Shown here: positions 1 through 64,000 of the stretch, in pieces
How positions within the stretch are numbered: the stretch's first letter is position 1
Layout of the letters: every line of letters starts with the position of its first letter
Virus record (IMG/VR): IMGVR_UViG_3300037067_026753
Strand: one strand, 5' to 3'
From: a virus
Length of the DNA: 64,000 nucleotides
Translations under genes and position numbers: made by a program
The notes under the pieces: model-generated
What the model saw: the letters and a program-made list of their open reading frames with translations, nothing else
Told to the model about the DNA's origin: nothing
Databases searched by the model: none

Positions 1-84
1 TTGAAGACTCAACGACTTTCACCAGCTCTGATCCCTTGAATACTGCGACTTTTGTTCCACTTTTATGCACTTTTGCACTCCAAC
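1..84 (-). CDS. partial CDS running off the window edge (N-terminal MNLCWSAKVHKSGTKVAVFKGSELVKVVESS...), strong GGAGG RBS upstream
   Basis: ATG at 82-84 (minus) preceded by GAGGAGAGATACT; ORF continues past coordinate 1. Confidence 0.35.
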
Positions 85-104
85 ACAAATTCATAGTATC
101 TCTC

Positions 105-381
105 CTCAGTTAAAGTGAAATTTGTTTTGCTTTAATCTCATTCTCAGTTATTACAACAAACTTCATATTATTGTCATTTACATATTTTCTAGCAGCTTCA
201 AACTTTAAAACATTTCGTTGTAATGTTGTAGAGAATTTGGGCTTAACTTCAATTAAATCTCTTGAGCCATCTGCATAAACAACTAAAATATCAGGCCAAT
301 AGCTTTTTTGCCTTTTAGAGACTGGCTTATTTTTCTTTTTGTCTCTTCAGATTTGGGTTTGCCTTTCTGCAAAAAACTCAT
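105..381 (-). pseudogene. frameshifted homing-endonuclease-like remnant (NUMOD3-type motif KGKPKSEETKRKISQSLKGKK, then PD-(D/E)xK-like segment VVYADGSRDLIEVKP in another frame)
   Basis: own translation of minus strand; two frames needed, no single intact ORF. Confidence 0.3.
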
Positions 382-393
382 TATACTATCCTA

Positions 394-1032
394 TTACATT
401 AATTTTACTAACTCATTACAATGTTGACAGACAACATAATTTGAAGTATAACTTGGTTTTCTATTTTGATCTACAAGATCATCAATAGTATAATGTTCTT
501 CATTCTCACAATGAGTACAAGAAACTTTCACATAAGAATTTTCTAAAACAAATGCATTAATTTCTTTGGCCGTTTTTTCTAAACTTGTCTCTTTTATTTT
601 AGAAATTATAGATGTGCCATATCTTGCCGAGAAAAAATAGACTTTATCTTCAATAGCACCGTTCTTATATGCTTCTTCATAACCTACAGTCATTTTAGGT
701 TGACTGTTGCAATACCATACCCATCGTGCTTCATCATATCTGAATCCACATGTCCATACATCAGATCTCTTATTAATCAAATTTTTTTTAATTTCTTCAG
801 TCTGTGTTGCAAGTTTCAATTGTTTTATGATTTCAAAACTTGCTCTTACAGGATTTGAAGGGAATGTATCTTTAACGCGTTGAATGATTTTGTTTTTTGA
901 AACATCAACAATGACAATATCTTTCTCTAAACGAAACGCCTTCAAATTTCTTTGAAGGTCTATAGATGATATTGCTTGTTGTTCTAGTTTCTTGACAACA
1001 TTAAAACAAAAAAAATTAGAAAAAAACTGCAT
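394..1032 (-). CDS. hypothetical protein (212 aa)
   Basis: six-frame ORF, same orientation and tight packing with neighbours. Confidence 0.5.
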   Translation of the reverse strand: MQFFSNFFCFNVVKKLEQQAISSIDLQRNLKAFRLEKDIVIVDVSKNKIIQRVKDTFPSNPVRASFEIIKQLKLATQTEEIKKNLINKRSDVWTCGFRYDEARWVWYCNSQPKMTVGYEEAYKNGAIEDKVYFFSARYGTSIISKIKETSLEKTAKEINAFVLENSYVKVSCTHCENEEHYTIDDLVDQNRKPSYTSNYVVCQHCNELVKLM

Positions 1033-1034
1033 AT

Positions 1035-2777
1035 TTAATTTTTCTTTTTATTAATATAGGACATAGGCATATAAAAATCTTCACCAGTTTCTGTAATGAA
1101 TTGTCCGTATTCGCCACTATCGATTGTAGTCACAAAAGATACTTTCTCTCCCTTTGTGATAACAGAATTCCCTTGCTCATCGAACCAATATGTACCTTCA
1201 TCATGATCAACTGGAATGTCTTGAGAAACAACAAATATATTCGATTTTTTTACCTGTTCTAAGTCATTAATATTTTTCATTATAGTCTTTTTGTCATCGA
1301 GTCTAATGATGAACATGGGACCACGTTGTGAAACAACTTCTCCAATTTTTCCCTTTTCTTTACCAGTTTTTATTTTAACCCTATCACCAGATTTGATTTT
1401 TGTTTTAGCAGTTTTATAGAGAGATTCTTCTGAAGCAAAAAAACAACGGGGACATTCTATAATATCTTGTTGCCCTGCATCAACGGAAGTGGCCTTTATT
1501 TTCCAAAGATCTGTTTTAAAACCACATTTTAAACATTCAAATGTATCAACTCTTGAAACTGTTTTATTTGCAGGAGCAATTTCTAGAACAACAATAGGAA
1601 CTTGTTTGCGTAATTCAAAACCTGGCTTTAATCCCGCATCATCTTTTATGTCATGAGGATTATCATAAGGAATATCAGAATAATCATGGGTGGAAATTGA
1701 GAAATCTTTATTACCTGATTCATTTTCAATTGGATGAGTTGCTTCTTTTTTACCAAAAACTTTTTCAAGGATTCTATCGACAAAACCTGTTTTTTGTTTT
1801 GGTAAGACTTGACAAAGATTTTCTAACTCTTCACTTGAAAGAGTTTCTTTTGCTGTGAGTATTTGATTTGCTGTTTTGATTTCTATAGAACCGTCTTGTT
1901 TGATTGCAATATTTGCAACATCAGTATCCTTTGATGCAGCTTTTAAAAGAACTCCATCCTCTTTTACCATTGTTTCAATTTTCGAATTGAGGATATTTGC
2001 AAGCAGATAATTACTAACTTCAGAAGTGGAAAGAATTTTTCTAAAAACAGCGCCAGCAAAAGCAGGATTAGCTACAAGAGAAACATCAAAAAATGTGTTA
2101 TTTATACATATTTCTGCAGCTCTTCTTGATGTCCCATCAGGTAGTCTATAAGTAGAACCTTTATTACCACGTCTAAGATGTTCACAATATGATGTAGGAT
2201 CATTTGCAATGTTTCCACAAATACTGCATCTTGTTTGAGCTGTAGTACAACCCATAGAAACTGCATTTATAATACCATTTTCAATATTTGCTACAAGATC
2301 TTTGTGTCTTCTATCTACAGAAAAAAGGACATCAATAAGAAGTGTGTCACCCATGTCTCTTGCAATGACATCAATGCATTTTCCTTTTGCATTTTCTAAT
2401 CTTTGATCATGTTCTACAAAGGTTGTTGCTCTTTTAAAGGACTTGTAATCTTTTAAAAGATCATTACATGTCCAAGCATCATGATTGTCATTGATAAATT
2501 TTTCAGTAGCAGTAGTAATCCAGTAGCCATTGTCTTCAGTTTTTACCCCAGCCATAATCGTAGTATGAATGTAGATAAATTTCGTTGGATCAATTGTGCT
2601 TACAACCTGAAAATCAGCCTCTTTATCGACAGCTTCTTTGTCAACAGCTTCTTTTTTGGGTTCTTCAATAGTGTTTTTGATGTTTGCTTGTTTCTTTAGA
2701 GCACTCCAACTACTAATGTCACCACCCAAAATTTCGATTTTTGCTGTTTTGAGCATGCCAACTTTATTGAAAGACAT
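1035..2777 (-). CDS. prohead maturation protease-like protein (HK97 S78/U35-type C-terminal strand motif FFDVSLVANPAFAGA, His then AVSMG Ser) with inserted CxxC zinc ribbon, fused to C-terminal KOW-like/scaffold-like region
   Basis: motif recognition in translated ORF; position downstream of terminase-portal genes. Confidence 0.5.
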   Translation of the reverse strand: MSFNKVGMLKTAKIEILGGDISSWSALKKQANIKNTIEEPKKEAVDKEAVDKEADFQVVSTIDPTKFIYIHTTIMAGVKTEDNGYWITTATEKFINDNHDAWTCNDLLKDYKSFKRATTFVEHDQRLENAKGKCIDVIARDMGDTLLIDVLFSVDRRHKDLVANIENGIINAVSMGCTTAQTRCSICGNIANDPTSYCEHLRRGNKGSTYRLPDGTSRRAAEICINNTFFDVSLVANPAFAGAVFRKILSTSEVSNYLLANILNSKIETMVKEDGVLLKAASKDTDVANIAIKQDGSIEIKTANQILTAKETLSSEELENLCQVLPKQKTGFVDRILEKVFGKKEATHPIENESGNKDFSISTHDYSDIPYDNPHDIKDDAGLKPGFELRKQVPIVVLEIAPANKTVSRVDTFECLKCGFKTDLWKIKATSVDAGQQDIIECPRCFFASEESLYKTAKTKIKSGDRVKIKTGKEKGKIGEVVSQRGPMFIIRLDDKKTIMKNINDLEQVKKSNIFVVSQDIPVDHDEGTYWFDEQGNSVITKGEKVSFVTTIDSGEYGQFITETGEDFYMPMSYINKKKN

Positions 2778-2857
2778 GAGGCCTCCGAAAAATTGTCAAT
2801 CTTTACACAATTTTTTGATAAAAGTCTTGATTTATAAAAACTTTAGAAAAAGTCAAT

Positions 2858-3343
2858 TTACCATTTGATTTTTGCTCGTAACCATCCATTTAGATCACCA
2901 GGTATTGCACCTACAATACCTATGACATCAGCATTACCACCTATATTTTCGTTTGTCAAAATTCCATTTGAATTAACATATAGTTTTTGATTATAAGTAT
3001 AAATTCTTGTCGTGTCATAAGCATTTCTATTAAAATCTAGCAAAACATCATCTGATATCATTGATGCTGAATGATTGCTTGAATCGACAGGACTGTTTTC
3101 ATATTTATATGGTCGTCTTGCTGTTGCCAATCCATCCATATCTTTAAAATCATACTGTTTTCCATCATAATCTTCAAGTTTGTAACCGTTGATAAGCAAA
3201 CCAACTGTTTCATTTGGCAATGCTTTTTCTACAGTCATTTTGTCTACAAATCTTACTATTTGACCACCATACCAACCTGTTCTTAGAAGATTAGGTCCAA
3301 TTTTAACATTAATTCCCCAGTATTTATAGTGGATCTTAATCAT
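2858..3343 (-). CDS. hypothetical virion-module protein (161 aa)
   Basis: ORF in morphogenesis block. Confidence 0.45.
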   Translation of the reverse strand: MIKIHYKYWGINVKIGPNLLRTGWYGGQIVRFVDKMTVEKALPNETVGLLINGYKLEDYDGKQYDFKDMDGLATARRPYKYENSPVDSSNHSASMISDDVLLDFNRNAYDTTRIYTYNQKLYVNSNGILTNENIGGNADVIGIVGAIPGDLNGWLRAKIKW

Positions 3344-4047
3344 ATTCTTCCTGGCCTTGGTTTTATTCTTGTGGGTCGTTGTATTATAGGCTTTAATTCT
3401 CTTGGTCTTTTTTCTGTCAATGGTTTTTCTTGTTCAGGTTTTGTTGGTGTCACTGGAGCCTTTTGTTGTGGTTTTGTAGGAACTGGTTTAACAGGTACCT
3501 TAAGAGTTGGTTTGACAGGACCTTTTTGTGGGCCTTTGAACTGATCAGGAACTATAAATCTTTTAAACAAAGGTATTGACGCAGCAACATGTTTACAAAT
3601 CAGATACCTTCTTTGTGGATCTCTTATATTGGGAGCGGTACCATCCGAGTATTGACGCTCAGAATAATCTTTATCAAGAGCATTAAAATCAGCACCATTA
3701 TATTTCCAAGCATTACAATTACAAGATATTTCGACTTCTCTCCCAAGCATACCCTGTGTTTTAGGCCCTGTACCTAATAACTTAAAACGGACATCATAGG
3801 GCCCTTTGCTTTTTGTTTGATGACATTTTACAGAAAACATCCATCTACCATTTTTAGGATCATTACGTTTTGTTGTTGCTACACACCCTTTAGCATATTT
3901 GATAGATTTTTGATTTGTCTTAAATAATAATTCTCCTGCAGACATAGCAAGTTTTGCAAAAGGATCAGAAAACAATACTCCAAGCGGAATAATTTTTCTT
4001 GACAATAACTCATTTGCTATAGATTGAATGGCTTCTTTATTCATCAA
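3340..4047 (-). CDS. SWIM-type zinc-finger protein (CNCNAWKYNG...CKHVAA) with Pro/Lys/Thr-rich C-terminal tail
   Basis: CxCxnCxH SWIM signature in translation. Confidence 0.5.
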   Translation of the reverse strand: MMNKEAIQSIANELLSRKIIPLGVLFSDPFAKLAMSAGELLFKTNQKSIKYAKGCVATTKRNDPKNGRWMFSVKCHQTKSKGPYDVRFKLLGTGPKTQGMLGREVEISCNCNAWKYNGADFNALDKDYSERQYSDGTAPNIRDPQRRYLICKHVAASIPLFKRFIVPDQFKGPQKGPVKPTLKVPVKPVPTKPQQKAPVTPTKPEQEKPLTEKRPRELKPIIQRPTRIKPRPGRI

Positions 4048-4445
4048 TAATCTCTTGCTTTCCCTATTATTGTTCCTATAGTACGCGAATCATTCCATTC
4101 AGGTATTGCGCCCAGTCTAGCATTACTTGCTTTTGTCACGTCATCATATAATTGCTTTGATGGGAAGATATATACAGAACCTTTTGCATATGTCTCGTTG
4201 TCAACGTATTTATCGTTTAGATCAAAGATAATCTCAAAAACTATTTTCCAATGTTGATAAGATTGCTCTGTCTCATCTTCTCTAAAACTTGAATCTTTAA
4301 GTTCAAGATGTACATGTTTAGATTTAATAGAACTAATAAATTGTTTTACTTTTTTTTCGAAATCAATCTTATCGACAAATTTCTGTTTCGAAACTGTTCT
4401 TTCACTTGCTTTCAAAATTTCATTTGTAATAAGTTCTATATTCAT
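4044..4445 (-). CDS. hypothetical protein (133 aa)
   Basis: ORF, translationally coupled overlaps. Confidence 0.45.
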   Translation of the reverse strand: MNIELITNEILKASERTVSKQKFVDKIDFEKKVKQFISSIKSKHVHLELKDSSFREDETEQSYQHWKIVFEIIFDLNDKYVDNETYAKGSVYIFPSKQLYDDVTKASNARLGAIPEWNDSRTIGTIIGKARDY

Positions 4446-6697
4446 ACTTTAAATTCTTCTCGAATTGTTTCTCTAATTGCACTTTTGATTTTTTCAATCT
4501 CGTGTGTTTCATTTAATTTTGATTCAAGTAAAAAAGTAAGTTTTGAAATATTATCAGCATATAAATCTTTTGCAGCATTTACTTTTTCTGTAATTGGCAA
4601 TTCATCTTTAATTCTAGATGCAAAAACTTGAGGTAAATATTTTTTAAGCGTATGAATTCTTATTTTAGTTGTCGAAGATCCATTTAAAGCAAGAATTTCA
4701 TTTTCTAAGTTCAAAACAGCACGTCTAGCATTCTGACTCAATTTTAAATCTTTTATCATTGAATCAACCCAAGCCTTCTTTGAGTTTTCTTCAACAATAA
4801 TAGCAGCACCAAGTTGCTCAGCTTTATCCGTGTCCACAAATGGAATATCAGGGATTTCAACTTTATTTTCAGATTCAGCAAATAATTTTACTTTTTTTTG
4901 ATCTGTTCTTTCGGGTTTGAGTCTTTTTTCTAAAGGAACTTCCAGTTCTTCTATTTCATCGTCTCTTTTCTTATCTTTTTTATTTTCTTGTCTATCATAT
5001 CTACGTTGTTCTCTTGTTTCTGCTGTTTTTGTAATTTTTTCATTTTGTGTCGCAAACATTTCTGTTGATGCTTCAGGTTCATATTTTAAACCAAGTTCTT
5101 GTGCCCTTAATTCCGCAATTGCAGGTGCAAGAGTTCTTCCAGCTTCGGTAGCAGCACCATTCATCATGGTGAAATAATTAATATCGAGTGGAGTACCTTC
5201 AAATCTCTTGAGCCTTTCTTTAACAGTTTCAGCGTCAAGCCCAAAACACTCGAGCCAAGTTTGCATATCGATTTGACCCTGAGTAACCATTTGAGCAAGC
5301 ATCTGTTTATGGGCTGTATCATCAACAAAATTCAATCTGTTCCATTTGATACGAGGATACAACCATTTGATTTTCTTTTCTTTCTTAGAAGTACCTTCTT
5401 CATATTCTGCCCAATCATTTCTTTTGGCCATAGGAAGAAATAATGATTGAATCACATAACTTTCAATTCTTTCTCTATAAATTGAATATTTTTGATTCAT
5501 TACTTCTAATACGGTTTGTCCATTAGCATAAGAACCTTCACCTAACAAGAAACTTTTATTTATCATTAACCCTATCAACAGTTCCTCGTTTATCCAATTC
5601 CATTCTGACTCTAATTGCATCAACCCTTGACTTGTTCCAACAAGGTCCCAATGCAATTCATAGTTAGTAATGATGGCGTAATCAGGATCTGCAAAAGCAC
5701 TGTCGACCTGTTCTCTAATTATATTCAGATCAGCCATACCTGTAGAATCTGCCCAAATCAAATGTTTCGGCGTAAGATGTCGAGAAGCTACAGCATCCTG
5801 TGATTGTCTTAATCTGTCTTTATAAATAAGAGTTTTGAAATTTCTCTCTACAATACCAGTACCCACAAGGTCATAATCAGCCATTTTGTAGGTGACATGA
5901 GCCACATGGCTACCATGATTTGGATCTGTATTTAAAGGTATTTTCTTTCCTGTTTGTACAAGTTCAATAACATCTTCAGGTATTGCTTTAAAAAGAACAC
6001 CTGTTTTTGGGTTATCAGGTCCATTGTTAATAATTTTCTTCATTTGCTCATTTGGAATTAAATCGACTCTCATTATATCAGTAAATTGAAGTTTTTCAAG
6101 TTCTATATAATCAGGATCTAACAGAGTCAGTTTTGTCCAACGGTTTTTCTGTTCGCTCCATCGAGCAAAAGGAAAGACGTTACCAAGTTTGTAGTATTCA
6201 ACACCCATTTGAAGGAGTTTATTGAACAAATCAATACCTTCAGTGGAACACATTTCTTCGTATTCTTCTTGGATCTTCCTTGTTTTTATCTTATCTTTGC
6301 TTGGGGGTAATGTCAATCTTATACTTGACAAAGGAAGTTCAGCATGAGAATCTATAGCAGTACTAACTAAAGGATCATATTTGTAAAAATAACGACACCA
6401 TGCATTTATTTCTCTATAATCACGAGGAAGTAAGATAGAACTTGGCTCAAATTCTGGGTGGTAAAAGCTTGGCATAGAATTCTTAACATTTGCTCCACCC
6501 CCACAAGTATTAGCAGTCTTAGACATTGATCTAGACATTCGATCTACTACACGTAACAAACGTTTGTTATATTTTCTGGGCTTTCCTTGATAAAACTCAG
6601 AATCTATAATAGTTGTGTCATTCCCGAATTTGATCGTAGCGCCATTCTTTTTCATGCCACTTGAATCAAGTTCAGAGCGTTTTTTTCTTTGAATCAT
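4442..6697 (-). CDS. putative portal protein (751 aa)
   Basis: size and position immediately downstream of large terminase in head module; no diagnostic motif. Confidence 0.4.
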   Translation of the reverse strand: MIQRKKRSELDSSGMKKNGATIKFGNDTTIIDSEFYQGKPRKYNKRLLRVVDRMSRSMSKTANTCGGGANVKNSMPSFYHPEFEPSSILLPRDYREINAWCRYFYKYDPLVSTAIDSHAELPLSSIRLTLPPSKDKIKTRKIQEEYEEMCSTEGIDLFNKLLQMGVEYYKLGNVFPFARWSEQKNRWTKLTLLDPDYIELEKLQFTDIMRVDLIPNEQMKKIINNGPDNPKTGVLFKAIPEDVIELVQTGKKIPLNTDPNHGSHVAHVTYKMADYDLVGTGIVERNFKTLIYKDRLRQSQDAVASRHLTPKHLIWADSTGMADLNIIREQVDSAFADPDYAIITNYELHWDLVGTSQGLMQLESEWNWINEELLIGLMINKSFLLGEGSYANGQTVLEVMNQKYSIYRERIESYVIQSLFLPMAKRNDWAEYEEGTSKKEKKIKWLYPRIKWNRLNFVDDTAHKQMLAQMVTQGQIDMQTWLECFGLDAETVKERLKRFEGTPLDINYFTMMNGAATEAGRTLAPAIAELRAQELGLKYEPEASTEMFATQNEKITKTAETREQRRYDRQENKKDKKRDDEIEELEVPLEKRLKPERTDQKKVKLFAESENKVEIPDIPFVDTDKAEQLGAAIIVEENSKKAWVDSMIKDLKLSQNARRAVLNLENEILALNGSSTTKIRIHTLKKYLPQVFASRIKDELPITEKVNAAKDLYADNISKLTFLLESKLNETHEIEKIKSAIRETIREEFKV

Positions 6698-6743
6698 TAT
6701 TTATACCTTTAAAATTATTAATCTGATTAATTCTTTAGAAAAA

Positions 6744-7376
6744 TTAAACTGCATCCCAATCAATAATTGATGCATGTGGCCCGTGTCTATGTCTAAATCT
6801 AAATTCTGAATTCATAATGTATTCAAAAATGTCTTGTTGTTTTGCACCAACAATTGAGGCTAATTCAGCTGCAATTTCTTGATTTGACATTGTCGGGTGT
6901 TGCTCAAGTCTCATATTTATAAGAGTTCTTTGAGAACCTGTAAGACCACATTTCCTATTCAAACGGCGACATGCTCTTTTCAAGTAATTAATTTCAATAG
7001 CAGCAGATTGAAAAAGGCTATCATTCATATCAATGTCATCTGGCACTCGCAAATTATCTATTCTTTTTTTAAGTTCATCAATCTCTCCTTGAGTATCATA
7101 ATCAGTTTGCAAATCTTCAAGTTGTTTTTTAAGCTCATCTATTTGAGATTGAAGTGCATCGGTACCAGCATCAGAAGGAGCCTCTGCCCCTGTATCAGTA
7201 GCAGGCATATCAGCTATATCTTGTGCTAGATCAGGATTTGGTTGTTCATCAGGGCTAACAGAAGGATCATCAGCAGGAACATCTACAGGTTCATTAGTAC
7301 CCGTTGTTTCATCGGGCGGGGTATCTTCTGCTGGTGCACTTTGTCTAATAAATCTATCAAACCATGGATGTTCCAT
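6744..7376 (-). CDS. acidic D/E/P-rich protein with C-terminal helix-turn-helix-like segment (possible scaffold or small terminase-like)
   Basis: composition; locally elevated GC. Confidence 0.4.
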   Translation of the reverse strand: MEHPWFDRFIRQSAPAEDTPPDETTGTNEPVDVPADDPSVSPDEQPNPDLAQDIADMPATDTGAEAPSDAGTDALQSQIDELKKQLEDLQTDYDTQGEIDELKKRIDNLRVPDDIDMNDSLFQSAAIEINYLKRACRRLNRKCGLTGSQRTLINMRLEQHPTMSNQEIAAELASIVGAKQQDIFEYIMNSEFRFRHRHGPHASIIDWDAV

Positions 7377-7659
7377 GCTCTCTCCTTTGTTTTCTCTCTT
7401 GTCTTGCTTTTTCTATCTGTTCCTGTTTTTGTTTGAATAATTGTCTTGTTATTGCTGCTCTTTTTTGATTTGTAAAGAAACTTGTCTGTTTCTCAATTGC
7501 ATTAGATAAGTCTAAAGCTTGTAAAGCCATTTTTTGCATACCAATAAGATAAAATTTAGCTGAAATATCATTCTCTTTCAACATCGAAATTTCTTTATTT
7601 AATTCTTGAGAATGAAACTTCAGTTTATTAATTATTTCTCTAACATGTTCTATACTCAT
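7357..7659 (-). CDS. hypothetical coiled-coil protein (100 aa)
   Basis: ORF. Confidence 0.4.
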   Translation of the reverse strand: MSIEHVREIINKLKFHSQELNKEISMLKENDISAKFYLIGMQKMALQALDLSNAIEKQTSFFTNQKRAAITRQLFKQKQEQIEKARQERKQRREHGTSMV

Positions 7660-9599
7660 CTAAATGATCTCACTGGATGAATAGCTCTTTGCAAATTAGT
7701 TACCGTTTTATGCAATTTCAAACGTCTTTGATAAGCTTGATGACTTGCTACTTTATCACCTGTTGACGTAAAAGTTTGCACTCCATTTGTTCCAACAATA
7801 CTCAAAGCAGACATCCCGATTTCATTGTTAGTGGCTATATATGAAGCATTGGCTAAAACATCGCACAAGTCATCCGTTGTTATTTCTCCAAGAGTAGGTG
7901 CCTCAATTAAAAATTGTTTTTTCCCAACTCTTTTTTCCTGTAAATTTTTAAGTTCTTTTATTCCCCGTTCATGATAAAACATGTCGAGTCTTTCATCATA
8001 AATAAGATCTCTCAAATTTTTGTAAATTTTAGTGTTGTAATGTCTACTAAAAGGAGTTTTGAGAGCATTCAATCCTAATTTTTTGAACTTAAGAACAGAA
8101 GATGTACTGTCAAATTGGTCAAATACTATTTTCACTATTCTGAATTTTTGACATAAACTTGTTATATATTCGTGTATGACTTCTTCATCGATATAAGGCA
8201 ATCCTTCAAATTCAGGATCTCTTAATGACCAAACTTTCCATCTGTCTAAAATGACAATTGTTCTTTTTTGTCTTTTTTCTTTTCCTTCGATTACATTAGT
8301 TTTTTCTTTTTGTTCTACATGAACCATAGCAAGAGCATATCCATTTTGAGATGATGAAGGATCTACAGCTATATAATGGGCATAATTTGAAACTGGGACT
8401 GTTGTTTCACTATCTCTTGTGATACAAGCATCAATTTTTTCAGGGTATCTAAAGAATCCTGAAATTATAGAAGAGAATTCTGCACCAAATTCTGAGTCAA
8501 ATGATTCTGGGTTTCTCTTTTTTTCGCTTTCAAGATACTCGAAAGTAATTGTTTCATTCATCTCCCAAGTAGGTATTCTAAACATGATCTTGTTGAGATC
8601 AGGTTCATCACCTTCTCGACCTATACAATCAAGATATAGATCGTAAAAAATACCTGCTTTGATGTACGGCGACGAAATGCTTATGATTTTTCCATCAAGT
8701 CCAAATGTCGCTACAGAAGGAGTCAATGCCTCATAAATTTGATCTCCTGAACGGTTTCCCTCATTATCAATAAAGTGAGCAATCTCGTCAAGAATTCCAA
8801 CTATAATGCTACCACCACGTATACCACGTGCTGTACAAGGCAGAGCCAATATTTTTATAGAAACATGAGGATCTAAAGGTTTCCCGTGTAATCTTGTTTC
8901 TTGCGTATAGAGTTCTAAATCTCTTTTTGTTCTTAAACGAATCTCAGATTGATTTTTGCCTTCGACATAAGGCGTAAACCATTTTGAATTAAGAATTCTA
9001 TTTTGAGTAGCTTTTGCAAGAATTAATGCCTGATCTGTTGTACTGGCAATATTGACAATGCGAATTTCTTCGCCTTGGGGTAATTTATAGTATTTTTGAG
9101 GATCTACTTTTAAAATTAGTCTATATGCTTCATATGAAGAAATGACCGATGCAATAAATGTTTTACCAGATCTACGTCCACAAACTAGAACAAGTTCAAT
9201 AAAATCTTTAGGATCAAGGTTTCTTAAATTTGTTCTACCTTGTTGAATTAAAAAATTGACATATTCTACTTCAGTTAAATACTTCCCTTCCTCATCAAAC
9301 GGGAATGATCTTACTTTTATAGTTTTTTCTTTATCATCAAGTGAAATACCATAATAAACTTTAAGAACAAGTTTTTCAACAGCATGTAAGGGTTGATCAA
9401 GATAAAAAGGGTGTTCACAGAAGGTGATTATGTCAACTTCTTTTTCTGAATCATCAATGAGTCCCTTTGTTGCTTCTGCAAAAAGGGACTCAAACGAGAA
9501 GGAAGTATCTAAAATATCATTAGCCATTATTGTATGACGCCACAACTTCGAAAATAATGTCTTCTGTTGTTCTGTATCTAAGCATTGCAATTTTGACAA
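7656..9599 (-). CDS. terL: terminase large subunit (Walker A LVCGRRSGKTF, Walker B ILDEIAHF, C-terminal RNaseH-like nuclease Asp VDPSSS). True start may be Met at 9527
   Basis: canonical TerL ATPase motifs in translation. Confidence 0.85.
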   Translation of the reverse strand: MSKLQCLDTEQQKTLFSKLWRHTIMANDILDTSFSFESLFAEATKGLIDDSEKEVDIITFCEHPFYLDQPLHAVEKLVLKVYYGISLDDKEKTIKVRSFPFDEEGKYLTEVEYVNFLIQQGRTNLRNLDPKDFIELVLVCGRRSGKTFIASVISSYEAYRLILKVDPQKYYKLPQGEEIRIVNIASTTDQALILAKATQNRILNSKWFTPYVEGKNQSEIRLRTKRDLELYTQETRLHGKPLDPHVSIKILALPCTARGIRGGSIIVGILDEIAHFIDNEGNRSGDQIYEALTPSVATFGLDGKIISISSPYIKAGIFYDLYLDCIGREGDEPDLNKIMFRIPTWEMNETITFEYLESEKKRNPESFDSEFGAEFSSIISGFFRYPEKIDACITRDSETTVPVSNYAHYIAVDPSSSQNGYALAMVHVEQKEKTNVIEGKEKRQKRTIVILDRWKVWSLRDPEFEGLPYIDEEVIHEYITSLCQKFRIVKIVFDQFDSTSSVLKFKKLGLNALKTPFSRHYNTKIYKNLRDLIYDERLDMFYHERGIKELKNLQEKRVGKKQFLIEAPTLGEITTDDLCDVLANASYIATNNEIGMSALSIVGTNGVQTFTSTGDKVASHQAYQRRLKLHKTVTNLQRAIHPVRSFR

Positions 9600-10605
9600 G
9601 TTTGTTGATCATACTTGCTGTGTAGAGTTCTTTCAATTTTGGACTTTCTCTAAGTTTCTCTCTTCCAATTGCAATCCAATGACGAACCATTCTTTCAGTA
9701 AAAGCAGGATCTTCTTTACCAAGTTCTTTTGCGACCTCATTACTTGTCAGATCATCAGCTCCTGGATCATCCGGATGATAATATTTTAAAAGAACTTTCT
9801 TTTCATTGTCAGGTAATTTCTTGATTTCTTCCATGAAAAGTCTCATAATCTCTTTGTTTCTTAGAACTTCGTCCGGGAGAGGTTCGTTACTCTTGAGTGT
9901 GTCCATAAGAAGAAGTGCGCTCTCACCTTCATCACCAGAAACTTCTTCGTACATACTTTTGATAGTTCCCTGACCAAAAAGTTTTAAAATCTCAAGAGTT
10001 TTATCTACATCTGTCTTAAGAATTTCAGAAAATTCTTTAAGATCTTTTGATTCATAATCAGCATTTTCATCATCAAGTTGAGATAAATCGATTTTGTTAA
10101 AATCTGGCATTCTTTTATTTTTTTGAAAAAATGTCCTTAGAGCATTCTTGAATCTGATTTTATATTTTCCTACATCAGGTATAACTTCACCTTTACCTAG
10201 CATTTCGGCAATCGAGTGTCTATTGATTTTCGTTCCAAAAGCTTTTGCAATGTAACCTACAATTTCACCAGCAGATTTGGGAGTAAGTTCCATAAGAACT
10301 TCAAGAAAACTACTCTCAATGTGATGACGAATTTCTTCCCTTTCTTTTGCATTACTAGCAAGTTCAGAAACTTGTTTCATCTTTTTCCCTATCAATCCGC
10401 CAAATGTCTCGCGTAAATCATCAAAGACTCTTGTTTTATCTTTTCTTGATGTTGCTGAATCTTGCAAGGTTTTAACAGCGTTTACAAGATCATCACCCTC
10501 CAATTTTTTAGATTTAAGCCAAAACATTTCACTCTCCTTTTGTTTGTGACATTGCTTTTCGTTTTTCTTTTCTCTTTTCAAGAATGCTTCTTCTTTTGTC
10601 AGCAT
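9520..10605 (-). CDS. HTH-containing protein upstream of terL, possible small terminase subunit / sigma-like DNA-binding protein
   Basis: position; sigma region-4-like HTH near C-terminus. Confidence 0.35.
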   Translation of the reverse strand: MLTKEEAFLKREKKNEKQCHKQKESEMFWLKSKKLEGDDLVNAVKTLQDSATSRKDKTRVFDDLRETFGGLIGKKMKQVSELASNAKEREEIRHHIESSFLEVLMELTPKSAGEIVGYIAKAFGTKINRHSIAEMLGKGEVIPDVGKYKIRFKNALRTFFQKNKRMPDFNKIDLSQLDDENADYESKDLKEFSEILKTDVDKTLEILKLFGQGTIKSMYEEVSGDEGESALLLMDTLKSNEPLPDEVLRNKEIMRLFMEEIKKLPDNEKKVLLKYYHPDDPGADDLTSNEVAKELGKEDPAFTERMVRHWIAIGREKLRESPKLKELYTASMINKLVKIAMLRYRTTEDIIFEVVASYNNG

Positions 10606-10786
10606 CCTCTCCTATAATACAATCTAGTAATCTATGTTCACTTCCCTTTACTACTCCTGAAAATCGGGAAATCAATCTTCTTGTTTCACTTCCACATTCT
10701 GGACATTTTGCATCTGGCGAATCTATATGCAAAAATTCTTCAAATTCATATCCGCAACTAAGACAAGAAAATTCATAAATGGGCAT
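10529..10786 (-). CDS. FmdB-family zinc-ribbon protein (MPIYEFSCLSCGYEFE...CPECGS)
   Basis: FmdB/TIGR02605-like N-terminal signature. Confidence 0.6.
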   Translation of the reverse strand: MPIYEFSCLSCGYEFEEFLHIDSPDAKCPECGSETRRLISRFSGVVKGSEHRLLDCIIGEDADKRRSILEKRKEKRKAMSQTKGE

Positions 10787-10813
10787 ACAGCACCTTTAAT
10801 TTCATTTAATTTT

Positions 10814-10990
10814 TTAAACATATACACGTATTTGATTTCGTTGTTTGTAACGTTTTCTGAGGCACTCAACACAAATAATCTCTCCATACATTACTTCTAT
10901 TACTTCTCTTGTTTTCTTATCTACGATTTCAACTTTGATACGTGCATAATTGTCTTTCTCTAGATTGCAATTCGAGCAATGCATTTTCAT
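10814..10990 (-). CDS. small zinc-ribbon protein, 58 aa (MKMHCSNCN...CVEC), not in ORF track (<60 aa)
   Basis: own translation; two CxxC pairs. Confidence 0.35.
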   Translation of the reverse strand: MKMHCSNCNLEKDNYARIKVEIVDKKTREVIEVMYGEIICVECLRKRYKQRNQIRVYV

Positions 10991-10999
10991 CTCCGTTAA

Positions 11000-11278
11000 T
11001 TATTTTATATCGGCAAGTTTTGTTGCTCCCTCACCTGATCTCTCCCTTTCAATCATTTTTGATTTCATCTTGTCGTTCTTTTTTTTCATTTGGTCTTTAA
11101 TTCTAAAGCCCTGACTTGGCCAATCATTTCCTTTGAGAACAAAATTCTTGTTTAAAGAAAAAAGCCTTTCACAATCACCAGAACAAATCTCGCATGACAC
11201 TTTTGGAGTAGCTGTAATACCGTGCATTTGTTCTTGAACATTTCCACATTCCTTACACTGATACTCATATGTGGGCAT
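11000..11278 (-). CDS. FmdB-family zinc-ribbon protein paralog (MPTYEYQCKECGNV...CEICSG)
   Basis: same signature as 10529..10786. Confidence 0.6.
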   Translation of the reverse strand: MPTYEYQCKECGNVQEQMHGITATPKVSCEICSGDCERLFSLNKNFVLKGNDWPSQGFRIKDQMKKKNDKMKSKMIERERSGEGATKLADIK

Positions 11279-11427
11279 TTTAATCTCCTCTTAAAAATTA
11301 ATTTTATTTAATTTGTACTACTAATTATATCTTGAATTTCAATGACAATGATCTTTAAATTGAAAACACAACACAATTCTGTCTATTAAACAATAGTCTT
11401 ATAAAAACTATAGAAATGGGAAATGAA

Positions 11428-12111
11428 CTAGTTCAAAAACCAGTTTATTGGTTGAATATTTTTAGATGCCAAAAAATCATTTGTTTTAGAAAAGTGTTTG
11501 CATCCAAAAAATTTGTATGAGGATAAAGGTGACGGATGAGCAGACATTAAAATTTGATGTTTTTTCTGATCTATTAAAAATCTCTTATTTTTAGCAAAAG
11601 AACCCCACAACAAAAAAACAATATTGCTTTTTAAATCAGATATTTTTTCAATTACACAATCAGTGAAAATCTCCCAACCTATTTTTGAATGCGACAATGG
11701 TTTATGGAGCTCGACTGTAAGAAAAGAATTCAAAAGCAATACGCCTTGACGAGCCCAGGACTCTAAACAACCAGATTTTGGTATTTCAATTTCTAAATCA
11801 TTTGCAAGTTCCTTAAAAATATTTATAAGACTTGGTGGCTTATCGATTCCTGCAGGAACAGAAAAAGAGAGGCCCTGAGCTTGTCCAACATTATGATAAG
11901 GGTCTTGGCCTAATAGAACCACTTTGGTGTCATCAAAAGAACACCATTCAAATGCTTTAAAGATATTATGTATTTCTGGTCTTATTTCTTTTTCTTTGTA
12001 CTCTGCAAAAATTCGTTTTTTTAATTCAATAAAATAAGACTTATCCTGTTCTTCTTGAAGGATTGTTTTCCAACTTTCAGGTAACTCTAAAATATTTTTT
12101 CTATTTATCAT
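11428..12111 (-). CDS. ung: uracil-DNA glycosylase, family 1 (GQDPYH water-activating loop, HPSPLS)
   Basis: diagnostic UDG motifs. Confidence 0.85.
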   Translation of the reverse strand: MINRKNILELPESWKTILQEEQDKSYFIELKKRIFAEYKEKEIRPEIHNIFKAFEWCSFDDTKVVLLGQDPYHNVGQAQGLSFSVPAGIDKPPSLINIFKELANDLEIEIPKSGCLESWARQGVLLLNSFLTVELHKPLSHSKIGWEIFTDCVIEKISDLKSNIVFLLWGSFAKNKRFLIDQKKHQILMSAHPSPLSSYKFFGCKHFSKTNDFLASKNIQPINWFLN

Positions 12112-13033
12112 TACTCAAACACATTTTTAAAAAATCAATGACTTTTAATTTTATTCCAGGAGAAGTTTTTTCACTATTTCCTGCAACATTTAAAACTTTT
12201 ATTGCATTACATTTCAACCAACTTTTGAATTTTATTTGTTGTTCTTTTAAATCTACATTTAAGTCAACATCAAAATAAGGTTTATCGTATTGAACTATTG
12301 CTTCAAATGTACATTTTTCACCTGATGAATTAAAATTTGTTGCAAATCTTACTGTCCCATCAGATTCTTTAACATTTAGATAAGTTCTTGGAGGATAATA
12401 ACTTGATTCATGTTCTTGCATATTGTATAATTCTTTATATTCTGGTTTGTCTCCATCTAATGTTCTAAAACCTGCAGGCATCCATCCACCAGATTTAAAC
12501 CCTATCAATTTTGCTGTAATTATACCAGCTTCATCAGCCCCTGTTTGACCACCTGAAATAATTTTTTCAACTTGAATATTATACCAATCAACTGTCGTAG
12601 GAATACTTTGTGTTTCTCTTGAAAAATCGAGCTTTGTGATCAAATCCGGTCTATGTAATCTGATCATCTTTCCAATCAAAGTAGTATGACAAAAAAACAT
12701 TCCTGTATTTTTTATTTGCTCTTTTGAAGAAGAACTACTCGGGCACCAACAACATAAAATATATTGTTGTTTTTTGTCAAGACTTTCAAGCCAGTTTTCT
12801 ATTTGTTCCCATCTATCTACATAACCTCCTCGTAACTCATTTATATAGCTATCAATAGAATTGCCACAATTTCTAAGTCTTAATCGAAAACCATTGACAT
12901 CTTTTGGGAACAAAAATTCTAAGTCATGATACTTACACCACTCAGGTTTCCAACAAGCAACACTGTATTTGTTTTCTAATTCATGTTTCTTTGCTTCAAA
13001 AAATGAAGTTAATAATACATTGAATTCAAGCAT
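12101..13033 (-). CDS. Cys-rich N-terminal domain fused to SLOG/YpsA-like (molybdenum-cofactor-carrier-like) nucleotide-binding domain (ISGGQTGADEAG)
   Basis: GGQTGxD motif of YpsA/MoCo-carrier SLOG clade. Confidence 0.45.
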   Translation of the reverse strand: MLEFNVLLTSFFEAKKHELENKYSVACWKPEWCKYHDLEFLFPKDVNGFRLRLRNCGNSIDSYINELRGGYVDRWEQIENWLESLDKKQQYILCCWCPSSSSSKEQIKNTGMFFCHTTLIGKMIRLHRPDLITKLDFSRETQSIPTTVDWYNIQVEKIISGGQTGADEAGIITAKLIGFKSGGWMPAGFRTLDGDKPEYKELYNMQEHESSYYPPRTYLNVKESDGTVRFATNFNSSGEKCTFEAIVQYDKPYFDVDLNVDLKEQQIKFKSWLKCNAIKVLNVAGNSEKTSPGIKLKVIDFLKMCLSNDK

Positions 13034-13044
13034 ATCTATTTATA

Positions 13045-13085
13045 TACCAAAAACAAAAAGAGCCGACACCTTTGAACCTGCCGGC
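13045..13085 (-). terminator. rho-independent terminator (GC hairpin then CTTTTTGTTTTTGG on minus strand)
   Basis: hairpin plus T-run immediately downstream of 13102..14814 gene; same T-run motif recurs at 27515-27560. Confidence 0.55.
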
Positions 13086-13101
13086 TCTTATTAATAAAAA
13101 A

Positions 13102-14814
13102 TTAATTTTTATGTTTATGAATCTGAACTACGCGCTCTTGCTGTAAAGCTTTTTCTTTTGAAGGATGCCTTCCTAAAAGTCTATCTTGATCCTTTGTGTA
13201 TAAACACCATCGTTGTTCTGATTTGGGTCTATTATCTTGATCTTTTTTAGGGCATTTTTTGATTATTGCTATCTTGATAAGTTCATGTTTACTAAGAATC
13301 TTTTTCTCTTCATTTGTCAAAAGGTTACTCAAGTATTTTATTGGATCTTTAAAACCATAACGCTCAATATATTTGAAAATAATATTGAAAGCTTCCCAAT
13401 TTTTACTAAATTTGCAACCTAATAATTCAAATTCATTTGTTTTGAATCTAATTAAACGAAATTCTTTAATTTCTTCTTTCAAAGTTTTCAAATCTTGAAA
13501 ATCTCGTGTTAATTTTGCTTTTATATCAGTCGTGTCCTTATTTGCTTTTTCTTGATAGACTAAGTCATTCACATGAACTTTTGTTCTAAAAATAAAGGGT
13601 AGAACAAATCTAACAATAGACAAAGCTTGCTGTCGTTCTTTTGCAAATTCTTCATCAGGTACAAAAGTAGTATCGACAAATTTTGGAGAACTCAACCACG
13701 AATCCTTAAGAATATCATAAACAGAATCAGATTCTAAACGTCTATTTTTCCCTATAACAAAGAATTTCACGGGATGGTCACCAACCAACTTCTTGTCATT
13801 TAACCTATAGACATATTGGCGGATAAATTGCCTTATCTCGAGATCATTCGAGCAATGTCTAACCGATTGTAGATTGTCTTGTCTAAACTTGTCAAAATCT
13901 ATAGAAACATTTATATCGACATCAGTTTCCGGAACATATTGATTAGTAACCATTGATCCTGTCATTGAAATATCAGTTACCCAATTTTTATAATTGTTAA
14001 ATTTAGAAAGAACACTAGAGAGCCTATCAAGAATTATCTTTCTAATTTCAGATTTTAATCTTATTGGTTCGACTTTCAAATCCCAAATCATAGGACAAAA
14101 AGTTTCTTGAGGATAATCAATTATCGAAGCATGCTTGGGCAAACGTCTTTCAAAAAAAATTTCAAGTTCTTTGGGTAAGAGTTTTTTCTTTTTTAAAACT
14201 TCTGCATTCTGCTCCAACATATCTTTCCCGCCTGGGACATAATCTCTTCTTTCGATTAAAGGTTGCATTATCTGAGCAATAATTCTCTCAGTATTTGCTT
14301 TTTTGTATTCTGATGTATCTTTAACTTTTATCCAAAGAAATTTTTTAGCACTTGTTTTTATAAGAGCATAATAACCATCAACTTTTTTACCATTAAATTT
14401 TACCACGTATTTCTTATCATAATCGACATCTACAAGTTCAAAAGTTCCTTTGTCATAAATATCGACTGTTCCTGCACCATAATGCCCTTCTGGTATAGTG
14501 CCCTCAAAATCACGATAAGCTATATCATGATCTTCAGTTTCTGATGCAAGCAAAGGTTTATCGCTTGGGAGTTTATGCTTTGGAATTGCCCAACTTCTAA
14601 GCACTGTACCTGATTTGTCTGGGAATTTTGTTTCTGGTTCCGTTGTGCTATCATTATCCCAAACACGCTTTTTGTAATATGAAGTAAGGGCATCTTTCAA
14701 TGAATCAACAGGGAATTCAAGTCGTAGATCCCAGTGTTCATTAGTAGCGACATGATGTTGTATTACGAATTTTCCTTTATATCCAATTTGAAGTTTTTCT
14801 TTATCGTAACTCAT
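13102..14814 (-). CDS. LigD-type 3'-phosphoesterase (PE) domain (FVIQHHVATNEHWDLRLE, GHYGAGTVDIYDKGTFEL) fused to a Pol-beta-like nucleotidyltransferase-like region (TGSMVTNQYVPETDVDINV)
   Basis: strong match to LigD PE His/Asp motifs; GS...DxD NTase motif. Confidence 0.65.
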   Translation of the reverse strand: MSYDKEKLQIGYKGKFVIQHHVATNEHWDLRLEFPVDSLKDALTSYYKKRVWDNDSTTEPETKFPDKSGTVLRSWAIPKHKLPSDKPLLASETEDHDIAYRDFEGTIPEGHYGAGTVDIYDKGTFELVDVDYDKKYVVKFNGKKVDGYYALIKTSAKKFLWIKVKDTSEYKKANTERIIAQIMQPLIERRDYVPGGKDMLEQNAEVLKKKKLLPKELEIFFERRLPKHASIIDYPQETFCPMIWDLKVEPIRLKSEIRKIILDRLSSVLSKFNNYKNWVTDISMTGSMVTNQYVPETDVDINVSIDFDKFRQDNLQSVRHCSNDLEIRQFIRQYVYRLNDKKLVGDHPVKFFVIGKNRRLESDSVYDILKDSWLSSPKFVDTTFVPDEEFAKERQQALSIVRFVLPFIFRTKVHVNDLVYQEKANKDTTDIKAKLTRDFQDLKTLKEEIKEFRLIRFKTNEFELLGCKFSKNWEAFNIIFKYIERYGFKDPIKYLSNLLTNEEKKILSKHELIKIAIIKKCPKKDQDNRPKSEQRWCLYTKDQDRLLGRHPSKEKALQQERVVQIHKHKN

Positions 14815-15092
14815 AAAACTTCAAACCTCATATTTCTTAATCTTGACAATCTTCTTTTCAATTCATTTTTAAGAGTTCTTTCATTAGTTACTTCCATATT
14901 CATAAGAATATCAAGAACTATTGATATGTTAGGCCTTCCCACAAAATTAGAAAAACCTGGAGCAGCCCGAATTGTTTTTTGAAAAAGAAGTGAACTTGGC
15001 CTGTCTAAAACAACATTAATTCGTATTTTTCTTGTTCTGTCAGCAGCTTCTTTTAAAATTTCATTTGCTATTTTCTGGACTTGTTTCTTCAT
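14811..15092 (-). CDS. hypothetical protein (93 aa)
   Basis: ORF. Confidence 0.35.
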   Translation of the reverse strand: MKKQVQKIANEILKEAADRTRKIRINVVLDRPSSLLFQKTIRAAPGFSNFVGRPNISIVLDILMNMEVTNERTLKNELKRRLSRLRNMRFEVL

Positions 15093-15324
15093 TAGTTTCT
15101 TCTTTAATAGATTTTCTTGATTTTGATTTTACAGCAGCATGGCCTAAGCCCAAAGCTGACAATAAGAAACCAAATATAGTCACACTCTTTGAAAAAACTA
15201 GAGGAAAACCATCAGGGCAACCATTGGGCCATATCACAGCTATACTCGGAATTAAAACAGACCAATAGATCAATGCAATTGTTCTTTTTCTTCCATTAAT
15301 GAGCCGCCATAATTTAACTAGCAT
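15061..15324 (-). CDS. small membrane protein with two predicted TM helices and charged C-terminus (holin-like)
   Basis: hydrophobicity pattern. Confidence 0.35.
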   Translation of the reverse strand: MLVKLWRLINGRKRTIALIYWSVLIPSIAVIWPNGCPDGFPLVFSKSVTIFGFLLSALGLGHAAVKSKSRKSIKEETNEETSPENSK

Positions 15325-16175
15325 AATGCACCTCCAGTTTTATTGATTTCATAGAGTATGCGTAGATAAGAGGATTCTTTCTTTTTATTATCCCATTTGA
15401 ATTTCTTTCCAATAACTTTTTGATAAATTTTATCAAACTTTGCATCTTCTTTTTTAAAACTTTTTAGAGAAGAAACTGGTACACAACATAATCCAGTTTC
15501 TATTCTCATGCTATATGGTGCAATATGACCACCATCAGATTTCATCGGTGAAAGATCTATATTAATTTTTGAACCAGAAGGCTTATTTGTTGCAATTACA
15601 ATCTTGTCATCGTCTTTAAAATATTCTTCCAGACGTTTTTCAACATCTTTTCTGATAGCACTTATATCACGTTTTGATTTTAATTTTCCTTTTACATGAA
15701 AACCTCGTTTTCCTGTAAAATTTATCTCTGGATTTGATTTGAAATCTTTTTGTTCTTTTATAAAATCAACACATTGCGAAACAATATCTTTCAAAGATTC
15801 AAATGTTGCACTGGACCCTGGATCAATATCGAAAATAGCTTCATCCGTTGTAGTTGGAGATGTAATATGGTATTCACCTGTCTTCCCTGTGTGATATTGT
15901 TCAAAATCATCAACTGAATTGATCCTAATATATTGAGTTTTTTTATCATAAGGACGTCTTATGTAAAGTCTTGAACCCGGACGAATTGCCATGACAACAA
16001 ATAAATCATGTCCTTTTAATTCTGGTACAAGTTTATTTTTTACACCATCATAATAATTCCAGACATCAATTTCTTTCACACCGTTAGAAAAATATTCATT
16101 CTTTTTGACTACAAGTTGGTCAGGATGTTCTGGATAATCTGCTGTTTTATTCAGTAGTTTTTCCATCAAATTCAT
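15318..16175 (-). CDS. archaeo-eukaryotic primase-type polymerase, LigD Pol-domain-like (DIDPG, TGKRGFHV)
   Basis: AEP motifs I and III. Confidence 0.65.
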   Translation of the reverse strand: MNLMEKLLNKTADYPEHPDQLVVKKNEYFSNGVKEIDVWNYYDGVKNKLVPELKGHDLFVVMAIRPGSRLYIRRPYDKKTQYIRINSVDDFEQYHTGKTGEYHITSPTTTDEAIFDIDPGSSATFESLKDIVSQCVDFIKEQKDFKSNPEINFTGKRGFHVKGKLKSKRDISAIRKDVEKRLEEYFKDDDKIVIATNKPSGSKINIDLSPMKSDGGHIAPYSMRIETGLCCVPVSSLKSFKKEDAKFDKIYQKVIGKKFKWDNKKKESSYLRILYEINKTGGALC

Positions 16176-16590
16176 CCGTTTTATCGTTCAATGCATCAGC
16201 TTTTGTCTTATGAATTATTTTATCTTTGTGTTGCGGTGGTGCATAAAGTGTGTAAAGTTTAAGATCTTCTTTTCCTGTGTTAATTATATTGTGTTCTGTA
16301 CCTGCAGGAATCAATATAGAAAAACCATCTTTAATTTGATGGGTCTCTCCACTAATAACAACTTCACCAGAGCCAGCATCTAATCTAAAAAACTGATCGA
16401 CATCTTTATGTGTTTCTTTTCCAATATCTTCTTTAGGTTTTAATGTCATCAAAACTAATTGTAAGTTTTCTGCTGTATAAATAACTTTCCTGAAATTTTT
16501 GTTTCTTATTGTTTCTTCTTCTATATTGATGACAAAACCTTTTTTCTTGTTTTTCTTCAAAATCTCATCGGCTATTTTTGAAACATTCAT
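16147..16590 (-). CDS. cupin-fold protein
   Basis: GxxxxxH...PAGTEHN cupin motifs. Confidence 0.5.
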   Translation of the reverse strand: MNVSKIADEILKKNKKKGFVINIEEETIRNKNFRKVIYTAENLQLVLMTLKPKEDIGKETHKDVDQFFRLDAGSGEVVISGETHQIKDGFSILIPAGTEHNIINTGKEDLKLYTLYAPPQHKDKIIHKTKADALNDKTDEFDGKTTE

Positions 16591-16598
16591 AATTTCAC

Positions 16599-17078
16599 CT
16601 ATGCTAGAAATTCAAAATGTGGATAATCAGGGTTTTTAAATCTTCCTCCCCATTTCAATCCTACACTTTCTCCAAGTAATCCAGCTTCTAAATAATCAGG
16701 CTGTTCATTTTGATTGACATTAACTTTTACATCCCAAATAACTTTTCCATTTTTTGTAATAGCAATATCAAAAGCTCGTGATTTATCGTTTTCTTTATAA
16801 CCATCATCAAGATCTACGAGATGTCGGGATGCAAGTGTCCATGTTACTTTATTCTTATTTTCTTTTTCTGTAATTGAAGGTAAATTAGCCATTCTTCTAA
16901 GGATATTGACTTCTCTTACAGGTTGTCTGCCTTGAGCATATAGTGCCTGTTGTTCTTTTACTGTTCTAGCTGTACATGTCACTATAAAAGCGATTTTTGC
17001 AGCATCCATTTTTTCTTTGAATTTAGCATATATTAGCTGCATTTGTGGTGTTAAATCTTCAATTTTTCTTGAAGCCAT
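16599..17078 (-). CDS. peptidase M15 (VanY / L-alanyl-D-glutamate peptidase-like) endolysin (SRH...AFD, WGG...D.PHFE)
   Basis: zinc-ligand motifs of M15 family. Confidence 0.65.
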   Translation of the reverse strand: MASRKIEDLTPQMQLIYAKFKEKMDAAKIAFIVTCTARTVKEQQALYAQGRQPVREVNILRRMANLPSITEKENKNKVTWTLASRHLVDLDDGYKENDKSRAFDIAITKNGKVIWDVKVNVNQNEQPDYLEAGLLGESVGLKWGGRFKNPDYPHFEFLA

Positions 17079-17081
17079 AAT

Positions 17082-18542
17082 CTATTCTTCCTGATAAGAT
17101 TCTGGCCATACACCTTCATTTTGTTTAAATTTCTTCTTTATTTTTTCGCCATTAGCTTTAGGGTTAAGTTCTTCTAGAGCAATCATAGCATCTTCCCAAT
17201 ATATTCCCTCATGATCAATTAATGTTTTAAGTTCTTCAGCAAGTTTATCATAATCAGTAGAGTTCCTTACGATGATAAATTCTTTAATGTTTTCACGATT
17301 CTTAGGGTGTTTCATAGGTTTTCTGCCAAAAGCAGCAAGAATTTCACCAGCAATTTTGTCAATATTGTTATTCAGAACTGAAGCGGTTTTGATTTGCGCT
17401 TTTTTAGTGAAATGCTTGTGTATTGCAGCTTTAATTTCTACCATTGTTTGTCCAGGAAAGAAGTTCTCACGTATAATTTCGCAAGCTTCTCTAAGACAAG
17501 AAATTATTTCTTTGTCTTCATTGGTTGCAAGAATTTTTGCAGTATTTACAGTTTCAACAACATGAGACCCTGTAAAATCTTTTGAAAGCGTGATAATTTC
17601 ATCATCGACAGCTTTTCCAAGATGTTTGAAATACATCATTTTAAGATTCTCAGGTCCAGGTAAACCAATCTCTATTCTTCTATCAAAACGACAAGGGCGA
17701 GAAGAAAGAGCTGTGTCCAGCATTTCAATTTTATTTGTAGATGCTATAACAACAAGTGGTTCACCAAATTTTCTCATACCATCAAGATTTGTAAGCAGAT
17801 CGCCAAGTTGATTTGAAGCTGTAAAGTTATCTCTATTTCCACTCATAAAATCTATATCTTCGAATGCAAGAACTGTTGGGCCAAGATATGCCAAGAACTC
17901 AAACAGCTTACTAACAGCCATATATCTAAAAGATTCAGCTGTCACATAAATTCTACTTACATTTTTCTTGTCAAGATCATTAAAAACAGCTTTTACAACA
18001 GAAGTCTTCCCAGTCCCTGGAGGCCCATACATAACAAGACCCCGTTTGTTCACTCCTGCTGTTGCAAATTTTTGATTTCCAAGAAATTCTGATGTGTTAA
18101 GCCGTATATCTTTCTTAGCTTTTTCGGTAAGGATAACATCATCCCAAGAAACTTTCGGAACATCCCTGAAAAACATTGTTTCTTTTTCAGCATATAGGCA
18201 TTTTCCACGATATTGATTTTTCTTAATCATATCGTTTTCAAATCTGTCAATCCATTGTTTTGCTTCTTCTCTTGTTTGAGCATAACAGTTCACATGAAAA
18301 CTACCATACTGCATATATGCTGTAATTATTTTGTTATCATAAACTGCAGATAAATTTTCAATTGCAGGCATTGTGTTATAGACATCGATTTGTAAATCAT
18401 CTAAAACTGGTTTTTTCCCAAAATCATTTGCTGTTGCAATTTTTGGTGTTTGTTCCTTCAACAGATTTGTGATTGTATATTTTGCAATTGGGACAAGTAA
18501 ACCATCATAAGAACGAGAAACTGGAGTGAGACCGAGTATCAT
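17082..18542 (-). CDS. classic AAA ATPase (Walker A GPPGTGKTS, second region of homology SRPCRFDRRIEIGLP)
   Basis: AAA signature motifs. Confidence 0.75.
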   Translation of the reverse strand: MILGLTPVSRSYDGLLVPIAKYTITNLLKEQTPKIATANDFGKKPVLDDLQIDVYNTMPAIENLSAVYDNKIITAYMQYGSFHVNCYAQTREEAKQWIDRFENDMIKKNQYRGKCLYAEKETMFFRDVPKVSWDDVILTEKAKKDIRLNTSEFLGNQKFATAGVNKRGLVMYGPPGTGKTSVVKAVFNDLDKKNVSRIYVTAESFRYMAVSKLFEFLAYLGPTVLAFEDIDFMSGNRDNFTASNQLGDLLTNLDGMRKFGEPLVVIASTNKIEMLDTALSSRPCRFDRRIEIGLPGPENLKMMYFKHLGKAVDDEIITLSKDFTGSHVVETVNTAKILATNEDKEIISCLREACEIIRENFFPGQTMVEIKAAIHKHFTKKAQIKTASVLNNNIDKIAGEILAAFGRKPMKHPKNRENIKEFIIVRNSTDYDKLAEELKTLIDHEGIYWEDAMIALEELNPKANGEKIKKKFKQNEGVWPESYQEE

Positions 18543-18556
18543 ATTTAATCTCCTTT

Positions 18557-18892
18557 TTAATTACTCTCTTTTAGATGTTTTTTATTAACAATGTGGTATT
18601 GTTCTAATGGGAAAGCTTTAAGTCTTTTCAAAACATCAAGTACTTTTTGTTTGCTTTTTACATCAGAATTTATCTCTACTTCTACAAGATTTTTGCCAGT
18701 AAAATCTGGGAACTCTTCGTCATCTATATCAAAAACTTTAAGCTCTACTGTTAATCTGCTTAAATGCCTTTTCAATTCTTCAATTTTTGTTTCATCAAGA
18801 CCCCATGACCCAAGATCCTTTGGATATTTTGCCGATGTTTCTAAATTGAAAGCAAGTTTTTTAACTATAGAATTCAATTCTTTCAAAATCAT
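18557..18892 (-). CDS. hypothetical protein (111 aa)
   Basis: ORF. Confidence 0.4.
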   Translation of the reverse strand: MILKELNSIVKKLAFNLETSAKYPKDLGSWGLDETKIEELKRHLSRLTVELKVFDIDDEEFPDFTGKNLVEVEINSDVKSKQKVLDVLKRLKAFPLEQYHIVNKKHLKESN

Positions 18893-20079
18893 AAGTTTCC
18901 TCCAACAACTGATCTTATAATAGACTCAGATATAATAAAAAGTTTAGAACTTTTTAAAAAATTTTTTTTCATTTTAGCATAATCTGGTAATTGACTCAAA
19001 CGCAAATCCTGTGCATTTATATCTTTATCGGTTCTTTCTCTAACGAATCCAGGTTTTGAAATAGTAGCAGCAAATTGATCTTCAATTTTTTCCCAAGATT
19101 TATCTTTAAATTCAAATGTATTGACAGGTCTATAATTCAATCTCTCGTAACTTGTTTCTATAACTTTATTCATTTTAAAAGGATCGACCCAAATAGTTCC
19201 ATTTTCTTTCTTTATCTCATATTTTTTAGCAAGTTTCCACCATTCATCCCGATCAGTATCTGTAAAACCAACTCCTAAATTTATGACTTTATAAAACTGT
19301 TTCCCATCATAAAAACCTAATATCAAAGCCCCCATACGGCCTTTATTCTTCCCACGACCTTCTTGAACAGCTAATACGCCAAGATCTAAAGTAAAAACAG
19401 GTTTAGACTTATAGATTTTTCCATCTGCCGTTCGAACAACTATACCTTCATTTTTTTCTTTTTCGACCCACTTGTTCCAAACTGATTTCAAGTCAGAAAC
19501 TTTTCCGATTTTATGATCTACTGGATAAATATGCTTCGATTTCCCAAACCATTTTTCGAGTTTTTCAAAATTTGTTTTATAATCTTCATAAGAACTTGAA
19601 ACTTCTTTATTATCAAGTTCATGAACTTCAAAAGGAAAAAATTCTATATGTTCTTCTTCACCAAGTTCTGGTTTTCTTAACGTTGATTCAGTATCGTTAA
19701 AATGTACTGGTTTTCCATGAGATGAAGTCTTTGCAAGTTCTCCAAAAATAATAGCCTGTCGAACTTTTTCTTTTTTCAAAATAGTTTCTATTTCGTTCGA
19801 CACAGGCATATCTTGACGAATTCTACCATCTTTTGAACTGAACTTTACATCTCCTGGAGTATATTCCATGCCACCTAATTCGCCATCAATTTTTTCTGAC
19901 GCGAAAATCTCTTGGTCTCCAACTTCTTTTTTGAGCTCATCAAAGCTTAAGGAGACCATACCTTGATGCTCTTTCCAGGATTGTACTTGTTTTGTTAAGC
20001 TATTAGACTTGTCAATATGGGACTTCATGTCAAATAACAGCAAATAAAAACTATAGAAAAGAACTAGATGTTTAGACAA
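18889..20079 (-). CDS. ATP-dependent DNA ligase (motif I SEKIDGE, motif IV EGIVVR, motif V KSKP; OB region GALILGFYDG). Start probably at an internal Met
   Basis: covalent nucleotidyltransferase motifs. Confidence 0.7.
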   Translation of the reverse strand: MSKHLVLFYSFYLLLFDMKSHIDKSNSLTKQVQSWKEHQGMVSLSFDELKKEVGDQEIFASEKIDGELGGMEYTPGDVKFSSKDGRIRQDMPVSNEIETILKKEKVRQAIIFGELAKTSSHGKPVHFNDTESTLRKPELGEEEHIEFFPFEVHELDNKEVSSSYEDYKTNFEKLEKWFGKSKHIYPVDHKIGKVSDLKSVWNKWVEKEKNEGIVVRTADGKIYKSKPVFTLDLGVLAVQEGRGKNKGRMGALILGFYDGKQFYKVINLGVGFTDTDRDEWWKLAKKYEIKKENGTIWVDPFKMNKVIETSYERLNYRPVNTFEFKDKSWEKIEDQFAATISKPGFVRERTDKDINAQDLRLSQLPDYAKMKKNFLKSSKLFIISESIIRSVVGGNL

Positions 20080-20084
20080 ACGTT

Positions 20085-20498
20085 TTAAACAGTTACAGCT
20101 TCGGCATCTACTTCCTCAAGTATTTTTTGCAAATCATACTTGGGTTTCAATTTCATCTTATGCTGTTGTTTGTCGTATTCAAGGAAAGGATGTGGAGATT
20201 CACGCTTATCTTTTATGAAAAGCTCGATAAACTCTTTACCACCTCGAAGAAGTTCATCTATCGATAATGTCTTGACATCAGGGTTTCCTAAGAAAAACTT
20301 TTTATCAAGATATCCAAAATCTGCAAGAGCAATTTCAGGTTCACTTTGGCTAGTAAAATCTTCCCAAAATTTTTTTCGATCTTCAGGCGATAAAAACTCA
20401 AAATGTAGATCGGCATGCCCTTTCCCCTTAACAGGTACCTGAGGCATTGCTTCTTTTACTATATCATCTAACAATCTATTATATTCAGCACATTTCAT
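20085..20498 (-). CDS. hypothetical protein (137 aa)
   Basis: ORF. Confidence 0.4.
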   Translation of the reverse strand: MKCAEYNRLLDDIVKEAMPQVPVKGKGHADLHFEFLSPEDRKKFWEDFTSQSEPEIALADFGYLDKKFFLGNPDVKTLSIDELLRGGKEFIELFIKDKRESPHPFLEYDKQQHKMKLKPKYDLQKILEEVDAEAVTV

Positions 20499-20544
20499 TC
20501 TATTCTCCTAACAAAATATTAAGAGAATAAAAGCTTTAGAAAAT

Positions 20545-21027
20545 CTACTGTCCAGTTGAACCAAAACCTCCCAAACCACGTGAAGTAGCATCAAGATCTT
20601 CTACTTCTATAACAGGGAATAAACCTACAGGACAAACAACAAGTTGAGCAATCTTATCACCAACTTTTAGTTCTTGTCGCTCATGTCCTATATTTGCAAT
20701 AATAATTCCAATATGTCCTCTATATTGCTGGTCAATTGTACCCGGACTATTTACAACTATAAGACCTTTGTTCAAAGCATTGCCACTTCTTGGTCTTGCT
20801 TGAATTTCCCAACCTATACCTGCAGTACCTGCAAGCCCTGTGTCAATTAAAACTCTATCATTTGTTGAAAGTATCACGTTTTGAGCACCTTCTGACATTT
20901 CCTTCAAACCTGAAACTTCAAATTTCTTAACAAAATGATGTATGAAAACATCAGCACCAGAATCTGTTGAATTAGCACGTTCTGGCAATCTAGCATCAGC
21001 ATATAACTTTTTGATTTTTAAGTTCAT
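20545..21027 (-). CDS. dut: dUTP diphosphatase (all five dUTPase motifs incl. GTIDQQYRG and RGLGGFGSTG)
   Basis: motif-by-motif match. Confidence 0.9.
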   Translation of the reverse strand: MNLKIKKLYADARLPERANSTDSGADVFIHHFVKKFEVSGLKEMSEGAQNVILSTNDRVLIDTGLAGTAGIGWEIQARPRSGNALNKGLIVVNSPGTIDQQYRGHIGIIIANIGHERQELKVGDKIAQLVVCPVGLFPVIEVEDLDATSRGLGGFGSTGQ

Positions 21028-21186
21028 TATGCTCCAATCTGAATTTCTTCAAAATGTACATGTGCAGGTTTCAAACAATGAACTTTTTCCCAACATTCAA
21101 ACGAACAAAATCCATCATCAGTTTCAACATTATCAACATGATAGCTTTTATTGCATTCAGGATTTGAACAATTAGAATGAGACATA
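21026..21186 (-). CDS. small Cys-rich protein, 52 aa (MSHSNCSNPECNK...CSFECWEKVHC), stop overlaps dut start (TAATG)
   Basis: own translation. Confidence 0.35.
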
Positions 21187-21213
21187 CCTGCCCCCTAGTT
21201 AAAGTTTTTTATA

Positions 21214-23763
21214 TTAACCACAACCAACATAATCTGGACAATCAATACAACGTTGACAACCACCCTCCATTACAACTCTACCACCACAAACTGGGCATTT
21301 AATTCCCTTAAGCTCTATACCATCATTTAATGTTTTAGACAAAAACTTTCTAACGGCAGTAAGAAGCGTTGAAACATTATCCCCATCAATTCCCATCAAA
21401 GAAACAAGTATGTCTTCTCTAGGGATATTGTGTCTCAAACACAAAGAAATCATACGTCCAAGTCTATTATGAGGATAATCTTCATTTGCTTTATCGACAG
21501 TCTCTTTTACAATCTCTCTATCTATTCCGCAAGATAATGCAAGTTTAGAGAGATTTCGAGCTGCTTTATTACAAACTTTTAATTCTTCACCACCATATTG
21601 TGAATTAGTATAGATCCAAATACAAATAGGGAATTCTTTTCTTGAATCTTCAGGAAGATATGAAAAATGTAAATAGAATTTTTTACCTTCTCTTTTTATA
21701 ATATGAGTTTCACCGTTTATGAAAATGTCGGGAAGTTTTATGTCTTTTGCAATAATTTCTCGTCTTGCAGCTTTACTTATATCAGAAAGTACAGATTCCA
21801 TTGAACCTTCACGATATGTCGTAAAACCATTAAGTCCAAGTTTCCATGCCTTCAAGTAAAGTTCTTTAAAATCATCAAAAGGATAGTCATTAGGAAGATT
21901 CGCTGTTTTGCTAGTACTTTGATTATTATAGAATTGAACGACTTCTTGAATTCTCAAATGATCATCAATTTTCAAATCTTTTGTTGTAACAAGATACTTT
22001 GAATGATCTTCATCAGGGAAATTATCAAGTAACCATTGATACCCGTAATCTCTTACTTTATTTATCTTGCATAAACCCCTGTTATGAGGCTCATAATAAT
22101 ATTCAAAATCACTATACTCGCCCCTCCAGTATTCATAATCTTTCTCTTTATGATGTTTTAAGAGTTTTTTGACGTTGTCAGCGTCAAGTCCTTCGGGCCA
22201 CTGTTGACAAATAACTTTTCTCTCATACTCAATAAGAAAAACAGGCTCAATTCCGTTTGAAGTGATATCTGAAAGCAAAGATGAGTTACCAAGCGGCGGA
22301 ACAGTTGTAGTTTTTGCATTTCTTGCACCATATTTTCTCAACATTGCTCTTGTGTCGTCTGTAATTCTTACAGAATTGAAAAATTCTGTGCTCTCAAATT
22401 CAGCTTTTCTATATGCTCCAAAAACTCCTTTTTCTTTAGCAAGTAATGCTGATGTTTGCCATGTAAGATTTTCTTTTAATTGGCAAATTTTCTTAGTGAA
22501 TTCAACAGCTTCTTGACTATTATAAGGAATTTTGAGCATCATTAAAGTAGAACCCAAACCATTAATCCCCATACCTATTTGACGAAGATTATCTATAACC
22601 CATTGATAACTTGGCAGAGGTGCATAAGTAAGATCATTTACGTTGTCAAGCATTCTTGTAAAAATCTTTACATCTTTGATGTATTCGTCAAAGTCAAAAT
22701 AAGTAGTTCTATCAATTTTTATATGGACATATTGAGTGAGGTTTAAAGAGCCAAGAAGACAGACAGTGCCAATAGATGCTAGACCTCCTATTTCCCCACA
22801 AGGGTTGGTCGCTGTTACTCGACCAAGATATGCAACAGGATTGTTGTGCATCATATTATCAGCAAAAAGGACACCAGGCTCTGCTCTATCATAACAAGAT
22901 TGCATTATCAAGTTATAAAGTTCTCTTGCTTTAATTTTTTTGAACACAACTCCATTAAAACTCTGTTCAAAGAACTCATCGTTTTCTACAGCTCTCAAAA
23001 AATCATCAGTTAGAACAACAGAGATATTGAATTTTGTCAATACACCAGAGGTCTGTTTTGCTCTTACGAACTCTTCACAATCAGGGTGTGTAACGCTCAA
23101 GGCACCAAGCATTGCACCTTTTCTTATTGAATCTTTTATAATTTCCTTTACTTTCTCGAATTTTTCTGCTCCAAGATAGTTCTTGATTCTATCAACATAA
23201 CCATCAGCATCACCTTGAACAATACATTGAGAAACAGCGTCCCAGATTTTCATATAAGCTACAACACCAGGATGCTTGATTCCAGTACCTTTAATTATAG
23301 AACCACGAGGTCTAATAAAATCAAAGCTTACACCATAACCACCTTCAGAAGCAAGAGTTTTTGCTTGTTCTGTTATGGTTAAAAAGATATTTAACAAATC
23401 ATCAGGAGAATCATCAGTTTCATATTCAATAGGAAATTGTATGAGTTTGTTTTCTGTTTCACGTTCATATGAAACTTTTGCATTAGAAACAGGAGCAGCA
23501 ACAAAACAATTAAGTAAAGTTGCTTTCTTGTAAGTAGTCCCTACATTTGCTGTTATTCTCCCGCCAGTAGTACATTTCAATCCTACTGGTTCCCCTTCGA
23601 CGATTTTTACAAGTGTATGTAAAAAAGGCTCATACCACTCATCAGGATTTTTTTCTACAGATGCAAGGGCTCTAGCAACTCTTTGGAAAGTCTCGTATGG
23701 AGTCTCATTACCAAATTTATATTTTGAAGCCCATATTTCTCTAGCAAGTTCAGTTTTAAACAT
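21214..23763 (-). CDS. nrdJ: ribonucleotide reductase class II, adenosylcobalamin-dependent (TNPCGEI thiyl-radical loop), C-terminal CxxC zinc ribbon
   Basis: diagnostic NrdJ motif and length. Confidence 0.85.
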   Translation of the reverse strand: MFKTELAREIWASKYKFGNETPYETFQRVARALASVEKNPDEWYEPFLHTLVKIVEGEPVGLKCTTGGRITANVGTTYKKATLLNCFVAAPVSNAKVSYERETENKLIQFPIEYETDDSPDDLLNIFLTITEQAKTLASEGGYGVSFDFIRPRGSIIKGTGIKHPGVVAYMKIWDAVSQCIVQGDADGYVDRIKNYLGAEKFEKVKEIIKDSIRKGAMLGALSVTHPDCEEFVRAKQTSGVLTKFNISVVLTDDFLRAVENDEFFEQSFNGVVFKKIKARELYNLIMQSCYDRAEPGVLFADNMMHNNPVAYLGRVTATNPCGEIGGLASIGTVCLLGSLNLTQYVHIKIDRTTYFDFDEYIKDVKIFTRMLDNVNDLTYAPLPSYQWVIDNLRQIGMGINGLGSTLMMLKIPYNSQEAVEFTKKICQLKENLTWQTSALLAKEKGVFGAYRKAEFESTEFFNSVRITDDTRAMLRKYGARNAKTTTVPPLGNSSLLSDITSNGIEPVFLIEYERKVICQQWPEGLDADNVKKLLKHHKEKDYEYWRGEYSDFEYYYEPHNRGLCKINKVRDYGYQWLLDNFPDEDHSKYLVTTKDLKIDDHLRIQEVVQFYNNQSTSKTANLPNDYPFDDFKELYLKAWKLGLNGFTTYREGSMESVLSDISKAARREIIAKDIKLPDIFINGETHIIKREGKKFYLHFSYLPEDSRKEFPICIWIYTNSQYGGEELKVCNKAARNLSKLALSCGIDREIVKETVDKANEDYPHNRLGRMISLCLRHNIPREDILVSLMGIDGDNVSTLLTAVRKFLSKTLNDGIELKGIKCPVCGGRVVMEGGCQRCIDCPDYVGCG

Positions 23764-23804
23764 GATGATTTCCCGTCTAGTGTAAGACTAATATGGTTCT
23801 CCGA

Positions 23805-23974
23805 TTATTTAAATTCTTGTATATGTAATGAGAGGAGTTCAGCTACAAAAGCTAAAGTTTGCTTTTCTTTAGGTGTGAATTTAAATCGTTCTATTTTATC
23901 GCCTTCGATAATATTTTCTATATTTTGTAAGGCTGTCTCAAAATCTTGTTTTTTCTCAGATAACTTTTCGCTCA
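23805..23974 (-). CDS. hypothetical small protein (start probably MSEKLSEKK)
   Basis: ORF 23805..23996 trimmed to avoid overlap with upstream zinc-ribbon ORF. Confidence 0.35.
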
Positions 23975-23976
23975 TG

Positions 23977-24123
23977 TCACCCTTCTTGCATATCAACTAG
24001 TTTTGTTTCTTTATCGCCACACTTCTTACAAATAAAGACCTGCATTATCTTATGCAAGTCTTCACCAAAATTCTTACTTTCAACATCAAAATCTATCGAG
24101 CCGCATTTTTTGCAAGCGTTCAT
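23977..24123 (-). CDS. zinc-ribbon protein, 48 aa (MNACKKCGS...CKKCGD)
   Basis: own translation. Confidence 0.35.
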   Translation of the reverse strand: MNACKKCGSIDFDVESKNFGEDLHKIMQVFICKKCGDKETKLVDMQEG

Positions 24124-24251
24124 TTTTATTAATCTCCTTTAATTTATTTCTATAAAAAGGAGCAATAAAAACACTAAAAAAACAAGTCTTTTGTTTATTA
24201 ATAAGAATGAGAAAAGAGAACTACGTGATGTCTGGTGAGAAAAATAATTTG

Positions 24252-24731
24252 TCAGTCTACTTCAATATCCTGATCAACTAATTTTTTAACTTCTGCAAAT
24301 TCATGTTGATCAAACCCTTTAAGCCTTGCAGTCCAATTAGGATTGTCGGGGAGACAATCCATAACATGTGCTACAGTTTCAAAACTTACTGGAGTAAAAT
24401 TGTTACTGTCAACACCTACATCAAAAGATTTTCCAAAGGGCTCGAGCATACCGTGCGAGTGTCCGTATAAATGCCAAACACGCATTGCAAAATGAGATAG
24501 AACAATAGTTTTCTTTTCAATTTTAATTATATGTAAGTCATAAACTTTATCAAAAACACTACAATCATATCTATAATCATGATTCCCTACAATCAGCTCG
24601 ATCCGGCCCTTCAATCTCTTTCTATAATGATAAGGGTTCTTAAAGGAGAAATCCCCAAGATGATAGACTGTGTCGCGCTCACCAACTACATTGTTCCAAT
24701 TATTTATTATTGTTTCAAAGGACGATCGCAA
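24252..24731 (-). CDS. calcineurin-like metallophosphoesterase (GDFS, GNHDY, GHSH)
   Basis: phosphoesterase motifs. Confidence 0.7.
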   Translation of the reverse strand: MRSSFETIINNWNNVVGERDTVYHLGDFSFKNPYHYRKRLKGRIELIVGNHDYRYDCSVFDKVYDLHIIKIEKKTIVLSHFAMRVWHLYGHSHGMLEPFGKSFDVGVDSNNFTPVSFETVAHVMDCLPDNPNWTARLKGFDQHEFAEVKKLVDQDIEVD

Positions 24732-24780
24732 TAATGTATAATTTTTGAATGACCAAGATGCGTGTCGGAAGTAAAGAAAA

Positions 24781-27471
24781 TCATTGTAGGAGTTCTCTAT
24801 TTTCTATTAAGACTTTCTCATATAATTTTTCACCTAAAATGTCTCGAGCAAGAAGTTGCTTTTGTTTGAAATCTAGTATAGTACAAATACCTTCTTCAAA
24901 TAACTTTCTTACTCTTACTCCGCCAATACCCCTCAGAGAACAAAGTTCGGTTTGTTTATCCGTAATTTCGTATTCTATTCTTAATTGAAGTTTTCTCCAA
25001 AAATCAGATCTGTTCCAATGTGCATGCATTTTGTCTATCATATCTAAAGCAGTACACATGCGCTCAGCATCAAACTTGACCTGACGTTTTTGATGTTCTC
25101 CCAGTTCTTCTGAAAAAGTCAAACAAGCATAGAAAGCTACTCCAATTGTACCACAACTTTCTGAAATAATTAAGTTTCTATTTCTACATGATGCTACAAA
25201 TTCTTTTACAAGATCCTGCATTTCTTTCCCAGCAAAAACATCAGTGTTGTCAGGTATATTTGCTAGAGCCCAACTTATAGCATAATCGTCAAGTTTATTC
25301 TCAACAAAAAGCCGATTGAAATTAAAATACCAACTTGAGATAGAATATGGGCTATAATATAAGTAAGCAGCAACACGTCCTAGTTTTGTTACCTTATAGT
25401 TGTTTCCAACTTTTTCAATAACTTTTATTCTTTCTAATTTTGAGAGCAAATTTTCAGCATCACACCTATCAAGAAAATTGCTTTGAAAAGCTGCAAGACT
25501 TCTATTATACCAATCCATCAAAGTTGATATATCATAAACGTTATTCTCAGAAATTTCAGAAATTATATGAAATGCAAGAACATCTTGGTCGTTCATTGTC
25601 GATAGAATTGGAGGAATGTTTTCACACCAACTTTTATATCTCATGAATTTATTTTGAGGAAGAAGTACATGAGCATCACCTTTAGGATCAAGCCCGACAC
25701 GACCTGACCGTCCTACCATTTGTTTTATATCCAAAGGTTCGACTTCTTGTATTCCTCTATGAACACCTACGACAACACATCTTCTGCAAGGTAAATTAAT
25801 TCCCCAAGCAAGGGTAGATGTTGCAACTATAATTCGTATCCCATTTTTATCTTTAAACTCATTAGGAATTCGTACTCTATCTTCGAGAGTAAGTTCCGAA
25901 TTATGGAGTTCTACTTTTTCACCCATATCTTTTAACATGGTAAAAATTGATCTACCCATATTTTTTGAATGAACAAAAACAATGAATTTATCTTCTTTAA
26001 ATTGTTGTGTAACAGCAATTGCTTTATTCATTTTGTTTTTTTCAACAGATTGATATTTCCCATAATCATCATACGGTTCATAATGGATATCAAGTTGACA
26101 AGGCCTGTAATCCGAATTTATCAATTCTGATTTTTTGCCATTCAGACTAGAAAGCCAACGCGCAAGTTCATCAACATTCGGCATTGTAGCAGAAAGAAAA
26201 ATAACGCGACAGGAAGGATTCTGTTTTGTAAAACGCATTATTGCGCTCTCAGCTTTATCTCCTCTCCCTTTTACGCATAAAAGATGAGATTCATCTTGAA
26301 CAATAGTTCCTGCCTCTAATAACCAATTGTTTTTTTCTATTGCAATTCTTCGAGTACGACTGTCAAGCATTTCGGTTGTCATTATAATTATATGTGCATT
26401 GTTGAGTTCTTCAACGCGTTTTTCTGTAAGCTGATAATCTCCTGTAACAATACTCACATTTAATTTTGACCATCCATGATTTGGATTTGTCCAGTCTTCA
26501 TATTTCTCTTGTGAAACTGCTTTCAAAGGAGAAAGAAAAATTGCTTTCCTGCCCTTAGCAATAGAATCGCTCATGAACATTTCAGCAACAGTAGTTTTTC
26601 CAGCAGAAGTAGCAGCAGCAACTACACAATTGACATCCTGATTATAATATGCAAAAACTTCAGATTGAACTGGATTAAAAAATTCAAATTTGAAATTCAA
26701 ATATGGAAAATTTGATGTCGGTACAAGTTCAATGTTTTTCTTTGTTTTGAGTTGTATTGAAGATTGTTCTTGCTTTTGTATAAAATTTTGTTTTGGAAAT
26801 TCTATCTTCATTTGTTCAGATTCATCAGTTTCTTCAACGCCTTGAGCATAAATTTCGACATTTCTTACCTGTCTTGTCCCTGTGCAACCTGTTACAAAAA
26901 ATTGAGTACACCCATAAAATTCGCCTTTTCTTCCATTACGTTTTTTCATGGGAGCATCACATTCAGGACAATGAACAGCAGGCTCATTTTCTTGAGGGTC
27001 TGTAATTGTTTTGGGTATGTTTATGTGTCCTGTCAAGGACATTGAAGTTTTGCAATTGGGATATGACAAACAGCCATAAAATTGGCCCCTGATCCCTTCT
27101 CTAAGAACCATTACGCTTCCGCAAGACTTACAAAACTTTAAATTTGTAATTTCTTGTTTGAACTCATCAAGTTTTTCTTTAAGACGTTCTTTCCAATTCG
27201 ACATCCGATGTGTTCTTTTAGCTTTATCTATGGGTTTTGAACTTTTTTTATCCAGCAGAACACATCGAATTGCATCTTCACCAAGAGACCGTGAAGTGCC
27301 TGCAAATTTATCTATCGAGGAATAGATACGAACAAAAATTGTTGGATTTTGTGTTTTTAAATCATAAATAATTTCATTAGAAGCTAGTTCATCTGCTTCA
27401 GAATAAATCCCATAACTTCTAAGAAAATCTTCGAAATTCTCTTTTAATATCATAACTGATGTTGAAGTCAT
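24781..27471 (-). CDS. superfamily-2 DEAH/Ski2-like helicase (Walker A AATSAGKT, DESH) with two N-terminal topoisomerase-type C4 zinc fingers
   Basis: helicase motifs I/II/VI and Zn-finger spacing. Confidence 0.75.
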   Translation of the reverse strand: MTSTSVMILKENFEDFLRSYGIYSEADELASNEIIYDLKTQNPTIFVRIYSSIDKFAGTSRSLGEDAIRCVLLDKKSSKPIDKAKRTHRMSNWKERLKEKLDEFKQEITNLKFCKSCGSVMVLREGIRGQFYGCLSYPNCKTSMSLTGHINIPKTITDPQENEPAVHCPECDAPMKKRNGRKGEFYGCTQFFVTGCTGTRQVRNVEIYAQGVEETDESEQMKIEFPKQNFIQKQEQSSIQLKTKKNIELVPTSNFPYLNFKFEFFNPVQSEVFAYYNQDVNCVVAAATSAGKTTVAEMFMSDSIAKGRKAIFLSPLKAVSQEKYEDWTNPNHGWSKLNVSIVTGDYQLTEKRVEELNNAHIIIMTTEMLDSRTRRIAIEKNNWLLEAGTIVQDESHLLCVKGRGDKAESAIMRFTKQNPSCRVIFLSATMPNVDELARWLSSLNGKKSELINSDYRPCQLDIHYEPYDDYGKYQSVEKNKMNKAIAVTQQFKEDKFIVFVHSKNMGRSIFTMLKDMGEKVELHNSELTLEDRVRIPNEFKDKNGIRIIVATSTLAWGINLPCRRCVVVGVHRGIQEVEPLDIKQMVGRSGRVGLDPKGDAHVLLPQNKFMRYKSWCENIPPILSTMNDQDVLAFHIISEISENNVYDISTLMDWYNRSLAAFQSNFLDRCDAENLLSKLERIKVIEKVGNNYKVTKLGRVAAYLYYSPYSISSWYFNFNRLFVENKLDDYAISWALANIPDNTDVFAGKEMQDLVKEFVASCRNRNLIISESCGTIGVAFYACLTFSEELGEHQKRQVKFDAERMCTALDMIDKMHAHWNRSDFWRKLQLRIEYEITDKQTELCSLRGIGGVRVRKLFEEGICTILDFKQKQLLARDILGEKLYEKVLIENRELLQ

Positions 27472-27514
27472 TATTCTCTCCTAAGTACTATTTATATCTA
27501 AATAATTTATAAAG

Positions 27515-27560
27515 TATGCCAAAAACAAAAAGCCCCTGGAAGTTATTCTTCCAAGGGCCT
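27515..27560. terminator. GC-rich hairpin (GCCCCTGGAAG/CTTCCAAGGGC) flanked by A- and T-runs, can act as terminator in either direction (CTTTTTGTTTTTGG on minus)
   Basis: inverted repeat and flanking runs; same T-run motif as 13045-13085. Confidence 0.5.
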
Positions 27561-27576
27561 TTTAAAATCCAACTTT

Positions 27577-27837
27577 TTAATAATCGAATCTAGCAAGTTC
27601 TTTCAATAATTCAGGTTTTGTTTGTTCACTTGACAAAATTTCTTGTGCAAAATCAATTTCAGCACCATCTTTTAAATACTCAAATGCTAGAATTGTACGA
27701 AGTTCTTTTAAAGAAAGAGTTCCAACATTCTTATTTCCAAGTTTTTTCTTAATCTTATTATACTCTTGTTCTAAACTACGAAGATCAAAATTACATATTT
27801 TAAGAATTTCTGATGCAACTCTTTCTACATTTTTCAT
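27577..27837 (-). CDS. hypothetical protein (86 aa)
   Basis: ORF. Confidence 0.4.
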   Translation of the reverse strand: MKNVERVASEILKICNFDLRSLEQEYNKIKKKLGNKNVGTLSLKELRTILAFEYLKDGAEIDFAQEILSSEQTKPELLKELARFDY

Positions 27838-28352
27838 TCTTTAGCCTCAGGTTCTGCTTTTTGTTTTTCTTGAACTTCTTTTTTTTCTTGCTGAGCATTG
27901 AATGTGTTGTAAAGACGTCTGTCGACACTCAATAAACGTTTAAAAGCTGGAACTCCATTTACAACACCAAAATTCAAAATTTCTTTTAACAACCGAACAG
28001 CAGGATATCTGTCAACCATAGAACTATATCGCATCATAATTCTTCTAAGTTCCATAAGAAATTGTGCAACATCACCTACTGTTCTTTTTTCGGCACCTTT
28101 TTCTAAAGACATTAAAATTGTATTTCTTGGTTTTCTAATTCTGGGATTGTCGATCAAAGGTGTAATTTTTGAAAGAATTTCATCATTACCTTTACTTGCA
28201 AGAAATTTTCTTAAAAAAGTAGAATAAACCTGAAATTCTTTTGAAATTTTCTTTTCCGCTGCAAGATCAGTTTCAGGTTTTTTTGTTTCAGCTTCAAGTT
28301 CTAAAGCAGCAGTTTTTATTACATTTGCATAATTTAATAATTGGTTTTGCAT
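27834..28352 (-). CDS. hypothetical protein (172 aa)
   Basis: ORF. Confidence 0.4.
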   Translation of the reverse strand: MQNQLLNYANVIKTAALELEAETKKPETDLAAEKKISKEFQVYSTFLRKFLASKGNDEILSKITPLIDNPRIRKPRNTILMSLEKGAEKRTVGDVAQFLMELRRIMMRYSSMVDRYPAVRLLKEILNFGVVNGVPAFKRLLSVDRRLYNTFNAQQEKKEVQEKQKAEPEAKE

Positions 28353-28606
28353 GTATCCTCCTTAATTTTTTCAAATTCAGATAAAATTCTGTGTTGAATG
28401 TTTTTTCTAAAATCTGTATTGAGTGGATGTACAAGATCTTTAAATTTATCACCCACTCTTTTTGATGGCATTGCTATAAAAATACCTTTTTTCCCATCAA
28501 GAATTTTTATTCCATGTACCACAAGTATGTCATCTAAAGTGATGCTCACATAAGCTCTTACTTTTTTATCATCGGAAATAGTGACACGTACTTCTGTTAT
28601 TTCCAT
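28334..28606 (-). CDS. spoVG: SpoVG-family nucleic-acid-binding protein (MEITEVRVT...VHGIKIL...GIFIAMPSKR)
   Basis: near-diagnostic similarity to bacterial SpoVG N-terminal region. Confidence 0.75.
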   Translation of the reverse strand: MEITEVRVTISDDKKVRAYVSITLDDILVVHGIKILDGKKGIFIAMPSKRVGDKFKDLVHPLNTDFRKNIQHRILSEFEKIKEDTCKTNY

Positions 28607-28669
28607 GACACGTATGGCGAGATAAATACTTTAGAAAACTGTTTTGATCTTGCGCTTGCTAGAGCAAGA

Positions 28670-29203
28670 TCAAATACTAAAACCAGTAATAAGTACTTCA
28701 CCTGTCTTTTTATTAATACGATATTCCCGACGATAAACAGGAAGGTTGAGTTGTTGTTCACCTAAAGGAGTAAGAAAGATGACTTCTTGATTTGAAGAGC
28801 CTTTCCACTGCGACTCACATTTTTTTTCTGAATCAAAGGGCCCCGAGCAAAGCATATCTATGGTGGTTAAAATTTTACTAAATTTTTCTTTGATTTTTGG
28901 AAAAGTATAACCTGAGCACAAAAAAATGCTTTTTTTTCCGAAAATCATTTCTGACAATGCAAATATCGAATCATATTGGTCTAAAGGTTCTCCACCCGTA
29001 ATAGTCAAACCTAAGGACGAAGATTTTAAAATAGAAGATGCAAGTTCTTCTATTTCTATAGAAGTTCCTGCATTGAAATCCCATGTATCTGTGTTGATAC
29101 AATCTTTGCAATGGATACTGCAACCTTGGACCCAAATTGTGAAGCGATCTCCCGGCCCTTGTACATGACTTTTTTCAATAATGTGATTTAATTTTAAATT
29201 CAT
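28670..29203 (-). CDS. radical-SAM 4Fe-4S single-cluster activase-like protein (GCSIHCKDC, GGEPL), NrdG/QueE-like
   Basis: CxxxCxxC motif. Confidence 0.55.
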   Translation of the reverse strand: MNLKLNHIIEKSHVQGPGDRFTIWVQGCSIHCKDCINTDTWDFNAGTSIEIEELASSILKSSSLGLTITGGEPLDQYDSIFALSEMIFGKKSIFLCSGYTFPKIKEKFSKILTTIDMLCSGPFDSEKKCESQWKGSSNQEVIFLTPLGEQQLNLPVYRREYRINKKTGEVLITGFSI

Positions 29204-29500
29204 CTAATCTAGAAAACCATCAACTAATTTTAAAATTTCTTCAATGAGTTCTTTTTTCTTCATTATTTTTCTAAAATCTTTGCCCGCCTTATGTGAACCA
29301 GGCACGACAGATTTTATTAGTTCATAATCATTTTTCTTCTTTTTCCAGACATCTAAAGTTACATTGCTTCCACTTATAGTAAAGCAAGGCTCTTCATCAT
29401 GTTCTGATTTTGATTGCACAATTTGTTCTGCAATAAAACTTTCAAATCCTTGTGTTTTATTTAAAACCTCATCGGCAATTGTTTTTACAGACTTTTTCAT
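29204..29500 (-). CDS. hypothetical protein (98 aa)
   Basis: ORF. Confidence 0.4.
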   Translation of the reverse strand: MKKSVKTIADEVLNKTQGFESFIAEQIVQSKSEHDEEPCFTISGSNVTLDVWKKKKNDYELIKSVVPGSHKAGKDFRKIMKKKELIEEILKLVDGFLD

Positions 29501-29883
29501 ATCACCATTTTTTCAAGAATCCTGATGGGAACTTCAGCCATAATTGAAACCACTGTTGTATCAATATGCGCCTCGACATTTTCAACAGACTGATTTGGAT
29601 AAATCCTGTCAAACCAAACTTTAGCTTTATCTTCAGTTCTATCGGGTATTATCTCTTTGACAATACCATTAGAATTTTCAGCAAAAGCACTAAAAGGTTC
29701 CGTGAGTCTAACTCTGTCTCCAATTACAATTTCTATATCATAAACATAACTTGTTGACTCAATATTTAAACGCACAGGCTGATCTAGAACTGTAAATTCT
29801 ATTGTTCCTCTGCTACTATCTTCAATAACTAGTTTTGCAGAACTTACAGTTATAGAGATAGGATCAGTTAGAATGACATCCAT
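29497..29883 (-). CDS. hypothetical protein (128 aa)
   Basis: ORF. Confidence 0.4.
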   Translation of the reverse strand: MDVILTDPISITVSSAKLVIEDSSRGTIEFTVLDQPVRLNIESTSYVYDIEIVIGDRVRLTEPFSAFAENSNGIVKEIIPDRTEDKAKVWFDRIYPNQSVENVEAHIDTTVVSIMAEVPIRILEKMVI

Positions 29884-30179
29884 TATCTCAAACTACCAGG
29901 ACGTCTTTCGCCATCAGCAATATTCAAATTCTTGTTGTCTCTCAATCCACCAAGAATACCCATATTATAAGTGAACACAAGATTTGTAGTTTCTACAATT
30001 TTATAAATACTATGGGGAACTTGTGACAAAGGACCTGTTTTAGCACCAGTTACTGGATTGAGATCGTTGATTTCGAAAAGTTCTTTAGGCGATGCAACAC
30101 CGGCATCATATGTAACTTTTTGACGAATACCCATTTTATCCTCCTTAAAGGTTTTGGCAAAAACTTTTAAAGAAGACAC
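29883..30179 (-). CDS. hypothetical protein (98 aa)
   Basis: ORF. Confidence 0.4.
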   Translation of the reverse strand: MSSLKVFAKTFKEDKMGIRQKVTYDAGVASPKELFEINDLNPVTGAKTGPLSQVPHSIYKIVETTNLVFTYNMGILGGLRDNKNLNIADGERRPGSLR

Positions 30180-30198
30180 AGATAAAAACTATAGAAAA

Positions 30199-30888
30199 TC
30201 AAATACTTTTGCTAACTGTGCTCAACAAATTTCTTACATTTCCTATTTTTAATTCTTCAAGAAATTGTCGCTCTTTTATAATACGTTTTTCTGATTTTAA
30301 CCAGATTCTTTCTAAAATTATTCCTTTAGAATATTTTAAAAAAGAAGCCATTCCTACACTATGAGTGTCCTTTTCTAAAAAGTAACACCACAACTTAGTT
30401 TCGCCTGTCATAGATTCATAAAATAAATCTTTTCTTGAAAGCGTATAAGTTGTACCCTCAAAAACAAACGATTTTAATCCTACACAATTCATTTTGTATT
30501 CGACATCCGAATATACATCCTTTGCTCTTGAAACAAAAAAATCATAAGTATCTTTATTAAAAAGCAGAGAATGTGATAAATTTATAAGACGTATTTGTTC
30601 CATTCTATCAGAACAAATTTTGCAATCACGTAAATGCTCGAGCAACATTGTTCGTTGTTCTTCTGGTACATAAGACAAATTCTTTTCTTTAGACTCGTTA
30701 TCCGAATCTTCTACGAGCATCTCTAAAAAAGGATTTGTTATATGACCAAACTCAAAAAGATAAGAAACTATTTTTTGTTCTGTCTTGCAACGAGGACAGA
30801 TTACGACAAATTCTTCTTTTATATTGTTCCAAGTGTTTCTATCGACATCATTAATAGAAAGTAAAGTTTTACAAGTATTACATCTCAT
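30199..30888 (-). CDS. N-terminal zinc-ribbon protein (229 aa)
   Basis: CxxC...CxxC. Confidence 0.4.
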   Translation of the reverse strand: MRCNTCKTLLSINDVDRNTWNNIKEEFVVICPRCKTEQKIVSYLFEFGHITNPFLEMLVEDSDNESKEKNLSYVPEEQRTMLLEHLRDCKICSDRMEQIRLINLSHSLLFNKDTYDFFVSRAKDVYSDVEYKMNCVGLKSFVFEGTTYTLSRKDLFYESMTGETKLWCYFLEKDTHSVGMASFLKYSKGIILERIWLKSEKRIIKERQFLEELKIGNVRNLLSTVSKSI

Positions 30889-31460
30889 TATTTCACCATA
30901 TATTTTTTTTGAAATTCAATCTTAAATTGTCTTGCTTCTTCTTGAGAACCGATTTTAGAATCGACAAGTTTTACAGGTCTTCTTTCTTTTGATTTTGTAT
31001 AAGGCGAACCGCTACCACCATTATGGTATTTTATTGCATTTTCTAAATTTATTGTTACACCACAATAAAATGTCAGATCCTTGCATTGTAGGACATAAGC
31101 AGTATATTGTGGTTCTTGTTGCTCGATTTGAATAGGAGTTTCAAAATTAGATTGTTGTTTAGATTGCTCAGGTTGTTTTTTTATTTCAATAACTTCTTCA
31201 CTTATTTTTGGCAATTCAGCTTTTTCAGTCTTTAATTCAACTGGCTCGACTACAGGCTCTACAATAGGAAAATCAAATTTTGAAATATCACATTTTATTG
31301 AAAGAAGCGAAACGCATTTTCTACAAACCAAAATACTTGGTGTGACCTTTAAAATCTTAAAACCCACATCATGCTGTTTATACGGTTCAGGACATCCTCT
31401 TGAACAATATAAATATTTTTTAAGTCTTCCTGAATCATCTGTGTAAAAAAATTCTTTCAT
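30888..31460 (-). CDS. protein with C-terminal GIY-YIG nuclease-like domain (YVLQC...YCGVT.NL..R..HN). Start likely MKEFFY
   Basis: GIY/YIG motif pattern. Confidence 0.45.
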   Translation of the reverse strand: MKEFFYTDDSGRLKKYLYCSRGCPEPYKQHDVGFKILKVTPSILVCRKCVSLLSIKCDISKFDFPIVEPVVEPVELKTEKAELPKISEEVIEIKKQPEQSKQQSNFETPIQIEQQEPQYTAYVLQCKDLTFYCGVTINLENAIKYHNGGSGSPYTKSKERRPVKLVDSKIGSQEEARQFKIEFQKKYMVK

Positions 31461-32380
31461 AATTTGATTAATGTCGAAACCGACTCCCAAGCTTTTTGTT
31501 TTAAAAGCAAACCATTTCCCCAAAATAGGGATTCTAAATGATTTGAAATTTTTTCTGAATGACTTGAACCTTTTGACAATCTTTCATAATCGATGTAATT
31601 TACGACAGAACAAAACCATGACCAAGCAGAAGTAGAGTTAGAAAATTTTTTGCTTTCAAAATTGTGTTGTTGTCTGATTTTTTCTAAATTGTTTTTTGTT
31701 CTCGTTGATTCAAGGCTATACGTCGAAAAAACGCTTTCAATAAACATTTCAATTTTTTTTGTATCGAAAACAGATTTATATAATTTTAAAATCGACTCCT
31801 CAAATTTTTGATAAAATCTGTCAGCTAAATCGAATATTTTTTTTGAATCGTCTATTCGTTGATAGACTTTGCCTACATGACGTAATGCTATTCCTTGTTC
31901 AACTCTTTTCCCAAAAGAAATATTCAATAAAGTTTGAGTAGATTTTCTTATAGGCAAAAAATAAGCTCGAATCGCTCCTCTACCATCATGAGCATTTGAA
32001 AAAAGAATAAATTTCTCTATTACATCTTTTGATGGTAATGTTATTTCATCATTTAATTTTATAAGCAACCAAATTTTTTCACCTTTTCCTATAAAACCAG
32101 CTGCATGAAATGAAGCAGAACCATTCTGTATTGATTTATCTAAAAAAGAAAAAACATTTATATTCTGAATGCTCTTATAAGACGAATTGACAATTCCTAG
32201 AACATCATTCGTATCTGTTCGTACAATTGCAACTTTTCCATCAATTTTCTGTCCATCAACAACTTGAATTCTTTTTGATTCTACTGTCCAATTCAACTTT
32301 GCTTTTTGCATTGCATTAGCTGATGTTTTTGTTGTCTTGGGCAGTGTAATCCCAAACTCTCCCCAAATTTTTCTAGACAT
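31457..32380 (-). CDS. DUF932 / phage-plasmid-like protein family (TIGR03299-like)
   Basis: N-terminal pattern WTVESKRIQVVDG...VRTDTNDVLGIVNSSYKSIQN. Confidence 0.5.
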   Translation of the reverse strand: MSRKIWGEFGITLPKTTKTSANAMQKAKLNWTVESKRIQVVDGQKIDGKVAIVRTDTNDVLGIVNSSYKSIQNINVFSFLDKSIQNGSASFHAAGFIGKGEKIWLLIKLNDEITLPSKDVIEKFILFSNAHDGRGAIRAYFLPIRKSTQTLLNISFGKRVEQGIALRHVGKVYQRIDDSKKIFDLADRFYQKFEESILKLYKSVFDTKKIEMFIESVFSTYSLESTRTKNNLEKIRQQHNFESKKFSNSTSAWSWFCSVVNYIDYERLSKGSSHSEKISNHLESLFWGNGLLLKQKAWESVSTLIKL

Positions 32381-32440
32381 AAAAACTCCATCTTATCTAA
32401 ATTTGCTTAATAATATTATAAAGAAATCCAAACAAGTGTT

Positions 32441-32581
32441 TCATTGTTCAAAATTAATTTCATCATCAGCAAATAATTCTTCTTCATCCAAAATGCTATC
32501 TGTTCCCTCGAATTCGTCATCATTGTCATTGATGTCATCATCGTTAAATAGAATTTTATAAATATCATCGTCTTCTGTCAT
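32441..32581 (-). CDS. highly acidic 46-aa protein (MTEDDDIYKILFNDDDINDNDDEFEG...), first ORF of the leftward block
   Basis: own translation; not in ORF track. Confidence 0.3.
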   Translation of the reverse strand: MTEDDDIYKILFNDDDINDNDDEFEGTDSILDEEELFADDEINFEQ

Positions 32582-32687
32582 ATTTTCCTCTTTCTAAAAA
32601 CTGTGTTTTATTTTCACAAGATATAACGTTTAGAAAATTTTCCCTTTTTAGCTTTTAAATTGTAGGATTTAACAAAGGAGGATCAAG

Positions 32688-32870
32688 ATGAAAAAAGATT
32701 TAATTTATGTTACGACCTGCGAAAACTGTATTCATTCAGATTTCTGTTGTATATTAAATTCTTACACTTGCAATAATTTTATTCCCACCATTGATTCTAA
32801 TTATAGATATGTACTAGATCCAAATTTATTTGAAATAGAAAAACAAAATTTTGCATTGTATTTATTATGA
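32688..32870 (+). CDS. small Cys-rich protein (60 aa)
   Basis: ORF with RBS AAAGGAGG upstream. Confidence 0.4.
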   Translation: MKKDLIYVTTCENCIHSDFCCILNSYTCNNFIPTIDSNYRYVLDPNLFEIEKQNFALYLL

Positions 32871-32911
32871 TCGAAAATTAGAAAATTAAATTAAATCTAA
32901 TTGAAGATTAT

Positions 32912-33181
32912 ATGACACATATTAAAGATATTAATGCTCTACGCACATCTTGTTCCTACACTGGAGCTTTTTTAGACCCTTTCAGTGAACAAAAACTTAT
33001 CCCATTAAAAAAGAAACTTGTCAAAAAAGCAATAAAACAATACAAAAATGTAACGGCTTGTAGCCCATTCTGTTTTCAGCTTCATGAACAAAAACTTCTC
33101 TTCTGGTTCAACCATAACGAAACTACTAAAACTTTATCCCATACAATCAAAGCTTCTATAGTTTCATCTATAACTTTTTAG
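32912..33181 (+). CDS. hypothetical protein (89 aa)
   Basis: ORF. Confidence 0.35.
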   Translation: MTHIKDINALRTSCSYTGAFLDPFSEQKLIPLKKKLVKKAIKQYKNVTACSPFCFQLHEQKLLFWFNHNETTKTLSHTIKASIVSSITF

Positions 33182-33213
33182 TTCTTTCCAATTCAAATAA
33201 TTAAAAATGCTTT

Positions 33214-34059
33214 ATGAACTACAAATGCAAAGTCTGCTCTTGGACAGGCACAAGAGGTGATTTAGTACTAGACAAAATTAACTCAAACTCAAATTATGAC
33301 AATCATAATCATTTGAGACATCCCGACACCTTCAGCACTGATTTCAGCTATATACTCAATGTTCAAAATTGGTGCTACTGTCCAAATTGTTTCAACATGT
33401 TTCCAATACCCAGATCTGAAACAGTCCTTTCGCTTGTACATCGTGGCTCAGTAATCTCTATTGTCACTAATAATCCATTCCATAGAGGCCCAACATTCTT
33501 ACATCTCGGAAGAATTCTTGATTTTGTTGTAGGAGAAAGAAATATATCATTTCTCGGATATAAAGCCCTTGAACATTTTCCTTTCAATCTTAATATGATT
33601 CTCAGCACTACTCCAGAATTAGAATTTGAATCAAAAATCGTCTTGAAGATTGTCCACTATTTTCATAAACAACATTTTAATTGTGAAGCACGAGACTATG
33701 ACGATTATAAGCTTTTTGGGAGATGGGGTATTATTATGAAAAATACTTATCCACTAAGAAGTTGTTCACTTTGTGCTAGAATTCATGATTATGAGACAAA
33801 AAAATCAAATGGTTGGCCACTGTCAGTCAAAGCAATTGATAGAATAAAAATGGATACTTTTAAAAGTCTTGCAAATGTGCCATTAAACACAAACAATAAA
33901 TTCAATAAAATCTTTAATCCGCAAAATATTGTAGAAAAACCACAAATCTGTTGTTGCAACGAAATAAGCAAGAAACCAAATGAATTTTGCTCTATTCATA
34001 ATACTGCTGACATTGTTGGTACTGCATCACCAAGCAATTTAGCAAGTCTAAATTTCTAA
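33214..34059 (+). CDS. Cys-rich hypothetical protein (281 aa)
   Basis: ORF after divergent intergenic region. Confidence 0.45.
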   Translation: MNYKCKVCSWTGTRGDLVLDKINSNSNYDNHNHLRHPDTFSTDFSYILNVQNWCYCPNCFNMFPIPRSETVLSLVHRGSVISIVTNNPFHRGPTFLHLGRILDFVVGERNISFLGYKALEHFPFNLNMILSTTPELEFESKIVLKIVHYFHKQHFNCEARDYDDYKLFGRWGIIMKNTYPLRSCSLCARIHDYETKKSNGWPLSVKAIDRIKMDTFKSLANVPLNTNNKFNKIFNPQNIVEKPQICCCNEISKKPNEFCSIHNTADIVGTASPSNLASLNF

Positions 34060-35000
34060 ATCTTATAAAGACCTTTAGACTTAATATATTCGATAACGTC
34101 TTTATCCAAATAAGATGCAACAGTTTCAAAATTTCCAACACCACAACATTCTCTTAATCTTGTCGAATTAACCTCCACCGGCGGAACATCAGGATCTATA
34201 TATCTATGTGGCTGTTTTAAACACCATTCAGCACCTTCGAAAACATAACCTTGTCTATTAATCACAACAAATGGTACAATCTTCAAAAGATCTTCATAAT
34301 TAGACCACTGTGTTATTGTATTTGCATTATCAAGCCCAATCATTAAACTAAAAGAGAAAAAATCCTTATAAACAGGGTCATTCATTAACAACTTCATAAA
34401 ATGATATGTCTCACCCTGAAATTCATGTGTTATTTCATAATCAAAAACTCTTATTCGAGCATCAACCCTTGCTGCTATACGACACATCTCTAAACGATCT
34501 TCAGCGCTTGCAAGATCTTTACCATAAAGATGCTTATAACAAGGGGTCAACCACACTTCATCAAAATCGCTACTATGATTCAAAACTATTTGAGCAGCTT
34601 CAATATGCCCATTATGAATCATATTGAATGCTCCGCCCTGAATCACTACACGACGTTTTCTACCCAAAGTCTTATATTGTTTCTGACGCCGCTTTATTTT
34701 TGCCAATGTCCCCTGAATCACATCTTCAAGTTCCCAACCATTTTCATTACACGATTGAATCGCAGAACAAAGAAGATCGCCTGTCTCTTCTTTCATTCCA
34801 CGTATATCGACTGTTCTCGATAACTCAATTGCTTCTCCAAGTATATCATTATGCCGCTCACGCAAAGAACTATGCCCGAACGACTCAACAAAAAGCTCGT
34901 CTATCGTTTTTTGCAATTCTTTTGTATCCATACATTCCCTTTCTAAAATATCTTCAATATAATTACTTTTTATGCACCAGGGTTCTATATACAAAAACAA
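34056..35000 (-). CDS. MazG-like nucleotide pyrophosphohydrolase domain fused to nicotinamide/nicotinate-mononucleotide adenylyltransferase (HxGH: AFNMIHNGH)
   Basis: MazG N-terminal EE/KD pattern plus (H/T)xGH nucleotidyltransferase motif. Confidence 0.6.
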   Translation of the reverse strand: MFLYIEPWCIKSNYIEDILERECMDTKELQKTIDELFVESFGHSSLRERHNDILGEAIELSRTVDIRGMKEETGDLLCSAIQSCNENGWELEDVIQGTLAKIKRRQKQYKTLGRKRRVVIQGGAFNMIHNGHIEAAQIVLNHSSDFDEVWLTPCYKHLYGKDLASAEDRLEMCRIAARVDARIRVFDYEITHEFQGETYHFMKLLMNDPVYKDFFSFSLMIGLDNANTITQWSNYEDLLKIVPFVVINRQGYVFEGAEWCLKQPHRYIDPDVPPVEVNSTRLRECCGVGNFETVASYLDKDVIEYIKSKGLYKI

Positions 35001-35054
35001 TTATAGCTAGCACAACTATATGTTGACTAGCTTTATTGTATGTGAGTTACTTGT

Positions 35055-35345
35055 TTATCTGCGGTAAGGAGGTCTGTTCCCTGCGGGTCTTCTTTCCTGT
35101 TCTCTGGCAGCTGATACTGACAACTGACGCCCTTCGATTGAAGATTGCGAACCTTCTGACAATGCTCTGTCTGCATTATCCAATTCGACAAAACCAAAAC
35201 CACGTGACCGCCCTGTATCGCGATCCATAATAACTTTTGCAGACATGACACTTCCATACTGTTCAAAATGTCTCTGCAGAGCAGCATCATCCGTGCTAAA
35301 CGGAAGATTCCCTACATAAATCTTCTGACTCACAAGAACCTCCAC
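35055..35345 (-). CDS. RRM-type RNA-binding protein (RNP2 IYVGNL, RNP1 RGFGFVE), GC content clearly above flanks
   Basis: RNP1/RNP2 motifs. Confidence 0.75.
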   Translation of the reverse strand: MEVLVSQKIYVGNLPFSTDDAALQRHFEQYGSVMSAKVIMDRDTGRSRGFGFVELDNADRALSEGSQSSIEGRQLSVSAAREQERRPAGNRPPYRR

Positions 35346-35364
35346 TAACGTTAATAATGAAAAA

Positions 35365-35438
35365 TACCCCGTGCAGGACTCAAACCTGCGACCCTCTGCT
35401 TAGAAGGCAGATGCTCTATTCAACTGAGCTAACGGGGC
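35365..35438 (-). tRNA. tRNA-Arg (anticodon TCT)
   Basis: manual cloverleaf: GCCCCGT acceptor, loop CTTCTAA, T-loop TTTGAGT. Confidence 0.75.
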
Positions 35439-35477
35439 AAAGTTTCATAAATTATATATCATACACATAATAAAAAG

Positions 35478-35550
35478 TAAATTAAAAAGCAGCAGACCGG
35501 GCTTGAACCGGCGACCTCTACCTTGGCAAGGTAATATTCTACCAACTGAA
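35478..35550 (-). tRNA. tRNA-Gly (anticodon GCC)
   Basis: manual cloverleaf, loop TTGCCAA. Confidence 0.75.
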
Positions 35551-35559
35551 CTACTGCTG

Positions 35560-35633
35560 CATATAATGGTACCCTCGGCAAGACTTTAACTTGCGACTTT
35601 TCGGTTCGTAGCCGAATGCTCTATACGACTGAG
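35560..35633 (-). tRNA. tRNA-Arg (anticodon ACG), T-loop TTAAAGT atypical
   Basis: manual cloverleaf, loop CTACGAA. Confidence 0.65.
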
Positions 35634-36484
35634 CTACGAGGGCATAACTTTCTTTTAAAACAAGATTCTTTATAAAATTCTGGCATATATTTTTTCATCC
35701 AAGATGCTACTTTTTGTTGTCTAATATTTAAAATTTTTGATGCCTGATCTACCCAACCAAATTTTAAAAAATCAATTTTGCTTATTTTAATAGCATTTAT
35801 TTTTTCTTGAATTCTTTTTTCTTTGATTTGCAATCTTTTTTGTTTTTCTTCTAGAATTTTATCTTTAATAGTTTTAATGTCATTAATGTTATAATATCTG
35901 TCTTGTCGATCGTCAATGTTTTTTATAAAAGTTAACAATTCTTGTTTTTCTTTATTAGAATTTTTACATACGTTCACCCAACAAACTCTATAAATCTTCC
36001 AACCAAGAGATCTTAAATAAGCGTCTCTTTTTGCATCATGCTCGATATTTTCTTTTGAACGATAATGTTGTTGACCGTCAATTTCTATATCTAATTTCAA
36101 GTCAATAATTGCAAAATCAAGAAAATATTTCCCGACATTGAGTTTTTCTTTTATTAGATATCTCTTGTTTAAACTCTCTAATTCGAAAAAATTAACAAAA
36201 TATTTTTCTGGATAACTTCTTCTATTTGGGTCAGAATTTTTAAAACTCCAACCTTGATGTTCACCTTTTTTACATATCTCGATTTGAGCACGACTTATTT
36301 TCTTTTTATGTTCATTAGAAAGTTTTATTTTCCTTTTTTTACAAGATTTAATGACATATTTAATAGATGTAATTTTGTAACCAAATTCTTTAATTTTAGG
36401 AATTGGGACACCATCTTCATATAATTTTTTGATCTGTTGAACAATAAATTCTGAAATTTGACATCTAGCCTCATGAATTTTCAT
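35621..36484 (-). CDS. homing-endonuclease-like protein: C2H2/C2HC zinc finger region plus DUF559/Vsr-like PD-(D/E)xK domain (FLDFAIIDLKLDIEIDGQQH...RD..L...GW). 3' end overlaps tRNA-Arg(ACG). ORF-track N-terminus (to 36613) overlaps tRNA-Gly(TCC)
   Basis: domain motifs; insertion between tRNA genes. Confidence 0.5.
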   Translation of the reverse strand: MKIHEARCQISEFIVQQIKKLYEDGVPIPKIKEFGYKITSIKYVIKSCKKRKIKLSNEHKKKISRAQIEICKKGEHQGWSFKNSDPNRRSYPEKYFVNFFELESLNKRYLIKEKLNVGKYFLDFAIIDLKLDIEIDGQQHYRSKENIEHDAKRDAYLRSLGWKIYRVCWVNVCKNSNKEKQELLTFIKNIDDRQDRYYNINDIKTIKDKILEEKQKRLQIKEKRIQEKINAIKISKIDFLKFGWVDQASKILNIRQQKVASWMKKYMPEFYKESCFKRKLCPRSSVV

Positions 36485-36531
36485 ACCTCGAAACGACTTA
36501 CAACTTCTCCCGCATTTTTCGCATTTAAAAA

Positions 36532-36603
36532 AGTGGACGAAGGGACTTGAACCCTCAACAATCAGATTGGAAATCTGAGACTCTACCATTGAGCTACGTC
36601 CAC
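36532..36603 (-). tRNA. tRNA-Gly (anticodon TCC)
   Basis: manual cloverleaf, perfect 7-bp acceptor, loop TTTCCAA. Confidence 0.75.
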
Positions 36604-36612
36604 AAAAATTCA

Positions 36613-36685
36613 TAGTCCGGGGCGGAGTCGAACCGCTGTCCTGAGATTGAGAATCTCAAATCCTAAACCACTAGACGACCGGACC
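36613..36685 (-). tRNA. tRNA-Glu (anticodon CTC)
   Basis: manual cloverleaf, loop TTCTCAA. Confidence 0.6.
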
Positions 36686-36691
36686 AAAAAA

Positions 36692-36768
36692 TGGCTGGCG
36701 GGAAGGGACTTGAACCCCCAACCTTCGGGTTAACGGCCCGACGCTACCGCCTGTTGAGCTACCCGCCA
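36692..36768 (-). tRNA. tRNA-Asn-like (anticodon GTT) with encoded CCA, apparent C at position 33
   Basis: manual fold; anticodon loop CCGTTAA. Confidence 0.5.
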
Positions 36769-36860
36769 ATAAAATTAAATGCTCTACCTATCTCTGACTC
36801 TTTCCTTTTCAGACAGCCCTCAGGTTTAAAATCGTGTAGAGCAATTTCAAAGATCAAAAT

Positions 36861-36932
36861 CGGGACATAGGAGAATTGAACTCCTGTCTCCGGGTTGACA
36901 GCCCGGTGGCCTAACCACTAGACGAATGCCCC
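36861..36932 (-). tRNA. tRNA-Asp (anticodon GTC)
   Basis: manual cloverleaf, loop CTGTCAA. Confidence 0.75.
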
Positions 36933-36941
36933 ATAAAATTT

Positions 36942-37015
36942 TGGACCGTGTCGGGATTGAACCGACCAAAAAGCTGCTTGCAGGGCAGCTCCGCCCCCAT
37001 TGACTGTTACGGCCC
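36942..37015 (-). tRNA. tRNA-Ala-like (anticodon TGC), apparent C33 and weak D-stem. Possibly degenerate
   Basis: manual fold; loop CCTGCAA. Confidence 0.4.
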
Positions 37016-37048
37016 TTAAAAAACTTTGAGCTATATGAGAGTCTTCTA

Positions 37049-37094
37049 CTACCATTCCTGCCGGCTATATAGCTCAATAGCCTTGGGAAATGGT
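37049..37094. other. imperfect ~20-bp hairpin (TACCATTCC...GGCTATATAGCTCAATAGCC...GGAAATGGTA)
   Basis: inverted repeat seen directly; lies between CDS 37128..37451 and tRNA block. Confidence 0.4.
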
Positions 37095-37127
37095 ACCTGA
37101 TTACTCAAGTTCTAAAAGTCTCTCTTT

Positions 37128-37451
37128 TTAAATATCTGTCAAAGAACTATCTCTGTTCTTTATTTCTTGCATTGAGAGACCATAAAGTCTCCTTTGATTA
37201 CCACACATAGCACAAGAACAAAGTTTTGTCGTATTTCTTCTTCTTGCTGCTGCTAAATGAATAGCCTTCTCTCTTTCATTGGGATCTTTTATCCATCTGT
37301 AAGAATCCCAATAACCTGCTCCACGCCTTTTGCCCTTGGTATCTCCAATGACAAAACGTTCAAGCCTGTTTCCAGGGTGTGACATAATGACTCCTTTCCG
37401 CACTCTCTGGTGGAGTGCTATAGACTGGATGCCATTATGTCCTCCTTTCAA
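37128..37451 (-). CDS. small basic Cys-containing protein (107 aa)
   Basis: ORF abutting tRNA-Met. Confidence 0.4.
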   Translation of the reverse strand: MKGGHNGIQSIALHQRVRKGVIMSHPGNRLERFVIGDTKGKRRGAGYWDSYRWIKDPNEREKAIHLAAARRRNTTKLCSCAMCGNQRRLYGLSMQEIKNRDSSLTDI

Positions 37452-37456
37452 TTTTA

Positions 37457-37530
37457 TGGGCCATGAGGGACTTGAACCCCCGGCCTTCTCGTTATGAGCG
37501 AGCTACTCTTACCAACTGAGTTAATGACCC
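37457..37530 (-). tRNA. tRNA-Met (anticodon CAT), elongator-type (G1-C72). tRNA-Ile2/lysidine type not excluded
   Basis: manual cloverleaf, loop CTCATAA. Confidence 0.7.
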
Positions 37531-37541
37531 GTATATTTCAA

Positions 37542-37615
37542 TAGGGGTGAGAGGGATTGAACCTCCGACCTTCTGCTTATCAGACAAACGCTCTTACCAA
37601 CTGAGCTACACCCCT
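37542..37615 (-). tRNA. tRNA-Ile (anticodon GAT)
   Basis: manual cloverleaf, loop CTGATAA. Confidence 0.75.
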
Positions 37616-37628
37616 GTAAATTTCAAAG

Positions 37629-37700
37629 TAGCCCCAAGGAGAATTGAACTCCTGCTATCAGGTTGAAAACCTGGTGTCCTTACCACTAGACCATGGGGCC
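37629..37700 (-). tRNA. tRNA-Glu (anticodon TTC)
   Basis: manual cloverleaf, loop TTTTCAA. Confidence 0.7.
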
Positions 37701-37705
37701 AAAAA

Positions 37706-37781
37706 TGGAGCCAGCACCCGGGCTCAAACCGGGAGTCTTTCGATTACAAGTCGAATGCTTCATCAATTAAGCTATACTGGC
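37706..37781 (-). tRNA. tRNA-Thr (anticodon TGT), CCA encoded
   Basis: manual cloverleaf, loop CTTGTAA. Confidence 0.7.
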
Positions 37782-38573
37782 GAAATTTGTTTCTAACCAT
37801 AATTTATCGTATCTAATCAAAAATTTATAACCTCCATAAAAAGCACGTCTAAATTCTTGCTTTGACTTAAAAGTTGACGCTTTTTGTTTTGCAAGTTCAA
37901 GCGTCCATTTTATCAGCGTTTTTCCTTCTAATTCTACTTGTTTTTTTCTTTCAAGTTGCTTTTTTGTCAATTGTCTGTTTTTTCTTGTACTTCTCCCTAA
38001 ATTATTTCTATAAGTACTTGTTAACGAATGATGATTGGGACATAACAATTGCAAATTTTCTTCATTATTATTTTCGCCATTACCATCTTTATGATGCATT
38101 TCTATTGGGATTTTTTGAGTAAATATATTTCTTTCAGACCATCCGCATATCATGCATTTTTCACCGAATTTTTCAATCAAATATTTTTTTAAAACTTTTG
38201 TGTTTCTTTGCTTTCCTTCAGGAATTAATTTAAAATCTTTTTTCTTTTTTTGTTTTTTATAAAACTCAGAATAACAAGAACTAGAGCAAAATTTATTGTT
38301 TGAAGTTAATGTCTTGCAATTTAAGCATTCTTTTGTCCTGTCAATCTTTTTTCTTTTTGGAAACTTACTTCCATTATAAATTGCTGCACAAGTACGATTA
38401 CAGAATTTTCCGTTTCTTTTTTCGTAACTTAAAGGTTCATTACATTGTTCGCAAAAATTAGGTTCTTTTAGATAATTATTGACTTTTGTTATATGTTTTT
38501 CAAACTGAGCCACCCTTGAATTCTTATAACCTTTCTTTCCAGCTGTCGACGCTGTTTCAGAATTCCAAATCAT
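37767..38573 (-). CDS. HNH homing endonuclease-like protein with multiple zinc fingers (HHKDGNGENNNEENLQLLCPNHH)
   Basis: HNH motif; adjacent to tRNA cluster. Confidence 0.6.
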   Translation of the reverse strand: MIWNSETASTAGKKGYKNSRVAQFEKHITKVNNYLKEPNFCEQCNEPLSYEKRNGKFCNRTCAAIYNGSKFPKRKKIDRTKECLNCKTLTSNNKFCSSSCYSEFYKKQKKKKDFKLIPEGKQRNTKVLKKYLIEKFGEKCMICGWSERNIFTQKIPIEMHHKDGNGENNNEENLQLLCPNHHSLTSTYRNNLGRSTRKNRQLTKKQLERKKQVELEGKTLIKWTLELAKQKASTFKSKQEFRRAFYGGYKFLIRYDKLWLETNFASIA

Positions 38574-38809
38574 ATTTTTCTCTAAATCAAACGGACCCTG
38601 AATTTCTTCAAGGTCCGCATCCTAAATTTCGTTTTTATATTAGGATGCGGACATTACCCTCCTGTTTCGTCATTACCGTTAATGGCAATGCGATTTTCGC
38701 GGGTTCTGTTTGCTATCCTAATAGTTTTCATAATTGTTTCCTTGAAATAAATATACCACTATTATAATCAAGTGTACAGGTATTTTTAAAAATAAATTAT
38801 AAATATTTT

Positions 38810-39127
38810 ATGACCTTCACAGAACAACTTAATGAAGCAAAACATTGCATTGATGTTATGAAAAGAATTGGCACATATCATGGCCATAAAATAGGAGTAA
38901 TAAATATAGAAAAAGACACATTGACTTTATTTAATGGTAGAGTTTGTCTTTATAGAGAAGATGGTGATACATTGATTACAGAGTATGCTTGCGATGAACA
39001 ATGGATTGAAAAAAACTTGAAAGTAAATAATTGTCTTATAACACATTCAGCATGTGTTTGCGTGCCCAGAAATCTAGTCATCCCATGGAGTTCGAAATTT
39101 GAAAAAATATTTGGCAAAAATGTCTAA
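38810..39127 (+). CDS. hypothetical protein (105 aa)
   Basis: ORF. Confidence 0.4.
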   Translation: MTFTEQLNEAKHCIDVMKRIGTYHGHKIGVINIEKDTLTLFNGRVCLYREDGDTLITEYACDEQWIEKNLKVNNCLITHSACVCVPRNLVIPWSSKFEKIFGKNV

Positions 39128-39180
39128 TAAAATAGATATACTTCAATTATGGAATCAAAAGTCTTTAAAAAGCGACTAAC

Positions 39181-39360
39181 ATGATTTTTAGATTTTGTGT
39201 TACACAAAAAATTGAAATACAAAAAGGTTATACTTGCGGTTCTTATTGTTCTGACTATAAACCTCGAAATAAAAAATGTGGCATTTGCAAATATTCAAGA
39301 AAATTCAAATTCTCTGACAGAGAAGCAAAAGAAAAAATTTTAACACTTTTGAATTCTTAA
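39181..39360 (+). CDS. small zinc-ribbon protein (59 aa), not in ORF track
   Basis: own translation. Confidence 0.3.
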   Translation: MIFRFCVTQKIEIQKGYTCGSYCSDYKPRNKKCGICKYSRKFKFSDREAKEKILTLLNS

Positions 39361-39366
39361 ATTTTT

Positions 39367-64000: not shown

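Follow-up and report, generated by a model that had tools for sequence, protein, structure and literature searches.

Two free-standing homing-endonuclease-type genes and two C33 tRNAs in the tRNA operon of a large phage

How did two nuclease genes come to lie within a phage tRNA cluster, and are two tRNAs of that cluster, which carry cytosine instead of uridine at position 33, degenerate or functional? Both questions arise from a 64,000-nucleotide stretch of viral DNA (IMG/VR record IMGVR_UViG_3300037067_026753; hereafter the window), for which a sequence-only reading had described twelve minus-strand tRNA genes accompanied by two homing-endonuclease-type genes. We consider it probable (about 75%) that the tRNA operon of a large phage has been invaded by two unrelated free-standing homing-endonuclease genes, and that the C33 tRNAs are likely functional.

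The tRNA operon and its phage

The locus forms the tRNA operon of a large bacteriophage that has not been cultured. PHROG and Pfam matches of the window genes and a Shine-Dalgarno sequence ahead of the 85-aa gene described below support the phage context, sequence identical to the window is also found on a 214,816-bp contig, and the IMG/VR relatives of the window span 119-254 kb. ARAGORN at default settings and the Rfam tRNA model (RF00005) agree on 11 minus-strand tRNAs between positions 35364 and 37781, with Rfam scores of 50-70 bits (E 2.6e-13 to 7.8e-8; gathering score 29 bits), and neither the boundaries nor the anticodons differ from those previously obtained by hand folding. The twelfth, an Ala-like tRNA(TGC), is not called by default ARAGORN and has no Rfam match even at E<=10, but is recovered at 36942-37015 by the relaxed -ps option of ARAGORN only. 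The G1-U72 pairs that had been noted in several members are present in four tRNAs, according to ARAGORN structures and Rfam boundaries. The tRNA genes, together with a protein-coding gene and its leader, are as follows:

35364-35439, minus strand: tRNA-Arg(TCT), G1-U72 (ARAGORN; Rfam 66.7 bits)
35488-35560, minus strand: tRNA-Gly(GCC) (ARAGORN; Rfam 65.2 bits)
35567-35643, minus strand: tRNA-Arg(ACG), G1-U72, encoded CCA (ARAGORN; Rfam 64.7 bits)
36532-36603, minus strand: tRNA-Gly(TCC) (ARAGORN; Rfam 69.6 bits)
36612-36686, minus strand: tRNA-Glu(CTC), G1-U72 (ARAGORN; Rfam 50.4 bits)
36692-36768, minus strand: tRNA-Asn(GTT), C32-C33, discriminator G73, encoded CCA (ARAGORN structure; Rfam 54.3 bits)
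36860-36933, minus strand: tRNA-Asp(GTC) (ARAGORN; Rfam 62.1 bits)
36942-37015, minus strand: atypical tRNA-Ala(TGC), C32-C33 (ARAGORN -ps; covariation with related loci L014 and L085)
37128-37385, minus strand: conserved 85-aa basic protein, phrog_4499
37386-37447, minus strand: conserved leader of the 85-aa gene (six-locus alignment)
37457-37530, minus strand: tRNA(CAT), G1-C72 (ARAGORN; Rfam 64.4 bits; alignment)
37542-37615, minus strand: tRNA-Ile(GAT) (ARAGORN; Rfam 70.3 bits)
37628-37700, minus strand: tRNA-Glu(TTC), G1-U72 (ARAGORN; Rfam 66.3 bits)
37706-37781, minus strand: tRNA-Thr(TGT), encoded CCA (ARAGORN; Rfam 62.5 bits)

By its G1-C72 pair, the tRNA(CAT) does not resemble an initiator, which leaves an elongator Met or an Ile2 (lysidine) tRNA; AUA codons, which bear on the Ile2 assignment, occur at 23 per 1000. 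In this genome of 32% GC, codon counts indicate that the twelve tRNAs favour the most-used A/U-ending codons AGA, GAA, ACA, GCA, GGA and possibly AUA. The match between tRNA supply and codon usage is only partial, since Lys(UUU) is missing from the set although AAA is the most frequent codon of all (84.6 per 1000). RNA-repair genes are abundant in the window and encode RtcB, an RNA ligase, a LigD 3'-phosphoesterase and an AAA_33 kinase. Separately, the region at 45.6-46.3 kb contains tRNA cassettes that appear to be circularly permuted.

The 85-aa gene, overlooked in the sequence-only reading, lies between tRNA(CAT), there called Met, and the Ala-like tRNA. Its product carries the motifs HPxNRxER...NTTKLCSCxMCGNxR and has no match in Pfam, NCBIfam or PDB folds; the gene is embedded in tRNA arrays at 31 of 33 related loci, and the identical protein also appears on contigs as long as 424 kb. 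In the leader of the gene, two Shine-Dalgarno sequences flank a five-codon mini-ORF (ATG 37435 to TAG 37418) and a hairpin (37418-37400) that shows compensatory changes in the six-locus alignment.

Nuclease genes that read into tRNA genes

The remaining features of the operon are the two nuclease genes and a leader:

35621-36541, minus strand: free-standing homing-endonuclease-type gene, Vsr-like/DUF559, EDxHD-type (Pfam, homologues, AF2, Foldseek, genomic contexts)
37767-38573, minus strand: free-standing HNH endonuclease gene (phrog_1271, 5.5e-24; tblastn; absent here in five relatives)
38585-38700, minus strand: conserved operon leader with two hairpins (blastn; sequences)

On sequence and predicted structure, the first nuclease ORF is a member of the Vsr-like/EDxHD family, in agreement with its earlier description as a zinc-finger and DUF559/Vsr-like ORF between tRNA-Arg(ACG) and tRNA-Gly(TCC). 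Pfam matches the ORF at 35621-36613 to PF18741 (8.7e-14) and to DUF559 (PF04480; 6e-12). Its protein has 88 homologues, several of which are named very-short-patch-repair endonuclease, and those from cultured phages are annotated as homing endonucleases. From its N-terminus, the protein has a C2HC zinc finger followed by a nuclease core (motif YFLDF...EIDGQQH...D); a coiled linker then leads to a helical module at the C-terminus. Residues E112, D142, E153, D155, G156 and D169 are invariant and H159 is found in at least 90% of sequences (51-53 homologues), and the window protein has all of them. Foldseek searches with the AF2 model (pLDDT 91) retrieve the catalytic domain of I-Bth0305I (3r3p; TM 0.75-0.78), a DUF559 structure (3hrl; TM 0.81) and Vsr (1vsr).

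The EDxHD motif has been described together with free-standing phage members such as Hef (PMC3239194). Like I-Bth0305I, the window protein shares this nuclease fold with the E..D..H..D catalytic residues and is predicted to combine a nuclease domain with a DNA-binding module in a bipartite layout. However, I-Bth0305I is encoded in a group I intron of recA and has a NUMOD/HTH DNA-binding region ahead of a C-terminal nuclease, whereas the gene in the window stands free within a tRNA array and its protein has the zinc finger at the N-terminus, the nuclease in the centre and the helical module at the C-terminus. Sequence similarity between the two is marginal (profile E=0.085), the window protein being nearer to DUF559 (3hrl, 1.6e-10).

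The beta-beta-alpha-metal motif of HNH nucleases comprises a His general base, Asn residues and a metal-binding His, flanked by CxxC and CxxH. It is complete in the second ORF and can be read directly in the translation (CMICGW...EMHHKDGNGENNNEENLQLLCPNHH); the catalytic residues, whose possible absence had been raised as a doubt, are in place in both nucleases. The Pfam HNH_3 match is weak and under the cut-off (E=0.0028), and tblastn shows 33-39% identity to annotated homing and HNH endonucleases of jumbo phages, in which this family is mainly found. In Enterococcus phage iF6, an unannotated homologue lies beside tRNA-Thr. While the HNH assignment of the sequence-only reading holds (phrog_1271 and motif), the order it gave is reversed: in minus-strand transcription the gene precedes tRNA-Thr, lying between the conserved operon leader and this tRNA.

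Both genes extend into tRNA sequence. The Vsr-like ORF, located immediately 3' of tRNA-Gly(TCC), ends with a TAG (35621-35623) in the D-loop of tRNA-Arg(ACG), the first 23 nt of which double as the 3' end of the ORF. Upstream, its frame is open through tRNA-Gly(TCC) to an ATG at 36613, and with that start the 5' part spans the entire tRNA, so that both ends overlap tRNA as previously reported. The HNH ORF has its TAA stop and last five codons within tRNA-Thr. Because both ORFs end in the downstream tRNA, and the Vsr-like ORF has no start of its own after tRNA-Gly, the full-length nucleases could come only from unprocessed precursor RNA; such dependence would hold nuclease expression low. The tRNA regions of T5-like phages are arranged in a similar way, with small ORFs and nuclease genes scattered among the tRNAs, and annotated ORFs of the T5-like Proteus phage Stubb also overlap the next tRNA with their 3' ends. 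HNH endonucleases are carried in T5-like tRNA regions, and the Stubb annotation names no HNH gene in the stretch of overlapping ORFs. Unlike these regions, the window has an HNH gene from a family mainly of jumbo phages.

Variable positions among related loci

Comparison with related phages, which had been suggested as a check, covered six syntenic relatives of the window locus and found the endonuclease genes present, absent or decayed at different inter-tRNA positions, as invasion by homing-endonuclease genes predicts. Except for one decayed copy at the window's own site, the window and the six relatives have no insertion site in common. Thirteen copies of the Vsr-like family occur across nine loci; every one is within a tRNA array and has the orientation of the tRNAs, and their sites differ. 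At least six inter-tRNA sites are occupied among the window and the relatives L003, L014, L015 and L085. Three copies reside in L003, at sites other than the window's, and in L014 one copy is apparently frameshifted and another survives as a C-terminal remnant. L085 carries a frameshifted, truncated copy at the site occupied in the window, where L015 and L027 lack any nuclease gene. The HNH gene is an insertion of ~800 bp specific to the window lineage: the operon leader, one hairpin of which (38618-38591) is terminator-like, is 88-96% identical in five relatives, where it lies directly ahead of the first tRNA, and blastn finds no HNH gene at this junction in any of the five.

Gly(TCC) and Thr, which adjoin the nucleases, differ most from their counterparts in closer relatives. 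Gly(TCC) is identical (100%) to that of the distant relative L027, whereas closer relatives reach only 55-61% identity; by its sequence, the window's Gly(TCC) resembles a flanking marker that has been replaced. Thr(TGT) has 62% identity to the Thr tRNAs of L085 and L015, whereas Glu(TTC) and Glu(CTC), which lie immediately beside Thr and Gly(TCC), have 82-92% identity to relatives carrying them. This pattern is consistent with co-conversion, and ordinary recombination could also have replaced the tRNAs beside the nucleases. As no relative has the exact flanks of the window around an empty site, the insertion boundaries are deduced from relatives that are 51-75% identical in the 85-aa protein.

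In these respects the nuclease genes appear to behave as typical homing endonuclease genes. A tRNA operon with two inserted selfish DNA-cutting genes is an already familiar arrangement: SegB of phage T4 is encoded within the T4 tRNA cluster and causes this region to be inherited preferentially (PMC2330249), and segB is associated with tRNAs across many phages (PMC13096335). As in T4, free-standing nuclease genes lie between the phage tRNA genes of the window, and the cutting of the tRNA region of related phages by SegB, with preferential inheritance of adjacent tRNA genes, fits the apparent replacement of the Gly(TCC) and Thr alleles in the window. In contrast to the GIY-YIG enzyme SegB, the window nucleases have Vsr-like/EDxHD and HNH domains, and the hosts and phage lineages differ. 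Beyond the family membership, conserved catalytic motifs, variable positions, decayed copies and apparently replaced flanking tRNAs that we observed, we infer DNA cleavage, target sites and homing for both nucleases. During co-infection with a related insertion-free phage, each enzyme would cut the empty allele near its own insertion point, and repair by copying from the nuclease-bearing genome would transfer the nuclease gene and the neighbouring tRNA together.

Three other accounts of the nuclease genes deserve consideration. The Vsr-like ORF of the window might be an untranslated relic that has lost its start and whose mRNA is stripped of a start and a stop by tRNA processing. At the position of the family Met (consensus MxxCxxC; Met in ~90% of homologues) the window has TTT, in-frame ATGs are confined to the interior of tRNA-Gly and the 3' end of tRNA-Glu, a T-arm hairpin and the run of T behind it, just upstream, score as terminator-like, and the orthologous copy in L085 is already frameshifted. 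Given the TTT, the gene may be inactive or weakly expressed. Nevertheless, all invariant catalytic and structural residues are intact across its 306 codons, gene callers start it at the ATG in the D-loop of tRNA-Gly (yielding a 322-aa product), and tRNA overlap is normal for these genes, since the HNH gene and other family members also read into tRNAs; we regard a relic as unlikely. Far more improbable is a role on RNA, in which the Vsr-like protein would process or bind tRNA precursors by analogy to RAP/FASTK-type proteins. Its location in a tRNA operon would suit such a role, the best Foldseek E-values belong to RNA-associated RAP-domain proteins of the Toxoplasma mitoribosome, and the Vsr-like FASTKD4 is reported to regulate mitochondrial mRNA (PMC11879112). 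Over the target length, however, those matches reach TM values of only 0.18-0.19, against 0.75-0.81 for I-Bth0305I and DUF559; the C2H2-like zinc finger and helical modules are of the kind with which homing endonucleases bind DNA, homologues in cultured phages are annotated accordingly, and the gene is variable in position, dispensable and often decayed. Finally, the nucleases could be domesticated rather than purely selfish and benefit the phage like SegB of T4 and T6, by excluding the tRNA regions of competitors or by amplifying and exchanging tRNA genes to counter tRNA-directed host defences. SegB promotes amplification of tRNA-Tyr and anti-defence genes (PMC13096335), the apparently exchanged tRNAs are those next to the nucleases, and the RNA-repair genes of the window fit pressure from tRNA-attacking nucleases. 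Yet the frameshifted, truncated and missing copies in close relatives fit a selfish cycle of gain and decay better, the usual start codon is missing from the window's Vsr-like copy, and the window shows no duplicated tRNA segments, which leaves domestication unlikely.

Position 33 in the Asn and Ala tRNAs

Uridine at position 33, next to the anticodon, is near-universal in tRNAs, and cytosine there is rare. The C33 proposed for the Asn and Ala-like tRNAs is borne out by the ARAGORN loops, C-C-GTT-A-A and C-C-TGC-A-A, respectively. It is not an assembly error, because contigs assembled from seven independent samples match the window at 100% identity, each over 1-8 kb, and four of them span both tRNAs.

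The sequence-only reading had called these genes degenerate or specialised. For the Ala-like gene, degeneracy is rejected, and specialisation of the C33 tRNAs is possible. Its sequence points to a conserved, structurally atypical tRNA-Ala-like RNA with four helices, a 3-bp D stem, four nucleotides between the acceptor and D stems, and A73. Across three lineages (window, L014 and L085), 7 of 22 pairs show compensatory changes and G3:U70 is invariant; this acceptor-stem pair is an established determinant for AlaRS. The CCTGCAA loop recurs in six of the nine Ala(TGC) tRNAs of the clade, distant relatives included. Synthetase identity elements are kept in both C33 tRNAs, namely G73 and GUU in Asn and G3:U70 and A73 in the atypical Ala, and both are, judging by sequence, most likely functional variants.

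C33 is a recurrent state of phage tRNAs and not a mark of decay. It occurs in 39 of 422 clade tRNAs (about 9%) and in 3 of 83 tRNAs of unrelated control phages (3.6%; Fisher p=0.125). Within the clade it is absent from Gly (0/36), Arg (0/35) and Glu (0/21) and frequent in Val (6/21), Ala (8/40) and Thr (7/41), an unevenness with a chi-square p of 0.003, uncorrected for shared ancestry. In Asn it is confined to the window lineage, as the orthologues in L014, L015, L003, L085 and L027 all have U33.

Whether C33 in the Asn and Ala tRNAs has a functional meaning at all is a matter of nearly even odds: neutral drift under relaxed selection on redundant phage tRNAs falls just short of an even chance. 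The lack of a significant excess over unrelated phages and the restriction of C33 in Asn to one lineage suit drift, as does the one anticodon nuclease considered, gamma-toxin, whose cleavage of an anticodon stem-loop substrate is unaffected by a U33-to-C change (PMC2275089). Against drift speak the uneven spread over isotypes, with the same reservation about ancestry, and the retention of the CCUGCAA loop in Ala(UGC) tRNAs of distant relatives though their stems co-vary. Moreover, E. coli TsaBCDE fails to form t6A37 in vitro when position 33 is C (PMC8887486), which gives C33 biochemical consequences in tRNAs for ANN codons, Asn included. In mycobacteriophage tRNAs, changes in the anticodon loop evade host anticodon nucleases, at specific VapC recognition sites (van den Berg et al, 2023; PMC10264068). 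The window tRNAs likewise depart from the canonical sequence within the anticodon loop, and the window also encodes RNA-repair enzymes; the main text of that study, which concerns VapC recognition sites, does not mention position 33.

A more far-reaching reading would join these strands, with C33 and the remodelled Ala tRNA being selected rather than products of drift, the alleles shuttled by the homing endonucleases, and endonuclease expression gated by tRNA processing; as a whole we consider it speculative and unlikely. If it were true, the altered U-turn residue would let tRNAs of huge phages evade a host enzyme that reads the anticodon loop, which could be an infection-triggered anticodon nuclease or the t6A37 machinery, which in E. 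coli rejects C33. Homing endonucleases would then carry resistant tRNA alleles between co-infecting phages, and their own expression would be gated by tRNA processing, since their ORFs rely on adjoining tRNAs for start and stop codons.

Source genome and tRNA genes of the operon

We read the source genome as that of a large bacteriophage because of its gene content, PHROG matches, IMG/VR relatives and Shine-Dalgarno sequence. The window has a G+C content of 32% and encodes ribonucleotide reductase, a helicase, a PARP, an intein-containing RtcB, an RNA ligase, a LigD 3'-phosphoesterase domain, an AAA_33 kinase, an RRM protein and an NMNAT-MazG fusion. Several of its ORFs match PHROG families, and its IMG/VR relatives lie on contigs of 119-254 kb. 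One of the contigs that match part of the window identically measures 214,816 bp, and an identical 85-aa protein, whose gene follows a strong Shine-Dalgarno sequence, occurs on contigs of up to 424 kb. A DNA search with the region found no close relative among 50,697 GenBank phages, only tRNA-length matches; relatives were recovered via protein searches and exact-protein look-ups, and syntenic operons were located through NMNAT-MazG or the 85-aa protein.

Syntenic relatives of the operon: locus, protein used to locate it, identity to the window's protein
L003, NMNAT-MazG, 63%
L014, 85-aa protein, 75%
L085, 85-aa protein, 71%
L015, 85-aa protein, 66%
L016, 85-aa protein, 58%
L027, 85-aa protein, 51%

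RNA-repair and NAD-related genes are clustered in the window, at 59786-62179 (+), 39367-40374 (+), 13102-14814 (-), 50437-50949 (+) and 50906-52318 (+). In this set, RtcB is split by its intein and an HNH-like domain is fused to the RNA ligase; the LigD 3'-phosphoesterase-domain protein and the AAA_33 kinase also belong to it. The PARP is eukaryote-like, with WGR, regulatory and catalytic domains.

The features of the operon are as follows:
35364-37781, minus strand: twelve tRNA genes
35621-36613, minus strand: zinc-finger/Vsr-like nuclease ORF, between Gly(TCC) and Arg(ACG)
36942-37015, minus strand: Ala-like(TGC) gene
37128-37385, minus strand: gene for the 85-aa basic protein
37386-37447, minus strand: leader of the 85-aa gene
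37767-38573, minus strand: HNH ORF, between the operon leader and tRNA-Thr
38700-38585, minus strand: two-hairpin operon leader

ARAGORN at default settings called 11 minus-strand tRNA genes here, each confirmed by the Rfam tRNA model with a score of 50-70 bits (gathering score, 29), and their anticodons are exactly those assigned in the sequence-only reading. The Ala-like(TGC) gene proposed there was placed by ARAGORN only at relaxed thresholds, being missed at default and absent from the Rfam output even at E<=10; none of the automated calls conflicted with a proposed anticodon. Conserved, atypical phage tRNAs can escape automated tRNA finders. The suggested G1-U72 pairs are seen in the cloverleaves of four genes, Arg(TCT), Arg(ACG), Glu(CTC) and Glu(TTC). 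Several of the codons used most in this genome are read by the set (per 1000: GAA 62, ACA 28, AGA 27, GCA 25, AUA 23, GGA 16), which also includes minor isoacceptors; Lys(UUU) is missing although AAA is the commonest codon. The window's Met(CAT) may instead be an Ile2 tRNA; an Ile(TAT) gene of L015 occupies its position but is not a sequence orthologue in the alignment.

The gene for the 85-aa protein (phrog_4499; motifs HPxNRxER...NTTKLCSCxMCGNxR), overlooked previously, lies within the tRNA array in 31 of 33 related loci. Its product has 57 homologues, all unnamed, and a search for its function gave no match in Pfam, NCBIfam or PDB folds. Within its leader, a mini-ORF of five codons (MASSL or MASKQ) is conserved; after it come a hairpin that shows compensatory changes and a second Shine-Dalgarno sequence, an arrangement that could be a translational control element.

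Cytosine at position 33 and the atypical tRNA-Ala

The Asn(GTT) and Ala-like genes have the loops C-C-GTT-A-A and C-C-TGC-A-A, and thus indeed carry C33 in place of the near-universal U, as had been noted by eye. A sequencing or assembly error is ruled out, since seven independent samples (from JGI, ENA and Logan, among them JGI 3300014205, ERZ27247358, ERZ27247363 and SRR6484325) yielded contigs that match the window at 100% identity over 1-8 kb each, and four of these contigs span both genes. The sequence-only reading had considered these genes degenerate or specialised; for the Ala-like gene, covariation and a recurring loop rule out degeneracy (a pseudogene or relic). The window, L014 and L085 have in common an odd D-arm, with four nucleotides ahead of a 3-bp D stem; among the three, compensatory changes affect 7 of 22 pairs, and the G3:U70 pair never varies. 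The loop reads CCUGCAA in the window and L014 and CUUGCAA in L085; the C32-C33 loop also occurs in the otherwise canonical Ala(UGC) of four further loci (L031, L033, L035 and L061), which brings the total to 6 of 9 aligned Ala(TGC) tRNAs. The C33 of tRNA-Asn is found in the window lineage only, five relatives having U33, and this gene still has its GUU anticodon, G73 and encoded CCA. Both C33 tRNAs, including the atypical tRNA-Ala, are real and probably functional.

Across the window and related loci, 39 of 422 unique tRNAs (9%) have C33. It is found in Val (6/21), Ala (8/40), Thr (7/41), Ser (5/36) and Leu (8/64), and is absent from Gly (0/36), Arg (0/35), Glu (0/21) and Ile (0/16), an uneven distribution by a chi-square test uncorrected for shared ancestry (p=0.003). 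A peculiarity of this clade is unsupported: five unrelated phage tRNA clusters, used as controls, yielded 3/83, which does not differ significantly from 39/422 (p=0.125). C33 thus recurs, as a minor state, among phage tRNAs in general.

Previous work showed that C33 blocks t6A37 formation by E. coli TsaBCDE (PMC8887486), which is relevant to tRNA-Asn because it reads ANN codons, and that cleavage of a stem-loop substrate by gamma-toxin is unaltered by a U33-to-C change (PMC2275089). Position 33 is not taken up in the paper that put forward evasion of anticodon nucleases by phage tRNAs, and our literature search found no paper tying C33 to phage tRNAs. If the isotype bias reflects selection, it would provide a testable link between phage anticodon-loop sequences and host defences or modification enzymes.

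Tandem tRNA cassettes outside the operon

A separate region of the window holds tandem cassettes with conserved boxes at both ends:
45655-46300, plus strand: four tandem cassettes
45689-45764, plus strand: tRNA-Asn(ATT)
46019-46094, plus strand: tRNA-Gln(TTG)
~46177-46263, plus strand: cassette 4

The 5' box is TTTAAC-N5-RWGCTTACAT and the 3' box is AAAAAnTAGCAT..AACTCGAGC; the outer stems of 10-11 bp vary in sequence between cassettes while keeping their complementarity. The Asn(AUU) and Gln(UUG) tRNAs have normal topology, an encoded CCA and unusual anticodon loops, with A34 in the former and A33 in the latter (loop T-A-TTG-G-A). L014 and L003 carry counterparts in which the tRNA body is otherwise similar but the anticodon loops are quite different. 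[quoted passage not shown] Un-permuted, cassette 2 of the window (45.8-kb region) yields no tRNA. Related cassettes are present in L003 (~1050-1200, -) and L014 (~10980-11130, +), and a search of the cassettes against Rfam ribozyme families gave no match. The cassettes resemble circularly permuted tRNA genes, and our literature search found no report of such genes in phages. RtcB and an RNA ligase are encoded in the same window. The cassettes merit separate evaluation.

Nuclease genes and their apparent movement among tRNA arrays

The assignment of the first nuclease gene as zinc-finger plus DUF559/Vsr-like is supported by Pfam (PF18741 and PF04480/DUF559), catalytic residues and structural modelling. 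Among its 88 metagenomic homologues, several are named 'very-short-patch-repair endonuclease'. In the 51-53 homologues aligned, E112, Y139, D142, F143, E153, D155, G156 and D169 are invariant, and H159 is present in at least 90%. The resulting pattern, E-x-D-G-x2-H...D with an upstream acidic residue, is that described for Vsr-like 'EDxHD' homing endonucleases (PMC3239194). In an AlphaFold model built from the family alignment (pLDDT 91), the predicted core superposes on the catalytic domain of I-Bth0305I (3r3p; TM 0.75-0.78), on the DUF559 protein 3hrl (TM 0.81) and on Vsr, and the N-terminus resembles C2H2 zinc fingers; by sequence profile, the protein is nearer DUF559 (1.6e-10) than I-Bth0305I (0.085).

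The TAG stop of this ORF lies inside the D-loop of Arg(ACG). The same holds for family copies in L014, L088 and L090, which end inside the next tRNA, and ORFs overlapping the next tRNA have been annotated in a T5-like phage. At the other end, the family start consensus MxxCxxC reads F-F-K-C-E-K-C in the window, with TTT at the Met position, and the sole in-frame ATGs lie in the D-loop of Gly(TCC) and the 3' end of Glu(CTC). RNase P and 3' processing would thus leave an mRNA with neither start nor stop codon, and full-length protein would be made from the unprocessed precursor only. Alternatively, the window gene may be in early decay.

The second ORF was correctly recognised as an HNH endonuclease: it has a complete motif (CMICGW...EMHHKDGNGENNNEENLQLLCPNHH), matches phrog_1271 (5.5e-24) and is 33-39% identical to annotated HNH/homing endonucleases of jumbo phages. 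Its TAA stop falls inside the D-arm of tRNA-Thr. The gene is an insertion of ~800 bp: the operon leader is 88-96% identical in L014, L085, L015, L003 and L016, where it lies directly upstream of the first tRNA, and in the window the HNH gene separates it from tRNA-Thr. In the tRNA cluster of Enterococcus phage iF6 (Herelleviridae; MT909815.1), an unannotated HNH homologue at 41103-41579 (39% identity, E=2e-18) is flanked by tRNA-Phe and tRNA-Thr and lies on the strand opposite to the tRNAs.

Comparison with related phages showed that tRNA order is largely kept, whereas Vsr-like genes are present, absent or decayed at differing inter-tRNA sites. L003 has three copies, none at the window's site, and L015 a single one after Arg(TCT). 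In L014, a single copy between Asn and Glu(CTC) appears to be frameshifted, and a C-terminal remnant sits between Glu(TTC) and Met. L085 also has a copy between Asn and Glu(CTC), and, at the window's exact site, a frameshifted, truncated copy that starts 9 nt after Gly(TCC) and adjoins an intact tRNA-Arg(CCG), a tRNA missing from the window. L027 has no nuclease gene in the corresponding part of the array. A profile search covering every fetched locus recovered 15 ORF fragments representing 13 gene copies in nine loci, and all 13 lie within tRNA arrays on the tRNA strand. An intron-encoded nuclease is unsupported, as the gene lies between tRNAs and not within one. More distant homologues show a similar placement, the tRNA downstream of them being Arg(ACG) in L088, Pro(GGG) in L090, Leu(TAG) in L094 and, in L087, Arg(TCT). 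A specific preference of the family for tRNA-Arg(ACG), to which the window and L088 pointed, is contradicted by the homologues found upstream of Pro, Leu, Glu and Arg(TCT/CCG) tRNAs.

Further elements occupy these arrays. At the window's Vsr-like site, L014 (7456-7700, +) carries an empty-site allele in which the halves of tRNA-Arg(CCG), split after the anticodon, lie ~190 nt apart; a 47-codon ORF is present in the insert, where Rfam gives no group I intron match. L085 (3758-4540, +) encodes a third kind of nuclease-like ORF (260 aa), with an N-terminal zinc ribbon and a C-terminal ...DFVIK...VECK. It follows Glu(TTC), at a site taken by a Vsr-like gene in L003 and by the remnant in L014, so different nuclease families seem to reuse one insertion spot. 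At the position of the window's Ile(GAT), L003 (5290-5460), L014 (5750-5845) and L085 (~4500-4590) share a tRNA-like element with acceptor strands CTTCTCG/CGAGAAG, a normal T-arm, a CTGATAA loop, a long variable region and no recognisable D-arm. Three different nuclease ORFs run into this element, ending ...VSPHSDTV.

Percent identity of window tRNAs to their counterparts in four relatives (dash, absent from the locus or not compared)
tRNA: L085, L014, L015, L027
Thr (adjoins HNH gene): 62, -, 62, -
Glu(TTC): 92, 82, 86, -
Glu(CTC): 92, 92, -, 78
Gly(TCC) (adjoins Vsr-like gene): 61, 56, 55, 100
Gly(GCC): 92, 63, 63, 64
Arg(TCT): 91, 76, 64, 77

With the closer relatives, several window tRNAs share 82-92% identity, and the two nuclease-adjacent tRNAs resemble theirs least: Thr reaches 62%, and Gly(TCC) is 55-61% identical to the closer relatives and 100% to the distant L027. 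This is consistent with, though not proof of, homing with co-conversion of flanking tRNAs. It parallels T4 SegB, which drives inheritance of the T4 tRNA region (PMC2330249), and the reported marking of exchange boundaries between phages by nuclease genes (PMC10448857). The comparative loci support the original interpretation of a tRNA cluster invaded by two homing-endonuclease-type genes: this is a phage tRNA operon into which free-standing genes of the homing endonuclease kind have inserted, an established type of locus, and here the comparative evidence of gain, exchange and decay is unusually clear.

These observations extend a known theme, homing endonucleases in phage tRNA clusters as exemplified by SegB, to an uncultured huge-phage lineage and to the zinc-finger/Vsr-like family. 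Together, the relatives display what reads as a full life cycle of insertion, flanking-tRNA exchange, frameshift, truncation and loss.
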